IMG/VR virus record: IMGVR_UViG_3300006056_000001
Coordinates: 96,001 to 160,000 of that record
DNA length: 64,000 nucleotides
Source: a virus
Taxonomy: Duplodnaviria > Caudoviricetes
Reading direction: 5' to 3' (one strand)
In this document: one piece after another, positions 1 through 64,000 of the stretch
Numbering within the stretch: position 1 is the stretch's first letter
Layout: each line of letters starts with the position of its first letter
Translations under genes and position numbers: made by a program
Notes under the pieces: generated by a model
The model's database searches: none
What the model was told of the DNA's origin: nothing
Seen by the model: the letters and a program-made list of their open reading frames with translations, nothing else

Positions 1-255
1 TGGGATCATTGTACTTCTTATACTAAGAAGTTGCATGGCAGAAATGTGATGATTATTACTAACCATCCTATCAAATTTGTATTGTGTTGGACTCAAGGCG
101 GGCTCCCTGTAGGAGGAACTGGCCTAGGTATTAGAATTGCAAATTATTACAAGATTCCTGTATATAACTTGTTTAATAAAGAAGTAAGAGATAGAATACA
201 AAAAATGATAGATGAAAACAACCAAGCGATCGAACATAAACAAACTGAAGTGTAA
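1..255 (+). CDS. DprA-like/SLOG-family protein, 5'-truncated by window edge
   Basis: Frame open from base 1; motif LHGRN..I....FVLCWT.GG...GGTG.GIRIA..Y.IPVYNL typical of phage SLOG/DprA-like proteins. Confidence 0.6.
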   Translation, partial: WDHCTSYTKKLHGRNVMIITNHPIKFVLCWTQGGLPVGGTGLGIRIANYYKIPVYNLFNKEVRDRIQKMIDENNQAIEHKQTEV

Positions 256-494
256 ATGTAGGCCCGCTTACCCAACTAATTATACTATTAATATATTAGA
301 TAAGAAATTAGATACTAAATCAAAACAATATAGATATTTATTACAGTGTGTATTGTGTAATACAAAATGGAGGTACTACACAACATTATTACAGCCTATT
401 ACTGATATTAATGTTAACCTACTTTTTTAAAGACTTTTTGTTTCCTTTGTCCCCTGTTTGTCAGCACTTTGCTGACGGTTTTCAAGAGAGAGAT

Positions 495-1019
495 ATGTCC
501 AAGAACAACAAGAACACCATGCCCAATTCCAAGACTTGTTTCGCTCACCCGCTCCTGAAGGAGGTTCACTTTCAGGTTCGCTGGGCTCGTGCGACCGATG
601 GCGGTGAGAATCGTGTCGCCATCTTCAGTATGGATGAGATCCATACTCCCACGGGTATCCGGATCGCTACCCACAACAGCCTGAATATTCTTCAGGTCAT
701 TCCTCGTGATGAGGACGTCGACACTCGTGTGATCGAGATCGGCAGCATGTCCAAGGACTTCGAGGACATGAAGGGTCGTCGCAAGATCTACAGCCACACG
801 TGGTACCCGGGTCGCAATGACACGACGGAAGCTCGTGATGCACATCGTCGCTTCGCCGATGACTGTGCCCAGGCTGTCAAGAACTTCATCGAGGAGAAGA
901 ACCAGGATGAAGATCGCCGTCGCAACCGGCGTGGTGAGGTCAACCACAACCCGCTCGCGGATCAGCTTCGTAGCTTGACCCGCCGTGGACGTGAGACCAC
1001 GACTTCCACGAGCGACTGA
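495..1019 (+). CDS. Hypothetical protein with GC-rich codon usage
   Basis: ATG at 495 in frame with ORF 348..1019, where GC content jumps; flanked by hairpins. Confidence 0.7.
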   Translation: MSKNNKNTMPNSKTCFAHPLLKEVHFQVRWARATDGGENRVAIFSMDEIHTPTGIRIATHNSLNILQVIPRDEDVDTRVIEIGSMSKDFEDMKGRRKIYSHTWYPGRNDTTEARDAHRRFADDCAQAVKNFIEEKNQDEDRRRNRRGEVNHNPLADQLRSLTRRGRETTTSTSD

Positions 1020-1049
1020 TGCAGATGCCAGGGATAGCCCTGGCTATAC

Positions 1050-1071
1050 GTGCCCGTAGCTCAGTTGGTAG
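1050..1071 (+). pseudogene. Orphan 5' fragment of a tRNA (acceptor strand to D-loop)
   Basis: GTGCCCG TA GCTC AGTTGGTAG, ending at the stop codon of the minus-strand HNH gene. Confidence 0.65.
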
Positions 1072-1072
1072 G

Positions 1073-1603
1073 TTAGATATAAGTTTTATTTAACCTGCCA
1101 TGTTCTTCTCTATGGCAGTTAGCACAAAGAAGAATACACTTATCTAATTCTATTTTACCTTCTATAGATAAAGGTCTTTTAGAAAATTTAGACATCTCAA
1201 AATCTTTTTCATTTTTGTTTTTATGATGAAATTCTAAAGCACCATTAAATTTATTATAACCACATATTTCACATTTACCTCCTTTATAATCTAATGCCTC
1301 TTGTTTATATTTTCTTAATCTATCAATAGCATTTCTATTGATACATTTTTTACACCAAGAACCTTGTCTTGGATGTTTTCCAGATTGAAAGTAATACTCA
1401 CCTTTAGATTTTAATATATTACAATTAGGACAAATTTTTTCTCCTATTTTATTTACTTTTTCTATATTTGATTCATTTTTCTTTATTTTATATTTAACTA
1501 AATAATATCTTATACTTGTTTGTGATTTATTTAGTTTTTTTCCTATATCTCTTTGAGATAAGTCTTGATTTATATATAAATCAATAAGTTGTTCTTTGTT
1601 CAT
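1073..1603 (-). CDS. HNH endonuclease with N-terminal HTH and zinc ribbon
   Basis: CEICGY...ALEFHH...KCILLCANCHREEH; N-terminal LSQRDIGKKLNKSQTSIRYYL. Confidence 0.9.
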   Translation of the reverse strand: MNKEQLIDLYINQDLSQRDIGKKLNKSQTSIRYYLVKYKIKKNESNIEKVNKIGEKICPNCNILKSKGEYYFQSGKHPRQGSWCKKCINRNAIDRLRKYKQEALDYKGGKCEICGYNKFNGALEFHHKNKNEKDFEMSKFSKRPLSIEGKIELDKCILLCANCHREEHGRLNKTYI

Positions 1604-1622
1604 GTTTTATGTCTTTTTCTAA

Positions 1623-1715
1623 TGGGATGTGACCGGAGCTAGGTCGACTGGACCAGCCTTTTAAGCTGGAGAGGGGTAACCCTCCGCGTGGGTTCGAATC
1701 CCACCATCCCAACCA
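1623..1715 (+). tRNA. tRNA-Lys(UUU) with long variable arm
   Basis: TGGGATG/CATCCCA-A-CCA; CCAGC-CTTTTAA-GCTGG; V arm GAGGG GTAA CCCTC; T arm GTGGG TTCGAAT CCCAC. Confidence 0.8.
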
Positions 1716-1758
1716 TTTTGCGTAGTTAATATTCATAATTATTAACAATTGAACTAAG

Positions 1759-1802
1759 CTTTTAAACCGTCAATGAAGGTTCAATTCCTTCCAGGCCTAC
1801 CA
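1759..1802 (+). pseudogene. Orphan 3' fragment of tRNA-Lys(UUU)
   Basis: CTTTTAA ACCGT CAAT GAAGG TTCAATT CCTTC CAGGCCT ACCA with no matching 5' half upstream. Confidence 0.65.
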
Positions 1803-1807
1803 TTTAC

Positions 1808-1884
1808 GGTCCCGTACCCCAATTGGCAGAGGGAGTTCACTCAAAATGAACCAGATGCCGGTTCGACTCCGGCCGGGACTACCA
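1808..1884 (+). tRNA. tRNA-Leu(CAA), short variable loop
   Basis: GGTCCCG/CGGGACT-A-CCA; GTTCA-CTCAAAA-TGAAC. Confidence 0.88.
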
Positions 1885-1984
1885 GTTACTGCCGGTTTGG
1901 ATTATACCGGAGGAAGGCGGTAATCCGAAGAATCTAGGGCTGTAACCTTACTTGGATAGTATTTCTAAGTTAAATAACTACCAT

Positions 1985-2073
1985 GCGGGTGTGGCGGAAT
2001 TGGCAGGCGCATGGGCCTTAAAAGCCCAGGAACAGGAATGTTCGTGTGGGTTCAAGTCCCACCACCCGTACCA
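1985..2073 (+). tRNA. tRNA-Leu(UAA)
   Basis: Type II cloverleaf; TGGGC-CTTAAAA-GCCCA; CCA end. Confidence 0.93.
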
Positions 2074-2445
2074 ATGAAAGCAGAATTCAAGTTTAGAGAA
2101 GGTACTCCAGACGCTGAGATATTAGATTTTTTCTATTTACACCTTACTCAATATTTTGATAATGGTTATACATTAGACCAATTAACAAAAAGACTTAAGA
2201 TTGATAAGAATATTTTAAATATTGAAATTACTATCAATGGTATTCCTATTAATACTAAACAAGCTATTATAGGATTACATAAAAGATATAACAATATGGT
2301 TAAAGACGGTATTAAAGAAGGACTAGATAATATTCTTTCTGGTAATGCCATGTTTGATAAAGTTAAAGACCAAATTCAAGAAATTGAGACTAAGCTCTCT
2401 TCTCTTAGTAATTGGTTAGATACAAACACTAAACCAATAAAATGA
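2074..2445 (+). CDS. Hypothetical protein
   Basis: ATG immediately after the tRNA-Leu CCA; the upstream part of ORF 2011 overlaps the tRNA. Confidence 0.65.
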   Translation: MKAEFKFREGTPDAEILDFFYLHLTQYFDNGYTLDQLTKRLKIDKNILNIEITINGIPINTKQAIIGLHKRYNNMVKDGIKEGLDNILSGNAMFDKVKDQIQEIETKLSSLSNWLDTNTKPIK

Positions 2446-3652
2446 AAACACTAAAAGAATTACTTTCAGAAGTATTAGGCGATTCAGAAAGATTTGGATA
2501 CCTAATGCTTGCTTGTGTTATTACTGTAGCTATTATTCTTATTTTTGGTGCGGTAAATAATAATATTAATAACAATACCGAACAACTAAAGCTTAGAATA
2601 GAAATTCTTAAGCAAAATCCATTGGAAGAAAATACTATCATTGTCAATGGCGTTAAGTACAGAAAAGTAGAGTAGTAATATGAAATATATTGCCATAGAA
2701 TCTGTTAAAAATATTGATAATAAAAGGGCTAAGGCCCGTATTGAGTATGCATATCATGATTTAACTGATGATATGCAAACAATATTAGTTATTGAGCATT
2801 TAATCTTTGATATTATTATCCATGGTACTTATTATGAAGTAGCTGCATTAGAAAAAGGTCAAAGATCTGATAGAGATCAATTATTAATCATCTCTAAAGC
2901 ACAGCGGTTAATGGATGACTACAAAGAATAAGAATCCTAAGGTAACTCTTGACAACTTTATTAAGTATCTTAGACTTATGTTTAGAGTTGATTATTTAGG
3001 AAGGGGCAAATTCTTGATACCAGGAGACCCTAATGTTATTGTATTTAGTAACTCTAATAAAAACATCAAATGGTATACTACAAAAGAAAATATCCACGCC
3101 GGTGGTAGGATTAAACAAGGTAGTTATCCTATCTACCATCCAAAAGAAACTCTTGTCAAATTCTTGCTTACAAATAGAAGCAGAAAAGTACTCACGGAAT
3201 GAAAAAAACTTCTAATTGGTATATCTTATTTTTAACATTAACTGTTATTCTTATCGTATATATAGCAACTATTTCTATTCCTGCTGCATTTATGTTTGTA
3301 TTTTATGCAACAATTATGGAAAGAAACAGTGATCTATTAAAAACAAACACTGCTATTAGACAGGTTAATATTACTTTGTTAAAAGAAAATAGCGAAATGC
3401 TTAATAAACTAAAAGAAGCTGCTACTATTTTGGCACAAAGACAAGCAGAAAAACAACAGTCTAAAGATATTATTGTTCCATCTCCTAGATTTAAAGAACT
3501 ACCGGATGAATTACAAGACGGATCGTCCGATAATGGTTGATTGGAAAGAAATTTTCAATCTAGACATTGCATTATGGACACTATATGTAGCCATTTGCAT
3601 GTTTGTAATACTTTTTTGTATTACTTTAGCTCATAATAATTACGTAAACTAA

Positions 3653-4081
3653 ATGGATTTAAAAGAATCATTAAAAATAGCACTTGCTGATACTTTTGCT
3701 ATGTATTGGAAGGCCCACGAGTTCCATTGGAACGTAGTAGGTCCTAACTTCAGCGAATATCATTCTTTCTTTGGTGATTTATATGATGAACTTTGGGATG
3801 CATTAGATGTTATTGCTGAGCAAATTAGAATGCAAAAGACATTTATTCCTTCTTTAGAGAGACTATTATCTGTAAAGACTATTTCTGTATCTACTGGTCC
3901 TGTAGAGGCTTCTGTTATGATGAAGCAGCTATTACAAGATAATAAGAAAGTAATGGAATCATTACAATCAGCATATACTCTTGCTGAAGAAGCAGGTGAA
4001 TTTGCTTTATCAAATATTATACAAGATAGACTAAGCGCCCATGCTAAACATGGCTGGATGCTTGAATCATTTACTCAGTAA
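3653..4081 (+). CDS. dps: Dps / ferritin-like DNA protection protein
   Basis: KAHEFHWNVVGPNFSEYHSFF..LY.E.....D.IAE.IR and terminal KHGWML. Confidence 0.93.
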   Translation: MDLKESLKIALADTFAMYWKAHEFHWNVVGPNFSEYHSFFGDLYDELWDALDVIAEQIRMQKTFIPSLERLLSVKTISVSTGPVEASVMMKQLLQDNKKVMESLQSAYTLAEEAGEFALSNIIQDRLSAHAKHGWMLESFTQ

Positions 4082-4089
4082 ATGAGCAT

Positions 4090-4175
4090 GCCGGTGTGGC
4101 GAAATGGCAGTTGCGCGAGATTTAGGTTCTCGTGTCCGTAAGGACGTGTGGGTTCAAGTCCCTCCATCGGCACCA
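4090..4175 (+). tRNA. tRNA-Leu(UAG)
   Basis: Type II cloverleaf; CGAGA-TTTAGGT-TCTCG; CCA. Confidence 0.93.
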
Positions 4176-4232
4176 TTAACTAGAATAGTAATGTTCTAAA
4201 ACGTATAAGCTCAACTTGTTTCGGATAAGAAA

Positions 4233-5822
4233 ATGAATAAAAACCTTTTTAGCAATAAAACTCCTGGAAAGACTATCCCAGCTCCAAATACTGTTAATAA
4301 TGCTGGTGGACTTGCTTACTTAAGAGATGATGAATCTCAGTTAGCACAACTAGCTATTACAGGTTGCTTTGGAAATACTTACTATGTAAGTGCAGATAGC
4401 CAGCTAAAAGACGTTATTGCTTTAGCAAAGAAGTGCTCTCCTTTGTTTGTAGCACAAACGGCTATCTATGCTCGTAAGCAGGGCATGATGAAGGATATGC
4501 CGGCTGTATTAGCTGCTGTACTATCTACCAGAGATCTTCCTCTATTAAAGCAGATCTTCCCTGTTGTTATTGATAATGTTAAAATGTTACGTAACTTTGT
4601 ACAAGTTATTAGATCTGGCGTAGTAGGAAGAAAGAGCTTTGGTACTGCTCTAAAGAATCTGATACGTCAATATTTTAACAACAAGACGCCTGAGCAACTA
4701 TTTAAGCAGTCTCTTGGTACTTCTCCTTCCATTGGAGATATTATCAAGATGGTACATCCTAAGCCGAAGGATGAGGCTACTTCTATGACTTTTGCTTACT
4801 TAACTGGTAAGGAAGTCTTAGCTAAGGGCGCTCTACCCCAGCTATTACAGGATTACATGGCATTCCGTGAAGATCAGACTAAGGCTATGCCTAATCTGAA
4901 TTTCCAGTTCCTTTCTAGTCTACCTTTGACTAAGGAACAATGGACTCAGCTTTGTCTGACGTCTACATATAATACTTTACGTATGAACTTGAATACTTTT
5001 AATAGACATGGTGTATTTAAGGATAATACTGTAACTTCTAAGGTTATTGCCCGCTTGACTGATCCTAAGGAGATCAAGAAGAGCAAGGTAATGCCTTATC
5101 AGATTTATAGCGCATATAAGCATATTGATAGTGAATTGCCTCCTGGTATGGCTCAAGCTCTTGCCAAGGCTGCAGATATTTCCTTAGATAATATTCCTGA
5201 CTTACCTGCTAACTTGGTTATTGGTCTAGATACCAGTGGTAGTATGAGTTCTACTGTTACTGGTAATCGTGGAAGTGCTTCTTCCAAGATGAAGTATATT
5301 GATGTAGCTGCCTTGATGGCAGCAGCTATTGTGTCTAAGTGTCCAACTGCTACTGTTATTCCTTTTGATACTCGTTATCATAAAGGATTTAAGATGAAGG
5401 GTAGTATCGTAGATACTGCTGAAGCTTTATCTAAGTTTGGTGGCGGTGGTACTGAATGTTCTATTCCTATTCAAGAAGCAGCTAAGATGTCTAATGTAGA
5501 TGCTATTATAATTATCTCTGATAATGAGAGCTGGGCTTCTACTGCTCGCGACTCCATGACTGAATGGAGAAAGGTACAGAAGAAGAATCCTAATGCTAAG
5601 TTAATTAATATTGATATATCACCCTCACACTCTACCCAAACAAAGGATGAGCAAAATATTATAAATATTGGTGGATTTTCTGACTCTGTATTTAATGTTA
5701 TCTCTAACTATTTAAGTGGATCCATTGATCAGTGGATTGAAATTATTGAGAAAATCGATATTAGTAATACTCCTGTGACTACTACGTCTGTAGAGACGTC
5801 TGTAGAAAATACAGAAGAGTAA
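4233..5822 (+). CDS. Ro60/Rsr-like RNA-binding protein (TROVE + vWA)
   Basis: N-terminal NNAGGLAY...LAQLAITGCFGNTYY; MLRNFVQVIRSG..GRKS.G; vWA MIDAS LDTSGSM, GGGT, ISDNESW. Confidence 0.95.
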   Translation: MNKNLFSNKTPGKTIPAPNTVNNAGGLAYLRDDESQLAQLAITGCFGNTYYVSADSQLKDVIALAKKCSPLFVAQTAIYARKQGMMKDMPAVLAAVLSTRDLPLLKQIFPVVIDNVKMLRNFVQVIRSGVVGRKSFGTALKNLIRQYFNNKTPEQLFKQSLGTSPSIGDIIKMVHPKPKDEATSMTFAYLTGKEVLAKGALPQLLQDYMAFREDQTKAMPNLNFQFLSSLPLTKEQWTQLCLTSTYNTLRMNLNTFNRHGVFKDNTVTSKVIARLTDPKEIKKSKVMPYQIYSAYKHIDSELPPGMAQALAKAADISLDNIPDLPANLVIGLDTSGSMSSTVTGNRGSASSKMKYIDVAALMAAAIVSKCPTATVIPFDTRYHKGFKMKGSIVDTAEALSKFGGGGTECSIPIQEAAKMSNVDAIIIISDNESWASTARDSMTEWRKVQKKNPNAKLINIDISPSHSTQTKDEQNIINIGGFSDSVFNVISNYLSGSIDQWIEIIEKIDISNTPVTTTSVETSVENTEE

Positions 5823-5829
5823 CACATCT

Positions 5830-5919
5830 TGGTGAATGCAGAGTAGGATTACATTGTAACCATAATAACAAGCGGCCTTAGAAAGGCCGTTAAAACGGTC
5901 TTACTCACTTTTGTCACCA
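5830..5919 (+). ncRNA. Y RNA-like unit 1 (short, hairpin cargo)
   Basis: TGGTGA-ATGC...TTG-TCACCA closing stem; inner GAGTAGGA/TCTTACTC stem followed by TTACA. Confidence 0.7.
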
Positions 5920-5931
5920 TTTCATTATTCT

Positions 5932-5997
5932 AGCGGATGCTGACAGGACTACATTACTTGCTTTGTAAACATAGTGTCTTGTTAATAACTTGCCGCT
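5932..5997 (+). ncRNA. Y RNA-like unit 2 (minimal)
   Basis: AGCGG-ATGC...TTG-CCGCT; inner TGACAGGA/TCTTGTTA; CTACA. Confidence 0.65.
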
Positions 5998-6004
5998 TTA
6001 TTCT

Positions 6005-6132
6005 TGACGAATGCTCGAAGGGTTTACATTCATACGGAGAACGTGGACCAGGTGCGATTCCTGGAACCCCGACCATCGGGGTCATGGTGTAACAGTAGCA
6101 CACGAAAATAGACTCTTCAATTCTTGTCGTCA
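6005..6132 (+). ncRNA. YrlA-like Y RNA unit 3 with permuted tRNA domain
   Basis: TGACGA-ATGC...TTG-TCGTCA; T arm CCAGG TGCGATT CCTGG, acceptor stem with ACCA loop, then D arm. Confidence 0.8.
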
Positions 6133-6141
6133 TTTCTTTAT

Positions 6142-6275
6142 TGATCGAATGCTCTAAGGGATTACAATTCACTGTTAATGAAAAGGTCGTTGGTTCGAGT
6201 CCAACCCACCCCGCCAATGGGGTGGTAGCTCAGTTGGTAGAGCGTTAAAATAGTCTCTTAAATTTTTGTCGATCA
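6142..6275 (+). ncRNA. YrlA-like Y RNA unit 4 containing a complete permuted tRNA-Asn(GUU)
   Basis: TGATCGA-ATGC...TTG-TCGATCA; order anticodon arm, T arm, acceptor (GCCA), D arm. Confidence 0.82.
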
Positions 6276-6284
6276 TATTTTTCT

Positions 6285-6418
6285 ATAAGTGAATGCCTGA
6301 AAGGAATTACATTTTTTTTGAACAAAGAGGGACTGGGTTCGAATCCCAGCTTAGCTCGAAAGAGCTATGTGTTGTAATGGTAGCACTAAAACAATTTCTT
6401 TCGATTCTTGTCACTTAT
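6285..6418 (+). ncRNA. YrlA-like Y RNA unit 5
   Basis: ATAAGTGA-ATGC...TTG-TCACTTAT; T arm CTGGG TTCGAAT CCCAG; TAGCTC-GAAA-GAGCTA; D-like arm. Confidence 0.8.
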
Positions 6419-6424
6419 TTTCCT

Positions 6425-6547
6425 TCCGAATGCAGTTAGGACTACAATAACACTCTGGTGGTCAGAGGTTCAATTCCTCTAGTCCGCGAAAGCGGGCATA
6501 GCTCAGTGGTAGAGCACCAGATAAAGGTCTTAACAAATATCGTCGGA
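6425..6547 (+). ncRNA. YrlA-like Y RNA unit 6 (canonical layout)
   Basis: TCCGA-ATGC...TCG-TCGGA; T arm AGAGG TTCAATT CCTCT; GAAA-closed acceptor; D arm GCTC AGTGGTA GAGC. Confidence 0.82.
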
Positions 6548-6568
6548 TTTTCTTTTTAGAATAACAAA

Positions 6569-7114
6569 ATGATAGAATTCTTCACAGGACTGATTCTTGG
6601 ATTAGGATGGTGGTGGATTCCTATCCTTTCATTAGGCTCTATTATTCTAGATAGAACTGAACATTATTTTTGGTCATTAGTAACTACTATTCTTATCTTT
6701 GTTTCTTGTTTAGTATTACTTAATCTTTCTTGGCAGTATATATTTTATATTGCTATTTTTTACATTCCAGTAGGATTTTTATGGTCCTTCTGGAGATGGT
6801 ATCAAAATTGTAAGAAAGTAATTAACGAAATAGAAGATAAATATAATAGTAATTATATTCCTAGTAATTATACACTAGACAACTTAGAAGATAAGGTTGC
6901 AATTCATCTTAACTTACATAGAATTACTGGGTGGGTATTATCCTGGCCAGTAAGTATTTTCTGTTATTTACTTGAAGATGTACTAGTATCTATTGAAAAA
7001 ACTATTAGAAATATATCTAAGTATACATATACAAAATGGTCTGATGAAGCTGTCTCTAAAATTAGAGATATTAAAAATAAAAAAGAATCTAAAGACTTAG
7101 AAGATTACAGTTAA
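6569..7114 (+). CDS. Membrane protein
   Basis: Several hydrophobic helices; GFLWSFWRW and I.GWVLSWP motifs. Confidence 0.7.
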   Translation: MIEFFTGLILGLGWWWIPILSLGSIILDRTEHYFWSLVTTILIFVSCLVLLNLSWQYIFYIAIFYIPVGFLWSFWRWYQNCKKVINEIEDKYNSNYIPSNYTLDNLEDKVAIHLNLHRITGWVLSWPVSIFCYLLEDVLVSIEKTIRNISKYTYTKWSDEAVSKIRDIKNKKESKDLEDYS

Positions 7115-7130
7115 GTATATTGATCTTTAA

Positions 7131-7207
7131 CCCCAGGTAGCTCAGTTGGTTAGAGTTTTCGTCTGATAAGCGAAGGGTCGGAGGTTCGAGTCCTCCCCTG
7201 GGGACCA
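7131..7207 (+). tRNA. tRNA-Ile(GAU)
   Basis: TTCGT-CTGATAA-GCGAA; full cloverleaf with CCA. Confidence 0.93.
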
Positions 7208-7210
7208 CAT

Positions 7211-7286
7211 GGGGTCGTAGTTCAATTGGCAGAACATTGGCTTTGCAAGTCAAGGGTTGAGGGTTCAAGTCCCTCCGATTCCACCA
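7211..7286 (+). tRNA. tRNA-Ala(UGC)
   Basis: TTGGC-TTTGCAA-GTCAA; G3:U70; CCA. Confidence 0.93.
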
Positions 7287-7302
7287 ACTTACAGCAAAAA
7301 AA

Positions 7303-7803
7303 ATGAAAACCAACGGATACAGTCTTCAACTTAAGATCAAAGATCTCAAGAATGAAGTAGAGTCATATTCTATTCAGTTCGCCAACGGCAGCACCAAGTT
7401 TTCTGATGAAGAGAAGCTTGGTGTCAAAGAAGCTTATGATGCTTTTGCCAAGGCTGAAAAAGAGCTAGCTAGGCTACAGACCGCCCAAACTCTCTACAAT
7501 CTCCAGGTCAAGGTCGTTGTTCTAAACGAACGTATGACCCTCTGTGAGGCTATTAAGAGGGTTGGTGGAGCAGGTCGTGCTGAAGCTATGTGGAAGGGCC
7601 TTGTAGCTCCCAAGAAGGATCGCTACATGCGTGATGAGACTGCCGTCCGAGAGGAAGGTAAGTCCTATGCTCCCAAGACCTACACTGTTGCAGAAGCTCA
7701 GGCCCAGCTTAGAGCTAGTGCAACTTATGCTTCGTCTCTCAGAGCTGCCATTCAAGAGGCTAATGGCACTGTAATCGAAATTCCAGACGCAGAGCTGGCG
7801 TAA
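7303..7803 (+). CDS. Coiled-coil protein, possibly DUF6847/DIP1984-like
   Basis: Helical hairpin pattern with YNLQVKV...MTLCEAI and LRAAIQEANGTV.IEI. Confidence 0.55.
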   Translation: MKTNGYSLQLKIKDLKNEVESYSIQFANGSTKFSDEEKLGVKEAYDAFAKAEKELARLQTAQTLYNLQVKVVVLNERMTLCEAIKRVGGAGRAEAMWKGLVAPKKDRYMRDETAVREEGKSYAPKTYTVAEAQAQLRASATYASSLRAAIQEANGTVIEIPDAELA

Positions 7804-7832
7804 TAGCCGGCCTTGTGACTAGATAAGTCAGG

Positions 7833-8081
7833 TGATTACTAATCGCATACCTTAATTGGTACGGAAAAGATATTAGTTTCGCTACCTTTCTAATTCCTTA
7901 CACGGCCTAATAAGGGTGACACCATCTAAATAGGCTGCAGGGCTAAGTAACAGTAGCATTTACTTATCAAGAATTTCCTTTGTCCTATTACCTGACTTCC
8001 ATGTGATTGTACAGTTTAGGGTAAGTAAATCAGTAGAAATACTGATCTAAAGCGCCTAAATAATATTAAAATTAGTAATCA
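7833..8081 (+). ncRNA. Candidate structured ncRNA
   Basis: Perfect 11-bp terminal pairing TGATTACTAAT/ATTAGTAATCA, internal GAAA hairpin, no ORF. Confidence 0.5.
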
Positions 8082-8190
8082 AGTAGATACTAAGTTCTTA
8101 TTGGTCCCTAGGTTTTCTAAAAAGGGAACAAACCTAAGTAACAAACTTGATGCTAGTATCCTTCTTAATTCTATTTACAATCACATATAT

Positions 8191-8314
8191 GTAAGGTTGC
8201 CCGAGTGGCCGAAGGGAACAATCAAGCTTAAGTGAAATATTAATTATCTTTGTCTCCTGTGTAGCTTGACTGTTTGTACACGACACGTCGTAGGTTCGAA
8301 TCCTACACCTTGCA
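8191..8314 (+). ncRNA. tRNA-like RNA (Tyr-type body) with expanded anticodon arm
   Basis: GTAAGGT/ACCTTGC-A; D region CCCGAGTGGCCGAAGGG; T arm GTAGG TTCGAAT CCTAC; 11-bp stem with 34-nt loop in place of the anticodon arm. Confidence 0.7.
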
Positions 8315-8325
8315 TCCTTTTTCAT

Positions 8326-8730
8326 ATGCTAATAGCACCTTCTAACGGAATCCCTGGGTTTAAACAAAACAAGTTTTCTATTACAGATCACATCTGTAGA
8401 GAATGCTCTAAGAGAATATTACAATACTTAGGCCCCGCTGTTACTGGCGGTGGTAATCCTCTATTTGTTTGCTCTGGCTGTGAAAAAGCTGGCGCTTCTA
8501 TGGGTCCTCATCCTCTGTGCTGGTGTGGTCAAAAATATGATGGACACACCAATAAGCAGATATACATGTGCTACCGGATTCCTGACAAATCTTCTGCACT
8601 TCCTTCGGAGGTTCGTGCATTGGGTTCAATGGGATTCTCTGTATCTGGTAACCTCAAAGTAGGTGTTATTTTAGTAGAAGACTATATGAATAGTATTAGT
8701 CCAGAAAGAAACGCACTTAAAAAGCCATGA
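8326..8730 (+). CDS. Cys-rich (zinc-binding) hypothetical protein
   Basis: HICRECSKRIL, CSGC, CWCG motifs; ATG at 8326 after the tRNA-like RNA. Confidence 0.7.
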   Translation: MLIAPSNGIPGFKQNKFSITDHICRECSKRILQYLGPAVTGGGNPLFVCSGCEKAGASMGPHPLCWCGQKYDGHTNKQIYMCYRIPDKSSALPSEVRALGSMGFSVSGNLKVGVILVEDYMNSISPERNALKKP

Positions 8731-8996
8731 GTCCTCAAACAAAGAAAGTTCTCTCTGCTGTTCTTATTCCATTTCTTATTGGTCTTTTAATTTCTATATT
8801 TATTATGTGGACAGCTAATGTTAATTCTTCTCATAAGGATGCATATAAACTTAATTGGGAAAAGATTGTAGATTCTAATGGATATGTAACTCCTATCTAT
8901 CGTGCTCGTATTTATGGAGGCTGGCTAGTAAAAAGCTATAGTGGTATGATTTTTATTAGTTTAAACCATCCAGAAAACTGGATTCTAGAAAAGTAA

Positions 8997-9074
8997 GTCT
9001 CCTTAGCTCAGTAGGATTAGAGCACTTTTTTTCTAAAAAAGCGGTCCCAGGTTCAAGCCCTGGAGGAGATACCA
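8997..9074 (+). tRNA. tRNA-Arg(UCU)
   Basis: CTTTT-TTTCTAA-AAAAG; GTCTCCT/AGGAGAT-A-CCA. Confidence 0.9.
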
Positions 9075-10189
9075 ATGGATTGTCCAGTTAAAACAAACTA
9101 TTCTACTTTTACAAAAGCTATAGAATATTTTACCATAATTATTTGTATTACTTTTATAGCTTTTAGCTTATATATTACTTTATATTATGGTTAATACAGA
9201 AACTTGGCATCTAGAAGAACAAGTTAAGCAACTTGTAAAGCAATTAGACGCCGCTAATACTTCTTTATCTACTAGATTTCATATTGACTTAGATAAGTTT
9301 GATATATTTATTGAACTACTATCTAAAGTAGATAACAAAGACGCCCTTAGACAACTTCTACTTTCTTGTTCATTTCCTTTAGATCAAAGAGAAATGGCTA
9401 AGAAAGTTTGTAAGCTACTAGATGAAATAAAATGATCAAAAGACTTTTTAATGTAATAGGAGTTATATTGTGTATTTGTCTACTTCCATTTTGGATGTTT
9501 TTATCTATTTTTGTAGAATGTTTAGCTGTCTTAGCATCAATATTTCAATACATTATTACAGGAAGTGATATATCTGATGACACAGATAAATCTGCTTGGG
9601 CATATAAAATAAGAAAATGTTCATGTTTTAGTATAATGAAATGAAAAAACAAACTTTTCCACGACCATTACCTCCTCCTAATGAAACTATCGGAGGTATT
9701 TCAAAGTTTGAATCAAATCTTTGGTTCGTAGGTATTGTTTTAGCTTTTATTGCTTTTATTATTGCTTCTGCACTAGGATTTGGTCATAAAAAATGAATGC
9801 AGTAGACAACATCCCAATCAATGCGTTCTTCCACGCAATTATGCTTATGACCTTAAAGGTTGTATCTGATACTTTATTTAAAGCCCCAAATATTCCTTAT
9901 TTCCTTTGTATTATTGTATATTTTTTGATCATTATGTATACTCAAGAAATTAGAAAGAAAGAAAAAGACGATCAAAAAGAAGATATAGACTATAATGCAT
10001 CAGATAATGGAGTAGATGTATCAGAATACATTGGAAAAACTCCATCTCAAGTAAAAAAGTCTAAAAACAAATGAATTACTTAATTTGTACTTTTTATATT
10101 GTTGTACTTTGTCATTGGATTTATGTTACTAATAAACATGCTTATAAATTTGCTAATAAGAAATATAATGAATGGTTTAGGAGAAAAAA

Positions 10190-11056
10190 ATGAGAACCAT
10201 CTACCTTAATGTAGAACATAATCGTCCACCAGACTTTAAGGTATGGACCTTCCCCGGTGGGGAAGTAGGTGTAGAACAACTAACGCCTATCTATGATGTA
10301 AAGCAGTCTCAGATGGTCGCTAGGTTGTCTAGCAGCAACGATCTCATTGCCTTGGTCCTTGCCACTGATTCTATTAAAAGAAGCGCTCTAGCGCTTCCTG
10401 AGACGCTTATCGTGCCTTATCTCCCTTACGGGAGACAGGACCGGGTGACCGAGGCTGGTGGTGCATTCTCACTTCAAGCTATTGGTCAAATTATTGATAA
10501 TTTAGGTTATAAGATTATTAAAACTGTTGATCCTCACAGCTACGTCTCACAAGCTGTATTCAATAAGTCACAATTAATCTCTGTAGATACTACATATCTA
10601 CTTAACAATATTATTGACAAAGATACTGTATTATTGGCCCCGGATCTTGGTGCTCATAAAAGAGTATCAGCGGCGGCCCATCAATATTCTGTAGAGCACA
10701 TGGCTTGCATTAAGGAACGCCGTGGCTCTGATGTAATTATTACTCCTCCTACTGAGGAGCAGTTAATGAAATACAAAAAGATTCTTATTTATGATGACAT
10801 TTGTGATGGCGGCGCTACCTTTGTAAGTGTTGCCAATGCTATTAATAGAGTATTAAAGAAACAAGTTAACAAGCCACAACTACAGTTATTTGTTACACAT
10901 GGTATTTTCTCTAAAGCATTAACGCCGTTCAATAATTTATTTAGTCATATTTATACTACCAATACTTGGCAAGAATTTGGCCAATCCTGGTTTAATTGGA
11001 ATGTTGGAAAGTTCCAAGTATTTCCTATTTTTGATGATTTAGTAAGTCACATTTAA
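10190..11056 (+). CDS. Ribose-phosphate pyrophosphokinase-like protein (probable Adps of NARP1)
   Basis: FPGGE, PYLPYGRQDRV, DPHS, APDLGA.KR, DDICDGGATF, VTHGIFSK. Confidence 0.92.
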   Translation: MRTIYLNVEHNRPPDFKVWTFPGGEVGVEQLTPIYDVKQSQMVARLSSSNDLIALVLATDSIKRSALALPETLIVPYLPYGRQDRVTEAGGAFSLQAIGQIIDNLGYKIIKTVDPHSYVSQAVFNKSQLISVDTTYLLNNIIDKDTVLLAPDLGAHKRVSAAAHQYSVEHMACIKERRGSDVIITPPTEEQLMKYKKILIYDDICDGGATFVSVANAINRVLKKQVNKPQLQLFVTHGIFSKALTPFNNLFSHIYTTNTWQEFGQSWFNWNVGKFQVFPIFDDLVSHI

Positions 11057-11673
11057 ATAATATGAAAAAGTTTACAGTAAGACGTTCTAAGTGGCGACGA
11101 GGCGGTTCACGTCATTCAGAAATAAATAAAGGATTTACATATCTTTTAAATCCTCAAGGATATATGTGTTGTCTTGGATTTGCATGTAATCAGATTTGTA
11201 AAATCCCTAAGAAAAACCTTTTAAATATAGCATTTCCTTGGGAAATAGCTAATCCAAAAACTACTTTTGTTGATTCTGAAGGCAATAGCCCTGATTTTGT
11301 TAAGAAAGCTGTAAGAATTAATGATAGTTCATCTATTTCTGATACAGTAAGAGAAGCACGCCTTACAAAGTTGTTTGCAGACAACGGCATTAAGGTAACT
11401 TTTAAAGAATAACATGAAAATCGAATTCGTTCCATCCGGGCCAAAACCTAGAACTCTTTATGATATTCCTCCTAATACATTTGTAAAGATTCTATCATCA
11501 AAAAATATTTATGTAATAGCAGATTTAATTCCTTTTAAAAATTCTGAAAAACCTGCTATCGGTATTAATAATAATAGTAATAAATTATCAATTACTGTTA
11601 ATTTAGATACAACTATGGAAGAACATAAAGATTTTGAAGTACTAGGTGAATTAAAAATTACTTTGTCATAAAC

Positions 11674-13113
11674 ATGAAAATCAATCCATTGATGGCGCTA
11701 GATTTCTACAAGACTGATCACATTAGTCAATACCCTAAAGGATTAACTAAGATTGTCAGTAATATGACTCCTAGAAAATCTAGGATTCCAGATCTTGATG
11801 TTGTAGTCTGGTTTGGTCTTCAGTATTACATTAAAGAATATTTACTAAAGTTCTGGGATGCTTTCTTTTTAGATCCAGAATATTACATTCGACACTTTGA
11901 ATCTACTGTAAGACAAGGTGTTAATCCTAATTACAATGCTGACTTTCTTAGACAGTTAGGAAAGTTAGGATACATGCCACTTCGTATTAAATCAGTACCT
12001 GAGGGTACTGTCATGCCTATTAGACTTCCGTGCATGACTATTGAGAATACTCATCCAGACTTTGCTTGGTTGCCTAATTTCCTTGAGACTCAGCTATCTG
12101 CTGAAGTCTGGCAGGTTGCAACAAGCGCTACTATTGCATATCATTATGCAACTGTATTTAAGTCTTTCGCTGAAAAGACGGGCGCTGATACAAAATTCTG
12201 CTTCTGGCAGGGGCATGACTTCTCTATGAGAGGTATGGCTTCTGTAGAAGCTGCTGCTAAGTCAGGGGCCGCTCACTTATTGTCTTTCTATGGAACAGAC
12301 ACAGTAAGCGCTTTTGACTGGATTCGTCAATATTATAACACCAATGATTTTATTGGTGGTAGCGTTCCTGCTACTGAGCACAGTGTGATGTGCGCTGGTG
12401 GAAAGGAAAGTGAACTACAAACTTATCGAAGACTTATTAATACATATAAAGAAGGAATTGTTAGTATTGTAAGTGATACTTGGGACTTCTGGTCCGTTAT
12501 TACTGTTATCCTACCTATTCTTAAGAATGAAATTATGGCTCGTAATGGTAAAGTAGTTATTAGACCAGATAGCGGTGATCCTGTAGATATTCTCTGCGGA
12601 GACACCAACAGTGGTACAAACCATATTCATAAGGGGCTTATTGAATGTTTATGGGATTTATTCGGTGGTACTACTAATGATAAGGGATATAAAGTCTTGG
12701 ACCCTCATATTGGAGCTATTTATGGAGACAGTATTACTATGGAAAGACAGAAGGCTATTCTCACAAAACTAGAACAAAAAGGCTTTGCTTCCAGTAATAT
12801 TGTTTTAGGTATCGGCAGCTTTACATATCAGTATACTACTAGAGATACCCTTGGCTGGGCTATTAAGGCTACTTATGCAGAGATCAATAATCAGCCTCAA
12901 GCGTTATTTAAAGCGCCTAAGACTGATGACGGCACTAAGTTCTCGGCTGTAGGCCTTCCTCATATTAACAAAGACTTTGTTCTTACTCAGAATGTAGATA
13001 TGACAAAGTTTGAAAGTGCAGATAATATTCTACAAACTGTATATAATAATGGCAATCTACTTATTGATTATCGTTTTCAAGAAGTAAGAAAAAGATTAGG
13101 AATTATCCTGTGA
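11674..13113 (+). CDS. Nicotinamide phosphoribosyltransferase-like protein (probable Namat of NARP1)
   Basis: DFYKTDH.QYP, HDFSMRG, SVPATEHSVM, VSDTWD, IRPDSGDP, IYGDSIT, GIGSFTYQ. Confidence 0.94.
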   Translation: MKINPLMALDFYKTDHISQYPKGLTKIVSNMTPRKSRIPDLDVVVWFGLQYYIKEYLLKFWDAFFLDPEYYIRHFESTVRQGVNPNYNADFLRQLGKLGYMPLRIKSVPEGTVMPIRLPCMTIENTHPDFAWLPNFLETQLSAEVWQVATSATIAYHYATVFKSFAEKTGADTKFCFWQGHDFSMRGMASVEAAAKSGAAHLLSFYGTDTVSAFDWIRQYYNTNDFIGGSVPATEHSVMCAGGKESELQTYRRLINTYKEGIVSIVSDTWDFWSVITVILPILKNEIMARNGKVVIRPDSGDPVDILCGDTNSGTNHIHKGLIECLWDLFGGTTNDKGYKVLDPHIGAIYGDSITMERQKAILTKLEQKGFASSNIVLGIGSFTYQYTTRDTLGWAIKATYAEINNQPQALFKAPKTDDGTKFSAVGLPHINKDFVLTQNVDMTKFESADNILQTVYNNGNLLIDYRFQEVRKRLGIIL

Positions 13114-13547
13114 AGAAAAAAAAAGCTAAGAAGAAAAGTAATACTTTAAAAAGTGTTACTACGCCTTGGGGCTCTTATCAATATATTTATGTAGATCTTC
13201 TTAATGGAATTGTTATTAAGAAGCTTACTATTAAAGAAGGAAATAGATTTAGCCTCCAATCTCATTCTCATAGAATAGAGAATTGGAAAATAATCTATTC
13301 TCAAGGAAATCAATTTTCTATTATTAAAGAAAGTAATACTTTAAGTTATTATATTTCAGAAACTAATCATAATTTTAATTCTGATATGATTACTATCTTT
13401 TCTGGAGAAAAACATAGAGCAGAAGCTCTAGTTGGAGATCTTGAGATTATTGAGATCTCAACTTTTAGTCCTTATTTATACTATACTACATTAGAAGAAT
13501 TTGAATCAGATATTAGACGCTATCATGATGATTACGGTCGTGCGTGA
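13110..13547 (+). CDS. Cupin, mannose-6-phosphate isomerase type II C-terminal-like
   Basis: PWGSY...FSLQSHSHRIENW...KHR...IIEIST...DIRRYHDDYGR. Confidence 0.8.
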   Translation: MKKKKAKKKSNTLKSVTTPWGSYQYIYVDLLNGIVIKKLTIKEGNRFSLQSHSHRIENWKIIYSQGNQFSIIKESNTLSYYISETNHNFNSDMITIFSGEKHRAEALVGDLEIIEISTFSPYLYYTTLEEFESDIRRYHDDYGRA

Positions 13548-13555
13548 CCGTTTAC

Positions 13556-13632
13556 CCCGTCGTAGCTCAATTGGTTAGAGCAAACGACTCATAATCGTTA
13601 GGTTCTTGGATCATACCCAAGCGACGGGACCA
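13556..13632 (+). tRNA. tRNA(CAU), probably Ile2 (lysidine substrate)
   Basis: AACGA-CTCATAA-TCGTT; C1-G72 like the Ile tRNA; atypical T loop ATCATAC; TilS encoded in window. Confidence 0.8.
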
Positions 13633-13821
13633 GTTGCGCAACACAGCGTATGTTTAGATAGAAAACGTTAATACGTTGTTTAATTTAGAATGTTTATAGT
13701 ATAACAAATGAGTTGTTATACATAGTTTTTAATTGTTTATATCTATCTGCTTGGTAACAAAGCACTGGACATGCTTTGTTTAGGCAAAGGTGTAGAGCCC
13801 GTAAGAACAACGTCCATTTAA

Positions 13822-13897
13822 GGTCCCATAGCTCAGTTGGTAGAGCGCTTCCCCTACAAGGAAGATGTCGGGGGTTCGAGCCCCTCTGGGACCACCA
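13822..13897 (+). tRNA. tRNA-Val(UAC)
   Basis: CTTCC-CCTACAA-GGAAG (C33); CCA. Confidence 0.9.
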
Positions 13898-14417
13898 CAA
13901 TCCACAAGAGGTTACATATGTTAACAATACTTATAGCAGGGTTCCTAGTAACTATTGTTTATATTAATCTTGATTTCTTTATTAAGGTATTACTTAGTAT
14001 TTTCGTAGGATACATTATGTTTAGTGTATTATTTGTCTTTTATTGGCTTTGTTATGCCGCCTGGCAGCAAATCTCATTTAAAGACTCATATAATTCGATC
14101 AAAAACTATACAACAATGTTCAAAAATTATGTATATTCTAAGTTTAGAAAAGTAAATGCCTGATATGTCCTCTAAGAAGGAATACGAAAATTTTCCTCCT
14201 GCACATATTACTATTATATTTTTCCTAGGATTTCTAGGAATGATTTGTTCATTTATGTTTACATTATTTTCTATATATCATCAAGAATATAATTTAGTAA
14301 TAAAATACATAATTATTACTATAGGGCTAAGATATTCATTAGAATATTTGCTGAAACCTTATGATCTAAAAGAAGTAAAATAAAATACTTCTAGCTTCCG
14401 GCGGTCAAGGAGGTTTC

Positions 14418-16160
14418 ATGTCTTTAAGCGCAGAAGACACAGAAGAAGATTATTACGAAGAGGAAGAAGAAGTAGAGGTAAAAGAGCAAGACAAGTTAGA
14501 AGATTTCAGTATTGTTTTTCAAGTATCATCCATGTTTGATGATTTACTTGCTCCACCTAGTATTGAAGTTCCTTTAAGTCAGCCTGTCATGAGAGCTGAG
14601 TCCTCTGGATTACCAGATGGATCAGTTACTTATGCAGACCATGTAGCCCCTATTGGAGAAACACTAGATAAGTTTTGTGCTCGTTTGTCTAGAGAGGCTA
14701 ATCAAGCTTGGACTGAGTGGACCTCCACTCCTCCAGAAGGATTTACTCTAGGCACTAGTAAGCACATTCTTGATATTCAAGATAAACTATTAGGAGAAGA
14801 CAAGAAATATTATGAAGAAATCAAGAGACTTAAGTCTATTGAAGACTCTATTTACCAAGAAGAAGAGGATCTTAAGGTAAAAAGAATATCTTCTGAATGT
14901 ACTCATTTCAGAACGCCACATATTCTTAGTGAAATTCAAAATAGATACTATATCAAGAAAGAAATTATTAAAGGAGACTTTGGTCAGATTATTACTAAGG
15001 AAACGAAGGTAGATAGAATTGCACCAGGGGCCACTCTTAAAGTTATTGAAGGTATTTCTTCTAGTAAAGTAGAGAGATCTATTTATCGAATCTCTCATCA
15101 AGAATCTTTACAAAGATATAACTTTACTAAACATGAGACTGAAGTCTGGCGTAAACCTGCCAGAATTGATGACGATAAGTATATTCCAAATGCTTTTAGT
15201 CCAGAAGATGATCTAGACTATATTCCACCTTCTTCTCTTAATTCTACTAACTTCAACATATATCCTCCTGCTTCTAGAGCATATAATTGTACTTTTAAAG
15301 TTTATTATGTATTAAATACTAAATATTTTCAGACTACTAAAAACCCAGATTTAAAACAGAAGTATTTATATTCTAAAGTATATAGACCTACCTCTAAGAA
15401 AGACTATACTTCTGCTTCTAGCTTAGAGTATATTATCAAAGAAAAGGGCTTTACTCAAGAATTTGAGATTGTCATTGATGAGTATATGGCCCACGGTCGC
15501 GCTTACCCAAAGTGTAAGTTCGAGATAGATCTCAGGGTCACATATGGAGATCAACTCCAACCTGATCCTAACAATTACAAAAAAGTAGACCCAGAATCTG
15601 TTCTGGGCTTAAAGTTGCTTCAATTACTAAATGAACAGCCTTATCTTTGGAAAGAATTCACCTGGGATGTAACTACTGATCACGAGGACGGATCAACAAC
15701 CACTGACAAAATCGTCGCCGTAGGGTTTCTAATAGAAAATCCTCGTGATAGCTATGGTAAGAGAATCTATTGGGTATATTTGAATAGAGAAGCTAATGCT
15801 ATTGGTAAACCTTCTTTCTTAAGAAAGAAAAAGATACCTCCACAATTCTCTTATCGGCCTTATAAGTTAGCAGGTGGTGAGAAAGAAATTCCTTTCATTG
15901 CCTCTGTTCGCTTGTCTAATGGTTATTTTTATTACAATAAGAAAAGAGAACTTGTCTCTTTTGAAACAATTATTTCTGATGTCAAAAACTATATGTTTTC
16001 TAAAGATTATCTTTTTGTTCGTCAAGAACAAGAATCTCCATATATTAGCATTTCTGTATTGCACTTTATTCATAAATCTATGTCTACCAAACAACAAAGA
16101 CTGCTTGCTTACCTAACACTGAAAAGAGAGATCGAAGATGGAAACGCGACCTGTAGTTAG
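14418..16160 (+). CDS. Large hypothetical protein with acidic N-terminus
   Basis: 580-aa ORF with AGGAGG RBS; no recognised motif. Confidence 0.8.
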   Translation: MSLSAEDTEEDYYEEEEEVEVKEQDKLEDFSIVFQVSSMFDDLLAPPSIEVPLSQPVMRAESSGLPDGSVTYADHVAPIGETLDKFCARLSREANQAWTEWTSTPPEGFTLGTSKHILDIQDKLLGEDKKYYEEIKRLKSIEDSIYQEEEDLKVKRISSECTHFRTPHILSEIQNRYYIKKEIIKGDFGQIITKETKVDRIAPGATLKVIEGISSSKVERSIYRISHQESLQRYNFTKHETEVWRKPARIDDDKYIPNAFSPEDDLDYIPPSSLNSTNFNIYPPASRAYNCTFKVYYVLNTKYFQTTKNPDLKQKYLYSKVYRPTSKKDYTSASSLEYIIKEKGFTQEFEIVIDEYMAHGRAYPKCKFEIDLRVTYGDQLQPDPNNYKKVDPESVLGLKLLQLLNEQPYLWKEFTWDVTTDHEDGSTTTDKIVAVGFLIENPRDSYGKRIYWVYLNREANAIGKPSFLRKKKIPPQFSYRPYKLAGGEKEIPFIASVRLSNGYFYYNKKRELVSFETIISDVKNYMFSKDYLFVRQEQESPYISISVLHFIHKSMSTKQQRLLAYLTLKREIEDGNATCS

Positions 16161-16785
16161 TTTTGGACAACTCCTGTTTGAGCACGGCATTGAGGGCTAT
16201 GACCCTACTGCTAAGGACACTCCCACTAAGGGAGTGGTGAATGCTGGTGGTGCGAAGGTTTTCGCCCACTACAACTTGTCCAGCCCCACTTGCCCTATTA
16301 GTATCCGCAACGAGCCTTTGGCGAAGCTTTTTTCGGCCAAGGGTGTGATTCTATATGCTGTGAATCGTATTCAGCTCGATGATGAAGGCAAGCCTGTTCA
16401 TGTCAAGACCGGCGGGTACAATCGTATCTGCGCTGGGTTGATGGCATATGCCAGCAATCGACAGGACAAGGCAGCAGCTACTGAGCTGAAGGGACGGATT
16501 CTTGATATTATCAAGGCAGAAGGTCTTGACGCTTCTGATCACGTCGAGGTCCTTTCGGATATTCCAAATATTGATTTGAACTGCATGAAGAGCGTGTTGT
16601 TCAGGAACGCTTTGGGACAGAACGTTCCTATCCAACCTGCAGGGGTGGTCCTAATGGCCTTCCCAAGTGGTGGTCCGAATAGTAATGCTCTCTGGTCCTA
16701 TAGGAACCAGAAGGCATCTTCGCGGTCCGCCATGTCTGATGCGACTACTGCATCGCCTCAGGAAACCAGCGACGTTCCTTTCTAA
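16138..16785 (+). CDS. Hypothetical protein with SSB-like C-terminal tail
   Basis: GC-richer codons; ends ETSDVPF; followed by terminator. Confidence 0.7.
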   Translation: METRPVVSFGQLLFEHGIEGYDPTAKDTPTKGVVNAGGAKVFAHYNLSSPTCPISIRNEPLAKLFSAKGVILYAVNRIQLDDEGKPVHVKTGGYNRICAGLMAYASNRQDKAAATELKGRILDIIKAEGLDASDHVEVLSDIPNIDLNCMKSVLFRNALGQNVPIQPAGVVLMAFPSGGPNSNALWSYRNQKASSRSAMSDATTASPQETSDVPF

Positions 16786-16810
16786 TCTAGAAGGAACTAA
16801 AATACATATG

Positions 16811-16845
16811 GGGGACCAGGACTTAGATCTTGGTCCCCTTTTTTT
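16811..16845 (+). terminator. Rho-independent terminator
   Basis: GGGGACCAGG/CTTGGTCCCC hairpin plus T7. Confidence 0.85.
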
Positions 16846-17107
16846 ACATGAGTAATTCTCCACATTTTCAATACAGAATTGTCAAAATATTAGTAGATAA
16901 TAAGTACCCAGCTTATAAGATAGCTGAGGTATTTTTTGATCAAAATAAGCCAGTTAATTTTACTTTACTAAATACTTTTAGTTCTTTTCCTAATCCTAAT
17001 TTAGGAATTTCAGATCAACAAGCAATTGCTGATTTAAAGAAAGATGTAGAGGAAATCATGAAAGCTTTTGACTTACGTATAATTGACGCCGAGACTATGT
17101 CAGAAAT

Positions 17108-17530
17108 ATGAAAGCCAATAAGATACTTCAAAAGATATTTGATAGATTAACTCTTTTATATAAGAAAATTACAGATGCAAATTGGGATGATCCTAAAAAT
17201 ATCCTAATATTGATCGCATGTGTAGTTCTTCCTTTTGTAGCTTGGTATTACATTTCTACCGGGCTTGTGCTAGGACTATGTATGTCTATTAGCATACTAT
17301 GGTTACTGGAAAAGTCTCCAGTATTCATAAAAGAACTTGTTGTCGAGCACCCCTTGGCAGCAGATTTATTGTTGTCTTCTTTTGCCTTGGTATCCATTGG
17401 AGGATTCTTTGGCACTGGATTGACGTTGGGACTAGGCGCTGTCTTTTCAACCATAATTTTAAGCTGGGCTCTAGTCTCATTTGCAGAAAAGTTCAAGAGA
17501 GAACAAGATGAAACAACCGCTAGAAGTTAA
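17108..17530 (+). CDS. Membrane protein
   Basis: Four hydrophobic segments. Confidence 0.7.
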   Translation: MKANKILQKIFDRLTLLYKKITDANWDDPKNILILIACVVLPFVAWYYISTGLVLGLCMSISILWLLEKSPVFIKELVVEHPLAADLLLSSFALVSIGGFFGTGLTLGLGAVFSTIILSWALVSFAEKFKREQDETTARS

Positions 17531-18018
17531 CCCTCTATACTATACTCCTTATATTATTCATGATGTCGTAACTGTTTACGACAAGTCTATTGGTCAATAC
17601 GTAGATCGTCATAGAACGGTCGGTATTTCTTTCAATAGACTAAAGAAGATTGTTATTGCAAGTACTATTTGCAGTAATCTTGATTCTTTTGACAAGAAGA
17701 AAGGTACCAATATTGTTCGTAGCAGAATCAATACTGCTTTAAAGACTCATTTCAGAAGAGCAAAGAATGTATTAAGTTTTGATTCTATTAAGGATTTTAA
17801 TTCTTTCTGTGATAGATTTGATGATATTTCTAAGCTACTATTTGTTCCTTATGAAGTAACCCAGCAGGGCGAAGATTCTTTTAATAAAGTAAGACTTGTT
17901 GATCCAAAGTGCCGAAATACGGACGTAAAGGATCCTAGCGAGATCTATTTAAATAAGACCCATATTAATGATCTTTATACTAGATTCTTCTATGCACAAG
18001 AACCAAAACAAGAAGTCA

Positions 18019-18414
18019 ATGAGCCAACTGCCTGCCAACCTTGTGGGGCTACAAGTCACGACCCAAATCTTGACTGAAAACCCTTCTTGGGTTTTCGTAT
18101 TTGGTGATAATACACTAAGGCGTGGTCTCGGAGGTGCTGCCAAGCTCCGATATCACCCTCAGGCATATGGTTTTATTACCAAGAAATATCCTACTTATGA
18201 AGATACGGCCTTTTATAGGCCAGAAGAATATCAAGAAATATATAAAAAAGAATTAGAAAAACTTAAGAAAGAAATTATTAATAAGTCTGATAAAACTTTC
18301 CTTATCTCTTTATTAGGCGCTGGCCGAGCAAATAAATATAAGATTTTTGAGACCGTAATAGAACCTTCTATTAAGAAGGATCTAGATTTTCCTAACGTCA
18401 AGTTCCTCTGGTAA
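18019..18414 (+). CDS. Conserved phage protein (FVFGDN..R.G.GG.A family, macro-like fold possible)
   Basis: VFVFGDNTLRRGLGGAAKLR...GFITKK...LGAGRAN. Confidence 0.65.
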   Translation: MSQLPANLVGLQVTTQILTENPSWVFVFGDNTLRRGLGGAAKLRYHPQAYGFITKKYPTYEDTAFYRPEEYQEIYKKELEKLKKEIINKSDKTFLISLLGAGRANKYKIFETVIEPSIKKDLDFPNVKFLW

Positions 18415-18417
18415 AAA

Positions 18418-19164
18418 ATGTCTAAGCTCCACCAATTACTGGCAGTACATGATCCTGCCCAGACAATGTTCAAGAAAGTGAACGAGGAAGCAATTTCCAC
18501 GTTTACTAAGAAAACAAACCTATTTGAAGGTATTTCTTCAAATACTGTATCTAAGCTTGATAAAGAACATCCTCTTTATCCAAAGTTCCCAGACAATACT
18601 CAGCATGTTCCTGTTGCTGAGAATGTAGAATCAAAGCTTAACTACGTTTTTGAAGAAGCTATTAAGTATTTTGATATCAATTATCAGATTGACCTAGCTA
18701 ACTGCAAGGCAAGAGCAGATATTGTTCTTGATGGTAATGTTATTGCAAAGGATATCCCTGCTACTACTCTTCTATTCTTAGAAAACAAGTTTAAGAGTGT
18801 CCGGGGCGTTGTAGAAGCTGTTCCTACTCTTGATCCTGCTATTCAATGGACTAAGGACGGAGCTACTTATCGTACTCCAGAAGCATCTAAGCCTGTTATT
18901 GATATTGTTCCTGAACACACCGTAGTTTCTCCTCCTACGGAGAAGCATCCTGCTCAGGTTGCTGTAGTCAATAACACTTATATTAGAGGTATTACTAAGG
19001 TAACTGGTCTTTCTGGACGAATTACTGTTAACAGAAAGTCCGAACTATTAGCAAAGTGTGATAAGATTATTAATGCTTGTAAGCAAGCGCGTCAACGTGC
19101 AAATGATGTTGAACACGATAGTAGTGTAATCGGAAAAACACTATTTAACTATCTCATGGCTTGA
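18418..19164 (+). CDS. Conserved coiled-coil protein (DUF7873-like)
   Basis: MSKLHQLLAV, LFEG, ARADIVLDG..IAKDIPATTLLFLE, PTLDP...W, PTEKHPAQV, CKQARQRAN. Confidence 0.7.
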   Translation: MSKLHQLLAVHDPAQTMFKKVNEEAISTFTKKTNLFEGISSNTVSKLDKEHPLYPKFPDNTQHVPVAENVESKLNYVFEEAIKYFDINYQIDLANCKARADIVLDGNVIAKDIPATTLLFLENKFKSVRGVVEAVPTLDPAIQWTKDGATYRTPEASKPVIDIVPEHTVVSPPTEKHPAQVAVVNNTYIRGITKVTGLSGRITVNRKSELLAKCDKIINACKQARQRANDVEHDSSVIGKTLFNYLMA

Positions 19165-19172
19165 GATAGTTT

Positions 19173-19249
19173 CGGGCTGTAGTGTAACTGGCTAGCACGA
19201 GGGACTTTGATTCCCTTAGAGTAGGGTTCAAATCCCTCCAGCCCAACCA
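19173..19249 (+). tRNA. tRNA-Gln(UUG)
   Basis: AGGGA-CTTTGAT-TCCCT; CCA. Confidence 0.85.
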
Positions 19250-19705
19250 TTAATTAAGGAATAAAATGTGTCTTTTAAAGAATTATGGTAAGTTAACCAT
19301 AAATTATTTAACTCTTGCTCAACTTGCTACTTTTGTAAGAAAATACACTAAAAAAGTAGGAAGTTATGTAGAAATTTATTCAGGACCTCTTTGTTATAAA
19401 ACTAAAGATCTTAGAGGATCTAGAGTAAGAAAAATAACAAGAGTAAATAGTAATGAATATTCATGTGAAGTAAAATATGTATATAATCAAAAAAGATTAA
19501 AATTTACATCATATGAAACTTCTTGTTTTATGCAAGAATATCAAAACGGTGATTTCCATTCTTTAAGAAAAACACTAAAATTATTATATGATCATGATAA
19601 ATATGAAGATCAACTATATCCCTATAGAATAAAAATAAATAATAAATCATGCCCTATTTTTGTTAAAGAATTTGCAGCCTGGGCTGATAGGTATTAAAAG
19701 TAAAT

Positions 19706-19791
19706 GGAAGGTGTCTGGCTGGTCGAAGACAGCGCCTTGAAAGCGCCTGCTCAGCAATGAGTCAAAGGTTCGAGTCCTTTACCTTCCGCCA
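19706..19791 (+). tRNA. tRNA-Ser(UGA)
   Basis: Long V arm, G73, loop CTTGAAA. Confidence 0.88.
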
Positions 19792-19843
19792 TTTTAGAAG
19801 ACTGTTAGATCTAACTAATCCTGAAGTTCTTTGTAGTTGATAT

Positions 19844-19931
19844 GGAAGTGTGAGTGAGTGGTTTAAACTAGATCCTTGCTAAGGATCCGGCTGTCAAAGG
19901 CCCGTAGGTTCAAATCCTACCGCTTCCGCCA
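19844..19931 (+). tRNA. tRNA-Ser(GCU)
   Basis: GATCC-TTGCTAA-GGATC; long V arm; G73. Confidence 0.92.
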
Positions 19932-19936
19932 ACACT

Positions 19937-20150
19937 AGGTTCAGGCTTGGTGTGATCGTTATATTGTGATGTGATCGTTTCGAGTGTATAGGTTTCTAGG
20001 TCCAAAACAAGAGTAGACACCAGCTTTAAGACATTACCGGGTAGGGGGTTCGACTCCCCTGGGGGCATCCATACTGCCCCTCAAGGTCGTACTTAGGTAT
20101 TCTTCTCGTTAAAATAGCTGTGTAGTTGAAATTTTTGATACTGACCTTGG
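19937..20150 (+). ncRNA. Candidate ncRNA with permuted tRNA-like domain
   Basis: GGGGG TTCGACT CCCCT, then GGGGGCA-TCCATAC-TGCCCCT, enclosed by ACAC-CAGCT-TTAA/TTAA-AGCTG-TGT. Confidence 0.6.
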
Positions 20151-20199
20151 TAAATGCAAACCGCAAATTTGCAATTTTCTCTTGAAAAGAAAAACAACC

Positions 20200-20244
20200 A
20201 AGAAACCCCAGGGAGGTTGGATAATTCTTCCCTGGGGGTTCTTT
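20200..20244 (+). terminator. Strong hairpin / probable terminator
   Basis: AGAAACCCCAGGGAGG...CTTCCCTGGGGGTTCTTT. Confidence 0.6.
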
Positions 20245-20261
20245 ATCTTAAACACCGAAAG

Positions 20262-20897
20262 ATGATCTCACTTCAGCAAAGACTACCAGATAACAATAAG
20301 TATTTCTTTGCTTGCTCAGGAGGCGTGGACAGCATGTCTGCTCTCCATTGGATGAAACAGGGAGGAAGATTACCTTATGCAATTATTCACGTGCATCACA
20401 ATACTGGTGATTACGCTGACCGTGCCTTGGAATTTGTTAAAAGAACATATACTGAGTATTGTTTTGACCTTTTCGTCAAAAATGTGGAAGGTGTTCCGCC
20501 CCCAGGAGAATCAAAAGAAGCCTGGTGGAGAGGAGAACGATATAAACTCTTCCAAGAAGTCTTAGATGAGACTGGAAAAGATTATCCTATTGTTTTAGCT
20601 CACAATCTTGATGATTGTGTAGAACAGTATATTATGAGAACTTGTATCCGTCTTTCTAAAAATAAGCTTATCTCGTATAAAGGTCCTGCTAATACTATTA
20701 GGCCTTTTCTTACTTGGAAAAAGAGTGAAATTATTGATTATGCAAAGCGCAATAATATTGATTGGATTGAAGATCCTTCTAATACTAATCCTTGCTTTTT
20801 AAGAAACAATATTAGACATAATCTAGTACCTTTGGTAGTAAAGATGAATCCTGGGATTCATTCGCAAGTTAGAAAAATGATTTTGGATATACAATGA
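20262..20897 (+). CDS. tilS: tRNA(Ile)-lysidine synthetase
   Basis: PP-loop SGGVDS, E...R..RY, AHNLDD..E, IRPFL, WIEDPSN....FLRN.IRH. Confidence 0.92.
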   Translation: MISLQQRLPDNNKYFFACSGGVDSMSALHWMKQGGRLPYAIIHVHHNTGDYADRALEFVKRTYTEYCFDLFVKNVEGVPPPGESKEAWWRGERYKLFQEVLDETGKDYPIVLAHNLDDCVEQYIMRTCIRLSKNKLISYKGPANTIRPFLTWKKSEIIDYAKRNNIDWIEDPSNTNPCFLRNNIRHNLVPLVVKMNPGIHSQVRKMILDIQ

Positions 20898-21407
20898 ATG
20901 ATCAATTTCTTGATATTGAAGAGCTTAAAGCTCAATTAAGTTCTATAAGAGATTATGAAAAGAACTTAGAAGCTACAATAGGACAAGCAAAAATATTAGA
21001 TAAGTTTATTACTCCAAGATGTTATCATTTAGAATTTGATGAAAACTTTACTCAGTTAATGGAACTATTTAAGAATACTAAACTAATGAAAGAATTTAAT
21101 ATCAATGTAGAATATGATCAGAATCTTGATATTACTGGGGTTTATTTAGATAAAATAAAATTCATGATGGCATATAAGCATCTTAGTTTACAAAATATAT
21201 TTAAAGAGTATTTTAAATTAGCCAAAGAAAACAAGATAGAAATATTATATGGGCCTATTAAAGGATATAAGAACGAAGACGGCAGTGATTACGAAGATTT
21301 CATCATAGACCTTAAATAAGGTCTTGTATCAGGGTATAGCTCAATGGTAGAGTACGTGGTTTGGGGCCAGTTCTCTGTATCCCAAATAATGTAGTCGCAA
21401 AGACTAC

Positions 21408-21776
21408 ATGAAACAATGTAAATACTGCCATAAAAAATACCCAGAAAATCAGTTTGGAATAGCTAAAACTACTTCAACTAAGATCTATAGACGTCAAAAA
21501 TGTAATATATGCTACGCTATTACTAAACGTAAAAACAGACATAAGAAATCTCATTGGTTAGTAGAATACAAGAAAACTTTAAAATGTAGTAATTGTTCTT
21601 ATAATGATTATAGAGGCTTAGATTTTCATCACCCTAATGGCGATAAAGAAATAGATATAGGAACCTCTATATCTAGAAGATCTATAGAAAACACTAAGAA
21701 AGAAATAGATAAATGTATTGTACTTTGTGCATGTTGTCACAGAGAACTACACTATGACGAGCGTTACGGAATATAG
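21408..21776 (+). CDS. HNH endonuclease inside split tRNA-Pro
   Basis: CSNCSY.DYRGLDFHH...EIDKCIVLCACCHRELH. Confidence 0.9.
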   Translation: MKQCKYCHKKYPENQFGIAKTTSTKIYRRQKCNICYAITKRKNRHKKSHWLVEYKKTLKCSNCSYNDYRGLDFHHPNGDKEIDIGTSISRRSIENTKKEIDKCIVLCACCHRELHYDERYGI

Positions 21777-21844
21777 CACAGTTTGGCTAGTGCGTTCGCT
21801 TTGGGAGCGAAAGGTCGAAGGTTCAAATCCTTCTATTCCGACCA
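21767..21844 (+). tRNA. tRNA-Pro(UGG), intact, nested within the insertion
   Basis: CGGAATA/TATTCCG-A-CCA; TTCGC-TTTGGGA-GCGAA. Confidence 0.93.
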
Positions 21845-22183
21845 TTTCATCGTCATGATAAAGTAGAAGGTTCGAGTCCTTCTATCCTGACCAACACAAT
21901 AAAAAGAGGAACTTAAATGAACATTACTGATGTTATGAATGGTATAGTTAGTAATAAAATTGATATTGAAAAATGTCAGCAACTTATTCATCAATTTAAT
22001 AAATTAAATAAAACTAATTATTTTATTAGAGTATTAAATGTTAATAATACTGAATTAGTAGGAACATCAGATTTTAATACAAATAGAATAAATATTACAT
22101 TAGTTAATGCTATTCCTGATAAAAGTGATATTGGATATTCTAGTGGATATATTACTGCATATGATATAGGATAAATAAAATAT

Positions 22184-22256
22184 AGCAGGGAGAATCGTTA
22201 TTCAAGAAAGTCTCATAAGCTTTCCTCCGAGGGTTAGACTCCCTCCCCTGCTTCCA
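22184..22256 (+). tRNA. Atypical tRNA-Met(CAU) with reduced D arm
   Basis: AGCAGGG/CCCTGCT-T-CCA; AAAGT-CTCATAA-GCTTT; 4-nt D loop; T loop TTAGACT. Confidence 0.7.
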
Positions 22257-22322
22257 ATAGTCAGTTAATACTAGGCAACTGCTTATCGCCGGATCCTGAC
22301 TTTAAATAAAATCCGCATTCAC

Positions 22323-22403
22323 TGCGGGATCGACAAGTCTGGTTTAAGTCAAAGGGCTCATAATCCTTCAGTTTCGTGGGTTCAAATCCCACTCCCGCTT
22401 CCA
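22323..22403 (+). tRNA. tRNA-fMet(CAU)-like
   Basis: Unpaired 1:72, GGG at 29-31, loop CTCATAA. Confidence 0.85.
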
Positions 22404-22526
22404 TTTACGCCTGGGTTGCTCCAGGACCAGTCTTGGGGTTAGACGATCCATCGACACTGGAAAGGTGAGTAATCCTTTCGGTTGTATCGAACCGGGTGGT
22501 TGTAAAAGGAAAGCCCTCTCATTTAT

Positions 22527-22603
22527 GCTCCGTTCGTCTAGTGGTCTAGGATGCGAGTTTTTCAAGCTCGAAGACGTGGGTTCGACCCCCACACGGAGTA
22601 CCA
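22527..22603 (+). tRNA. tRNA-Glu(UUC)
   Basis: CGAGT-TTTTCAA-GCTCG; GCTCCGT/ACGGAGT-A-CCA. Confidence 0.9.
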
Positions 22604-22733
22604 TTCATGCTGGCGAAAGGGAAACTGAGTAGCTGGCACCATCTTTAACCTTGTTTAAGGCCGGCTTAAGCCGACCAGATCAATTTGAGAATAAGGCAGA
22701 CCAAGTATAATTGTAGCTTGGTCTTTTCATTTT

Positions 22734-23426
22734 ATGACTAAGAAAAAGAAAGCATCGGTTGTAGCTGAAGATATTCTTCATCCACAAGTTCCTCATGTAT
22801 TGACTCCAGATGGTTCTGTAGCTCAAAAGGCTATTAATGTACAGACCAGTGTCACTAAAGATGACATGGCAAGTCTTATTCATGTAAATGTTAGAACTCA
22901 GCTTAATAATGAATTAAATACTGTTTTAAATAGTATTAAGAGACTAGAAGCTAAAAAGCAGCAAGTATTTCAAAACGCACATAAAGAAATATGTGCATTA
23001 TTAATTAATAATGGTTATTTAAATCCTACTATACATATTTCTCATATGCATCTTAATTTTCAAGATTCTACAGTAAATTTAAACCATACAGATGTTGGGA
23101 TAAGAACTATTGATCAAGAATTAAGTATAAATAACAAGCTTAAAGGAAAAAGAACTACTAGAACTTCTTTAGAAAGTATAAATTATACTAATCAAGAAAT
23201 ACAAGATTATATCAAAGAAATGAACGAGCTTTTTACTCAAAAAACTAATATAGAAAGAAATCTTAATACAGCAAATAAAGAGTATATTAAAGCCAATATT
23301 ATTGCTAGCTTGATTGGTTCTTCTGATAAGGGCCAAGACTTTATCAAGAATATTTCTAATATTGGAATTAGTATTATTGAATCTCTTAAGAGTAATACTA
23401 TTCCTCTTATTGCTATTAGTCAATAA
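22734..23426 (+). CDS. Hypothetical coiled-coil protein
   Basis: 230-aa ORF after a terminator-like hairpin. Confidence 0.7.
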   Translation: MTKKKKASVVAEDILHPQVPHVLTPDGSVAQKAINVQTSVTKDDMASLIHVNVRTQLNNELNTVLNSIKRLEAKKQQVFQNAHKEICALLINNGYLNPTIHISHMHLNFQDSTVNLNHTDVGIRTIDQELSINNKLKGKRTTRTSLESINYTNQEIQDYIKEMNELFTQKTNIERNLNTANKEYIKANIIASLIGSSDKGQDFIKNISNIGISIIESLKSNTIPLIAISQ

Positions 23427-23437
23427 TATTACTTAGA

Positions 23438-23584
23438 GGGTTCATAGCATAATGGTTAATGCTTTCTCAAACAAAAGCGGCTTAGATGACTCAGTAAGAT
23501 CACCCGGTATACAGGGCCTTGACTAAGTATTTAGGTTGGGAGTCACAACTCTCGATAGGGGTTCGATTCCCCTTGAATCCACCA
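23438..23584 (+). ncRNA. tRNA-Ala-like RNA with about 85-nt insert replacing the anticodon arm
   Basis: GGGTTCA/TGAATCC-A-CCA (G3:U70, A73); D arm GCAT AATGGTTA ATGC; T arm AGGGG TTCGATT CCCCT. Confidence 0.75.
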
Positions 23585-23598
23585 TCTTATTTTTGTAT

Positions 23599-23673
23599 GC
23601 GGACATAATTCAATGGTAGAATGATAGCCTTCCAAGCTATTCGTTGTCGGTTCGAGTCCGACTGCCCGCTCCA
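23599..23673 (+). tRNA. tRNA-Gly(UCC)
   Basis: ATAGC-CTTCCAA-GCTAT; U73; CCA. Confidence 0.92.
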
Positions 23674-23869
23674 ATAAGGTAATGTAGTTAGAGGTTAGAG
23701 ATACAAATTCGTTGGTTTGTATTGCTCATGCTCAACGGCTATGCCCTAAACCTACTACCTTTTCCATATGTAGGGGCTAGCATCGCTGTTAGTACTCTAC
23801 CGAGGCCTGTAGTTGAAACTAGATGAAAAGCGACGAGTAATCTAGGAGTAAGCTACGGGCTGGTTTTTT

Positions 23870-23947
23870 GGTAACGTAGCTCAGCCCGGTTAGAGCTTCT
23901 GATTGAAAATCCGAAGGTCAATGGTTCAAATCCATTCGTTACCACCA
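23870..23947 (+). tRNA. tRNA-Phe(GAA)
   Basis: Loop TTGAAAA; GGTAACG/CGTTACC-A-CCA; one mismatch in anticodon stem. Confidence 0.88.
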
Positions 23948-24661
23948 TTATAACATGCCTAGTCTAAAAAACAAAACTGTTCCTACAAGTCTTGATTTTC
24001 ACCCAAATCTACCTGGAAATACTGTAAATGTAAACCTAGGCCGATTTATTGGAGGAGGTTATTATGTTATTGTTAGGGGCGGAGATGACACTGCCCTCCA
24101 AACAGAGGGATTATCCTGGCATGATGCCAAGCATATTTTTAATTCAATTCAAAAGATTGACAAAGAAGACCTTATTTGGTTTCTAGGTAGTAAAAATAAT
24201 AATGGGTTTCCTTAAAATGTGTAAAATACCTATAATTCTAAATAATATTCCTTTAAAGTATCATCTTGCTTTTTCTGATGCATTAACCGAAAATGGTTTT
24301 GTTAGTTATCTTGATCCAAATATTACCGAAATTCCATATGGTAGTCCTGTATTAATTTTTGCATTAGGATTTATATCAGGAGTAATAGCAGAAGTAGAAG
24401 CAAATAAAACAGATGGACACACCTAAATTTAAAGTTGGGGATAAAGTAGTATTAAATGATAGAGGATTAGAAATTTTATTTGGCAATAGCAAAGGCTTGT
24501 CTTATATGAAAACTAAGATACTAATTATTACTGAAATTACCAATGAAATACCTTTAAATACAGGTGTTACTCATACCTATTCCATAGATGATCCTGAAAT
24601 TAATATCTTTCTCACGTTTAGTGAATGTTTTGATATTGCACCAAGAATCTTGCTTGTATAA

Positions 24662-24737
24662 GGGTTGATAGTTTAATTGGCTAGAATAATGGTCTCCAAA
24701 ACCATGGATCTAGGTTCAAGTCCTAGTCGGCCCGCCA
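24662..24737 (+). tRNA. tRNA-Trp(CCA)
   Basis: ATGGT-CTCCAAA-ACCAT; G73. Confidence 0.92.
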
Positions 24738-24744
24738 ATCTCAT

Positions 24745-24822
24745 GTTGTCTATAGTTCAACTGGTTAGAACGTCAGATTGTGATTCTGAAGGTTGCGGGT
24801 TCGAACCCCGTTAGACAACCCA
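24745..24822 (+). tRNA. tRNA-His(GUG)
   Basis: Encoded G-1:C73; TCAGA-TTGTGAT-TCTGA. Confidence 0.93.
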
Positions 24823-24833
24823 TTTCTTGTAAC

Positions 24834-25577
24834 ATGACTACTAATAGATCCCCTAGCGCAGAGCTTTGCAAACACGAAGAGCTACCCTACTACGCCCAGG
24901 TCATCGAGAACCTGAGCAACGGAGAGGGTTACTGGAACAGTCTAAAGATCGGAGTCTTCCGAACTGAAGACAATGAGAAGGTAGGAGAGTATATCCGAAA
25001 CTACTCCCACATGTTCCGGACCTTCTATCCGTTCGAGGGAAAGGATGGGAACTGGTATGCGCTCTATAGTCCTCACTACACTGCAACCAGGATCATGTCC
25101 CTTCCGGACTGTAAGGATCTTGGGGGTGAAGAACCTGCCGGTTTCGGATTCTGTCCTAGGGATTACTATGTCCCTCGCCTTCTTGGACGTGATTTCCCTC
25201 TAAGTGATCCTGAGCCGCATCCTTCTCATGATCTTCCGCAAGAGGAGAGGATGAGGATCTACTATCAGTGGACTGCTAAGTATCCTTTGAAGTCCTTTAG
25301 CCCTCCTTGGGGCTTTATCTCCGGCATGATCTGGGGAGACAGCAAGGATGATGTGCAGTGGCTGGACCTGAGCTTGGCAGCCGACGGCAAGCTAACCAGG
25401 ACGCAGAGGTTTGGATGCCATGAGCTTCCGGATCGAGTGGAGCTTTACGAGGCAATCACTATCCACGAGCCGGACTGGACTTCGATCAGCGATCCTGAGT
25501 TCTATGAGAAAACAAGGATCTTCATTGCTGGTGATGTTCCTTACCGTTTCGATGGTAAGCGTAGAGAAGGTTCTTGA
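24834..25577 (+). CDS. GC-rich hypothetical protein, probably recently acquired
   Basis: ATG after tRNA-His; GC content clearly above flanks. Confidence 0.75.
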   Translation: MTTNRSPSAELCKHEELPYYAQVIENLSNGEGYWNSLKIGVFRTEDNEKVGEYIRNYSHMFRTFYPFEGKDGNWYALYSPHYTATRIMSLPDCKDLGGEEPAGFGFCPRDYYVPRLLGRDFPLSDPEPHPSHDLPQEERMRIYYQWTAKYPLKSFSPPWGFISGMIWGDSKDDVQWLDLSLAADGKLTRTQRFGCHELPDRVELYEAITIHEPDWTSISDPEFYEKTRIFIAGDVPYRFDGKRREGS

Positions 25578-25584
25578 TTTTTGC

Positions 25585-25659
25585 GTCCGTGTGGTGTAAT
25601 TGGTAGCACAGCAGATTTTGACTCTGTTAGCCCGGTTTCAAATCCAGTCAGACAACCCA
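25585..25659 (+). pseudogene. Chimeric tRNA-Gln(UUG)/His pseudogene
   Basis: Gln D and anticodon arms (GCAGA-TTTTGAC-TCTGT), but 3' end AGACAACCCA matches tRNA-His and does not pair with the 5' end. Confidence 0.7.
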
Positions 25660-25660
25660 T

Positions 25661-25736
25661 GGGTCATTAGCATAACGGTTAATGCGCAGAGCTGTTAACT
25701 CTGACTATCCGAGTTCGATTCTCGGGTGGCCCTCCA
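25661..25736 (+). tRNA. tRNA-Asn(GUU)
   Basis: CAGAG-CTGTTAA-CTCTG; CCA. Confidence 0.9.
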
Positions 25737-25749
25737 AACGAAGAAAAAC

Positions 25750-26256
25750 ATGAAAAACACACTTTCACTTTTAGCAGTTCTACTGCTAACCAATCTATTA
25801 TTTGCTCAAATACCTTACGGTATTTTACAACCAAACGATATTGCTCAGCCTCAAGGTATAAAGCTTACTAAGTCTTTTAGCTCTTGCGCGCTATGTACTC
25901 CTACTATTAATGGACAAGATCCAGAAGAAGCAAGTATTTTACTTCCTGAACATTTTGGACGTTTAATTATTTCTGCTGATATTTTTACTCCTGGTATTTG
26001 TGAAACAAGAGGTCCGGATTGTCTTCCAGAGACTCCATGTAAGACAGATGGACAGATATATGTAATAAATGATTCTTATATAAGAATTGGAGATCAACCT
26101 ATTCATCCTCCAGGTGGTATTTTTACTATTTCAGTTAAGAAGTCTATTCCTTGTGGAGAAGATAATTTAGTTCCTATTTATGATGCAGATGATCGAATTA
26201 TAGGTCATTTACAGTACAAGTACGCCCTTTGCGATAAGACACCACAATGGAACTAA
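25750..26256 (+). CDS. Secreted Cys-rich protein
   Basis: Signal peptide MKNTLSLLAVLLLTNLLFA-Q; several Cys. Confidence 0.65.
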   Translation: MKNTLSLLAVLLLTNLLFAQIPYGILQPNDIAQPQGIKLTKSFSSCALCTPTINGQDPEEASILLPEHFGRLIISADIFTPGICETRGPDCLPETPCKTDGQIYVINDSYIRIGDQPIHPPGGIFTISVKKSIPCGEDNLVPIYDADDRIIGHLQYKYALCDKTPQWN

Positions 26257-26627
26257 ACATAAAAGTAGAAAAAACTAAACTTATTACTGCTCTTAAGCAG
26301 AATAAAGCCAAGCATATTGCTGATTATAAAGAAGCTACTATGAATTGGAAAAAAGAATTAAGGTCTATAGTAGAGTCTGCACATGATTTATTAACAAATA
26401 AACAAGACTATGATTTGTTTCTTGATAGAAAGCATGATATTTTTAGAATAGACTCTCGGCCTACTTCTCATGAAAAAGATTATGATACTGCTATTGAAAT
26501 GTTAGAGTTCTGTTCTGATCAAGAAATTGAGCTAGATATACAACAGTATAATGCTTTTGTTAAAGATCAGTGGACCTGGCGCGCTCATTGGTCCGCAAGT
26601 AATGCTAAGTATCTTAGCCACTCTTAA
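26247..26627 (+). CDS. Conserved phage protein
   Basis: L..NK.KH...Y.EA...PTSHEKDYD.AIEMLE.....IELD...Y..FV.D.W.W pattern. Confidence 0.7.
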   Translation: MELNIKVEKTKLITALKQNKAKHIADYKEATMNWKKELRSIVESAHDLLTNKQDYDLFLDRKHDIFRIDSRPTSHEKDYDTAIEMLEFCSDQEIELDIQQYNAFVKDQWTWRAHWSASNAKYLSHS

Positions 26628-26638
26628 TTAGAGTGTAT

Positions 26639-27079
26639 GGGAGTATAGCATAATTGGTTACTGCACTAGATTGTCGATCTTATTAACTATTGCAATCGTA
26701 TATGATTACATGCCTAGTAAAGATCCAGAAATAAGACGTGCTACTTGGAATAAATGGTATAAGAAAAATAAAGCTATTCATCATAAAAGGTCTAAAGATT
26801 GGACAGATCGTAGAAGAAAAGAATTAAGAATTTTAATAAATAAATATAAAAGCACACATCCTTGTAATAACTGCGGTTTTACAAATCCTGTAGCTTTAGA
26901 TTTTCATCATATAGATGTTTTACAAAAAGATATAGAAGTATCTATAGCTATAAATAGAACTTGGTCAAATAAAAGACTAGAGAAAGAAATAGCTAAATGT
27001 ATAGTTTTATGTTCAAATTGTCATAGAATAGAACATAATAAATAGACAATAATAGGTTCGAGTCCCATTACTCCCGCCA
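26639..27079 (+). tRNA. Split tRNA-Asp(GUC): 5' part 26639-26679, 3' part 27043-27079
   Basis: GGGAGTA pairs with TACTCCC-G-CCA; CTAGA-TTGTCGA-TC|TAG restores the anticodon stem. Confidence 0.82.
26710..27045 (+). CDS. HNH endonuclease inside split tRNA-Asp
   Basis: CNNCGF.NPVALDFHH...EIAKCIVLCSNCHRIEH; ATG at 26710. Confidence 0.9.
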   Translation: MPSKDPEIRRATWNKWYKKNKAIHHKRSKDWTDRRRKELRILINKYKSTHPCNNCGFTNPVALDFHHIDVLQKDIEVSIAINRTWSNKRLEKEIAKCIVLCSNCHRIEHNK

Positions 27080-27087
27080 TTAATCAC

Positions 27088-28182
27088 ATGACTCAAAATT
27101 TATTTATACCTACTAAACTTAAAGTAGGCTACCGAGAAAGAGAAGATACTTTTACAAAAAAACTAGCTTATGTTATTTATTATGATGAGAAGAATGTATT
27201 AAGAAAAGAAACTAGTTGGAAAAGTTGGAGAGATCAAAACATTCCAGATCAAGATATTGATAATGTTCCAACAGAAGGATTTGTATTAAACAAAAAGGTA
27301 GGCGGCTATAAGTCTGACTGGAACTATAGACAGTCATATATTAGAGTATATGATCCTAGAGGTTTTGAATTTGAGATTACACCAGAAAATCTATTATTTA
27401 TATTAAAAGAATCTAATTGTGATAAGGATAAAGGCTTAGAGGGCAAATTTGTTTACTCTTGGCAAGGAACAGAACTAGTACTACTTCCTGTTACTTCACT
27501 TACATATCAAACTTCTACTAAGTATACTTCTATAAGATCTAATAAAATACACAAGAAAGACTTAATTCTTGGTGCATCTTATTTAGATGATCAAGTAGAG
27601 CCTTGTATTTATTTAGGTCTTAATACAGTATATGGAAAAGACTTTTTCTATGGTGGTTCAGCAGGTAGCATGAAACAGCATGTTACTTATTATACTCAAA
27701 CTAAGAAGTATAGTTTTACTAAAGAACACAAGCATTTAAAAGAATTAGTAGACGCTAATATTTCTCCTGATTTTTCAGATTTAATAGATCATTTTGCAAA
27801 TTCTACTCGTGGTTCTCCTATAGAAAGATTAGAACTTAGGCCTATGGAGAACTATTATTATGCATCACATAAACATAATAAAGAACTAAAAAGATACTTT
27901 TGGGCAGAAGCATCTAAGTTAGAAAATACATATGATGTATATTTTAACGAATATGGGGCTACACACAGTTATCATATTAAAATTACTGATAATTCTTTAT
28001 ATACATTTAATGATACTGGGTATGCTACTACTAGACCCGCCATTCCTCCTCAAAAGAATCAACTATTTGCTATTTTGAAAAGTGGAAAGGAGATTATGAT
28101 TGATCTTAGTAATTACAGATTTTATGATATAAATAATCAGTATGATTATGAATTTATACAAGAAACAAAAGAACTAGAGTGA
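27088..28182 (+). CDS. Conserved large-phage hypothetical protein
   Basis: KLAYVIYYDEK..LRKE.SW..WRD...RVYDPRGFEFEIT.ENL motif. Confidence 0.75.
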   Translation: MTQNLFIPTKLKVGYREREDTFTKKLAYVIYYDEKNVLRKETSWKSWRDQNIPDQDIDNVPTEGFVLNKKVGGYKSDWNYRQSYIRVYDPRGFEFEITPENLLFILKESNCDKDKGLEGKFVYSWQGTELVLLPVTSLTYQTSTKYTSIRSNKIHKKDLILGASYLDDQVEPCIYLGLNTVYGKDFFYGGSAGSMKQHVTYYTQTKKYSFTKEHKHLKELVDANISPDFSDLIDHFANSTRGSPIERLELRPMENYYYASHKHNKELKRYFWAEASKLENTYDVYFNEYGATHSYHIKITDNSLYTFNDTGYATTRPAIPPQKNQLFAILKSGKEIMIDLSNYRFYDINNQYDYEFIQETKELE

Positions 28183-28329
28183 AAGAAGAACCTCCTTTAG
28201 CTTCTGCTACTTTAGATACTTATTGTCCAGAATGTCTTGTAGGTATTATAAAAGCTTTTGAAGAAAATCTTTGTTATTGTCCTTATTGTGGACAATTATT
28301 CAAAATTGAGGTTGTTTAAACCTCTTCAA

Positions 28330-28414
28330 GGACAGGTCGGATAGCGGCAATTCCATCTGCCTGTAGAGCAGACGTCTCTGACTTACGGGGGTTCGAGTCC
28401 CTCCCTGTCCACCA
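28330..28414 (+). tRNA. tRNA-Tyr(GUA)
   Basis: TCTGC-CTGTAGA-GCAGA; V arm; A73. Confidence 0.92.
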
Positions 28415-29092
28415 CATAAAAGATCATGGAAACCAATCAGAAAAACGAATATATCCAGACGGCAACTAATCTTAGTTGCTGTTTTTTACTAGCTATAACT
28501 TCTATTATGTCTCCTTTCTATATGCCTTTCTTTTTTGGCATTATTTCTTCATTAGGTACTTTAGGCGCGGCTTATTTTATTGCTGCATCTAATGAACCTA
28601 CTAAGAAAATGATTATTACTATATATGAAAAAGTATCTAAAATGCTTGATTTTGGATTAACTGTTACAGTAAATGCAGATGAAAAGGAAGAACCTTCTAG
28701 CACTAGGCCGTCTGGACGCCGAGGCGGCAAGACCGCATAGACGACTAATAAAAGATAAACAATAATAGAGCATATATTTTATGAAACCTAGATTCTGTTT
28801 CCCCTTTCTAGGTAAAAAATTTGACTTTATTGTCAAACTCTTACTAAGATTACTAAAAAGAAATAAAAAAATGACACAAGAATTCCAAGACTTGAAACTT
28901 AAAGTTGAAGCAAATATTGCACTACAGAATCAACTTATTACTTCTGTTAATGCTTTAGTTGCTAAACTAGGACAAATAGATCCTCCTCAGGAAATCGTGG
29001 ATCTAGCTAATCAGGTTCAGGCAGCATCTGATGCTATGTCTACCACATTAAATGGTATTCCGCCTGTCTAATTAGTTTTCCAACTAATAATT

Positions 29093-29118
29093 AAGCAGGC
29101 TTCAAGGCCTGCTTTTTT
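29093..29118 (+). terminator. Rho-independent terminator
   Basis: AAGCAGGC/GCCTGCTT plus T run. Confidence 0.8.
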
Positions 29119-29125
29119 ATTTTAT

Positions 29126-29213
29126 GGAAGATAGACCTGACAGGGTTGGGCAACGCCTGGAAAGCGTTTGGAACTTTAAAAGGTTTGAGGTTCGAGTCCT
29201 CTGTCTTCCGCCA
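29126..29213 (+). tRNA. tRNA-Ser(GGA)
   Basis: AACGC-CTGGAAA-GCGTT; long V arm; G73. Confidence 0.85.
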
Positions 29214-29902
29214 ATAAAAATGGAAAATCCTTACAACTTACCATTAAAGTTCAAATTTATTATTGACAGATTAAATAGACTAGAATGTATTCAAGAAGTT
29301 ACTATTACTAAAAATATAAACAAAATTTGTGTTAAAAATAATGTTTTTTCTACAACATTTATTGTTTCAGAAGGTAAAGATTATCTATGTGAATCTAGAG
29401 TTTATAATTTAAACGGTGTGATTGCAGATAGATTTAATACTTCTATATATTTATATTTAGATTTTTTAAAAGAATTATATCCTAGAAATAAAGATATTAT
29501 AAAAGAATTTCAAGATTGGCTTCGCCAACAAGAAGCAATTAGATATAAGGATGTACAAATTAAAGAGTTAAGAAACCAAGCCGAGAAACTAGGATGCACA
29601 GTAACAATAAAAACTTAAGGTTTGTTCTTTCTTTTGGTTTTGTTATTATATTTGTTATTATTTTTGTACTTTTAAATTATAATATTAGAGAAGAACTTAA
29701 AAGAGAAGTTATAGGCAAGTCATTTAAAGAACCATATCCTGATAGTATCTTTGTTGGTAAGGAAGCATGGGGAGAAGGTGCTCCTTATAAAATTGTAACC
29801 ATGCCTGGTAAATATTATTTGATTGTAAAGATCTACTATAACAATAATACTACTTCTGTAGAAAATATTCCTGTAGATAAAGAGACTTACGATAAGAATT
29901 AG

Positions 29903-29978
29903 GCCGGTGTACCCTTAATGGTAGAGGCCCAGTTTTGTAAACTGGTTGTTGTGGGTTCGAGTCCCACCTCCGGCTCCA
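29903..29978 (+). tRNA. tRNA-Thr(UGU)
   Basis: CCAGT-TTTGTAA-ACTGG; CCA. Confidence 0.9.
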
Positions 29979-31169
29979 TTTTATGATTGTAAATCTAACT
30001 CCTTTTGATGTTAGTAATTTTAATAGTATTAATAGTATTGCTCCTTTTAATATAGCTTATGTAGAAGATACTCTTCTAAAATGTCCTTATTGTGGGTCTT
30101 CTACTTTTTCTGGTTTAAAATGTACTAAAGTATACACTTTATATGAATATGAACTTAAATGTTATTTTTGTTTATATGCTTGTCTTCTTGGAGAATTGGC
30201 TGTAATTAACTTAGATTTTCGATCAATTACTTGTATTAGTGTATGATTTCTATTAATACAATAAAGATAAATCCTAGTTCAAAAGCACAAGATGAATTAG
30301 ATTTTATTAATTCTATAGGAATATTTCAACTATCTTATTTTGACCTTTTAAGGTATACATCATATAATCACAATTGTCCTTATTGTCAAAGTATTGATTT
30401 TCTTGATATTTATTATTCAAGGAGTCGTTCTACAGATTATATAGTAAAATGCTATATTTGTAGTAATTTTCTTTCTATCACTTCATTTGGAGTTGACCTT
30501 AATGTACATTTTCCAAACTTTATTTATATATAAATTTTCTGGTATGACACGATTTAAACAAATTTATTCTATAACTATTTAATTAAGTGATTAAGCCCCA
30601 ATCCTTTTAGGAGGGCTTATGTTATTACCTTTATATGAAGAATTTATGATAGAGAACTGTATATGTTCTGAAGTAGAATGTAGCTGTTGTATTATATATG
30701 GTACTTTATATAATACACGTAAATAAATTGACATGTCTAATTTTAATTTTTTAGTATCGAAAGATAAGTATTGTAAGTTTCATCATTCTTTAGAACCTAC
30801 AGAATGGAAGCAATGTTTATCTAATTCACATATAGAACGTTCCTATACAGTAGTTTATGTTGCCAGTCATTTAAAAGAAACTAAATTTGACTGTGGATGT
30901 ATAATTTTTGACAATAAATACTATCCTGAATTTAAATTATCTGAACATATATTTAAAGATTTTTTTAAACACGAACTAACTTCAGGACAAAAATTAGTTA
31001 AGTTTGATATTAAAAAAGTTGATAAAAAGTAGAGCACATATTATGTGCAATATTTAGTAACTTCATTACTCATAACTGTTTTAGTATTCATACTTAAAAC
31101 TCTATTTAAGCCTAAAGAAAAGATAGAGGCATACCCTAAAGCTTGTTGTAAAATATATTATTTAAAAAA

Positions 31170-31721
31170 ATGACTACAAACTCTTTTCCTATCCTTTGGG
31201 AAAAAGCCATAATTGGCTTAGCCGAAGTAGACAAATATGGTAGGTTTGTTAAAGCAAACCCTGCTTTTTGTGATTTAGTCGGATACTCTGAATCTGAACT
31301 ACAGAACAAAAAGTGGCAAGATATTACCCATCCAGATGATACGGAAGGAGGAGAACGCATGTTCTCTAGAATAGTCTCTGGTCAAATTTCTAACTATACC
31401 ATGGAGAAAAGATATATTACCAAGAGAGGATTGATAGTTTGGGTAAATATATCTATGTCTGGTGTTTTAGATCCAGATGGTAATACTCATTGTGTACTAA
31501 AGCAAGTAATTAATCTACCTATTCAACTTTCTGATTTTACTCCTAAGAAAGATCCTGTTTCTATAAAGGATACAATCAAAGAAAACATTAAGGTAGTTCT
31601 TGCTTCTATAGTTGGTATTGTATTTACCTTATATGGGGCCTGGCACAACGAACCAGACCTTAAAAATATAGGCCTGGCTCTTGTACTAGGTTTATTTGGC
31701 GGCTTAATGGCGAAGAAATAA
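31170..31721 (+). CDS. PAS-domain protein with two C-terminal transmembrane helices
   Basis: GRFVKANPAFCDLVGYSESEL....WQDITHPDD...YTMEKRYITKRG..VWV. Confidence 0.88.
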   Translation: MTTNSFPILWEKAIIGLAEVDKYGRFVKANPAFCDLVGYSESELQNKKWQDITHPDDTEGGERMFSRIVSGQISNYTMEKRYITKRGLIVWVNISMSGVLDPDGNTHCVLKQVINLPIQLSDFTPKKDPVSIKDTIKENIKVVLASIVGIVFTLYGAWHNEPDLKNIGLALVLGLFGGLMAKK

Positions 31722-31745
31722 GGCCTTTATAGCCCATCTTAATTT

Positions 31746-31782
31746 ACCTCCTTAGACCGTATTAGGTCTAGGAGGTTTTTTT
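31746..31782 (+). terminator. Rho-independent terminator
   Basis: ACCTCCT-TAGACC/GGTCTA-GGAGGT plus T run. Confidence 0.8.
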
Positions 31783-32556
31783 ATGTATACAGAAGACAAC
31801 ATTGGATTTATAAAATTAGTTGATAAGACTAAAGAAGATTTTCCACTTAAGATAGTTAATACAGCAAGAATTTCATACGGTAACTCTAAGCAAGAATTTG
31901 ATGATAAAGATAAGAAGCTTGTTTCTTATCTATGGGAACACAAACATACATCCCCATTTCGTCATTCTTTTTACACTTTTCACATAAAAGCCACTTTGTC
32001 TGTTTTTAGACAATGGCTTAAGCATCAGGTAGGGTCTACCTGGAGAACCTACGAAATTGATGGTGAAACTGTATCATTAGATATAGTAGACCTCTTTTTT
32101 GATGAGGACAAAGGATGTAGTTGGAACGAACTTAGTAGAAGATATGCTCAGCCGAAGCATGAATATTATGTTCCTGAGGTATTAAGGTCTAATCCCCCTC
32201 ACGGTAATAAGCAAGCTTCTGGCAAGTATAGTAATCCTTTGTCTACACATGATATTCTTTATCTAGAGGACCCTCTAGAGGATATCAGATTACACACTGA
32301 AAAGTCATTACTTCTATATAGGAAGTTAATAGCTAATGGTGTAGCTAAAGAAATAGCCCGAGATATTCTTCCTGGTAATCTATATACTGAGGCTTACTGG
32401 ACAGTGAGTCTACAAGCGGTAATGCTTTTCCTACAACTGAGAGATAGCGATACTGCTCAGTACGAAATTAGGCAGTATGCAAAGTTACTAAAAGAATTAA
32501 TAAAAGAAGATTTGGAAAAAGCTGGTTTAAACTTAGATGAACAACATAAAGACTAA
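31783..32556 (+). CDS. thyX: Flavin-dependent thymidylate synthase
   Basis: ARISY, H.SPF.H, RQWLKH, WNELSRRY, KEIARDILP, AQYEIRQYA. Confidence 0.93.
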   Translation: MYTEDNIGFIKLVDKTKEDFPLKIVNTARISYGNSKQEFDDKDKKLVSYLWEHKHTSPFRHSFYTFHIKATLSVFRQWLKHQVGSTWRTYEIDGETVSLDIVDLFFDEDKGCSWNELSRRYAQPKHEYYVPEVLRSNPPHGNKQASGKYSNPLSTHDILYLEDPLEDIRLHTEKSLLLYRKLIANGVAKEIARDILPGNLYTEAYWTVSLQAVMLFLQLRDSDTAQYEIRQYAKLLKELIKEDLEKAGLNLDEQHKD

Positions 32557-33337
32557 GATCGGACAGATTGCAGTTATTTCTGACTATATAAAGGTAAGAA
32601 AAAATAAGAATACTCAAGAAATTTCTTATCTACAGAGTAATACTATGTTAGAAGGGTATACTCAACGTTTTGTAGGTGTATATATTACACATACTAAGGA
32701 TATTTATGTAGGTGTTGCTGTTAATAGCAAGAAAGACACCACCAATTCTAACTGGTGGGAATATATTGTTAAGAATAGAATTATGACTGCTGTTTCTAAA
32801 GGATCATTTTCTTTAGAAGATAAGGGCATAACCATGGTACCTTTTGCTTACAAGGATTTATTATATAAGGATCCATGTGCTTATAATAATTTATTTGGTA
32901 TGATAGATCCAACTTTGTTAGATCTTGCTATTAACAATTTGAATAAAGTTACTGAAAAGAGAATTTCAGATACATATGGTTTCTTAGCTAAGAAAAATGA
33001 AGAAGAATCCTTAAATGATGCCTGAAGATATTAAGGCAGAATGTTTATTAATTTTAGATTATTTTATATCTGGTTGTGAAGACTTAAACACCACGCCCAC
33101 ATTATCTTTACTAAGAAAGCGGTTACCCGTCACCATGTTAGCTTATTATGGCTACATGGCCGGGTTAGTAGCTGAAAATTACTTAAAGATAAAAACGTAT
33201 AAAGACTTTTACCTAATTATAAAAGACCAAGTAACTCTTAATGACTTGGACAAAGAACAAGATATTTTAGTAGATGATGATCTAATAAAAGACATTAATT
33301 CTTTAAAATACTCTGATTTAATACAATCTAGCTTAAC

Positions 33338-33922
33338 ATGAATAAAATTTTAGTAGTACCTACAGAAAAATACAAAATCTTTAGTTTTTATCCAAATGAT
33401 TCTTTTGAAGAATTTCTAAACACTAATGGTCTATATTTAGATAGACCTTATGCTGAAACAGATCCTGATTTTTTACAAATTATTCCATATGTAGTTGTAC
33501 ACAGAAACAATAAAGAGATTTTTGCATATACTAGATTAAAGAAAGGAAATGAATCAAGATTACACGGTAATATATCAGTAGGTATAGGGGGACATGTACA
33601 AAAGATAGAGGGTGTTTCTCCTTTTCAAAATTACATAGATTATATAAACATTGAACTAAAAGAAGAATTAGATATTTCTAATTTCAATAGTTTATCTTTA
33701 TTAGCTCCTAACAATCCTATTTATATTTATGATACTTCTAATGAAGTAGGTAAAGTACACTTAGGAATAGTATTTACTCTTGATGTAGGTACAGAAAAAG
33801 TTTCCATTAATGAAACTGATAAAATAGAAGGTAAATTTTATTCTTTAGAAGAACTATTTACTTTACATGATAGATATGAAAATTGGACTAAAATCGCATT
33901 AAAAGGATTGTATAACATATGA
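33338..33922 (+). CDS. NUDIX-like phosphoesterase
   Basis: AETDPDFLQIIPY, ESRLHG..SVGIGGH, ELKEEL, VGKVHLG. Confidence 0.8.
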   Translation: MNKILVVPTEKYKIFSFYPNDSFEEFLNTNGLYLDRPYAETDPDFLQIIPYVVVHRNNKEIFAYTRLKKGNESRLHGNISVGIGGHVQKIEGVSPFQNYIDYINIELKEELDISNFNSLSLLAPNNPIYIYDTSNEVGKVHLGIVFTLDVGTEKVSINETDKIEGKFYSLEELFTLHDRYENWTKIALKGLYNI

Positions 33923-34283
33923 CCGGCACATCGTTAATTTTTGATTATTTAGAGAACATCGAGAATAAGAAAGTAGACTCAGTAGTTCATATTGAAGATA
34001 GTATGGAAATGAGTCCAAATTCTTCTGATGTATCAGTTATTTATACTTTATATGAAGTAACTTTTAAAGAAGAAGAATATCCAACATATTATATAGCTAC
34101 AGTTACTTCTTCTGCTAACGTATTAAATAAGGCAGATGAACAATTACTTAAAGAAATTTTCCCAGATTTTTATGCAGAACGATATGTCTCCGGAGGAGAT
34201 GGATCTTCAGATCCTAAAGACACTACTCCAGCAGTTTGAGGAAGAGATACTAGTTTTAAAAGAACTTTTAAAGAAAATACAAG

Positions 34284-35435
34284 ATGAGAAAGTTTAATTA
34301 TATAGCTCCTTTTAATTCTACTGGTTATGGCGTAGCAGCTACTCAGTATGGTAATTATCTATCTTTAGGTAATAATTATCTTCATGCTTCTTGTATAGGC
34401 AATATAGGTTCTCCTGAGATTAATACAAATCTAAAACTTTGCATAGAGAGAGGGCTGGATCCTCACTTGCCCTCTTTCTGCTTCTGGCATTTATTTGATA
34501 TACCAAATAAGATACCAGACAATAAAAACAAAAAGATAGGATATACCACTTTTGAATTAGATGTATTACGGCCCCAAGAGATAGAGGCCATATCTAAGCT
34601 AGATATGATAGGTACTGCATCCCTATGGGGTGCTAATGTATTAAAGAAGTATGTTCCTCAGGAAAAAGTCTTTATTGTTAGACATGGAGGATATGAGAAT
34701 GGCAAGAATTTATTTACAGACTTTTCTCAATCTAAACATTTAGTTGATATATGGTCTAAAATGATAGACCCTGTTAAACTATCTAAAGAAACTTTAATTC
34801 TAAGTACAGCCGGTAAGTTCGAGTCAAGAAAAGGACATCCAGAACTTATGGAGGCATGTATTAATGCCGACTTTCCAATATTATTGGTAGCATTTGTATT
34901 TAATCCTTTCATAAAGGATGGATATCCTTATGATTTTATTATTAAACACAATATGTATCCTTCTTATACTAAGACAGGTATTAAAACATATACTAAGAAT
35001 AATTTTACATTTATGATGCTTCCTCCTACTAATTCTAGGATAGAACTTCATTCTGCATTATCTAAAGCTCACTTTTTTATATCTCCCTCTAAAGCCGAGG
35101 GCTGGAATCTACCATTATTTGAAATGATGTCCTGTGGTATGCCTTGTATTACTACTAATACAACAGCACATACTGAGTATGTTACTTCTGATAATATTAT
35201 TACTATTCCTTCTGCAACACAAACTATAGCGAAAGATGATAGATTTTTTGATGGTTTTGGGACTTGGCTAAATGTCACTTCTCAAGATATATTAACTGCT
35301 ATAACGTTAGCTAAATCTAAGCAAGAAGATACTAGTTTCTTAAAGAAGCTTTCTTCTAATGCTTACTATATCACAAGTAAGATAACATGGAAGAACGAAT
35401 CGTTGAAGATACAACAACTAATGAACAGTCTGTAG
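34284..35435 (+). CDS. Glycosyltransferase (GT-B, GT4-like)
   Basis: TGYG, YTTFE, GKFESRKG, PSKAEGWNLPLFEMMSCGMPCI. Confidence 0.9.
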   Translation: MRKFNYIAPFNSTGYGVAATQYGNYLSLGNNYLHASCIGNIGSPEINTNLKLCIERGLDPHLPSFCFWHLFDIPNKIPDNKNKKIGYTTFELDVLRPQEIEAISKLDMIGTASLWGANVLKKYVPQEKVFIVRHGGYENGKNLFTDFSQSKHLVDIWSKMIDPVKLSKETLILSTAGKFESRKGHPELMEACINADFPILLVAFVFNPFIKDGYPYDFIIKHNMYPSYTKTGIKTYTKNNFTFMMLPPTNSRIELHSALSKAHFFISPSKAEGWNLPLFEMMSCGMPCITTNTTAHTEYVTSDNIITIPSATQTIAKDDRFFDGFGTWLNVTSQDILTAITLAKSKQEDTSFLKKLSSNAYYITSKITWKNESLKIQQLMNSL

Positions 35436-36604
35436 ACTCTTATTTTCAGTATATTTGGAAAGATAGATTAAATTGGACTAAACATGTAATTCCTGTCAGG
35501 TTTAAGATGCCTGAGCAGGAATTTTTCTTAGAAGGCTACATAAGTGCACCTCCTTCTCCAGATGACTTAGATGTCGAAGTAGAAGTAGAGAGTGCTTTTT
35601 TATTTACAAGTTCAATAAATACTTTTCTTGTTCCTTTAAGAGATATATATCCTTCTAAAAGGAATCTTACAAAGATCAAAGAAAGTAATATAGAACAGGT
35701 TGAGATTTTAAAACAATATCAACCTCTTATGTATTTTCAAGAATTTAGTAATATTTTTACTATTTTTCCTAGATATCAATTTACTATTCCAGAAATTGAA
35801 TCTATTATAAATAGATTACTTCTTAATTCTGAAAAAAGCAAGTTAATAGAAGGAAAAGATAAGCTTTGTCTTATCACAAACACATTACAAAAAGCATATG
35901 TAGGAGTTACTCCTTCTATGCTTACTTTTGGAGATAAAGTAGAAATGGATTTTGTTACTAGTATAAAAGATTTGAATTCCAAGTACCAATCTTGTACAGA
36001 TTGTAATTTGGGTCAAAAAAGAGTAGCTAGAGGCTGTTCTATAGTAACTAACCGTTTAGGAAATACAGTAGGGGCTCAACCTACGTCTCCATTTATTATG
36101 TTTATAGGAGAAGCTCCTGGTGTACAGGAGGAAGAGAACAAAACTCCTTTCTATACTAATGCTCCAGCCGGTGATCTACTAAGTAGAGTTATTAATGCGG
36201 CCAAAATAGATATAGATACTTGTTATTTTACTAATGCTGTATGGTGTAGACCTGAGCCTAAAGATATTAATAAAATGCAAAATGGTACTCCATCAAAAGA
36301 GGAAATAGTTGCATGTAATAAGAGATTGAAGAATGAAATTTTGATTATTAATCCTAAAGTAATTGTTCTTCTTGGTAAGTCTGCTTATTACTCCTTTTTT
36401 GGTAAAGACCTAAAATCTATACTAGATGTTGTTGGTTGGCAGACTTTAACATCTAATGTAAAAGTATACTTAATGCCACATCCTAGTTATGTACTTAGAG
36501 AGTTAAGTTTTGCTACTCCAGAAAACAAAACAGTAATAAAGAAAGCCTATTTAAATCACTTTTTAGAGATAAATAAGGTATTTAAGGAAGTATCAAATAT
36601 TTGA
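35387..36604 (+). CDS. Family-4 uracil-DNA glycosylase with about 190-aa N-terminal extension
   Basis: CTDCNL, FIGEAPG..E....PF...AG, TNAVWCRP, LLGK.A, HPSY. Confidence 0.88.
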   Translation: MEERIVEDTTTNEQSVDSYFQYIWKDRLNWTKHVIPVRFKMPEQEFFLEGYISAPPSPDDLDVEVEVESAFLFTSSINTFLVPLRDIYPSKRNLTKIKESNIEQVEILKQYQPLMYFQEFSNIFTIFPRYQFTIPEIESIINRLLLNSEKSKLIEGKDKLCLITNTLQKAYVGVTPSMLTFGDKVEMDFVTSIKDLNSKYQSCTDCNLGQKRVARGCSIVTNRLGNTVGAQPTSPFIMFIGEAPGVQEEENKTPFYTNAPAGDLLSRVINAAKIDIDTCYFTNAVWCRPEPKDINKMQNGTPSKEEIVACNKRLKNEILIINPKVIVLLGKSAYYSFFGKDLKSILDVVGWQTLTSNVKVYLMPHPSYVLRELSFATPENKTVIKKAYLNHFLEINKVFKEVSNI

Positions 36605-37702
36605 CCTATAGGCCGAAAATTTGAAAAATTTCACAAAGAAAGAAAACCCATAATTGAAAAACTTTTACAAAAATGAAAGAACCTCTTTTTCCTACTGAAA
36701 CTAAAGAAGAAACAAAAAACAAAATTATATCTTTGGCAAAAATTGTTTACTCCAAAGAACTTAAAGATTTGTCTAAGCAAGAAATACAAAGCTTAGTTTT
36801 GATGGACATGAAGTCCTCAATAAATAAACTAACTGTATCTGTAGGAGCAACTAGGCCTACTAAGGTACAATATGCCGGCAATAATTATCACTTTAGTGCT
36901 GAAGTAGATACTTCTGGAATGTTTGAAGTTCTTAGAGATGTCTGTTCTTCAGAACCAGAGCCTACTTTACTTGAGAAATATTTTGATATGAAGTCTGCTG
37001 TCTATAATATGATTAAAGTAAAGGTTACAAGTACAGAACAGTATCTTCACGAATTATTAGATGCTGCTATAAAGAAAGATGGTTTAAGTATCATTGGCCG
37101 CGCGGCATCAAAGGATGAATAATGAATAGCTGGTTTGTTACTGGAGAAGTGCTAAAGCACGGTATTAAAGGAACTACTTATAAGACATTGTGGATACAAG
37201 CTTCTTTAACTTCACCTAATGAAGCTATACAGTCTAATAAGATATTTATTAACTTTCCTATGGATTCTGATACTTCTACTAAGAAGGGTAGAATAGCCCA
37301 AGCTATTATAACTAAGCTATCTACACATAGATTCTTCTTTGCTCAAGATATAGCAGTAGTTCCTATTAATGTGGGTGTAAAGAAAGAAGATGGTAGCTGG
37401 GACAATAAAGAAGTTCCTGGTGTTAGAGGTAATATTACTAACTTATCTCTTTCTACAGATAGATATCCTGAGTTAAATAATGGCTCTGTTTCTGGAACAG
37501 TAGGCAAATATGTTGCTACCGAAAATGTAGAAAAATATTTGATACAAGAAAGGTATAGAAATCCAAAAACTAACGAGTATAAGATAAGAGAAATACCTAT
37601 ATTAAATCCTAACCCAGTTGGACAGGACATAAGCGGAAAAAGCATCTATGTTTCTGCTGCTATGTGCGGCGTTACACCAGATAGAGAATCAAAAACATTC
37701 GG

Positions 37703-39247
37703 ATGGGCAAAAAAAATAATACTACTGTAGAAATAGAGGAGATTCCAGAATCTCCAATACCTATTTCTTTTTATTCAATATATTATGCACTGAAGGCAGT
37801 GTTTCCAGACCAAGCAGATCTTATATTCTCAGGTATTAAGAAGATCTATGTGGTAAATGATGAGATGGTATTTAATACTATCGGTATCAGTAAAGATAGA
37901 AATTTAATTATTAATAAAAAGTTTTGGAATATGTATGTTACAGACTATGATTCTCTTAAAACATTATTAACACATGAGCTATACCATTATGTATTAGGAG
38001 ATATCTATTCTTTATTAACAGAAGATGATGATCCAGAATATCAAATAAAGAACATGGCAAATAATATTGCTATGGACTCTAGAATTAATGCAGCTATATG
38101 TAATATTCATCCTCAAATAAGTCCAGAAAGTTTCTTCTCTAGAATGTATGATAAAGAGAAGTGTGACGAATTTTATATGCATAAAATATTAACTCCAGGT
38201 TCTACCTTAGATCCTGATGATGAAAACGAAGCTCAGTTAATTCCTTTTTATGAAAAGTTTTATAGTGAAGATGATATATGTGCTCACCATGATTTAGCTG
38301 AAGTTGTTGAGAGATTATTAAGAAAAGACCCTAGAATGAAGGGTAAAAATAAAGTAAAGATTAAACTATTAGGCGCACATGGTCAGAAAGGCATAGAAGA
38401 TATTAGCGAAGAAGACTTGAAGAATGCAGATATTATTGAGATAGATCTTAGCGGACTAACTAAAGAACAGTTAGAAGAGCTAAAGAAAGCTCAGCAAGCT
38501 GGTAAGAAGCAAGAAGAAAGACAAGAAGGTATTAACGGCGGTAATACTAATAATATTAAAGAAGCTTTGCTAGATGCTATTAGTTCACAATTACAGGCCG
38601 GTCAATCTTCTAATGTAGCACAGACCCTTATTAATACTTGTAGAGAAATTACTGAAAAATTTGATATCAATCGCTTTAAGAAGATGGCGTTTGATAATAT
38701 TTTCCATAATGTTCGTTCTCAAGCTAGAATTAAAGTAGGTTCCTACAGTACTAGCCCTATACTTCCTGTAAGATATAATAATTTTGATCTTATAAAGATT
38801 GCTTTAGACATACCAGTTCCTTTCTATAAGACTAGGAAGTATGTTTCTCACTTTGATAAAAATTTATTACCTATATACTTAGACGTAAGTGGATCTACTA
38901 CTCCTTACCTTCCAGAAATTGTAAGGCTTATTGCAAACGTATCTGAAGAATTAGATTACGTTTGGGGATTCTCAAACATTATTCATAAACATTCTATTAA
39001 AGATTTAGATGAGGGTAAGATAACTACTACAGGTGGTACAGACTTTGACTGTGTGTTAGATCACGCAGAAAAAGAACAATTTGAACACATTGTAGTTATT
39101 ACAGACGGATATGCAGACACTAGAAGACAAGGTAAGCCAGAGTGGCTTAAATCTGTAGTAACAATTTTGTTTGGTGGTGCTACTAAACAAAATTACTTCA
39201 CGGTTGAATACCAGAACACACACATGATTGAAGAGGTTAAGATCTAA
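37703..39247 (+). CDS. Metallopeptidase-like (HEXXH) + vWA domain protein
   Basis: LTHELYH, NIAMDSRIN; LDVSGS, GGTDF, ITDGY. Confidence 0.85.
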   Translation: MGKKNNTTVEIEEIPESPIPISFYSIYYALKAVFPDQADLIFSGIKKIYVVNDEMVFNTIGISKDRNLIINKKFWNMYVTDYDSLKTLLTHELYHYVLGDIYSLLTEDDDPEYQIKNMANNIAMDSRINAAICNIHPQISPESFFSRMYDKEKCDEFYMHKILTPGSTLDPDDENEAQLIPFYEKFYSEDDICAHHDLAEVVERLLRKDPRMKGKNKVKIKLLGAHGQKGIEDISEEDLKNADIIEIDLSGLTKEQLEELKKAQQAGKKQEERQEGINGGNTNNIKEALLDAISSQLQAGQSSNVAQTLINTCREITEKFDINRFKKMAFDNIFHNVRSQARIKVGSYSTSPILPVRYNNFDLIKIALDIPVPFYKTRKYVSHFDKNLLPIYLDVSGSTTPYLPEIVRLIANVSEELDYVWGFSNIIHKHSIKDLDEGKITTTGGTDFDCVLDHAEKEQFEHIVVITDGYADTRRQGKPEWLKSVVTILFGGATKQNYFTVEYQNTHMIEEVKI

Positions 39248-40896
39248 TGATTCTTCCAAAGTTGGAAATATTTGGCCTGACTAAGGCTCAAGAAGAAGCT
39301 ATTTTTGCTTGTCTATTATCGGGAGAACCATGTCTATTAATGGGACCTCCTGGAACTGCAAAGACTGAAATCATTGCAGCTATAGGTGCGGCCCTTAGAG
39401 AGGATTCCAAGAATGAGAATCCTTCTGATCCTTCTAAGTGGTTCTCTTATCAGATATATGATGCTTCTAAGTTGAACTTCGAGGACCTTACTGGCTTCCC
39501 TAACATAGAGAAGCTTAAGCAAGGCTCTATAGAATATATTTCTTCTCCTAGTTCTATTTGGAATAAACATCTTATTGCTTTTGATGAGCTTAATAGATGT
39601 GCAGAAGACAGACAGGGTAACCTGTTAGAGATCATCCGCAGCAGAAAGCTTTGCGGTGTTCCTACAGGTAACAAGTTTGTATTCTCTACTATTAATCCTT
39701 TTGGAGATGCAGGAACTGTCGAGATGGCAGATCCTCTAGTAGATAGAAATCTATTCTTTATTAAATTTGACAAGTTTGAGGAGATGAACTCCAACAACCG
39801 CACGAAGGTAATGCTACGTGCTGGTTCTGTTGATGGTGTAGGTCTCAAGTATTGGGGTGGACAGACTGGTAAGTTTGATACCAGCGACTATATAGACCCT
39901 AAGACTGGTAGAGCAGCATATATTAATGAGTCTTTGGCCGCTATTGGTAAACAAATTAGAGAGAAGATGACTCAGGCTGAAGAGTATTATAGAAAGCTGA
40001 GTGCAAGCTCTTCTAAAGCCATAGCTAGCCTTATTGACAAGGTTGTCGCTGCATTTAAGACAGAGTTTGACAAGGAACAGGAGTCTGTTAAGAAGGAAGT
40101 TAGCCTCAGTGGTAGACGCTGTGGCTTCGTTCTAAGAGGCATCCTCGCTATTAGAGCTATTCAGTTAGCTTCTAAGGAAGAGAATGAAAACTTAGAAGAC
40201 TTCTCTGTTGTTATTGCTAATGCTATGAAGCTTGCACTACCAATTGGTATTGGTGGTAAGGCAAACAAGCAGATTATTGATAGAGCCAACGTCAAGCTAG
40301 AAGAGACAGTAAAGACTTACTGGCCAACTATTAAGAAGATGGAGAACGGCGAAGATATCAATCTAATTGCTGAAGCTCTAAATAATAACAATCCTATTAG
40401 AATGTTAGACGTACTGCTATCTTTAGACATGCCTATGGCTACTAAGGACGCTATTCTTGGTTCTCTAACTGCTAAAGAGAAGTACAAGATTAACAACGGT
40501 ACTAACGAAAATCTATTTAATTTTACTCAAGCATTGCTTTATGCTTTGAATCGTCAGATTCCTGGCTTTATTCCTAACCATATTAAGATCAATTGTACTG
40601 CAGCAGAGGCAGATGCAGCTTCTCAAGTAAAGAAGATACCTCTTGATCATCTAACTCCATATGAAGATTTCATTGTAGCTATGATGAAAGAGTATAACAA
40701 TAATCCTATTATTAATTTAGGTATCCGTGGTGCACTACACTACATGATACCTAATAAGACATTAACTGAAGCAGATATTATTAAGAATCTTGTCGACATG
40801 AAGAAAATGTTAGCAAGTATTTACGCAAAGATCAATGTTCATTCTAATGGAAATACTAGTACTACACCTACCAAAGATACAAAAGAAGGAAGTTAA
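39247..40896 (+). CDS. MoxR-like AAA+ ATPase
   Basis: GPPGTAKT, FDELNR, PLVDR; coupled to vWA gene. Confidence 0.88.
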   Translation: MILPKLEIFGLTKAQEEAIFACLLSGEPCLLMGPPGTAKTEIIAAIGAALREDSKNENPSDPSKWFSYQIYDASKLNFEDLTGFPNIEKLKQGSIEYISSPSSIWNKHLIAFDELNRCAEDRQGNLLEIIRSRKLCGVPTGNKFVFSTINPFGDAGTVEMADPLVDRNLFFIKFDKFEEMNSNNRTKVMLRAGSVDGVGLKYWGGQTGKFDTSDYIDPKTGRAAYINESLAAIGKQIREKMTQAEEYYRKLSASSSKAIASLIDKVVAAFKTEFDKEQESVKKEVSLSGRRCGFVLRGILAIRAIQLASKEENENLEDFSVVIANAMKLALPIGIGGKANKQIIDRANVKLEETVKTYWPTIKKMENGEDINLIAEALNNNNPIRMLDVLLSLDMPMATKDAILGSLTAKEKYKINNGTNENLFNFTQALLYALNRQIPGFIPNHIKINCTAAEADAASQVKKIPLDHLTPYEDFIVAMMKEYNNNPIINLGIRGALHYMIPNKTLTEADIIKNLVDMKKMLASIYAKINVHSNGNTSTTPTKDTKEGS

Positions 40897-43659
40897 GAAG
40901 CTCTACGAACTTTTTGAACCCGATCCTCTTCCTGATGCTTTAAAGAAGTATCGGGGAGAGGAGTGTATTCTTCTTTCTACAACAGAAGAAACCTATCCTT
41001 TTTCTTTAAAACCAGAACATGTAGATTCTTTATATAACATTTTATCTTTTAATGATACTACTTTTTTATTAGGACAATCAAATATATTACATGTTAAAAA
41101 TAAGAAATTATTTAAAGCACTTTGTGAGATACCTAAGCTAAATTATTTCTTAGAAGAAATAGAAAATAGATCTTTAATGTTCTATTGTAAGGAAGATCAT
41201 CTTAAAGATTTTAATTTAACTTTTAATGTTAGAACTAATTATTCCTCAATTATATTTTTGAATAGTTCTGAACATCAAAATGAAGCAGACTATGGAGACT
41301 ATACTTCTTTACAAGGTCTTAACTTTTATTTGACAAAAGTAAGAGATAAAAATCTTACTTCAAACTTGTTGCCTGCATATCTTTCTATATTTGAAAAGAA
41401 ATATAAGTCTCAGTTTACAGGCATCATTAATTTTGATCCTATTTCTATAGTAGGTCCACATATTAATTTCTCTTATTATATACCTAGTACATTAGGTTAT
41501 GATAAGAACATGGACTTTTACCATCGAGTCTTCGAATCTATTAAGGAAATAGATTTAAAAGATTCAGGTTATACTAAGAGTGCTTCTTTAGCTAAGCCTA
41601 TAAGTATAAATAAAAGAGTAATGGCTCTATATAATTACTTTTTAACTACTAAAGCTAAGCAAGATATTGATGCTATATTTGGTAAGAATCCAATTATTGA
41701 TTCTAATAATCAATATTCAGATAAGTATCGTTGTTTTTCTTATCCTACTAAGACTACTCCAGATCCTATAGCCTTCTCTAATCTTAAGAGAGCTACCTTT
41801 ACTAAAGATAATGAGCTGTCTACTGTACTTAATAAGTCTTTTATATTTGAAAAGTATTTAGCTAATATTACTAACTTTATTACTACAGATTCTCTTGAAA
41901 ATACAGAGTTAATTAATTTATTAATTTATGGTACTTATTTACATAATCTGAATTCTAATTCTCCACAATCCACTTTTCAAAGAGGTTACTGTGTAAGAAT
42001 CAAGACAACAGATACACAGACTTTATATTATAGTACTTGTACTATAACCCTTTCTACTGATTTTAAGAAACATTTACTAAGTAAATCTTCTTTATTTAAT
42101 ACAAACAGTGCTTTTGTTCCTATGTTTATTCCTGTTGTTACTACAACTCCTAAGAAGATGGCAAAGGAAAATTACTTAATAAAGAATATGGCTAAATAAA
42201 ATGGAATTTAAGTCCACGCCTTTGTTTAAAGATATTATAAAGGAACATTCTATAGACAAAAATATTTTACTACCTGCTAAAATCATGAATTATTTAGAGA
42301 GTATACTAGCTTCTGGTAACTACAAAGAAATATTAGATGGACTTAAAACACTACACGACAATAAAGATATTTATTATTTAGATCCTAATAATATAATAGT
42401 AAGTAGAATCTGTAGTGTTTTATTTCATTTATTATATTTTAACCCTGTAGAGCACATAAGTAAGATAACAACAGAAAGTATTAGAATTGTCTATAATAAT
42501 CATATTACACATCATATTGAATTAAAAGAAAGCTATGATGTATCTTATAATGAAAAAAATATAATAACTTATTTAAAGTTTAGAACTAAAGAAATAGAAC
42601 TTTTGAAAAATATATTTATCTTTATAGTGCCTTCTCCTGAGGTTAAGAAAATAAAAATAGCATGGCTATAAAAAATAAGATAGGAATAGATACATTTGAC
42701 AAATCTATTAATGTAGATCAATCTTTAAATATACCTTTACCAAAAGATTTATTAAAGGATGAAGACTTAGCTTTAGTAAAAGAAGCTTTCACAGTTGTCT
42801 CTAAGTATAGAACATCTAGCTGGATGGTAGATATTTCTCTATCTGAGATGCAAAGTGATTTAATTTACTTACAGTCTACTTTAGTATCAATTGCTTATAG
42901 CATGGGTCTTCTTGCTAATTTTTCTACTAATGCAGAAGAAAGATTAAAGATTGCCCGTGCCAAGGTACGTGTTAATGGTAAAGCTCTTAGACAGACACAT
43001 GAGGACGTCGGAGATTCCGTTACAGTAACTTTAGATGACATTAAAGAGCTGTCGTATACCAAGACAGAAGATCTATGGACCAAAGCAGAGAACTGCAGGA
43101 TAGCTTCTGAGTTTATTAAATTTATTTATTTCGCTATAAGAGATCATGTATCTATGTTAGATAAAACAATACATAGGATACACAGAACAGAATGATTTTA
43201 CAATTTTTTTGCAGAATAGTTGAATGTATATCTAAGAATGAATATTTAATTGAAATTGATTTTGCTAATAAGACATCATTACCGATGTCTAATATTACAA
43301 GAAGAAGAGTCTATTGTTCTTTATCTTTACCTAAAGATCAAATAATTTTTGTATCTGAATCAAAGATAGATAATATAGACGATGTTAAAAAACTAACCAT
43401 ACTCAAGGCGTTTTCATTAACTCCTTTAATACCTCAACAAGAGGAAAAATCTAAGCAGAATTTAGAAAACTCGCTTTTAGCGAGCAAAAAAGAGATGATA
43501 ATGGATCCTACAAGTTTCCCATTACATGTCTTAAGCTAAATCTTTTCTTCCCATCCTACCATGTCTACATTTCTCAGAGAGATAATATACCTAATTATAA
43601 GTGGTATATTTATGGCTTTTAGTCGTGCTGCCACTACTAGAGCCTATAGATTTTAATCT

Positions 43660-45492
43660 ATGGAAAAGCTTGTATATACTATAATAAAAACTATAGAAGA
43701 ATTTGACAATTTTATATCTGTTTTATCTAATACATCAGAATATGTTTTTGATGCTGAGACTAATGGACTTGTTACCCATAACAAAGATTCAAAAATAGTA
43801 GGATTAGGCTTTTGTTTTAAAGAAGCCTGTGCAACTTATGTTCCTTTTAATGGGGACATACCTGTTGACCATATAGTAAAGTCCTTAATACCTATTTTTG
43901 AGAATGAGTCTATCAGAAAGATAGGACATAATGTAAAGTTTGACTGTAGAATTCTTGATAGGTATTCTATAAAAGTAAGAAATATTTACTTTGACACGAT
44001 GGTTGCTGCTTATTGTTTGTTTGGTGATAGGTTTCCTAGAAACCTTGATGACCTAACATTACAATTCAAAAACCATATAAAAATAAGAACTAAAACATTA
44101 ATACCTAAGAAGTCAAAAAAGAATCAAAATCCTAGTATGTTCGATAGTAGTATCGAGCAGGTAGGAATATATTGTTGTGAAGACGTTGATTATACTTTTA
44201 GGCTATACAAGCTTTTCCACTCTCTACTTAATTTAGACCAATATACATATGCTAAGAAGTTATTTTATGAAATAGATATGCCATTAGTAGATGTACTTAT
44301 TAAGATGGAATGTAATGGAACTAATGTATCTACTGATAAGTTAGAAGCTATTAGACAAAAGATATCTGTTAAGATAGAAACTATACAAAAAGAAGTTAAT
44401 GAGTTAGCTGGTAAAGAGATTGTTCTTACTAAGCCATCAGATATAGCAGATCTTTTATTTGTTAATTTAAAACTACATAAGAAAAATAGAAAAATAGTAA
44501 CGACTACTTCTACTGGTCAGTTTTCTACTGACGCAGCTACCTTAGAACTTTTTAAGGGTGAGCCTATAGTAGATAAAATATTAGAATATAAATTATTGAC
44601 TAAGATAATGTCTACATATGTTGTAGGATTAACTGAACATATAAGCGATTACACTGGACTAATTCATACTTTCTATGGCCAGACTTCTACATCTACAGGA
44701 AGATTTAATAGTAGCTCTCCTAATCTCCAGCAACTACCTTCTAGAAAACAAGAAGGCAAAGAGATAAGAGAAGCATTTACCTCTAGGTTTCCAGGAGGTA
44801 AGATCTTAGCTGTTGACTATAGTCAGGCTGAGCTAAGAATTCTGGCTCATATGGGCCAAGAAGCTGTCTTTATTAAAGCTTATAAGGAAGAAGTAGATGT
44901 CCATACTGCAGTAGCAAGTGAGGTAGTATATGAAGTACCTAAGGATCAGGTTACTGCTTCTCAGAGAACTGTAGTTAAGACTATTAACTTTGGATTGCTA
45001 TATGGAATGCGAGCTAAGAAATTAGCTAAGACATTAAATATTTCTTTACAAGAAGCTATGCAAATTATGGACAAGTATATGCAGAAGATGTCCGGCTTAA
45101 AGAAGTTTCTTGACAATGCTAGAGAGTTCTTGTCTTTATATGGATATACAGAAAATTTCTTTGGTAGACGAAGATATATTCCTAAGATTTATTCTGCTGA
45201 TCAAATAGAACAGTGGTCTGCCGAAAGAGAAGGGGCTAATAATATTATTCAATCTACTAATGCAGATATTATTAAGAAAGCTATGATAGGAATACAAGCA
45301 ATGTTAGAAGCAAATAACTATAAAACAAAAATGATTATGCAGGTACATGATGAACTTGTATTCGATGTTCCTGCTGAAGAAATAGATCTAGTAAAAGACA
45401 AGATCGTCAATATTATGCAAAGCGTAGTTAGCTTTGATATCTTGATGAAAGCCGAAGCTAAATACGGAGATAATTGGGCACACGCGCACTAA
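43660..45492 (+). CDS. polA: Family A DNA polymerase (3'-5' exonuclease + polymerase, no 5' nuclease)
   Basis: FDAETNG, HNVKFD, TGRFNSSSPNLQQLP, DYSQAELRILAH, KTINFGLLYG, QVHDELVF. Confidence 0.96.
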   Translation: MEKLVYTIIKTIEEFDNFISVLSNTSEYVFDAETNGLVTHNKDSKIVGLGFCFKEACATYVPFNGDIPVDHIVKSLIPIFENESIRKIGHNVKFDCRILDRYSIKVRNIYFDTMVAAYCLFGDRFPRNLDDLTLQFKNHIKIRTKTLIPKKSKKNQNPSMFDSSIEQVGIYCCEDVDYTFRLYKLFHSLLNLDQYTYAKKLFYEIDMPLVDVLIKMECNGTNVSTDKLEAIRQKISVKIETIQKEVNELAGKEIVLTKPSDIADLLFVNLKLHKKNRKIVTTTSTGQFSTDAATLELFKGEPIVDKILEYKLLTKIMSTYVVGLTEHISDYTGLIHTFYGQTSTSTGRFNSSSPNLQQLPSRKQEGKEIREAFTSRFPGGKILAVDYSQAELRILAHMGQEAVFIKAYKEEVDVHTAVASEVVYEVPKDQVTASQRTVVKTINFGLLYGMRAKKLAKTLNISLQEAMQIMDKYMQKMSGLKKFLDNAREFLSLYGYTENFFGRRRYIPKIYSADQIEQWSAEREGANNIIQSTNADIIKKAMIGIQAMLEANNYKTKMIMQVHDELVFDVPAEEIDLVKDKIVNIMQSVVSFDILMKAEAKYGDNWAHAH

Positions 45493-45493
45493 T

Positions 45494-46186
45494 ATGGTTA
45501 CAATAGCAGCTATATCTGATACACATAATTTACATAACACTCTTAACATACCTGAGTGTGATATTTTAATACACGCAGGAGATGCCACAGGCAAAGGAAC
45601 TTATAAAGAGTGTATAGATTTTTTGCTATGGATGTCTTCTCAGACCCAATGTAAGCATAAGATTTTTGTACCAGGTAATCATGATTTCTTATTCCAAGGT
45701 GAGTTTAGAGAGCATGTTCCTGGTACAGTAAATGTATTAATAGATCAAGCTATTACAGTACAAGGAATAAAGATATATGGTACTCCATGGCAGCCTTTCT
45801 TTTATGATTGGGCTTTCAATGGCCTTGAGAAGAGATTAGGATATGAATATAACTATAAAGGTGGCCCAGGTCCATGCTCACCAGATCATTTACACCCTTT
45901 ATTAAGTAGTAAATTCTCTTTAATTCCTGACGATACTAATATAATTATATGCCATGGGCCGCCCAGGGTAGGCAAGCTAGATTTAGTAGCTAGAACTCAA
46001 GAGCATGTAGGTTCAGTAGAACTAATGAAAGCAATAAAAAGACTACCTAATTTCCTGGCTGGGTTCTATGGTCATATACATTCCGGATATGGAAAGGTAG
46101 TTGATGGCAAAGCTACTCATTATAACGTTTCTATTTGTGATGAGTCTTATGTTCCTAGAAACCCAATCACTTTAGTTACTATATAA
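45494..46186 (+). CDS. Calcineurin-like metallophosphoesterase
   Basis: ISDTH, HAGD, PGNHD, CHGPP, GHIH. Confidence 0.92.
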   Translation: MVTIAAISDTHNLHNTLNIPECDILIHAGDATGKGTYKECIDFLLWMSSQTQCKHKIFVPGNHDFLFQGEFREHVPGTVNVLIDQAITVQGIKIYGTPWQPFFYDWAFNGLEKRLGYEYNYKGGPGPCSPDHLHPLLSSKFSLIPDDTNIIICHGPPRVGKLDLVARTQEHVGSVELMKAIKRLPNFLAGFYGHIHSGYGKVVDGKATHYNVSICDESYVPRNPITLVTI

Positions 46187-46420
46187 TTATATGGATCTTG
46201 AAAAAGAAATTTTTGAGTTAAAAAGAAATCCTGTTAAAGGTGCATATGTTTGGGTTATTAAAGTAGATAATATAGCTATTAAGATAGGTAAAAAAACGGT
46301 ATGGTCTAAGATAGGACATGCAAAGAGTGCCCTTAGACATCGTTTTTATTATAATCGTGGAACAGTTTATGATGATTTGATTGCTTCTGGCCGAATAGAA
46401 TTTGTACCAATCTCAATAGA

Positions 46421-47011
46421 ATGATCTTCTTCACTAGCGACAATCATTTCGGACATTTTAATGTTATCAAATATTGTAATCGTCCTTTTACAGGACTAGA
46501 TGAGATGCATAATATTATGATTAATAACTGGAATAAAAAAGTAGGTCCTAAGGATACTGTATATCACTTAGGTGATTTATTTTTATCTAATGACCTAGGT
46601 TTTATAGATAGTATATTAGGTTCTTTAAATGGAAATATCATATTACTACCTGGCAATCATGATAAGTGGATTCATAAGTATGAACGCTTATATAATACTT
46701 CTAATCTTTTAATAGGCCCAGACCTTAAGGAGATGAAGTTTCAATTAGGAAACGATTCTATTTCTGTTACTATGTGTCACTATCCTATGCTTAGATGGAA
46801 CAAGGCCCATTATGGGGCCATTAATCTACATGGTCACTCCCATGGTGGGCTAGATGAATATAATAAAGCTCAAGAGTATATAAGATATGATGTAGGAGTA
46901 GACTCTAATAATTTTACTCCTATAACCTTCGAAGAGATTTGCAGGTTCAACCGAGAAAAGATTGAGAAGTTTCAATCTGGACAGGAATTCGATCATCATA
47001 AGGAAATATGA
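46421..47011 (+). CDS. Calcineurin-like metallophosphoesterase
   Basis: TSDNHFGH, HLGD, GNHD, CHYP, LHGHSH, DVGVD. Confidence 0.92.
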   Translation: MIFFTSDNHFGHFNVIKYCNRPFTGLDEMHNIMINNWNKKVGPKDTVYHLGDLFLSNDLGFIDSILGSLNGNIILLPGNHDKWIHKYERLYNTSNLLIGPDLKEMKFQLGNDSISVTMCHYPMLRWNKAHYGAINLHGHSHGGLDEYNKAQEYIRYDVGVDSNNFTPITFEEICRFNREKIEKFQSGQEFDHHKEI

Positions 47012-47839
47012 AAGAAGAAATTAGAAAGATAGAAACAAAATATTATCAACACATTGATAATGGAGGCATAAATATAGACATTGACAGTGAGATAGCCTTT
47101 AGAAAAGAAGAACCACATTGTTTATATGGCACTTCTATCTCTGTTACTATGGCGTATCATGGATACCCATCTATTAGTATTACATTAAACTTAGGCTCAG
47201 ACGGGGACTTAAAGACAATTATTGATACTCTTACTGAGCATTATTACAAAGTTCAAGCTCAACTTACTGGCGACCAGCGCCCTAGATTACCTAATCTATG
47301 AGTCATTACGATAGTTGTAAAGATCCCGATCAAGCATATAAAGATAAGATGAAGTTCAAGCCTTCTAAAGCTACTAAGAAATATATGAAACAAGCACTCA
47401 AAAATAAAACAGCAATATTAACTACTTCTAAAACTAAGAAGTCAAAAAAGAAACTAACTACAAAACAATTAGCTAAACTACATAAAGAAGAAGCCTTAAA
47501 AGAAATTACCAAATTATTTAATAACTTAATTAAAGAAAGGTTAGATGTTCTTTATAAGGTTACTACTGAAGAATTAGATCTTCTTATGCATTATGAGCCT
47601 AGAGATTTAGCAGAAACTATATTTCAAACAATATACACAAGATGATTCAAACTCTAGCTGACGTTCCTGTTAATACTATGGTTAAAGTATATAAAAATAA
47701 TATTAGATTTTATACTGTTATATCTCAACCAAGTACTCTTAGAGCTAATGTTTCCTATTGGAAAGATGGAGAATTGTGTTATGGATTTCTTTGGAGCGGT
47801 ACTTATATATTAGATAAAGATTTTATAATTTTAGGTACT

Positions 47840-48081
47840 AATAAAATAATAGAAGTATGAGTACTATTATTAATTCTTTAGATAAATTACCCATGAATAC
47901 TATTGTCCAATTCTTACCTTATTCTATACACTATACTTTAGTTAAAAAAGATGATGTTAAAATTTATACTGTTTATTGGGATAAATTAGGAAATATTCAT
48001 AATGGATTTTTTTGGAGGAACTCTTCTTCTAAAGAATATAGAATTAAAGTAATAGGTTTAAATAAAATAATAGAAGTATGA
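47840..48081 (+). repeat. 21-bp direct repeat ending two tandem paralogous ORFs
   Basis: AATAAAATAATAGAAGTATGA at 47840-47860 and 48061-48081. Confidence 0.85.
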
Positions 48082-48306
48082 ACGACATAATAACAATTCA
48101 TTTAAAAGATCCAGATGGCTTTTCAGAAGCTATAAGACTTGCTGTTGAAGACAGTGTTTCATCTTTTACTAAGGATGAACAAAAAGTTTTATCAGAAATT
48201 AGAACAGAAAAATTAGAAGAAGAGCTAAAGCCTTGGGTAGAGTATAATGAATATATAACTCTACAGTATGATCGTAAAAATAAAACATTAACTGTAGTAA
48301 AAAGAA

Positions 48307-48612
48307 ATGAGTAGAGACACAGGAGATAAACTAGAAGATAAAGTCTCTGAAGATCTTAAGTTAAATAAAACTACTAACTCTGGGGCTAAGTGGGACAATG
48401 CTGATCTCACTAATAAAAAACTTATAGTAGAATGTAAAGTTAAGTCTAAAGAAGGATTTCAGCCTTGTAAATTAGAAATCAAGAAATTGATATCTCAGGC
48501 CCAGAAACATTCCAAGGAATGGATCTACATTCAACAAACCCAGTCTGGTACTTATGTAGTACTTGACTATGACTTCTTTTTAGAATTGTATGGCGACCAA
48601 GAAAAAGGCTAG
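48307..48612 (+). CDS. PD-(D/E)XK nuclease, resolvase-like
   Basis: E..V...L......NSGA....AD......VECK. Confidence 0.65.
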   Translation: MSRDTGDKLEDKVSEDLKLNKTTNSGAKWDNADLTNKKLIVECKVKSKEGFQPCKLEIKKLISQAQKHSKEWIYIQQTQSGTYVVLDYDFFLELYGDQEKG

Positions 48613-51417
48613 TTCTTCTTTTTTAACTCTGTTTACGAAGGTAATAGATGCTAACTATCATAGTTATCAGTGTCTTAAGTTTGAACAAGATTTCTTATCT
48701 AAAGAAGTATCAGAGTATTTAATTGTATGTACTACTAAACAGAATGAATTAGAATTAGAGAAGGCTAATACTATTAAAGATATTAATAGTAAAATATACT
48801 CTATAGTAAATACACAAGATATATTAGACATTGATGTTTATAAAGTAAGAACAGGCAAGAAGTTAAGTAAAACATTACAAACAAAAATAGTACACGCAGA
48901 GGTCAAAGAGTGACTCCTAATGCTTGGAACTACCGTCTAGTAGTTGTTAAAAAAGAACACAATAATCTTCCTTATTATACTCTTACCATTAGGGAGGTAT
49001 ATTATAATCAAGGCGGGCATCCTTTTGCATCTAGTGATGCAGATGTTGATATAACAATCTCGCCTCTTGAGCCTGAAGATCCTATAGATGAACTAAAGGC
49101 TGATCTCGAAGCAATGCTTGAGGCATTTAAACATCCTGTTTTAAATGAAGAGTTGGATGAAGTAGATAGAGATAAAGTAATCAAATTATTGAAGACTAGA
49201 TAATGAAAAAATATTACGAGGCACATGTTACTTTCAATTCTAATACTGAGATATACTATCCAACTTGGAAGTTCTCTAGGATTGATGGGGACCCTGTATT
49301 AGGTAAGGGCATAAAAATGTATCTTACTAAACAGTTTAAAGAAGCTGTATCTTTACAAGCTATTCAAGAAGAGATGAGTGTTGTTTCACAACATATTTAT
49401 CTTATGGGCGGCCAACCTTTAAGAACTAAAATTGAATTAGTAGTATATGATACTAAGATAATACCAGAGGAACTTTTACAAGAACCTTTATGAACATAAA
49501 AGAATTAAAAGAAGCAATAAAGAATCTTCCCGATGAGATGCTTGTATATACTGAGCAATGGCAATCAGATCCTAATGGAGAAGGTACAGATTGGCCTGTA
49601 AGAAAAGAAGCCATAAGTGCTAGTACTTCTCATCAGGAGACATATAATCCTAACTTAAATCCTACTTCTTATGTATGTAATAAACATGGACATAGAATAA
49701 TGAAGTATGGTCAGTATGTAATAGATATATTTGTAATCAATTAAATGACAACTAAAAAGAAAACTAAAAAAGTTAAACAAAAACTTACTCTTGAACAGTT
49801 AGCCTCTGTAATAAGATATAGATTCCAAGACATTGCAGATCTTGGTTATGGTAAAGTATCTATTGCTTTAGCATATAATAAAGAAATGGATTTAATAGAG
49901 ACAGAAATTGTTCAATTAATTAAGGATAATATTTAATGACAAACAATAACTTAATTGAAGTAGCAATAGTTTCTATTGGTTACAAAGAATATTATGACCT
50001 TGATGAAACTTATTCTAGAAGTGTTTTAGAAAATTTAATAACAAATTGGGAACAGGTTACACAAGAACAGTATGATTTGTTGCTTAAACATCAAAGTAAA
50101 TTGGGTGGATTACTTCTAACAAGAACTCCTGTACAACAAGTATTAACTAAAACAATACCTCAGATTATTAAAGATGCAGAAGAAACAGAACGTAAACAAA
50201 AAGAAAGAGAAAAGAAGTACAAACAAGAAGAAAAAGAAAGAGAGTTAAGCAAAAAGAAAAAAGCATTAGAAAGAGCTAAAAAGAAAGCTGAAGTACTTCA
50301 AAAAGAACTTGGAATATAATTATATGTTAGATTTTCATGAAAAATTAATAAGTGAAAAACAAATAACTCTTAAAGAAGGTTATTTTATAGTGGCTAAATT
50401 TATAGGTAGATATATTCAACCTCAACCTTATCATAGTACTGCCTTACCTGATTGGACTTCATTAGAATTAAATATACAACATACTTGTGATGCAGTAATT
50501 AGTACTACTATAACTATAAATAATATTAATTCTATAGATTTAGAAAGTATATCCAATTTATTTAAAGATCTAACTACTATATCTAAGACTTTAAATAAAG
50601 CTTCTGCTGAAATAAAAGAAGCAGAAAAGAAAATCCTTGAAATATTGAAAGAAAATGGCATATAATTATGACGATATTATAATATGTCCTAATTGTAATA
50701 CAAATAAAAATGTATATACTACTCTTATCGGGACGCTCAATCTTATAAAACAACTAGATCCTAATACAGCTACATGTTATACTTGTGGGTGGAAAAGTAA
50801 TGTAGGAGATTATTATAAACAAGAAGCAATTATTAAAACTAATTTATGGAAATTAATTGATTCTATAAGTATAATAAAGCCGGACCAAATTGGTATACTA
50901 CATGATAAAGCAAGATTTGCAAATTACTTAGCAAATAATAATTTTAATGGTATAGTTGTACATCGTAAAAATCAGTATAATGCTACTATACAATTTCAAA
51001 CACTTATTTTTCATCCAAATAATGTTGATTGTTCACATGAATTTAAAGATACATTATTTTATGAAGATGTTAAAGATATAGATCTTTTAATTTTATCTAA
51101 TAAAATGGAAAGTTTTCTTTCTCCTTTACCTAATATTCCTCCTAAGAATGAGATTTGGAATATAATAAATGCTATGACTATTAAGCCAGACAGACTTATT
51201 AAATGTTCTGATGGTGATTACATGGCTTACTATTTTAGTTTAACTAATAAAAGTAAGTATGCTTGTATTACTTGTGGTGAACCTGATGAAGATGGCATCA
51301 CTACATGTTTTTCTTTAAGTGAAAAAGATAAGCCACTTAATATAATACATTGTCAAGTTGAATATATGTCTTGCCTATCTAATATAGAGAAGCAAATAAT
51401 TGATTTTCTAAAATAAC

Positions 51418-53343
51418 ATGACTGACATTTCTAAAATACTAAAAGAGTTTGAAGGTTTAGGTATAACTACAGCTTCAAACGCTACAAAATATGAGTTTTA
51501 CGATACTCCTTTTCCTACTGTTAATAATTTAATAGGTGGACTACCTAAGGGACGCTTCGTAACGATCGCAGGTTAATTTCGGGCCTGCCTATATAGTAAT
51601 ATATAGTTAAAAAATTCTTGAATTGCTGGAACATCTTACTAGGTAAAGCTAAAGACAATCAGCAGCAAAGTTTTGATAAATATACTAGGTACAAATATGC
51701 AAGTATGGCTAATTACAACTCAGCTATAAATAGGCGTTGCGTACCTGGAAAAATCTATGGATATCTAACTATAGTCAAATTTATTACCAATAAAAACATG
51801 TGGCAATGTACATGTATTTGTGGTAAAACTGTTTATAGACAAGGAGCGGCGTTACTAAAATATAAGAATCCTAATTGCGGATGCAAAAAAGGAACTTATG
51901 CTTTATTACCCAATCAGCTCGCACATAAGAATGCTATAATCAGTGACTATAAAAGACATGCCAAAGATAGAAATATTGAATTCAAATTAACAGTTGAACA
52001 AGCGGTTATATTTTTTGAAGGTAATTGTTATTACTGTGGTTCTAAACCAAGTAACCTTAAAACAGTTAAGCCTTCTAGAAAACTTAGAGCTAAATACAAC
52101 TGTACTATCACTAATTACTTCTATAATGGAATAGACAGAATTAATTCTGATCTAGGATATGAAGAAAAAAATTGTGTTAGTTGTTGTCTTACTTGTAATA
52201 GATCAAAAAGTGATCTAACTGTAGACGACTGGAAAATTTGGATCAATAATCTATATCAAAAAATGTTCAACGACCAGTCGAAAGACGTAGGATCTAGTGA
52301 TCCGAAGCGGGAATCTCCACTTTAGTGGATGAAGATATGGTCTAATCTATATAGAAATATATAGCTGGATTAACTATCCGGGCAGTAATTAACGAATACT
52401 GTTGAATATAATGCCAGAACATACTGGTAAAGGTGCCTTCTGTGCCCAAACTATAGCTCACTTACAAGCTAAGGACCCAGAGTTTATAGCCCTTTGGACA
52501 GATGCAGAGAATGCATTTGATGAAGACTGGGCTAAGAAGCTTGGTGTAGACTTAGATAGACTAATAATCCAACGTTATACTGTAGAGATAAATAGTATGG
52601 AGAAGTTATTAGATCAGTCTATGAACTTATTAAAGAGACTAAAGATTAATATGTGGGTAATAGACTCTATAGGTGCTTTGCTTCCTAGTAAGGATGCTTA
52701 CGAACAAAAGGGTAAGAACTATACAGATAAGTCTTTAGAAGGAACTAATATGTTAAACCTCCAGCGTAAGCTAGGAGAGTTCTTTCGTAAAGCTAATATA
52801 TTTGTATCACCTAGACCAGCAGAAAGCTATGGTGGCTGTTCAGTAATTTGTATTGGTCAAATTTATACAGATATTAATGCTTACATTCCCTTAGATACTG
52901 TTAAGGGAGGCAATGCACTTAAGCACTGGGCACATCTAAGATTAATGTTTAGACGTGGACCTAAGAGTGACTGGCCCGAGACTATCAAAATAAAGACTCC
53001 AGATGGTGAAACTAGGGAAGTATTCCCTGGTTGGTCTGGAAGAATGAAGATAGAAAAGACAAGAATTAATAGTAATGAAGGCAAAGAAATACTCCTTCCT
53101 TTTAAACACGGTCTTGGATTTGACTCTAGAGGCTCTGCTATTAATAGTGCTTTTGGACTGGGACTGATAGAAAGATCAGGTCCTATGTACAATAATAAAC
53201 ATTTACCTGATGGTAAGATGAAAGGTAAAGAAGAAGTAATTAAATTCTTTAATACCAATGATGAAGCATATAATGCTTTAATCAAAGATTTGACTGAGAT
53301 ATCTCTTCAAGAGATTTTAATAGAAGAAACGAAAGATGAGTGA
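51418..53343 (+). CDS. recA: RecA-family recombinase, exons 51418-51573 and 52414-53343
   Basis: Joined exons restore Walker A IAG|PEHTGKG; DAEN.FD..WA.KLGVD, IDSIGAL, GGNALKH. Confidence 0.93.
51574..52413 (+). mobile_element. Group I intron in recA
   Basis: Exon ends in T with P1 GCAGGT/GCCTGC; core P AATTGCTGGAA, Q AATCAGCAG, R GTTCAACGACCA, S AAGATATGGTCT; terminal G. Confidence 0.93.
51705..52325 (+). CDS. Intron-encoded HNH-type homing endonuclease
   Basis: WQCTCICG, CYYCG, YNGIDRINSDLGY...NCVSCCLTCN..K. Confidence 0.88.
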   Translation: MANYNSAINRRCVPGKIYGYLTIVKFITNKNMWQCTCICGKTVYRQGAALLKYKNPNCGCKKGTYALLPNQLAHKNAIISDYKRHAKDRNIEFKLTVEQAVIFFEGNCYYCGSKPSNLKTVKPSRKLRAKYNCTITNYFYNGIDRINSDLGYEEKNCVSCCLTCNRSKSDLTVDDWKIWINNLYQKMFNDQSKDVGSSDPKRESPL

Positions 53344-53734
53344 TATAAGTTTTACAGTTACACGAGCTTGGCCAGGTTCTGATGCTCAAAAGAAAGTAGG
53401 AATACACGCTACTTTTAACATTACCATTAATGGTCCAGATGGTATTATAGCTTCTGTAAATGACATGAAGCTAATGACAAATAAGGAAGGAAAGTATTAT
53501 GTTGACTCCGCCTCTCGTCAGTATACTGATAAGGAAGGCAACAATAAGAGAATCAATTATATTAAGTTCTTCCCAGAGAAGCAGAATTGGCACATGCAGG
53601 ATTCTATTGTGAACCTGGTTATTGATGCTTTGAAGAAGGCTCCAACTGCCCCAGCTAAGGCTGGAGGAAGTACTTATGCTGCTAAGCCAAAGCCTGCCGT
53701 AACTAAGCCTGCTGCAGATAACGAGGATTGGTGA
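53336..53734 (+). CDS. SpoVG-like nucleic-acid-binding protein with acidic tail
   Basis: ATFNITI....VNDMKLM...GKYYV...SRQY; tail ADNEDW. Confidence 0.6.
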   Translation: MSDISFTVTRAWPGSDAQKKVGIHATFNITINGPDGIIASVNDMKLMTNKEGKYYVDSASRQYTDKEGNNKRINYIKFFPEKQNWHMQDSIVNLVIDALKKAPTAPAKAGGSTYAAKPKPAVTKPAADNEDW

Positions 53735-53735
53735 G

Positions 53736-54320
53736 ATGTCTCATCAATGGAAGGCGGCAGAACGATTCATAGCTAAGGCTTTAGGTGGCCACCGCATTCC
53801 TAGAGGGGCTAATTTTTCTAATTCTCTACCTGATATAGTAGCTCCAGCTAGTAATACACTAGCTAGGGCTACAGGGTTGATATTCGCAGAGAGTAAATAC
53901 TCTAAGAATAACCCTTGGGTAGATAATATGAAAGAGCACTATCTTACTGATCGTTCTGTTGTTAAATTTATAGACGATAAAACTAATAAACAATATCTAT
54001 TTTTTGAGTTAAGGGACATACATAAACTGTCTGATCCTAAGGTAGTAGCTCAATCTTTTATTGTATACTCTCCAAAGTTTCCTAAGTATATAGTAGAACA
54101 CTTTGATCAATCAAAAGATTATATAGATATAGTTAAGAAAGATCCTATTACTACTGCTTCTATTACTTCTTTGACTAACATAAGTCCTTTCTATTCTCCT
54201 GTACTACCCATAGTAGTATTGACTAAGGCTAGAAAGTCATTCAGGCTTGCATATACAGATTGTGAATATCTGTTAAAATTTTATACACAACAAGATGATA
54301 GAAGCTACAGGAATATATAA
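53736..54320 (+). CDS. PD-(D/E)XK nuclease-like protein
   Basis: WKAAER.IAKALGG.R....PDI......AESKY. Confidence 0.6.
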   Translation: MSHQWKAAERFIAKALGGHRIPRGANFSNSLPDIVAPASNTLARATGLIFAESKYSKNNPWVDNMKEHYLTDRSVVKFIDDKTNKQYLFFELRDIHKLSDPKVVAQSFIVYSPKFPKYIVEHFDQSKDYIDIVKKDPITTASITSLTNISPFYSPVLPIVVLTKARKSFRLAYTDCEYLLKFYTQQDDRSYRNI

Positions 54321-55023
54321 AGAAATAGCCGATCGTCAAGTTTTAGTTGTTTCTTTAGATAAGAAATATTTTGATAAGCTGCGTAATCATATTGTTAATA
54401 GTATGTTTTTTTCATACTGTAGATCTTATAAATTTGATGAAATAACTCTATCTTCTATAGGTGATCACTTAGATAAAAAAGATGTACAGGATTTAAGGAA
54501 AGCAGATATTGCTATAAATGTTAACGTAACTCCTTTGCCTACTAAAGAACAAGTAAATGGACTAAATGACTGGCATTCTTGGGCTGTACTTGCTATTTGT
54601 GGTAATGAATCTTTAGTCTTTTGTATAGATAAAGAAACTGAATTCATAAAAGATAGGGACTATACACATGTTAAATGAAGAACATTTTAAACAAATTTTA
54701 GAGCAGGTTCTTGATCAAGTTTTTAAAGGTAAGGGTCAAGAAAGACATGGCCACGGATTGAATCTTGAACAACAGCCGTGGAAGACTATTACCGACAATG
54801 TTGGTACTGGCTTTGTCTTAGGACAAGCTCTCAAGAAACTGATGGAGTTAAGGACATTTGAGCCTAAAGATAACTCTCCAGAACAAATAGAAAAAGCACT
54901 CTCTGCTTGGAAGAGAGAGGCTTTAGGTGCTATAGTTTATACAATTTTTGCTATAATGTATAAAGAGTATGAGCACATAACTAAGTTAAAAGTATAATAT
55001 TTACTTTAACTTTCCTTACTTTC

Positions 55024-57012
55024 ATGTCTACCAAATTTAAACTTACTGAAAACTTTTTAAGGCAATTTCAAAATAAAGAACCTGATTGGGGCTTTGATGA
55101 ACTAAGCCGAATTACTTATTTAAGAACATATTCTAGAATTAAAGAAGACGGATCACAAGAAACATTTTTTGATACTATTAAAAGATGTGTAGAGGGTAGT
55201 TTTACTATCCAGATGGAGCATTGTAGGAAGTCCTGCTTACCGTGGGATGCATATAAGGCTCAGAAATCTGCACAAAAGATGTTCCAGAAGATGTGGGAGT
55301 TTAAGTTCCTACCTCCTGGCCGTGGTCTATGGACCATGGGCACTCCTATAGTAGAAAAGATAGGGTCAGCATCGTTATGTAATTGCGGCTTTGTATCTAC
55401 TAAAGATATTGACAAAGACTTTGCAGAGCCATTTGCATGGGCTGCTGATATGCTTATGCTAGGTGTAGGTATTGGATATGATACTTTAGGTGCTAACAAA
55501 ATTACTATTAGTAAACGTCCTACTGGACTATATAATTGTCTGCCTTTAAACACATATAAGATTCCTGATACTAGAGAAGGTTGGGTAGAATCTATAAAGC
55601 TATTATTAAATAACTATATACAGGAAGATAGAAAAGAGCATATTGTATTTGATTATAGTTTAATTAGACCAGCCGGCTCTCCTATAAAAGGCTTTGGTGG
55701 AACAGCTTCTGGACCAGAACCTTTAATAGAAGGGCACAATAATATTATAAAGTTATTAGATAGTTATGATGGTATACAGTTAGATTCTGTAGGTATTGTA
55801 GATATAATGAATTATATTGGTAAGTTTGTAGTAGCAGGTAACGTAAGAAGATCTGCTGAAATTGCTATTGGTAATATAGAAGATCAACCTTTTATTGAGA
55901 TGAAGGACTATAATAAGTATCCAGAAGAATTAAAAGACAGAAGATGGATGTCTAATAATTCTGTCTATTCTAAGTCGACTTCTGATTTTTCTAATATAAT
56001 AAAGAATATTACTATTAATGGTGAGCCTGGTATAATACTACTTGATAATTGTAAACATTATGGAAGATTTGTAGATGGATATCTATCTTCTAGTCATCCT
56101 AAATTTGACAATGTAGATGGGGTTAACCCATGTGCAGAGCAATGCTTACAGTCTTATGAGCTATGTAACTTAGTAGAGACTTTCCCTGCTAATCATGAGA
56201 CCGCTGAAGAGTATTACGATACTCTAAAGTATGCATACTTATATGCCAAGTCAGTAACTTTATTACCTACTCATTGTGAGAAGACTAATCAAATTATGTT
56301 ACAGAACCGCCGTATAGGTTGCTCTCAATCTGGTATACAACAGGCTATTAAGAAGTTTGGTATACAAAAGTATCTTATTAATTTTTGTAATACAGGATAT
56401 AAAGCCGTTGAGCATTGGGATTTAATTTATTCTAGATGGTTAGGTGTTCCTACTTCTATCAGATACACTACAGTAAAGCCTAGTGGCACTGTAAGCATAT
56501 TAGCTGGAGCTACTCCTGGGGTACATTGTACCCATAGTGAATATTACATGAGAACTATAAGGATAGCTGCTAATAATGCATTGATAAAGCCTTTAACTGA
56601 GGCTGGGTATAAGATAGAAGAATCTATTAATGATCCGTCTACTAAAGTTGTTTACTTCCCTGTCAAAGAAAAGAATTTTACTAAGTCTAAATATGACATT
56701 AGTTTATGGGAGCAACTCATATTGATAAAAGAACTACAACATTATTGGGCAGATAATTCTGTATCTTGTACTGTTACTTTTAAGCCTGAAGAAGCTAAAG
56801 ATTTGAAGAGTGCCATAGAGTATATGGCCCCTTATGTAAAGACGCTCTCTTTCTTACCGTTAGAGAATCACAACTATCAACAAGCTCCTTATCAAACATG
56901 TACTAAAGAAGAATATGACGCTTATGTAGCTAGTTTAAATACCCTTATTATTAAATCTTTAGTAGAATCTAAAGGAGAAAGGTATTGTACAAACGATACC
57001 TGTTCCGTATAA
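55024..57012 (+). CDS. nrdJ: Class II (adenosylcobalamin) ribonucleotide reductase
   Basis: PPGRGLW, CNC, AGNVRRSA, NPCAEQ, ELCNL, TTVKPSGT, C-terminal CTNDTC. Confidence 0.95.
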   Translation: MSTKFKLTENFLRQFQNKEPDWGFDELSRITYLRTYSRIKEDGSQETFFDTIKRCVEGSFTIQMEHCRKSCLPWDAYKAQKSAQKMFQKMWEFKFLPPGRGLWTMGTPIVEKIGSASLCNCGFVSTKDIDKDFAEPFAWAADMLMLGVGIGYDTLGANKITISKRPTGLYNCLPLNTYKIPDTREGWVESIKLLLNNYIQEDRKEHIVFDYSLIRPAGSPIKGFGGTASGPEPLIEGHNNIIKLLDSYDGIQLDSVGIVDIMNYIGKFVVAGNVRRSAEIAIGNIEDQPFIEMKDYNKYPEELKDRRWMSNNSVYSKSTSDFSNIIKNITINGEPGIILLDNCKHYGRFVDGYLSSSHPKFDNVDGVNPCAEQCLQSYELCNLVETFPANHETAEEYYDTLKYAYLYAKSVTLLPTHCEKTNQIMLQNRRIGCSQSGIQQAIKKFGIQKYLINFCNTGYKAVEHWDLIYSRWLGVPTSIRYTTVKPSGTVSILAGATPGVHCTHSEYYMRTIRIAANNALIKPLTEAGYKIEESINDPSTKVVYFPVKEKNFTKSKYDISLWEQLILIKELQHYWADNSVSCTVTFKPEEAKDLKSAIEYMAPYVKTLSFLPLENHNYQQAPYQTCTKEEYDAYVASLNTLIIKSLVESKGERYCTNDTCSV

Positions 57013-57030
57013 CCTCTTTAACCCATATAT

Positions 57031-57056
57031 AGAGCCAGGTTTTCCTGGCTCTTTTT
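57031..57056 (+). terminator. Rho-independent terminator
   Basis: AGAGCCAGG/CCTGGCTCT plus T run. Confidence 0.8.
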
Positions 57057-57062
57057 CTTTAC

Positions 57063-58238
57063 ATGGAAACGATTTTAGAGTTTCTAAAAAACAATCAGAT
57101 AGCTTCGGGCGGTTTATTAATAGGTGTAATGGCTTTCTTATACCAACATGGTATGAGGATGCTTAATTTTGTTAATATATATATTAAAAAATCTACTCTT
57201 GTTACATATCATTTTTCTTCTAACGAAGGGTTTGATTTATACAATACTTTAGATGATTGGATTAAAGGTATTATTATAACTAATAAAAAGAATATTACAG
57301 ATATTGCAATTAAATTAAATCAAGAGGTTATACAACATGGTAGATGGATAGTAAGTCTACCACAAGTAGGATTTGCATATATTTCTATTATTACTAAATC
57401 TAGAAAAGATACAGATAGTATAGTTGATGGAACTAAAATTCATGAAACAACTATTACTATTTTTAAACGAAACAAAAATAAATTAAAAGCTATTATTGAT
57501 AAATTTAAAGAAGTAAATAACTCAGATGTTGTTTATGAAATAGAACATAGTAATGTATTTGAAGTAGGGGATTTTCCTAAGAAGCATATTAATTTAAATA
57601 GTGTTATTTTAGACAATACTCTTTCACAAGATTTATTTAATGATTTAAAAACTTTTTTAAATAGTAAAGAAAAATATTATAATTTAGGAAATACATATAA
57701 AAGAATCTATCTTTTGTCTGGTCCTCCAGGTAATGGAAAGACTTCTATTATTAAATTGATATCTAACTATTTAAATTATTCAATTATTAATTGTTCATTA
57801 GAAAAAATTTCTTCTAGAATTGTTAGAGATGCTATGTCTTATACAAATGATAAAGCATTATTTATATTTGAAGATATAGATAGAGAAAACCTAAATGATT
57901 CAAAGATTAATATCAGTAATTTATTAAATCTTTTTGATGGTATTACTACTCCAGAGTGTATAATTATTTTGACATGTAATGATATATCTAAGTTTGATCC
58001 TGCATTTATAAGACCAGGTAGAGTAGATCGTATTTTTGAAGTAAAAAATGCTAATAAAGATCAAGTTAGAAGAATGTTCTTGAAGTACTATCCTGCTGAA
58101 GACACTAAGATAGATAATGCTATAAAGGATTACCCTTGTCATCTACTATCTATGTCTAAGATACAAGAATGTCTCCAGGTTGGAGATAATATAGATAGTG
58201 CAATTGAGCTGTTTAAAAAGAATATAGAACAAAAATGA
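57063..58238 (+). CDS. BCS1-like AAA ATPase with N-terminal TM anchor
   Basis: NQIASGGL..., YKRIYLLSGPPGNGKTS, FEDID, LLN.FDG, DPAFIRPGRVD. Confidence 0.85.
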   Translation: METILEFLKNNQIASGGLLIGVMAFLYQHGMRMLNFVNIYIKKSTLVTYHFSSNEGFDLYNTLDDWIKGIIITNKKNITDIAIKLNQEVIQHGRWIVSLPQVGFAYISIITKSRKDTDSIVDGTKIHETTITIFKRNKNKLKAIIDKFKEVNNSDVVYEIEHSNVFEVGDFPKKHINLNSVILDNTLSQDLFNDLKTFLNSKEKYYNLGNTYKRIYLLSGPPGNGKTSIIKLISNYLNYSIINCSLEKISSRIVRDAMSYTNDKALFIFEDIDRENLNDSKINISNLLNLFDGITTPECIIILTCNDISKFDPAFIRPGRVDRIFEVKNANKDQVRRMFLKYYPAEDTKIDNAIKDYPCHLLSMSKIQECLQVGDNIDSAIELFKKNIEQK

Positions 58239-59470
58239 GAATGCAGATAAAATATCCTTATATGGATGCCCCTAAAGGGATAAGATCTTTATCTTATCAT
58301 GAACTCTATAATTTACCTATAGATACTCTTATTTGGATATCAGGATATTATGGCTTATGTATGTATAAGGGTCCTTCTAAAAATGTCTTTTTAGATCCTA
58401 TACTTTCTGTTAAAAGTTCATTTATACATGATAGAAATAATAGAACATATATTGATTTAGAAACAGATACTTTACCTGTTAATGAAAAGGGCTTTCTCAT
58501 AAAGCTTCTCGTCTCTGGAACTTATCTATATCTCCATTCAGGTATGGAGGAACATGTTTCTTGGTCTAATATTCTTAATCATTGTTTTTTAGTAGATGAT
58601 TCTCTATTACATACTATTATATCTCCTTTCATGCCTGCATTGGATTGCTTTTCAGAAGCTTTAGAACAAAACATTAAACTAAATATAGTAACATGAGAAC
58701 AGCAACATTTCAGTTTGATCTAGATTTATATAAATCTTTATATAAAGCTCTTCCTAAAACTTTAGATCTTAATGAGTTCTTAAAGCTACCGTCCGGTGCA
58801 ATCTTATTTTCTTTCTCAGATTTTAAATTATATAAATTTGGTGGATTCTCTGATCTAAAGCCAGGAATTACTTTAGATGCAAATGCATATGAACTTACTA
58901 CAGCATATGGAAATATAAACCAGATTGGTAGAAAAGCTACTGCTACAGGCACATTTCCAGATACTTTTTTAATTAGTATTTTTAATACCGCTTCTACTTT
59001 TAAGGTAATTAAAAAAGGTACATTAATAAGTTTACATATTAATACCAGAGCTGCTTATTTTGTATTAGATCATAAAATAGTAAGATGTTTATTTCCTTTT
59101 TATACTTCTATAGAATATTTAATCAAAGCCAATAAACAATATTCTGAACTAGTTGAGAAAAATCCTAAGTTAGAAAATTTTGTGTTAGATTGTGATACAA
59201 AATGAATCTATATAATTCTACTGAAGATCTTAAAAATATAGTAGATGCTATAAAGAATGAGATGCATCGCCCTTTAAAAGATAAAATATCTAAACAAGAC
59301 TTTGATAAAGTATTTGATACCAAGTGTGGAACTGCTATGATAAAGCAGATTCTTGACAAGATAGAGGATACTTTAAGAGTAAAAAATATATAATTAGTTA
59401 ACTTTTTTAACAGCTAATTACGTATATATAATAAATCAGACTAAATCTGATTCCTTTCTACAATAAAAAC

Positions 59471-59740
59471 ATGACTAAGAAATCCTACCCTACTGATGTC
59501 TCTAATGAGATCGTTCAAATTTCCGCTGCCCTTTCAGGCTTAGTAAAGTCTACTAACACTAGTGTTCGTAGCATTGCTCAGTTTGCAGGGATCAGTGTAA
59601 ACTCTGTAAAGAGTGTATTATCTGGTAAGACCGCTAATATTGCCACCTATGCCTTGATTGCTAAGGCATTAGGCACTAGCTTAATTGCCGTGGTACAATC
59701 CATGGGAAGCACTTCAAGCGCTTCTGTTGTTAATGTCTAA
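59471..59740 (+). CDS. XRE-family HTH protein
   Basis: SVRSIAQFAGISVNSVKSVLSG...IAKALG. Confidence 0.75.
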   Translation: MTKKSYPTDVSNEIVQISAALSGLVKSTNTSVRSIAQFAGISVNSVKSVLSGKTANIATYALIAKALGTSLIAVVQSMGSTSSASVVNV

Positions 59741-60302
59741 CAAAAAACTATTAGAAGATAAAATAAAAAAAGAATTACCAGACATAGTTAAGAAAATAAA
59801 GGACGGAGACTCTTCTGCTAAAGAAGATTTCTCCGTTCTTCTTTTACCATATATAAGATTCTTGATTAAGAAGTTTGCTAATTCTTTAGATAAAGCTGAA
59901 GAACTAGACTCTCTAGCAAATCTTATTACAGTAAGACTTCTTTATCTAAAATTAGATAAGATAGATATGTCTAAGTCTTTTGTAGGCTATATCTGTAGAA
60001 CAGTAAATAATTACTGTATAGATGAGATTATAAAAACAACTAGAAAGAAGAGAAAAGCAAAGTTAGTTTCTGAAGTTTATTTAAATAACGTAGGTGTTTC
60101 TGAGCCTCAATTCTCTCCTGAATTTGAGATTCAAAGTTCTTTTACTAAAGAAGATAGTGAAATAATTGAGCTTTTCTTCTTACAAGATAAGACTTACAAA
60201 GAGATATCTGTGTTAACAGGCAGACCAATAACACAAATAAAGAGCACAATTGAAGAATCCATTCGAGTTTATAGAGACAGTCAAACACTTACCAGTGATT
60301 AG
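59733..60302 (+). CDS. Sigma-70/ECF-like RNA polymerase sigma factor
   Basis: Region 2-like SFVGYICRTVNNYCIDE and region 4 HTH KTYKEISVLTG. Confidence 0.75.
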   Translation: MSNKKLLEDKIKKELPDIVKKIKDGDSSAKEDFSVLLLPYIRFLIKKFANSLDKAEELDSLANLITVRLLYLKLDKIDMSKSFVGYICRTVNNYCIDEIIKTTRKKRKAKLVSEVYLNNVGVSEPQFSPEFEIQSSFTKEDSEIIELFFLQDKTYKEISVLTGRPITQIKSTIEESIRVYRDSQTLTSD

Positions 60303-60724
60303 CGAAGACTCGTATCACGAAGTTAGTATAAAGGTACAAAAAGAAGATAAAAATCTTATACCTTCTTTGACTATTAAATTTATTATAAACTCTACTGAGT
60401 TTAGAATTGATCAAGGTTATCTAACGATAACAGATAGGAATCAAGACAACTTAAAAGAGTATAAGGTAGACGAGGGAAACTTCATCTATTACAATGCTAA
60501 GAAGGAGATAGCTTCTTTCTTAGTTGTTAATAGCTCTTTTCCAGACAATATTGACCCAGAGAACCTTCAGCATGAGATGCATAACATATTAGGTGCTACT
60601 AAAGATAAGCAGCTAATACAAGCTTATAGAGTCTTATGTCTGTACTGGTCTATCGTTGATTCCGGCCTCGATATGTCTGAGGGACTTCTTTTTCCTCAGG
60701 GTCCAGAAGAAGCTATTGGAGATC

Positions 60725-61165
60725 TTACTCCTCCTTGGGAGTAATAGAAAGTATTCGATAGAGGTTGGATTTGCTTATGTGTAGTTCCTCTGCGAGCTTT
60801 TCATAGCTCCCACAATCCTTACCTAGATAAAGATGTTTAAGGAGTGGTTGAAGGAGCAAGCTTATCCTTCCTCTATCAGTTTTATTAAAACTATTTATTA
60901 CTTCTAAAATTAGATCATTAGAAACAGAAATACCGGCCTTAGCCGGTATATTTTTTTTTAAGGGTAAAGTTTTGGTGCCCGAAGTTCTTCTATATTCGTT
61001 ATATTCTTTATATAATAGTTCATTATATGCTAGTAATCCTTGATACCCTTCTAGTTCTGGATTCAACCATAACTTAATATCTTCTTCCTGCTTGACTTCA
61101 TCAGGATACTTGAGTAAGTTTTTCGATAGTCTTCTTAAAACTTTCCCGGCTTGATTGTTTCTCAT
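60725..61165 (-). CDS. Hypothetical protein with C-terminal HTH
   Basis: SYEKLAEELHISKSNLYRIL. Confidence 0.65.
   Translation of the reverse strand: MRNNQAGKVLRRLSKNLLKYPDEVKQEEDIKLWLNPELEGYQGLLAYNELLYKEYNEYRRTSGTKTLPLKKNIPAKAGISVSNDLILEVINSFNKTDRGRISLLLQPLLKHLYLGKDCGSYEKLAEELHISKSNLYRILSITPKEE
60930..60959 (+). terminator. Terminator for + strand transcription, inside a minus-strand gene
   Basis: ATACCGGC-CTTA-GCCGGTAT plus T9. Confidence 0.6.
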
Positions 61166-62303
61166 GTGATATTTTTCTGATTACGTCAGCTATCTTATCT
61201 GTGTTCTTTTCTACACTATAATTTTCCATTATGGTCTTTCTTGCTTCTATACCATAATTTTGACTAGTATTATTTTTGATCAGCGTATACGCTTTTCTAA
61301 GCCCTTCTATGTAGCTGCCCATGTCAGGCCTAGACCAGTTCTGATAACTGTCGTACAGAGGCGCTGCGGCCTCTGAGCAGGGCATTAAGCTATACTTTAT
61401 ATCTATAGAGTTACTATCATTAAGATAGTCTCCGTGTGCTAAGAATCTTGTTGTCAAGATTAGCTTTTCCATAGACATTGCCTGCATAAGTGGTAGATCA
61501 AATCCTTCTCCCTTTGATACAGATACATAAGCGTTTGAGTATCTTATCAAATTAATGATCTGTTCTTCTTCTAAGATATCACTTATTACATGTATCTTTG
61601 GTTTACTTAATAGACCTGTCGCCCGGTTGTTCAATGTTCTGATTGCATCAGAAATATGCTTCTTTCCTTTACTATCATTACTGCTACTCCACGTCTTTAT
61701 GATTAAGCATACGTCTGTTATTCCTTCAAAAGCCGCGTTGAATCCTAATAGTAAATCTTCTAGATTCTTTCTTGGAATAAAGTTACCTATAAATAAGAAT
61801 TTTACACAGCCGGTGGGGATATCATTAATTTGAATCTTAGGTCCATCTGGACTCCATATACTCGTATCTAATGTAGCATTCATAGGTATAACAGGCATCA
61901 TAATATTTCCTTTCTTAGCAGAATTAACTAGACTATTACACCCAGCAAAGAAGTATTTACAACTCTCGTTTATAATTCTTACCCATTCTCTAGGATATTC
62001 ATCAGTTTCCCACATAGCGTAACCTACGTTAATACCGTTAGGATCTGGTCTAAACCTAGTTGGTAAACTATACATGATTCTTAGCCCGCTGTCTGGCTTA
62101 GTTTTACTTAATTCTATCTGTGCTGTCCAGAAAGGATCTTCTATCTTCATATGTGGTGGAAGATAGTCTTCATCTGGTATAAGCTTGATATCCGCGCCCC
62201 CTTCAATAAGGGGTCGTAACATTCTTCTGGCCTGTAGACCATAGCCCATCTTGGCTGTGATCTCTCCAAACCAATCAAATTTTAAATCTGAGTATTTTCC
62301 CAT
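61101..62303 (-). CDS. Glycosyltransferase (GT-B, GT4-like)
   Basis: MGYG, WETD, FIGNFIPRKN, SKGEGFDLPLMQAM. Confidence 0.9.
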   Translation of the reverse strand: MGKYSDLKFDWFGEITAKMGYGLQARRMLRPLIEGGADIKLIPDEDYLPPHMKIEDPFWTAQIELSKTKPDSGLRIMYSLPTRFRPDPNGINVGYAMWETDEYPREWVRIINESCKYFFAGCNSLVNSAKKGNIMMPVIPMNATLDTSIWSPDGPKIQINDIPTGCVKFLFIGNFIPRKNLEDLLLGFNAAFEGITDVCLIIKTWSSSNDSKGKKHISDAIRTLNNRATGLLSKPKIHVISDILEEEQIINLIRYSNAYVSVSKGEGFDLPLMQAMSMEKLILTTRFLAHGDYLNDSNSIDIKYSLMPCSEAAAPLYDSYQNWSRPDMGSYIEGLRKAYTLIKNNTSQNYGIEARKTIMENYSVEKNTDKIADVIRKISHEKQSSRESFKKTIEKLTQVS

Positions 62304-62694
62304 GACATTAGTAGTTGCTAGTGGTTACTTCAATCCTATACATAAAGGACATATTGAGTATTTAAGGAAGGCCAAAGAGTTAGGTACTAAATTAGTAGTA
62401 ATTGTTAACTCAGACCTACAGGTTACATTAAAAGGATCTAAACCTTTTATGGACCAGTATGAACGGTTGCTCATCATAAAAAGTATACGTTATGTAGATG
62501 CTGCTATAATATCTATAGATGATGATAAGAGTGTTTGTAAGACTTTAGAATTACTAAAGCCAGATATATTTGCTAAAGGCGGAGATAGGTATTCTAATGA
62601 GATTCCAGAAAGCGGCGTATGTAATAAATTTAACATAAAGATAGTAGATGGCCTAGGGGACAAGATACAGAGTTCAAGCACATTACTTAAATGA
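62302..62694 (+). CDS. Cytidylyltransferase (TagD/RfaE-C family)
   Basis: SGYFNPIHKGH, VIVNSD, ER..II, AKGGDR, KIQSSS. Confidence 0.9.
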   Translation: MTLVVASGYFNPIHKGHIEYLRKAKELGTKLVVIVNSDLQVTLKGSKPFMDQYERLLIIKSIRYVDAAIISIDDDKSVCKTLELLKPDIFAKGGDRYSNEIPESGVCNKFNIKIVDGLGDKIQSSSTLLK

Positions 62695-62976
62695 GATTAA
62701 ATAAGAACTGTATGACTTTACGTATGTTACAGATAGCATCTAATATCTGTGACGAAGATGGTCACTTTACTCTAACTTCTTTAAGCAAAGAATTTTATAA
62801 AACTTTTCCTCAATATAAATTTTTATTTAAAGCTTCTTTATCAAATAGAATAGGTGATATGTCTTATGGCCCTAAAGCTTATTTACAAAGAACAGGATAT
62901 GGTAGTTATAAAATAAAAGCTGCTACAGCAGACTATCTTATACAAAATAATTTATTAATATTTAAAGAACCACATG

Positions 62977-64000
62977 TTATATAACAGTACTATATATCTT
63001 TCCACTATTTATAGGTAGTGGTTTTGTCATCATGTTTGACAAAATATTATCCCAGGCATCTACCATGTGTGGTATAGAAAACTGACTAATGTGGGATCTG
63101 CCTTTCATTCCAAGTAGCTTACGCTCTTGTGGGTTTCTTATTAGTCTTAGTAGTTGCTTTACCGCGTGTCCTGTATCTACTACAGCACGCTGGATACCGT
63201 GTATAATTTCTGGCTGGTAGGTACATCTAACTCCTAGTCCTCCAAACTTAGAGAACTCTGCATGACTAGAGTAATTAGAGAATACAATAGGTGTACCGGC
63301 TGCCATACACTCTGCTGAAGGATTAGAGAAGCCTTCGCCGCCTGAAGGATAAAGCATACAATCCCAGGCCCCTAGAATCAAGGCTACATCTTGCTGTTTG
63401 ATTCCACTAAGTCCTCTAAGATTATTAGTAAAGAGACACTTGTTTTGAAGATTCCACATTCTTTCATGTAGATCTGCATTATACCCAGGTTCATCTTTAC
63501 CCATATGGAACCACATATAAAATTTATCATTAGGAATCCCAGGTGTAATATTTTTTGATTTACAATACCAACAATATTGATATCTATAATCTTCATCATA
63601 CATAGTAATCTTATCTAGTTCCCCAGGATACATGTCTGGTTTCTTGATTTCTCTAGTACTATGATTCCATTCCTTAATAGTTATTTCTTTACAATCATTA
63701 CATTCAATGTAATCACCATATACAATATAGTGGGCTATCTCCCAAAGCTTATGGTTCTGTTTTCTGAACTGATTCTTACCGAGCCATCCACATAAAAATA
63801 TATCATTAGATAAGTTCTTAGGTATCAGTTTACTTCTTATCTTATTTCTCTGCTCTTCACTTAATACTGGATACCGGCGCATATCTAATGGATGATACAT
63901 TACCTTAATATCTTTATCAGCTAATTCTTTATTACCTCTGGTAAGTACTTCTTTACCAAAGTGAGACAGAACTACAACCTGATCTGCTTTGCATAGTTTA
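62977..64000 (-). CDS. Glycosyltransferase (GT-B), 5'-truncated by window edge
   Basis: GKNQFRKQ, PSGGEGFSNPSAECMAAGTP; frame stays open to the window end. Confidence 0.85.
   Translation of the reverse strand, partial: KLCKADQVVVLSHFGKEVLTRGNKELADKDIKVMYHPLDMRRYPVLSEEQRNKIRSKLIPKNLSNDIFLCGWLGKNQFRKQNHKLWEIAHYIVYGDYIECNDCKEITIKEWNHSTREIKKPDMYPGELDKITMYDEDYRYQYCWYCKSKNITPGIPNDKFYMWFHMGKDEPGYNADLHERMWNLQNKCLFTNNLRGLSGIKQQDVALILGAWDCMLYPSGGEGFSNPSAECMAAGTPIVFSNYSSHAEFSKFGGLGVRCTYQPEIIHGIQRAVVDTGHAVKQLLRLIRNPQERKLLGMKGRSHISQFSIPHMVDAWDNILSNMMTKPLPINSGKIYSTVI

What the first reader, a model, noticed from the sequence alone, without database searches (positions are those of the whole stretch)
6168..6244. 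Complete circularly permuted tRNA-Asn inside a Y RNA
Seen: TTCA-CTGTTAA-TGAA (anticodon GUU), AGGTC, GTTGG-TTCGAGT-CCAAC, CCACCCC-G-CCA, AT, GGGGTGG-TA-GCTC-AGTTGGTA-GAGC. Every tRNA element is present, including G73 (the Asn discriminator) and CCA, opened between the D and anticodon arms. Canonical YrlA has no anticodon loop. Inference: RNase P cleavage plus 3' trimming would give a two-piece, chargeable, Ro60-tethered tRNA or an anticodon-nuclease decoy. It also looks like a captured junction of two tandem tRNA genes. The other units read as a decay series from it (4, 3, 5, 6, 1, 2).
Basis: partly seen in the sequence, partly recalled or inferred. Interest (0 to 1): 0.8.

Follow-up and report, generated by a model that had tools for sequence, protein, structure and literature searches.

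The report
Phage Y RNA with whole tRNA-Asn
One of six small RNAs encoded after a phage's Ro60 gene is a known kind of tRNA-mimicking Y RNA (YrlA) that also carries a complete asparagine-type anticodon arm and a CCA end; the same arm recurs beside Ro60 genes in many phages and bacteria, which gives a concrete lead to the unknown partner of these RNAs.

Summary
Window 6168-6244 holds every tRNA element in permuted order: anticodon arm, variable loop, T arm, acceptor 3' strand, GCCA, AU, acceptor 5' strand, D arm. Joined the normal way round, ARAGORN calls it tRNA-Asn(GUU).

It is the effector module of unit 4 (6142-6278) of six Y RNAs that follow a phage Ro60 gene. Unit 4 matches Rfam YrlA at 56 bits (E 9e-12), below the cut-off of 69.

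The anticodon hairpin is not chance or decay. Hairpins with a 7-nt anticodon-type loop sit at the same place in 13 of 31 permuted units beside phage Ro60 genes, against 1.2 expected. CUGUUAA is the commonest loop. It recurs in about 17 independent phage units, including Caulobacter phage CcrColossus, and beside Ro60 in five bacterial genomes. The stems covary.

Chen et al. 2014 mention a fourth stem-loop "V" and read it as a variable arm. I found no paper that reads it as an anticodon arm.

The encoded GCCA is rare; most relatives cap the acceptor stem with a tetraloop. The "decay series" reading is not supported. Origin from a tandem tRNA-Asn pair is plausible but ancient. Function is inferred: a Ro60-docked tRNA-Asn mimic, probably a bait for an anticodon-reading protein.

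The scan had already noted related tRNA-shaped Y RNAs on other DNA. I class this as a new variant of a known kind.

The parts
4233..5822 (+). Ro60 (Rsr) gene, 529 aa
   Evidence: Pfam vWA_Ro60 7.9e-19 and TROVE 2.1e-7. More than 7000 homologues were found, the best at 93% identity.
5830..6555 (+). Array of six tandem Y-RNA units. Units 3-6 lie at 6004-6136, 6142-6278, 6286-6420 and 6423-6552. Units 1 and 2 start near 5830 and 5932.
Evidence: Rfam YrlA hits for units 4, 6, 3 and 5 at 56, 49.2, 26.8 and 20.5 bits, and a weak YrlB hit at 5927-6002.
6142..6278 (+). Y-RNA unit 4, a YrlA-type RNA
   Evidence: Rfam RF02553 at 56 bits, E 8.7e-12, with a 16-nt insertion relative to the model. Fold.
6142..6164 (+). 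5' strand of the Ro60-docking stem: outer helix 6142-6148, internal loop AUGCUC 6149-6154 (part of the CGAAUGC motif), inner helix 6155-6164, followed by CAA 6165-6167
   Evidence: Minimum-energy fold; alignment to the YrlA consensus.
6168..6182 (+). Anticodon-type hairpin UUCA[CUGUUAA]UGAA, anticodon GUU at 6174-6176
   Evidence: Conserved with covarying stems in relatives.
6183..6188 (+). A43 plus the 5-nt variable loop AGGUC (C48 can pair with G15)
   Evidence: ARAGORN drawing.
6189..6205 (+). T arm GUUGG-UUCGAGU-CCAAC
6206..6225 (+). Acceptor stem closed by a loop: CCACCCC, then G73-CCA-AU (6213-6218), then GGGGUGG. The expected RNase P site is between 6218 and 6219.
   Evidence: The cleavage site is inferred from the M. 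smegmatis YrlA precedent (PMC4201824).
6226..6244 (+). U8 A9, D arm GCUC-AGUUGGUA-GAGC, and G26
6245..6275 (+). A-rich linker UUAAAA (it follows G26 at 6244; relatives share the form GYUAAAA), then the 3' strand of the Ro60-docking stem: inner helix 6251-6260, loop 6261-6268, outer helix 6269-6275
   Evidence: Fold. The linker is conserved in relatives.
6029..6041 (+). Unit 3 hairpin UUC[AUACGGA]GAA, a second anticodon-type loop (ACG) in the array
   Evidence: The same loop with swapped stem pairs occurs in L055.

Best explanation
Unit 4 is a YrlA-class Y RNA. Its paired 5' and 3' ends form the helix that docks Ro60. Its effector module is a whole tRNA cloverleaf in permuted order, with the docking helix entering between tRNA positions 26 and 27.

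Shown here:
- The anticodon-type hairpin is a conserved, selected part of many Ro60-linked RNAs in phages and bacteria.
- The Asn-type loop CUGUUAA is the commonest version.

Inferred:
- The hairpin is what Chen et al. 2014 called stem-loop V.
- The architecture descends from a head-to-tail pair of tRNA-Asn genes. This is the published dimer model; Streptomyces genomes still carry such pairs.
- The module works as a Ro60-tethered mimic of tRNA-Asn that offers an anticodon loop to a protein that reads it. The most likely such protein is a host anticodon nuclease, which it would occupy or inhibit. An array with different loops (GUU in unit 4, ACG in unit 3) would then be a small panel of baits.
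- In this phage, the GCCA-AU loop on a 7-bp acceptor stem is probably opened by host RNase P, as in M. smegmatis YrlA. That would leave two base-paired, Ro60-bound pieces with a CCA 3' end.

The confidence of 0.45 is for the whole statement, function included. The structural and comparative part alone I put near 0.9.
For: Identity:
- The Ro60 gene ends 320 nt upstream.
- Rfam YrlA matches at 56 bits, E 9e-12.
- ARAGORN calls the un-permuted sequence tRNA-Asn.
- The minimum-energy fold is the Y stem plus four tRNA arms.

Selection on the hairpin:
- 13 of 31 strict permuted units in phage Ro60 loci have a hairpin with a 7-nt loop, U33 and R37. Shuffles give 1.2 +/- 1.1, with a maximum of 5 in 500.
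- 15 of 17 distinct permuted units that carry a GUU-like loop have 3 or more contiguous stem pairs, although no stem was required to find them.
- On 17 aligned units, the three inner stem pairs hold in 16-17 of 17, with CG, GC, UA and AU swaps. Whole structure: 92.8% paired, against 63.8% shuffled and at most 44% when slid.
- RNAalifold predicts the hairpin on its own.

Spread:
- CcrColossus, upstream of its TROVE gene.
- Klebsiella phage KP13-26.
- Amycolatopsis, Kitasatospora, Streptomyces, Cohnella and Haliscomenobacter, each with a Ro60 homologue in the same locus.

Origin:
- 41 loci, nearly all Streptomyces, hold tandem tRNA-Asn genes 3-11 nt apart (5-7 nt in Streptomyces), with complementary acceptor strands across the junction.
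- The YrlA model scores such pairs at about 41 bits.

Processing:
- Most relatives cap the acceptor stem with loops such as CUUCGG, UCGG, GGAAAC or GAAA. Unit 4, L105 and L179 have GCCAAU instead.
- The phage's own tRNA-Ile and tRNA-Ala genes lie 3 nt apart with an encoded CCA.
- RNase P cleavage of M. smegmatis YrlA is published (PMC4201824).

Bait idea:
- Hughes 2020 (PMC7790460) propose that YrlA may competitively inhibit an anticodon nuclease.
- GUU and UGU loops both occur in these Y RNAs.
Against: - There are no expression, binding, processing or cleavage data for this RNA.
- The host is unknown.
- Direct orthologues (Ro60 at 59-93% identity) could not be fetched, so conservation of GCCA in close kin is untested.
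- The loops are not all from known nuclease targets: UGG, UCG, ACG and UGA also occur.
- No UUU (Lys) loop was seen, although tRNA-Lys is the classic target.
- The stem is short, at 3-5 bp.
- Topologically the hairpin sits where a variable arm would if the Y stem is counted as the anticodon stem. Only the linker lengths and loop signature favour the anticodon reading.
- Salmonella YrlA was not cut by the nuclease studied by Hughes et al.
- The phage encodes no RtcB, Rnl2-type RNA ligase, CCA-adding enzyme or TGT that would tie the RNA to a repair pathway.
Confidence: 0.45

Rival explanations
1. The hairpin is purely architectural. It is the 'V' stem-loop of YrlA, kept because it stabilises the five-way junction or helps dock Ro60 or PNPase. 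Its tRNA-Asn look is inherited from the ancestor and held by the needs of a U-turn loop. No protein reads it as an anticodon.
For: Chen 2014 describe a less-conserved fourth stem-loop and treat it as a variable arm. The loop triplet varies between units. The stems are short. Salmonella YrlA and window unit 6 do without it. Phage and bacterial Y RNAs are known to bind PNPase (PMC12135203, PMC4201824).
Against: The loop is better conserved than the T, D and acceptor arms around it. Identical CUGUUAA, AUACGGA or AUUGGGA loops sit on quite different bodies in distant phages. The U33/R37 signature is about tenfold enriched over shuffles. The 5-nt AGGUC spacer before the T stem fits an anticodon arm, not a variable arm.
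Confidence: 0.25
2. Unit 4 is cut by RNase P, trimmed to CCA and charged with asparagine by AsnRS. The result is a two-piece aminoacylated tRNA-like RNA held on Ro60. Charging would protect the end or engage EF-Tu or other factors.
For: Unit 4 has G34 U35 U36 and G73, which are the E. coli tRNA-Asn identity set (established knowledge). It also has an encoded CCA, a 7-bp acceptor stem and U at position -1. M. smegmatis YrlA is cut and gains CCA in vivo, and its authors raise aminoacylation as a possibility (PMC4201824). Two other GUU units (L105, L179) also carry GCCAAU.
Against: Only about 3 of 17 distinct GUU-loop units keep CCA. The discriminator base varies, and most acceptor stems are capped by tetraloops, so charging cannot be the family's common function. 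The anticodon stem is 4 bp with an A-A mismatch, and a Ro60-bound helix projects from position 26/27. No test was possible.
Confidence: 0.12
3. It is a permuted tRNA gene. The Y stem is excised, the ends are ligated, and the acceptor loop is opened to give a working tRNA-Asn, as in red-alga permuted tRNA genes.
For: The gene order matches that class, and Wang 2018 raise the possibility for some YrlAs.
Against: There is no bulge-helix-bulge motif; the termini form a 7 + 10 bp Y stem with the Ro60 motif. The phage has no RtcB or Rnl2-type RNA ligase. It already has a normal tRNA-Asn at 25661-25736. Relatives lack CCA and have capped acceptor stems.
Confidence: 0.03
4. It is a chance resemblance, or a decaying relic of a recently captured junction between two of the phage's tRNA genes.
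For: The phage has 24 tRNA genes, some only 3 nt apart. BLAST aligns unit 4 to the tRNA-Asn/tRNA-Thr junction of phage P1 at 78% identity.
Against: Unit 4 is at most 74% identical to any of the phage's own tRNAs, and its own tRNA-Asn is not among the 8 most similar. The hairpin is conserved with covariation across phages and bacteria. No upstream 5' half or downstream 3' half of a tRNA flanks it.
Confidence: 0.03

Closest known systems
YrlA (Y RNA-like A; Rfam RF02553; Chen et al. 2014, PMC4201824; structure in Wang et al. 2018, bioRxiv 10.1101/312249)
   Same: It lies next to Ro60. Its paired termini carry the CGAAUG-type Ro60 motif. T arm, loop-closed acceptor stem and D arm come in permuted order, with the tRNA tertiary bases present. 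Arrays of several Y RNAs occur per locus.
   Different: A 15-nt hairpin with a full anticodon-type loop (Asn GUU) lies between the docking stem and a 5-nt variable loop. The published structure is described as 'lacks the anticodon loop', and the 2014 paper reads the extra stem-loop as a variable arm. GCCA is encoded in the acceptor loop. The score is 56 bits, below the Rfam cut-off of 69.
M. smegmatis YrlA (PMC4201824)
   Same: It has a 7-bp acceptor stem. It is cut by RNase P in vivo and in vitro. The two halves stay bound to Rsr, and the 5' half ends in CCA.
   Different: There the CA is added after cleavage and nibbling, whereas here CCA is encoded. I could not check whether the M. smegmatis RNA has the GUU hairpin.
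Circularly permuted tRNA genes of Cyanidioschyzon and other algae (Soma 2007, as cited in 10.1101/312249)
   Same: The 3' half lies upstream of the 5' half, the acceptor stem starts as a closed loop, and the termini are paired.
   Different: Those genes use a bulge-helix-bulge motif, a splicing endonuclease and a ligase to make a real tRNA. Here the termini form a Ro60-docking stem and no such machinery is present.
Two-piece tmRNA from permuted ssrA genes (my own knowledge of alpha-proteobacteria and cyanobacteria)
   Same: A permuted gene gives a tRNA-like domain made of two base-paired RNA pieces with a processed CCA end that is aminoacylated.
   Different: It belongs to a different family (alanine identity, SmpB partner, mRNA-like part) and has no Ro60. 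The Rfam permuted-tmRNA hit here is noise (12 bits).
Tandem tRNA-Asn gene pairs of Streptomyces
   Same: The stretch from the first anticodon arm to the second D arm has the same order and spacing as unit 4's module, and the acceptor strands across the junction are complementary.
   Different: Those are complete, separate tRNA genes with no Ro60 stem. They are the likely kind of ancestor, not a homologue in function.

Membership tests
YrlA / bacterial Y RNA | Encoded next to a Ro60 (TROVE + vWA) gene | tested here: met
   The Ro60 gene at 4233-5822 ends 320 nt upstream on the same strand.
YrlA / bacterial Y RNA | The 5' and 3' ends pair into a helix carrying the GNCGAAN0-1G motif on the 5' strand | tested here: inconclusive
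   The helices 6142-6148/6269-6275 and 6155-6164/6251-6260 form. The motif reads AUCGAAUG: the CGAAUG core is present, but the first G is an A. Unit 3 has the full GACGAAUG.
YrlA / bacterial Y RNA | T arm, loop-closed acceptor stem and D arm in that order, with tRNA tertiary bases | tested here: met
YrlA / bacterial Y RNA | Score at or above the Rfam gathering threshold (69 bits) | tested here: not met
   56 bits, E 8.7e-12; the 16-nt hairpin insertion costs score. Ro60-adjacent units of Actinomycetes, Cohnella and Haliscomenobacter also score 37-56 bits, so the threshold misses this subclass.
YrlA / bacterial Y RNA | Bound by Ro60 in cells | not testable with these tools
   Needs immunoprecipitation or a gel-shift assay (EMSA).
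Functional tRNA-Asn | Continuous cloverleaf with the chain ends at the acceptor stem | tested here: not met
   The order is permuted. ARAGORN and the Rfam tRNA model do not call it in the native sequence at threshold.
Functional tRNA-Asn | Identity elements G34 U35 U36 and G73, plus a CCA end | tested here: met
   Read from the sequence at 6174-6176 and 6213-6216. The identity set is from established E. coli work, not tested here.
Functional tRNA-Asn | 5-bp anticodon stem; aminoacylation; use on the ribosome | not testable with these tools
   The stem is 4 bp plus an A-A mismatch. Charging and decoding need experiments.
Permuted tRNA gene (algal/archaeal type) | Bulge-helix-bulge motif at the paired termini for a splicing endonuclease | tested here: not met
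   The termini form a 7-bp and a 10-bp helix separated by a 6/8-nt internal loop. The phage genome has no RtcB or Rnl2-type RNA ligase.
Junction of two tandem tRNA genes | A complete upstream tRNA 5' half and a complete downstream tRNA 3' half flank the junction | tested here: not met
   No D arm or acceptor strand lies upstream of 6168, and no anticodon or T arm follows 6244. The flanks are the Y stem.

The most novel reading that the evidence does not exclude
Phage and bacterial Ro60-Y RNA arrays are panels of tRNA decoys. Each unit presents a particular anticodon loop (Asn GUU here, Arg-like ACG in unit 3; Thr, Ile, Ser and Pro types elsewhere) to trap or inhibit host anticodon nucleases such as PARIS AriB or colicin-E5-like toxins, while Ro60 holds the bait. 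Unit 4 would in addition be opened by RNase P to a CCA-ended form that can be charged with asparagine. This would be a new RNA-based counter-defence and would name the long-sought effectors of YrlA.
Probability: 0.22. Interest if true: 0.85.

Novelty: new variant of a known kind. Interest (0 to 1): 0.6.

Why it matters
YrlA RNAs have been known since 2014, but their partner proteins and purpose are still open. The solved Salmonella structure is described as lacking an anticodon loop.

This work shows that many Ro60-linked RNAs, in cultured phages and in bacteria of three phyla, keep a selected anticodon-type arm, most often of asparagine type. That changes what the tRNA mimicry covers. It also points experiments at proteins that read anticodon loops: AsnRS, the tRNA-guanine transglycosylase TGT, enzymes that make the t6A37 modification, and anticodon nucleases of phage-defence systems.

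It gives the tRNA-dimer origin model a concrete ancestor, tandem tRNA-Asn genes.

It shows that the Rfam YrlA model misses this subclass and scores real tandem tRNA-Asn genes about as high as real YrlAs.

Unit 4, with its encoded GCCA, is a clean construct for testing RNase P opening and charging.

Tried and rejected
The contigs encoding the closest Ro60 proteins (P0001-P0008, 59-93% identity) could therefore not be read, and conservation of GCCA and the loop in direct orthologues is untested.
- The search for related loci with the single protein found nothing. The alignment-based run gave 80 loci at 50% identity or less.
- An exact 22-mer from unit 4 hit only an unrelated tRNA-Asn-like gene (L085).
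- A relaxed regex scan was too noisy to use.
- No Rfam family reaches its threshold on the array.
- The promoter and terminator scan was uninformative.
- Single-sequence folds of relatives do not always give the cloverleaf. The alignment-based fold does.
- The phage genome has no RtcB, PolyA_pol/CCA-adding enzyme, Rnl2-type ligase or TGT. That removed a repair or queuosine link encoded by the phage itself.
- The reviews by Sim and Wolin (2018) and Sim et al. (2020) are not held, so I cannot rule out that they mention the anticodon-like hairpin.
- Recent capture from the phage's own tRNAs is rejected.
- The decay-series reading is rejected.

Full report
**What is there.** The window is bases 96001-160000 of a 189.7-kb uncultured phage genome with terminal repeats. 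It holds at least 24 tRNA genes, all on the + strand.

A 529-aa Ro60 gene (TROVE plus Ro60-type vWA domains) lies at 4233-5822. Six tandem small-RNA units follow it up to about 6555.

With permissive thresholds, the Rfam YrlA model matches:

| Unit | Coordinates | Bits | E-value |
|---|---|---|---|
| 4 | 6142-6278 | 56 | 8.7e-12 |
| 6 | 6423-6552 | 49.2 | 8.6e-10 |
| 3 | 6004-6136 | 26.8 | 0.0025 |
| 5 | 6286-6420 | 20.5 | 0.16 |

All are below the curated cut-off of 69 bits, and nothing on the array passes that cut-off. In each alignment, 11-16 nt are inserted between the Ro60-docking helix and the tRNA-like part.

In unit 4 the inserted bases plus their neighbours read UUCA-CUGUUAA-UGAA (6168-6182). 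After them come:
- A43 and AGGUC
- the T arm (6189-6205)
- CCACCCC, then G-CCA-AU, then GGGGUGG (6206-6225)
- UA, then the D arm (6228-6243), then G26

All the usual tertiary-contact bases are present. Joined in the normal order, ARAGORN calls the sequence tRNA-Asn(GUU) in 8 of 9 junction variants.

RNAfold gives a five-way junction as the minimum-energy structure of 6140-6280. It consists of a 7-bp and a 10-bp docking helix plus the anticodon, T, acceptor and D hairpins (z = -3.8). The anticodon stem is 4 bp plus an A-A mismatch.

**Is the hairpin real? The unbiased sample.** I collected 80 Ro60-encoding loci from IMG/VR, with Ro60 at 50% identity or less to this one. I scanned them for permuted units using strict rules: T arm, then 7-bp acceptor hairpin, then D arm.
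- Of 31 distinct units, 13 carry a hairpin of 3 bp or more with a 7-nt loop, U at position 33 and a purine at 37, placed 3-7 nt before the T stem.
- Shuffled linkers give 1.2 +/- 1.1, with a maximum of 5 in 500.
- Loop triplets seen are GUU (the most frequent), UGU, UGG, GAU, GCU, UGA, UCG and ACG.

**The pattern scan for CUGUUAA.** A DNA pattern that fixed only TACA, YTGTTAA and the T loop found further permuted units with CUGUUAA in about a dozen more viral contigs, besides ordinary tRNA-Asn genes. No stem was demanded, yet 15 of 17 distinct permuted units have 3 or more contiguous stem pairs. Chance would give about 5%.

**Covariation.** On an alignment of 17 units (A3):
- The three inner pairs of the hairpin hold in 16-17 sequences. 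Pair types are CG 9 / GC 7 / UA 1, CG 8 / GC 3 / UA 3 / AU 2, and AU 13 / GC 2 / CG 1 / UA 1.
- The whole cloverleaf is 92.8% paired, against 63.8% after shuffling and at most 44% when slid.
- My filter for that alignment required 3 pairs, so the unfiltered count is the fair test.
- RNAalifold predicts the same hairpin unaided.

**Spread.** The same unit is present in these places:
- Caulobacter phage CcrColossus, as UUCGA[CUGUUAA]UCGAG, upstream of its TROVE gene.
- Klebsiella phage KP13-26, as a GCU version in an RNA with a different handle.
- Bacterial chromosomes of Amycolatopsis, Kitasatospora, Streptomyces, Cohnella and Haliscomenobacter. Each has a Ro60 homologue in the same 8-kb locus and a sub-threshold YrlA hit.
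- Other actinobacterial YrlAs, which carry CUGUCAA or CUGCGGA at the same place.

Several viral units lie next to divergent Ro60-like genes. For a few, no such gene was found in the record.

**What is in print.**
- Chen et al. 2014 (PMC4201824) define YrlA by the T, acceptor and D elements. [quoted passage not shown]
- Wang et al. 2018 (bioRxiv 10.1101/312249) state that Salmonella YrlA 'lacks the anticodon loop'. They cite the Sim-Wolin model of origin from dimeric tRNA transcripts and note the likeness to permuted tRNA genes.
- I found no paper that reads the hairpin as an anticodon arm or reports a conserved Asn-type loop. Two reviews are not held.
- Here the 5-nt AGGUC spacer before the T stem, the 7-nt loop and the U33/R37 signature fit an anticodon arm rather than a class-II variable arm. 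Only a structure can say which helix stacks on the D stem.

**The acceptor loop.** Most relatives close the acceptor stem with stable caps: CUUCGG, CUCCGG, UCGG, GGAAAC, GAAA, UUU. Their discriminator base varies. A free, chargeable end therefore cannot be the family's shared feature.

Unit 4 instead has GCCA-AU before G+1. L105 has GCCAAUUUAU and L179 has GCCAAUGU..., so they are similar. This looks like the real junctions in this phage's tRNA cluster: tRNA-Ile and tRNA-Ala are 3 nt apart with an encoded CCA.

M. smegmatis YrlA also has 7 acceptor pairs. RNase P cuts it in vivo and in vitro, and both halves stay bound to Rsr. Opening of unit 4 at 6218/6219 is therefore plausible but inferred; I put it near 0.5.

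**Origin, and the 'decay series'.** Un-permuted unit 4 is at most 74% identical to any of the phage's 24 tRNAs, and the phage's own tRNA-Asn is not among the 8 most similar. It is not a recent capture.

The genome scan found 41 loci, nearly all Streptomyces, with two tRNA-Asn genes head to tail 3-11 nt apart (5-7 nt in the Streptomyces pairs). The stretch from the first anticodon arm to the second D arm has unit 4's order, and the acceptor strands are complementary. The Rfam YrlA model scores these at 40.7-42.5 bits, as high as true YrlAs in the same genomes. This gives the dimer model a concrete and fitting ancestor, though that remains an inference.

The other units are not decay products of unit 4:
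- Unit 3's UUC[AUACGGA]GAA reappears as UCU[AUACGGA]AGA in L055. That locus also has a GUU unit, and its Ro60 is 42% identical.
- L047 and L077 share UCC[AUUGGGA]GGA on different bodies.
- Unit 6 is a good hairpin-less YrlA.

**How it most likely works.**

Shown here:
- a Ro60-adjacent YrlA-type RNA
- a complete permuted cloverleaf
- a selected anticodon-type arm

Inferred:
- The module mimics tRNA-Asn for a protein that reads the anticodon loop.
- Hughes et al. 2020 suggested that YrlA may competitively inhibit an anticodon nuclease.
[quoted passage not shown] Phages counter with their own tRNAs.
- Unit 4 and most GUU units read U36-A-A-U39.
- Arrays carry different loops in different units.
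- I therefore rank the bait or competitor reading first, at about 0.4.
- Next come a purely architectural hairpin (0.25) and a two-piece Asn-charged RNA (0.12).
- Maturation to a working tRNA (0.03) and chance or relic (0.03) rank last.
- The phage encodes no RtcB, Rnl2-type ligase, CCA-adding enzyme or TGT. Any processing would rely on host enzymes.

**Limits.**
- There are no expression data, and the host is unknown.
- The nearest isolate by Ro60 is Myxococcus phage Mx1, at 42% identity.
- Earlier notes of this scan had flagged this array and, on other DNA, related 'tRNA-shaped' Y RNAs. I used them only for the starts of units 1 and 2 and as context.

Noticed in passing
L085:1192-1316 (minus strand), a 412-kb viral contig: A tRNA-Asn-like gene (GGGAUAUAGCUCAGUGGUAGAGUA ... 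UUUA[CUGUUAA]UGAAA AGGUC ...) has a roughly 55-nt insertion between the D arm and the anticodon stem. This is the same 26/27 position where the Y stem enters unit 4. ARAGORN does not call it, and its T stem is imperfect. It may be an un-permuted cousin of these RNAs.
   Followed up: partly
L328, L330, L331, L335 and about 40 loci among L204-L321 (Streptomyces): Tandem tRNA-Asn(GUU) genes 5-7 nt apart without an encoded CCA. The Rfam YrlA model scores them at 40.7-42.5 bits, about the same as true YrlAs in these genomes. Sub-threshold YrlA hits therefore need a check for flanking tRNA halves.
   Followed up: partly
L203:2440-2720 (Klebsiella phage KP13-26, OP617743): Unannotated RNAs with a CAGCAA handle lie after a 476-aa hypothetical protein, inside the tRNA cluster. 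One carries UUCA[CUGCUAA]UGAA plus T, closed acceptor and D arms. The anticodon-type hairpin therefore also occurs in the other Ro60-like RNA family noted earlier by this scan.
   Followed up: partly
L028:~930-1080 and L179 (minus strand, loop near 563): These GUU-hairpin units have acceptor 'loops' of about 100 nt and 49 nt. L179's begins GCCAAUGU. They look like split or insertion-bearing versions of the module.
   Followed up: no
window 25585-25654: A weak tRNA-like element (Rfam tRNA 33 bits, anticodon-loop UUUUGAC) lies 6 nt upstream of the phage's tRNA-Asn (25661-25736). ARAGORN does not call it.
   Followed up: no
window 23438-23581: An Rfam tRNA hit of 39.7 bits spans 144 nt just before tRNA-Gly. 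ARAGORN does not call it. It may be a tRNA with a long insertion.
   Followed up: no
window 3653-4081: A ferritin-like gene (Pfam Ferritin 4.6e-19) sits between tRNA genes, just upstream of tRNA-Leu and Ro60.
   Followed up: no
L097:1303-1953, L104:2690-3325, L163:1768-2319: GIY-YIG and HNH homing-endonuclease-like genes lie within about 1-2 kb of GUU-hairpin Y units. This fits frequent shuffling of these RNA modules.
   Followed up: no

Follow-up and report, generated by a model that had tools for sequence, protein, structure and literature searches.

In the genome of a phage assigned to Caudoviricetes (Duplodnaviria), a tRNA-Pro(UGG) gene is interrupted by an HNH endonuclease gene and a second, complete tRNA-Pro(UGG) gene. 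This arrangement probably arose at the DNA level, when a mobile cassette composed of these two genes entered the resident tRNA-Pro(UGG) between positions 41 and 42. A cut-and-replace invasion most likely left the outer halves behind as its scar, and we infer that they do not serve as the exons of a spliced tRNA. The window referred to below is the whole 64,000-nt stretch analysed (positions 96,001 to 160,000 of IMG/VR record IMGVR_UViG_3300006056_000001), and coordinates are those of this window.

Anatomy of the split tRNA-Pro locus

The following elements, all on the plus strand, make up the locus.

21330..21369, plus strand: 5′ part of the outer (resident) tRNA-Pro(UGG), positions 1-41 (direct reading; L089 match; weak Rfam match)
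21359..21387, plus strand: hairpin 1, pairing the outer anticodon loop GUUUGGGG (21359-66) with the leader segment UCCCAAAU (21380-87) (fold)
21389..21410, plus strand: hairpin 2, ATGTAGTC-GCAAA-GACTACAT (21389-96 / 21402-09), over the HNH start codon at 21408-21410 (fold)
21408..21776, plus strand: HNH (His-Me finger) endonuclease gene, 122 aa (phrog_2255, alignment A1)
21767..21844, plus strand: inner (cassette-borne) tRNA-Pro(UGG) (ARAGORN; Rfam tRNA, 69.3 bits)
21845..21853, plus strand: spacer TTTCATCGT, right end of the cassette (direct reading; boundary to the outer 3′ part accurate to within a few bases)
21854..21893, plus strand: 3′ part of the outer tRNA-Pro (direct reading, ARAGORN joins, L089 comparison)

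Nucleotides 21330-21369 and approximately 21854-21893 together form the complete cloverleaf frame of one tRNA-Pro(UGG), split after position 41. The 5′ part contains the acceptor strand CAGGGTA, the D arm GCTC/GAGT, the anticodon stem strand CGTGG and the loop TTTGGGG, after which it ends with CCA (positions 39-41), and it gives a weak partial match to the Rfam tRNA model (16.8 bits). In the 3′ part, CATG is followed by an A-rich variable region, the T arm GAAGG-TTCGAGT-CCTTC at 21866-21882, the acceptor strand TATCCTG at 21883-89, and A plus CCA extending to 21893. An earlier inspection of the letters alone (hereafter the sequence-only reading) had put the break at about position 40/41 and had held that the outer acceptor halves still pair; the break is now placed after position 41, and the acceptor strands indeed pair at seven of seven positions, one pair being G.T. 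A 24-nt exact stretch is shared between the outer tRNA-Pro and an intact, unlinked phage tRNA-Pro that has no HNH gene (L089). Because this intact gene has the stem CGTGG/CCATG, CATG at 21854-57 corresponds to positions 40-43. The dinucleotide CA (positions 40-41) occurs at both junctions of the split, a repeat compatible with repair after a short staggered cut. With default settings, ARAGORN calls tRNA-Pro(tgg) for the joins CCA/TG and CCA/CG, the variable loop then being 8 or 12 nt long. When all junction pairs were joined and examined at a relaxed threshold, nearly every join was called a tRNA, and this result is therefore uninformative; the intron mode of ARAGORN, which covers only anticodon loop positions, found no split tRNA.

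The 122-aa protein matches the HNH endonuclease family phrog_2255 (E = 1.8e-23) and keeps all of the residues invariant in alignment A1 (C60, C63, H74, H75, C107, C110, H111 and H115), the conserved columns of the family being CxxC/HH/CxxCH. It matches HNH families only, with no GIY-YIG domain, and no Pfam family was found in it at E up to 0.01. The ORF is free-standing, having its own start and stop and no enclosing intron family match, and its product is taken to be a free-standing homing endonuclease with predicted nuclease activity. The stop codon TAG (21774-76) coincides with positions 8-10 of the inner tRNA, such that the two genes overlap by 10 nt; a complete tRNA-Pro(UGG) in this overlapping position had been proposed from the letters and is borne out by ARAGORN and by the Rfam score. 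The inner and outer tRNAs are 71% alike. At 83% identity, the inner tRNA resembles the tRNA-Pro linked to HNH genes in two other phage loci, L011 and L015 (outer, 72%), and the outer tRNA is 82% identical to the intact, unlinked L089 gene (inner, 74%). The inverted repeat ATGACGA/TCGTCAT, described as bracketing the inner tRNA, is present; it is at chance level, being one of 18 inverted repeats of at least 7 nt in 581 nt, and we rejected it as a meaningful feature.

Recurrence of the HNH-tRNA unit, its paralogues and its leader

Comparison of 80 + 49 relatives, from at least 538 members of the HNH family in IMG/VR, revealed at least 13 other phage loci in which an HNH ORF of this subfamily immediately precedes a tRNA-Pro on the same strand (L001, L008, L010, L011, L015, L016, L019, L029-L032, L039 and L041). 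One of these, L008, is the cyanophage Synechococcus phage S-CAM3, where the pair is annotated as ‘HNH endonuclease / tRNA-Pro’. The overlap between the two genes is exactly 10 nt in all 13 loci save L010 (15 nt), and in most of them the HNH ORF ends at tRNA positions 8-10. Between L029 and L030 the HNH and tRNA genes are 100% identical and the 300 nt upstream are unrelated; between L016 and L019 the two genes are 98-100% identical and the downstream sequences are unrelated. The fixed 10-nt overlap and these mosaic flanks show, at the level of sequence comparison, that the HNH and tRNA genes move as a unit.

Nesting occurs at four other loci. An Arg-ACG tRNA lies within an Arg-ACG gene whose outer 5′ piece ends at position 38 and whose positions 39-48 are missing (L081); an Arg-UCU tRNA lies within an Arg-UCU gene with an outer 5′ piece ending at position 26 (L120); a Pro-GGG tRNA stands 3′ of a Pro-GGG 5′ part that ends at position 48 and is intact, the 3′ part being decayed (L039); and a tRNA-Met lies within an outer gene that lacks the anticodon loop and has a 5′ piece ending at position 31 (L116). 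Inner and outer anticodons are identical in all four cases in which both can be read. Thus a search of phages for tRNA halves flanking this HNH family, as the sequence-only reading had suggested, confirms that nesting recurs, with sites that range between positions 26 and 48. The terminal helix on which that reading had also relied is not conserved. Closer to the window, relatives are scarce: 20150-22700 gave no megablast match among 50,697 GenBank phages, IMG/VR contains no relative of a flanking 141-aa protein, the relatives of the phage's TilS-like protein are only 27-28% identical, and a metagenome scan with the HNH protein returned distant relatives only. As no close relative of the phage was found, an allele with an empty site, which would prove the insertion, is lacking. 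The TilS-like PP-loop protein itself suggests a bacterial host.

Two further HNH genes related to that of the cassette lie among the tRNA genes of the window, one of them dividing a tRNA-Asp(GUC).

26639..26680, plus strand: 5′ part of the split tRNA-Asp(GUC), positions 1-41, ending in TCT (reading, ARAGORN join)
26710..27045, plus strand: paralogous HNH gene, 111 aa from ATG, its product 35% identical to the Pro-linked HNH (alignment A1)
27044..27079, plus strand: 3′ part of the split tRNA-Asp (joined sequence called tRNA-Asp by ARAGORN at the default threshold)
1073..1603, minus strand: third HNH paralogue of the tRNA region (176 aa), adjoining orphan tRNA fragments

The tRNA-Asp at 26639-27079 is split after position 41, the same tRNA position as in tRNA-Pro. 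Its 3′ part consists of AG, a 6-nt variable loop, a T arm with one A.C mismatch, the acceptor strand TACTCCC, G and CCA, and the AG of positions 42-43 is provided by the HNH stop codon TAG. The HNH protein encoded here lacks the N-terminal Cys pairs of its Pro-linked counterpart, to which it is only about 35-45% identical; that inserts with such divergent proteins share a tRNA position is a point that counts against the cassette explanation. Eight phage tRNA-Asp genes match the outer tRNA-Asp in the anticodon arm and nothing else, and the native variable loop is for this reason not inferable from them. The T-loop box GGTTCGAGTCC is common to both split tRNAs and to at least six uninterrupted resident tRNAs, and on the latter ground was rejected as the sole target determinant.

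One might suppose that nesting results from ordinary illegitimate recombination, or from duplication, in a repetitive array of tRNA genes, with the HNH gene a non-cutting bystander. Such arrays are prone to recombination, and the third HNH gene is surrounded by mutually unmatched orphan tRNA fragments (a 5′ fragment at 1050-1072 on the plus strand and a 3′ fragment with its end near 1802), as is also the case at L036, which would suit such an origin. We consider it improbable, however, because six independent split tRNAs have the same HNH family at their break, and because the agreement of every readable anticodon pair and the fixed HNH/tRNA-Pro overlap within mosaic flanks would be surprising for a bystander.

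The leader of the HNH gene in the window can form two hairpins, and the stretch containing both folds with -21.8 kcal/mol (z = -3.7). That a hairpin covers the HNH start had been claimed, and the pairing of ATGTAGTC with GACTACAT does span the start codon. Hairpin 1, which the sequence-only reading overlooked, is the one kept among relatives: ten of them have a homologous TTTGGGA...TCCCAAA hairpin directly 5′ of ATG, and at L039 it carries two compensatory changes (CTGGGGG/CCCCAG). In the relatives, this anticodon-loop hairpin comes after TATAAATA, which we take to be the T4-type late-promoter consensus. An ATG at 21389 in the window aligns with the start codon of the relatives and is followed by TAG. 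A hairpin over a start codon resembles the translational control of T4 intron ORFs. These observations raise the possibility, which we put forward tentatively and regard as somewhat doubtful, that the outer 5′ half has been retained as a regulatory RNA whose anticodon loop forms the 5′ strand of a hairpin controlling HNH translation, only the 3′ part being a true scar. The conservation of the hairpin before ATG, the compensatory changes and the intact 5′ but decayed 3′ part at L039, and the low z-score of the window fold all point in this direction. On the other hand, the hairpin needs just 7-8 nt of the loop, whereas in the window both the 5′ half and the 3′ part are kept in full; the intactness of both would mark a recent event and is no sign of selection. 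A regulatory 5′ half would supplement insertion of a mobile cassette, not replace it.

Splicing weighed against insertion

The sequence-only reading had offered as one of two possibilities a protein-spliced or loop-out intron whose terminal helices bring the outer halves together. In such a scheme the inserts would be true introns lacking a ribozyme, excised at 41/42 and followed by ligation in a protein-dependent manner, with helices of the insert joining the halves. Several features of the window suit it and at the same time count against the cassette explanation. In both split genes the halves are undecayed and broken at the same position, and one exact removal of the insert gives back a complete cloverleaf. 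The tRNA set of the phage covers 18 amino acids, and for Asp there is solely the split gene, no other tRNA-Asp being present in the whole 189.7-kb genome, which would be sensible if that gene still worked. Finally, the claimed perfect complement between the start of the insert (21369-78) and the HNH C-terminal codons (21739-48) is exact over 10 nt, an unusual match, attained in only about 1% of cases when the 45-nt leader is shuffled.

We nevertheless regard splicing of this kind as very unlikely. The 10-nt helix is not conserved: when leader and ORF were compared at 13 loci, it was absent from the 12 relatives and found in the window alone, the S-CAM3 match being 7 nt long, a chance-level value reached by 50% of shuffles. 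A long-range terminal helix was thus rejected as a feature of the family. The Pro and Asp inserts have no boundary motif in common, the minimum-free-energy folds of their precursors differ, and the Asp insert is almost wholly filled by its ORF, with only about 29 nt of non-coding sequence and no spare tRNA. The restored tRNAs would have variable loops of 6, 8 or 12 nt, which are atypical of Pro and Asp. Among the nested relatives, where the break points range from 26 to 48, outer genes lack essential parts (L081 and L116). RNase P and 3′ trimming, in maturing the inner tRNA, would also be expected to cut the outer precursor apart, and the ends that these activities produce (5′-phosphate and 3′-OH) differ from those that RtcB ligates.

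Features of the known intron types are likewise missing. As the sequence-only reading had stated of the Pro locus, there is no group I or group II ribozyme core, and the Asp locus likewise has none: cmscan against Rfam 15 at E up to 10 found no intron match in 20800-22700 or 26300-27400. Group I introns of tRNA genes follow an insertion rule (anticodon loop, U at the end of the 5′ exon, G at the end of the intron) from which these inserts depart, as the break, after position 41, falls within the anticodon stem, the last base of the Pro 5′ part is A, and the final base of the inserts is A or T when the joins are those restoring the stem. In a single minimum-free-energy fold of shortened precursors, no bulge-helix-bulge was seen (a 4-bp helix flanked by two 3-nt bulges), and the 189.7-kb phage genome has no match to PF01974 (tRNA_int_endo), PF01139 (RtcB) or PF09414 (RNA_ligase). 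Varying sites and an unconserved helix are what the sequence-only reading had itself named as refuting evidence, and with no core and no splicing enzymes found in the phage the intron proposal is left without support. We give still less credence to the notion that the outer tRNA-Pro and the only tRNA-Asp remain functional through an undescribed, protein-dependent cut-and-join process in a bacterial phage, in which case the cassette would represent a new class of tRNA intron.

The other possibility raised from the letters, a tRNA-targeting homing cassette that carries a tRNA of the same anticodon, gains comparative support from the recurrent unit, its unrelated flanks and the nesting elsewhere, cleavage being a presumed step that is suggested by the location of the HNH gene at the break of six split tRNA genes. 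In this scenario, the nuclease would cut tRNA-Pro genes without the cassette in the region of the anticodon stem and variable loop, and the donor cassette would be copied in during repair of the break, leaving the target gene as two dead pieces. The phage would keep a working proline tRNA, as the cassette supplies one that is presumably not cut by the nuclease. Pairing of the leader with the anticodon loop, together with the start-codon hairpin, probably blocks HNH translation from read-through transcripts of the tRNA operon. The paralogous HNH would have acted likewise on the only tRNA-Asp, at the same position, with no replacement supplied.

Relation to other homing systems and significance

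Several known systems share parts of this arrangement. Mobile group I introns occur in the anticodon loops of bacterial and phage tRNA genes, some of them with homing endonuclease genes, and thus likewise place a nuclease gene within a tRNA gene. The cassette differs in having no ribozyme core, in residing in the anticodon stem at 41/42 rather than the loop, and in offsetting harm by a spare gene copy rather than by splicing. The HNH nucleases F-TflI, F-TflII and F-TflIV of phage T5 are encoded among tRNA genes and have been reported to cut the tRNA genes of related phages, a likeness in nuclease type and genomic region; to our knowledge, descriptions of these enzymes mention neither a nested tRNA nor a linked spare tRNA. 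Free-standing endonuclease ORFs of mitochondria (e.g., Allomyces atp6) insert in a gene and replace the end that they displace, so that here too a substitute is carried for the disrupted part and the original piece is left as a pseudogene. In those systems part of a protein gene is replaced in frame, whereas the cassette targets a tRNA and supplies a whole tRNA gene.

T4 SegB is a free-standing nuclease in a tRNA cluster, with a recognition site that takes in the conserved T-arm box; in phages lacking segB it cuts inside a tRNA gene, and it drives inheritance of the neighbouring tRNA region (PMC2330249). Homologues of SegB are enriched next to phage tRNAs (PMC13096335). The cassette resembles SegB of T4 and T6 in being a free-standing nuclease gene in a phage tRNA array, and may act in a similar manner, although SegB is a GIY-YIG enzyme and the cassette nuclease belongs to the HNH type. 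In addition, segB occupies a site between tRNA genes and relies on flanking homology for homing, whereas the cassette sits inside its target tRNA, both pieces of which are left behind. The spare tRNA of the same anticodon, carried in the cassette and hence inside the target gene, is likewise unlike the segB arrangement. A full-text literature search found no description of nested HNH-tRNA cassettes.

If the cassette explanation is true, it would account for many tRNA fragments, and for many duplicated isoacceptors, within the tRNA arrays of phages, would provide a route by which tRNA genes spread among distant phages, and would define a family of small nucleases with a possible capacity to read the sequences of tRNA genes. 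For annotation, it matters that tRNA finders miss split tRNA genes such as the tRNA-Asp described above. Homing endonuclease genes that reach an important gene are known to limit the harm they cause in two ways, by residing in a self-splicing intron or intein or by sitting beside their target. The cassette would represent a third, found in several unrelated phages, in which the nuclease travels with a spare and presumably uncuttable copy of the tRNA that it destroys, making it the equivalent in nature of the "cleave-and-rescue" gene drives that have been engineered.

Anatomy of the split tRNA-Pro gene

An HNH homing-endonuclease gene, together with a tRNA-Pro gene of its own, has probably been inserted into a resident tRNA-Pro gene. 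The sequence itself, ARAGORN and Rfam all confirmed that the outer tRNA-Pro is split by an HNH insert in which a full tRNA-Pro(UGG) overlaps the HNH stop codon, as the sequence-only reading had claimed. The locus comprises:

21330-21369: outer tRNA-Pro(UGG) 5′ part, positions 1-41 (acceptor CAGGGTA; D arm GCTC/GAGT; anticodon-stem strand CGTGG; loop TTTGGGG; CCA at positions 39-41)
38 nt: leader between outer 5′ part and HNH ORF
21389-96 and 21402-09: second hairpin, over the present HNH start codon
21408-21776: HNH ORF, 122 aa
21767-21844: inner tRNA-Pro(UGG), complete (69.3 bits, Rfam)
21866-21893: outer tRNA-Pro, T arm to end (GAAGG-TTCGAGT-CCTTC; matching acceptor strand TATCCTG; A73; CCA)

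The HNH stop codon coincides with T8-A9-G10 of the inner tRNA-Pro, and the 122-aa product, identified as an HNH endonuclease by its match to phrog_2255 (E = 1.8e-23), has every conserved Cys/His column. One other IMG/VR contig (L089) shares 24 contiguous nt with the outer 5′ part, within an intact tRNA-Pro belonging to a 21-tRNA array without an HNH gene. Because the anticodon stem of that tRNA is CGTGG/CCATG, CATG at 21854-57 of the window represents outer positions 40-43; CA (positions 40-41) occurs on both sides of the insert, and the break, earlier placed at about 40/41, falls after position 41, not 40. The variable loop AAGTA of the outer 3′ part is preceded by three extra bases, ATA. Joining CCA to TG or to CG yields a cloverleaf accepted by ARAGORN, though its variable loop then measures 8 or 12 nt. 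Judged by its sequence, the outer gene is of genuine tRNA-Pro type.

The leaders of ten relatives have the form TATAAATA-TTTGGGA-(12-14 nt)-TCCCAAA-ATG, in which TATAAATA corresponds to the T4-type late-promoter consensus. In phage T4, a start-site hairpin that contains a late promoter silences the intron endonuclease I-TevI until late. In the window, the outer anticodon loop forms the 5′ strand of the conserved hairpin, GUUUGGGG (21359-66) pairing with UCCCAAAU (21380-87); at L039, where the HNH gene follows a tRNA-Pro(GGG) 5′ part, the pairing CTGGGGG/CCCCAG represents two compensatory changes. The start codon of the relatives corresponds in alignment to the ATG at 21389, which in the window is followed by TAG; the present start codon is covered by the second hairpin, which bears out the proposal of a hairpin over the HNH start. 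The leader stretch with both hairpins folds at -21.8 kcal/mol (z = -3.7). The leader strand TCCCAAA (21380-21386) is also fully complementary to the inner anticodon loop TTTGGGA (21800-21806), and could pair with the loop of either tRNA in a long transcript.

HNH genes and tRNAs at other loci

A profile scan of IMG/VR with the HNH protein returned at least 80 loci with relatives. The ORF shares exactly 10 nt with a tRNA-Pro on the same strand at L001, L008 (cyanophage S-CAM3), L011, L015, L016, L019, L029, L030, L031, L032, L039 and L041, and 15 nt at L010; in most of these tRNA-Pro-linked loci it ends at tRNA positions 8-10. The isolated phage S-CAM3 is annotated with an 'HNH endonuclease' and then 'tRNA-Pro-TGG', and further relatives abut or overlap genes for tRNA-Thr, -Val, -Gly, -Glu, -Met and -Asn. 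Between L029 and L030 the HNH gene and tRNA are 100% identical while the sequences upstream of the leader are unrelated; between L016 and L019 the unit is 98-100% identical and the downstream sequences are unrelated. As these comparisons indicate, the HNH gene and inner tRNA form one widespread mobile unit. The inner tRNA-Pro shares 83% identity with the linked tRNA-Pro of L011/L015, against 72% for the outer, whereas the outer shares 82% with the unlinked L089 gene, against 74% for the inner; the inner tRNA therefore arrived together with the HNH gene, the outer being the resident.

Other relatives are wedged among tRNA genes with hardly any spacing. At L074/L075 (1333-1882) the ORF begins 1 nt past a tRNA-Gly(GCC) and overlaps a tRNA-Gly(UCC) by 15 nt; at L114, L131/L132 and L140 it extends 12-15 nt into a downstream tRNA-Glu or tRNA-Met.

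Split tRNAs were sought near each HNH gene with a detector that required a T arm and an acceptor strand on the downstream side, and on the upstream side a D arm and an acceptor strand matching the first.

Split tRNA genes at HNH loci (5′ part; inside; 3′ part)
Window, Pro: Pro-UGG 1-41; HNH, then tRNA-Pro-UGG; from 40/42
Window, Asp: Asp-GUC 1-41; HNH only; from 42
L081: Arg-ACG 1-38; tRNA-Arg-ACG, then HNH; 49-76, with 39-48 missing
L120: Arg-UCU 1-26; tRNA-Arg-UCU, then HNH; from anticodon loop onward
L116: 1-31; tRNA-Met, then HNH; T arm and acceptor, anticodon loop missing
L039: Pro-GGG 1-48; HNH, then tRNA-Pro-GGG; decayed remnant

Outer and inner anticodons are identical in all four nested loci where both are readable. 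Positions of the break span 26 to 48, and no excision could restore two of the outer genes; a nuclease cut repaired after variable resection would be expected to leave such variation and loss, a conserved intron site would not. A cut in the tRNA gene, repaired in this way, would leave the split outer gene. That the HNH gene lies at the break without a role in splitting the tRNA seems unlikely. Directly past the stop codons of HNH relatives at L036 (1801-1832), L130 (694-) and L148-L151 there are also orphan 3′ halves of tRNAs, comprising T arm, acceptor and CCA, with no matching 5′ half in the 250 nt upstream.

The split tRNA-Asp gene and the question of splicing

The IMG/VR virus record (189,716 bp, direct terminal repeats, 34% G+C), from which the window takes bases 96001-160000, has 24 of its 25 tRNA genes within the window, interspersed with ORFs; by ARAGORN, the set covers 18 amino acids plus one CUA-anticodon tRNA. 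The latter (G000:C1:62937-63010, outside the window; labelled 'Pyl' by ARAGORN) reads the amber stop codon and could be a suppressor tRNA. Just upstream of the split tRNA-Pro, inside the array, a gene at 20154-20897 encodes a TilS-like PP-loop ATPase (PF01171, E = 2e-34), and one of three CAU-anticodon tRNAs in the array could be its tRNA-Ile2 substrate. A 529-aa protein at 4233-5822 matches phrog_850, 'RNA-binding protein' (E = 6.5e-36). Two further HNH genes lie beside tRNA pieces:

26639-26680 and 27044-27079: tRNA-Asp(GUC) pieces, broken after position 41
26710-27045: second, paralogous HNH gene, flanked by both pieces
1073-1603, minus strand: third HNH paralogue, 176 aa, with an extra N-terminal region
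1050-1072, plus strand: tRNA 5′ fragment GTGCCCGTAGCTCAGTTGGTAGG beside the third HNH gene
about 1759-1802: orphan tRNA 3′ fragment with a CTTTTAA loop, beyond a 93-nt tRNA(UUU)

The second HNH protein is 35% identical to the Pro-linked one in alignment, rising to about 45% in the C-terminal half, and its subfamily lacks the N-terminal Cys pairs. Its insert contains no inner tRNA, and the HNH stop TAG provides A42-G43. The acceptor strands of the fragments flanking the third HNH gene do not pair together. The 93-nt tRNA, at 1623-1715 and called tRNA-Lys(UUU), carries a long variable arm, GAGGGGTAACCCTCC, which is atypical of lysine tRNAs. By eye, 348-1072 looks far richer in G+C than the genome average and may be of foreign origin, since its end falls exactly at the tRNA 5′ fragment.

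The split tRNA-Asp, missed in situ by ARAGORN, offers the strongest point for RNA splicing of the outer halves, as these are nearly intact and ARAGORN detects no further tRNA-Asp genome-wide. Phage tRNA genes are, however, generally dispensable; only about 29 nt of the insert lie outside the ORF, and the joined tRNA would have an A.C mismatch in the T stem and a 6-nt variable loop. No ribozyme was found at the Asp locus, and at the Pro locus an Rfam search up to E 10 gave no group I or II intron, in agreement with the sequence-only reading. The 10-nt complementarity of the insert start to the HNH C-terminal codons, stressed there as a terminal helix, is exact in the window and reached by 1% of shuffles, but has no counterpart in 12 relatives; the helix conserved in relatives is instead the leader hairpin that, in the window, involves the outer anticodon loop. 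The ATGACGA/TCGTCAT bracket is also present, though the 581 nt contain 18 inverted repeats of this size in all. Folds of shortened precursors contain no shared junction motif, and RtcB, RNA ligase and tRNA-intron endonuclease families have no match in the phage genome. Moreover, RNase P and 3′ trimming of the inner tRNA would be expected to sever the outer precursor into pieces, whose ends (5′-phosphate, 3′-OH) are not substrates of RtcB, the known bacterial RNA-joining enzyme. With break positions that vary and terminal complementarity that is not conserved, the spliced or loop-out intron falls by the very test the sequence-only reading had set, and its homing cassette is retained; we regard splicing as very unlikely.

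Putative target site and relation to known systems

Both window breaks (Pro, Asp) lie 11-13 nt upstream of GGTTCGAGTCC, and the inner tRNA-Pro carries GGTTCAAATCC where the outer and Asp tRNAs carry GGTTCGAGTCC. Several uninterrupted resident tRNAs carry GGTTCGAGTCC too, which rules out this box as the sole target.

The nearest characterised system is SegB of T4/T6, a free-standing GIY-YIG nuclease of the tRNA cluster, which recognises a 27-bp site including an 11-bp T-arm box and cuts within tRNA-Asn of SegB-less phages, leaving 2-nt 3′ overhangs (PMC2330249). SegB homologues are enriched close to phage tRNAs (PMC13096335). Unlike SegB, the window nuclease is of the HNH family, its gene lies inside the target tRNA gene, and a spare tRNA is tightly linked to it. 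No description of HNH-tRNA nesting was found in the literature searched; the nested arrangement with a spare tRNA is a form, not found described, of a known kind, the free-standing homing endonucleases of phage tRNA clusters.

Follow-up and report, generated by a model that had tools for sequence, protein, structure and literature searches.

The tRNA-Asp gene of a wastewater phage is interrupted by a gene for an HNH endonuclease, and the question raised by this locus is whether the phage still obtains a tRNA-Asp from the two pieces or has lost it to the nuclease gene. We have analyzed a stretch of 64,000 nucleotides (the window from here on) that corresponds to bases 96001-160000 of a complete, terminally repeated phage genome of 189,716 bp and 34% GC. 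Clustered in the window are 24 tRNA genes, and apart from the split gene the tRNAs of the phage cover 18 of the 20 amino-acid specificities. The initial annotation of the window described its only tRNA-Asp as split by the HNH gene, and proposed that compact insertions of this kind may be removed at the RNA level, for example by a nuclease plus an RtcB-type ligase. The parts of the locus are the following.

26639..26679, plus strand: 5' portion of tRNA-Asp(GUC), positions 1-40, from the sequence and from the ARAGORN cloverleaf after in-silico joining
26680-27042, plus strand: insert of 363 nt, a 30-nt leader and for the rest HNH ORF
26680..26709, plus strand: leader of the HNH cassette, 30 nt, from the sequence; imperfect hairpin
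26710..27045, plus strand: HNH endonuclease ORF, 111 aa and TAG stop, from phrog_2255, phrog_3106 and the motif columns
27043..27054, plus strand: stretch replacing tRNA positions 41-51, apparently associated with the cassette, from comparison with intact alleles
27055..27079, plus strand: 3' portion of tRNA-Asp, positions 52-76, identical to the sister phage L060 at 23 of 25 positions

The 5' portion comprises the acceptor stem, the D arm, the anticodon stem CTAGA, the loop TTGTCGA with the anticodon GTC, and the TC of positions 39-40. The sequence can be read directly to show that the break falls between positions 40 and 41 (TC, insert, TAG), exactly, with zero tRNA bases lost or duplicated, and that the stop codon of the HNH ORF itself serves as positions 41-43, as first described. 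Positions 27043-27079 read TAG, ACAATA, ATAGG/TTCGAGT/CCCAT, TACTCCC, G, CCA. The first 12 of these nucleotides are the stop codon, which pairs with the CTA of positions 27-29, a 6-nt variable loop (ACAATA) and the ATA of the T stem; the remaining T arm, the 3' strand of the acceptor, G73 and an encoded CCA make up 27055..27079, and the next gene begins 8 nt past the CCA. When 26639-26679 and 27043-27079 were joined in silico, ARAGORN recognized a 78-nt tRNA-Asp(gtc) with a score tolerance of 114%, which is mid-range compared with the tRNAs of this phage (98-120%); the intact alleles of its relatives reach 118-120%. The joined molecule has a perfect 5-bp anticodon stem, in which A29 pairs with the T of the HNH stop codon where the relatives have C29-G41, and its imperfections are T13·C22, A51·C63 and the 6-nt variable loop. 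Allowing introns in ARAGORN does not recover the split tRNA-Asp, because the break lies outside the loop, while the split tRNA-Pro of the same window is called.

No second tRNA-Asp was found across the complete 189.7-kb genome, either by ARAGORN or with the Rfam tRNA model. The absence of a replacement, first noticed in the window, therefore extends to the whole genome: the sole tRNA-Asp is the interrupted one, and there is no intact copy elsewhere that would make the insertion a simple disruption. A tRNA-Cys is likewise absent from the complete genome. The same sequence of the split locus recurs in four more contigs from other samples, which excludes an assembly artefact. Elsewhere in the window, 23438-23581 holds a tRNA-like RNA of 144 nt that matches the Rfam tRNA model end to end (39.7 bits), with normal acceptor, D and T arms and about 70 extra nt replacing the anticodon arm; ARAGORN without introns misses it. 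A weak tRNA match (33 bits) at 25585-25654 adjoins tRNA-Asn on its upstream side; its anticodon arm (TTG) resembles that of a tRNA-Gln, its acceptor and T stems are poor, and it is degraded or chimeric in appearance.

The HNH ORF starts at the ATG at 26710 and ends with the TAG at 27043-27045. It matches phrog_2255 (E 1.5e-25) and phrog_3106 (E 2e-23), and its score against the Pfam HNH model (PF01844), 20.9 bits, is slightly below the cut-off of 21.4. The residues of the beta-beta-alpha-metal motif and both CxxC zinc pairs are all kept (CxxC...DFHH...CxxCHRxxH), and alignment A3 contains 17 invariant motif columns, with C52, C55, H66, H67, C101, C104, H105 and H109 invariant. The ORF is a bona fide member of the phage HNH families. 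It is 45% identical over the core to the HNH protein of the tRNA-Pro locus and 38% identical to a third copy (window 1094-1339). The stop codon of the ORF is in frame with the next gene, and we considered a reassignment of TAG and rejected it: ORFs read with the standard code already account for 84% of the genome, and treating TAG as a sense codon brings no larger gain than doing the same for TGA. The TAG is a real stop codon. ARAGORN calls a tRNA with the anticodon CTA outside the window, at genome 62937-63010, which ends in GGAGG...ATG; as support for reassignment this 'tRNA(CUA)' was discarded, being unseen by the Rfam tRNA model and overlapping a ribosome-binding site, and the call is probably a false positive.

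The ATG of the HNH ORF has no Shine-Dalgarno sequence ahead of it. In the leader, TGCAATC (26691-26697) and GATTACA (26704-26710) form an imperfect hairpin that includes the A of the start codon. The initial annotation saw here the same plan as in the tRNA-Pro element, and the plan is indeed conserved in the Asp, Pro and L051 copies (the last from a more distant phage described below), with one covarying pair (G-C here, A-T in L051), but the Asp hairpin itself is weak (-4.9 kcal/mol, z -0.7), while the homologous start-codon hairpins are strong (z -3.4 in the Pro copy and -2.9 in L051). In the homing endonucleases of T4, translation is kept down by a hairpin that occludes the start site. By analogy, the leader hairpin probably limits how much of the nuclease is translated.

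We have looked for the same locus in related phages. Megablast of the split locus against the phage collection and exact-pattern scans of IMG/VR with the exon sequences gave no match, and the downstream 364-aa gene used as query led to a single IMG/VR locus, distant and without tRNAs. The empty site came to light in a single metagenome scan with the 5' exon as query, on a 51-kb contig from a sister phage (L060). This phage has the same gene order, its tRNA-Asp is intact and lies at the corresponding place, 11 nt past the 126-aa gene, and the flanking genes are 83% (126-aa gene) and 92% (364-aa gene) identical at the nucleotide level. Its intact allele reads ...TTGTCGA TCGAG CGATT GTGGG TTCGAGT CCCAT... 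and was examined in eight contigs (the first plus seven from other samples with the identical intact gene) of the 13 on record. A relative with 66% identity (L068) also has an intact tRNA-Asp at this position, so that the orthologous position holds an intact gene in L059-L067 and in L068. The presence of the intact gene in the sister phage and in L068 indicates that the HNH gene is a presence/absence insertion, and these collinear genomes show the precise polymorphism expected of a free-standing homing endonuclease gene.

The two edges of the insertion are of different kinds. The left edge lies exactly after tRNA position 40 (alignment A2), and on the right firm homology to the intact alleles resumes only from position 52. 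Compared with L060, the 5' portion is identical at 37 of 41 positions and the 3' portion at 23 of 25, and the two differences in the latter compensate changes at positions 5 and 6 (pairs 5-68 and 6-67). Between them, positions 41-51 (TAG ACAATA ATA against GAG CGATT GTG in the intact allele) match at six of 11 aligned positions, in contrast to 90-92% in the rest of the tRNA. The A-C mismatch in the T stem that the first reading took as a possible sign of decay is present (A51·C63), and its source, the T-stem strand ATAGG, occurs only in the two HNH-bearing alleles, while every intact allele has GTGGG. This comparison leads us to read positions 41-51 as sequence that travels with the HNH cassette. 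A different nuclease gene occupies the tRNA-Asp spot in the P0055-bearing contigs (Logan SRR28520278 and others) of a 70%-related phage: between the 125-aa and 365-aa genes there is a minus-strand gene for a 171-aa HNH_2 protein (PF13391). This suggests that the tRNA-Asp locus is a repeated target for unrelated nucleases.

The second HNH-bearing allele belongs to a more distant syntenic phage (L051/L071), the proteins of which are 45-85% identical to those of the phage studied here. Its tRNA-Asp carries an ortholog of the HNH gene (P0002, 111 aa, 65% identical) with the same leader hairpin and the same 5' junction, after GATC. The identities between both HNH genes at the three codon positions are 74/82/65%, the second position being the most conserved, a divergence that has the pattern of coding sequence. 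At the 3' side L051 reads AAATAG|GTTCGAG, 10 nt shorter than here, and tRNA positions 41-48 are gone. The missing block (ACAATAATAG) is flanked in the window sequence by direct repeats of AATAG (alignment A1), so a slippage deletion would be the simplest account of the loss. Without positions 41-48 no simple join of the L051 allele gives a tRNA, and no intact tRNA-Asp was found within 20 kb of the L051/L071 tRNA cluster. A whole HNH ORF next to lost tRNA positions indicates that in this phage the nuclease gene has been maintained and the tRNA has not. The two HNH-bearing phages share about 91% identity in the exons and 74% in the HNH genes (nucleotides), and the L051 exons have exactly the sequence of an intact allele from a phage other than the closest relative of L051.

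Homologs of this HNH protein are widespread in phages (443 records). Among 49 IMG/VR loci with a homolog, 26 have tRNAs within 1.5 kb, and in eight a tRNA on the same strand has its start inside the HNH ORF, at its end or no more than about 40 nt beyond it. In the Bacteroides phage crAss001 (gp8) and the Pseudomonas phage KIL2 (gp49) the HNH ORF overlaps a downstream tRNA-Gly by 10-14 nt, and in crAss001 a second tRNA-Gly is located directly upstream of gp8. At the loci L013 and L017 and at the Pro locus of the window, the HNH gene and a complete tRNA form a cassette with remnants of an outer tRNA on its two sides. The Pro locus (21330-21893) has outer tRNA-Pro halves (positions 1-41 and about 42-76) around the HNH gene and a complete tRNA-Pro; the TAG stop of this HNH gene provides positions 8-10 of the inner tRNA-Pro, and ARAGORN, when introns are permitted, reports the outer gene as a tRNA with an 'intron' of 486 nt. 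The initial annotation had placed the Asp and Pro insertions at the same site, which agrees to within 1-2 nt. The Asp copy resembles the Pro, crAss001 and KIL2 copies in its homologous HNH protein (36-45% identity) with the same motifs, its orientation in the sense of the tRNA, an ORF end that runs into tRNA sequence, a hairpin over the ATG and a resident tRNA broken at about position 40-42. It differs in what it brings along. In the others a complete tRNA of matching specificity comes with the HNH gene or lies next to it, so that nothing is lost, whereas no such tRNA lies beside the Asp HNH gene, and the Asp ORF lacks the C-terminal tail of about 7 aa that overlaps the spare tRNA in the others.

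We searched for further cases by brute-force joining of all junction pairs around the 49 homologous HNH genes, and then around L051, L057 and L058, with ARAGORN as a filter. These joins are unspecific, with ARAGORN accepting too many junctions, and only the flagged loci were then read by eye. Insertions of the HNH gene without a spare tRNA are the Asp genes of the window and of L051, a tRNA-Trp (L057, with the break at 43/44) and the tRNA-Thr of P1-like plasmids of E. coli. This part of the initial proposal is supported: the insert is a compact HNH gene without a ribozyme, it is homologous to the HNH gene of the Pro locus, and HNH-only insertions recur just past the anticodon arm in Asp (L051), Trp and Thr. 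The plasmid homolog is 100% identical in the four out of four E. coli genomes that hold it and carries no evolutionary signal. In one of these plasmids (NZ_CP046005.1, 19240-19338; L074 309-407) the 5' half of the HNH-split gene is covered by a RefSeq 'tRNA-Thr' of 99 nt, and the HNH ORF there is unannotated. In an unrelated GC-rich IMG/VR phage (L032, 1340-1750), a complete tRNA-Asp directly adjoins an HNH homolog that has decayed and contains in-frame stops.

We then looked for signs that the insert is removed at the RNA level. An Rfam search of 26560-27160 found no intron family at E<=10, with no group I or group II signal, and sees only the 5' exon, as a weak partial tRNA (14.9 bits). As a positive control, the recA region of the same phage gave matches to Intron_gpI with E values of 3.2e-6 (51564-51748) and 3.6e-7 (52168-52364), sub-threshold but significant, so the Rfam search works on this genome. 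The bases of group I splice sites are not present either: the 5' exon ends in C (...GATC) and the insert in A (...AATAAA), instead of U and G. A tRNA-shaped shell around the insert was considered and dropped; Rfam finds nothing tRNA-like inside, only the 5' exon. The 444-nt precursor folds no better than shuffled sequences (z -1.07), and neither the fold nor the comparison of end pairing revealed a bulge-helix-bulge or another conserved junction structure. The complementary insert ends of the initial annotation (TTATTA/TAATAA, 6 nt) are real, but 4% of random 15-mer pairs from this insert of 26% GC pair equally well, and in the homologous element of L051 the complementarity is absent (best match 3 nt). 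Protein-spliced tRNA introns of archaea and eukaryotes depend on an EndA-family endonuclease, an RtcB-type or Trl1-type ligase and a bulge-helix-bulge at the junctions. Genes for RtcB (PF01139), an Rnl2-type RNA ligase (PF09414) or a tRNA-splicing endonuclease (PF01974) are absent from the complete phage genome, in searches where the positive controls matched. With no ribozyme signal, ligase, splicing endonuclease or conserved end pairing, with intact alleles at the empty sites and with positions 41-48 lost in L051, the proposed removal at the RNA level is not supported.

That the split gene nevertheless yields a working tRNA-Asp without a ribozyme, by protein cutting and re-joining or as paired halves, is unlikely in our estimation. 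For the first of these routes, the insert would be cut from the pre-tRNA by nucleases of the host or by unknown ones of the phage, and the ends joined by an RtcB-type ligase of the host into a functional tRNA-Asp. The exact 40/41 break and the perfect anticodon stem of the joined molecule would fit such a process, as would the lack of another tRNA-Asp in the genome, the better conservation of the exons than of the HNH gene between the two HNH-bearing phages, and the end complementarity, which could bring the junctions together. Yet the phage has no ligase or splicing endonuclease gene of its own, the end pairing is missing in L051 and the fold is at chance level with no conserved structure, positions 41-51 are unlike every intact allele and contain defects, and the L051 allele could yield no tRNA at all. 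To our knowledge, bacteria have no protein-only pathway of tRNA splicing. We consider this route improbable. A tRNA in pieces, with the transcript cut on both sides of the HNH mRNA and the unligated halves paired into a nicked tRNA, is more doubtful still and we hold it to be very unlikely. The two halves retain complementarity in all four stems, the pairs 5-68 and 6-67 differ from those of L060 by compensatory substitutions, a nick would fall within the anticodon stem and clear of the loop, and homing-endonuclease insertions that split protein genes into two functional pieces offer a parallel; however, processing signals are not visible, the paired substitutions may be older than the insertion, the anticodon stem of the L051 copy is missing its 3' strand, and we found no bacterial or phage precedent in the literature. 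Hardest to believe is a self-splicing intron of an undescribed class, very small or overlapping the ORF. HNH genes do ride group I introns in the same phage, as the matches in the recA region indicate, but only 30 nt of the insert lie outside the ORF, the covariance models give no match at E<=10, the terminal nucleotides are wrong for group I, the precursor is no more stable than shuffles and the insert has 26% GC. If a working tRNA-Asp were made all the same, the compact HNH genes past the anticodon arm (Asp, Trp, Thr) would form a new class of tRNA intervening sequences in bacteria and phages, the first in the bacterial world without a ribozyme.

The likely explanation, in our judgement, is that a free-standing HNH homing-endonuclease gene was inserted into tRNA-Asp at the DNA level and that the tRNA gene is dead at the RNA level. 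T4 SegB provides the closest model for how this could proceed. It is a free-standing enzyme encoded in the tRNA cluster that drives the inheritance of itself and of flanking markers in co-infection, and the 27 bp that it recognizes include the T-psi-C stem-loop motif conserved in tRNA genes (PMC2330249). Here too a nuclease gene lies among phage tRNA genes, the insertion adjoins the T arm, and the allele of the carrier is altered precisely in its variable loop and T stem; unlike SegB, which is a GIY-YIG enzyme encoded between tRNA genes, the present putative enzyme is of the HNH type and its gene interrupts a tRNA gene. By analogy with SegB, when a relative with an unbroken tRNA-Asp gene infects the same cell, the HNH enzyme would cut that gene close to the variable loop and the T arm. 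Repair from the HNH-bearing genome would then copy in the HNH gene with the adjoining positions 41-51, and the altered stretch (GTGGG to ATAGG and others) probably makes the carrier immune to its own enzyme. Most relatives of this HNH gene limit the damage with a spare tRNA; since none comes with the Asp copy, the tRNA-Asp gene has most likely been inactivated, and the phage would rely on the tRNA-Asp of the host. Phages can do without a full tRNA set, and here tRNA-Cys is missing too; the individual dispensability of phage tRNAs means that such an insertion can persist.

Several observations sit less easily with a dead tRNA gene. The joined tRNA is still a respectable cloverleaf with a mid-range tolerance, the break costs the gene no base and duplicates none, and the stop codon provides a T opposite A29 in place of the C29-G41 pair of the relatives. 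The loss of Asp is odd in a phage with 18 of 20 specificities covered, and the nearly identical site in four tRNAs (Asp twice, Trp and Thr) could mean a design that tolerates or exploits the tRNA context. In addition, the divergence of the HNH proteins is similar to that of the rest of the two genomes, which fits a long residence, yet the exons have remained about 91% identical. Homing with co-conversion, in which the flanks are repeatedly refreshed from functional recipient genes, could explain the exact break, the decent joined tRNA, the A29 pairing, the conservation of the exons and the agreement of the L051 exons with an intact allele from outside its closest relative.

Other known systems share single features with this locus. 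Group I introns with a homing endonuclease occur in bacterial tRNA genes, for example the tRNA-fMet intron endonuclease of Synechocystis (cited in PMC3984707), and group I introns are the only ones listed for bacterial tRNA genes in that review of 2014, at which time all known phage introns were in protein-coding genes (PMC3984707). In the Synechocystis type the homing endonuclease gene also lies in the anticodon arm region of a tRNA, but in the anticodon loop and within a self-splicing ribozyme, whereas the tRNA-Asp insert is in the stem and without a ribozyme. Free-standing endonuclease genes are reported to split protein-coding phage genes, namely those of a ribonucleotide reductase and of an RNA polymerase subunit (PMC5418858), and T4 mobE belongs with these cases (PMC2790892). 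There, as here, an endonuclease gene without intron or intein lies directly in a conserved gene; the target here is an RNA gene, for which function in two pieces is far less likely. We have found no description in the literature of an HNH gene directly inside a phage tRNA gene without an intron. The element is of a known kind, a free-standing homing endonuclease gene, and what is new is that it is lodged in a tRNA gene and without the usual spare tRNA.

These data indicate that phage tRNA genes, conserved in sequence and individually dispensable, can be used directly as landing sites by homing-endonuclease genes that have no buffering intron, and that HNH nucleases of this type probably recognise the T-arm region of the tRNA. 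For one nuclease family there is a natural series that goes from the intact gene to the gene invaded with a spare tRNA, the gene invaded without a spare and the decaying remnant. This series helps to explain why the tRNA sets of phages are patchy and rich in fragments, and it calls for caution in annotation: tRNAs that appear to be missing may be split ones.
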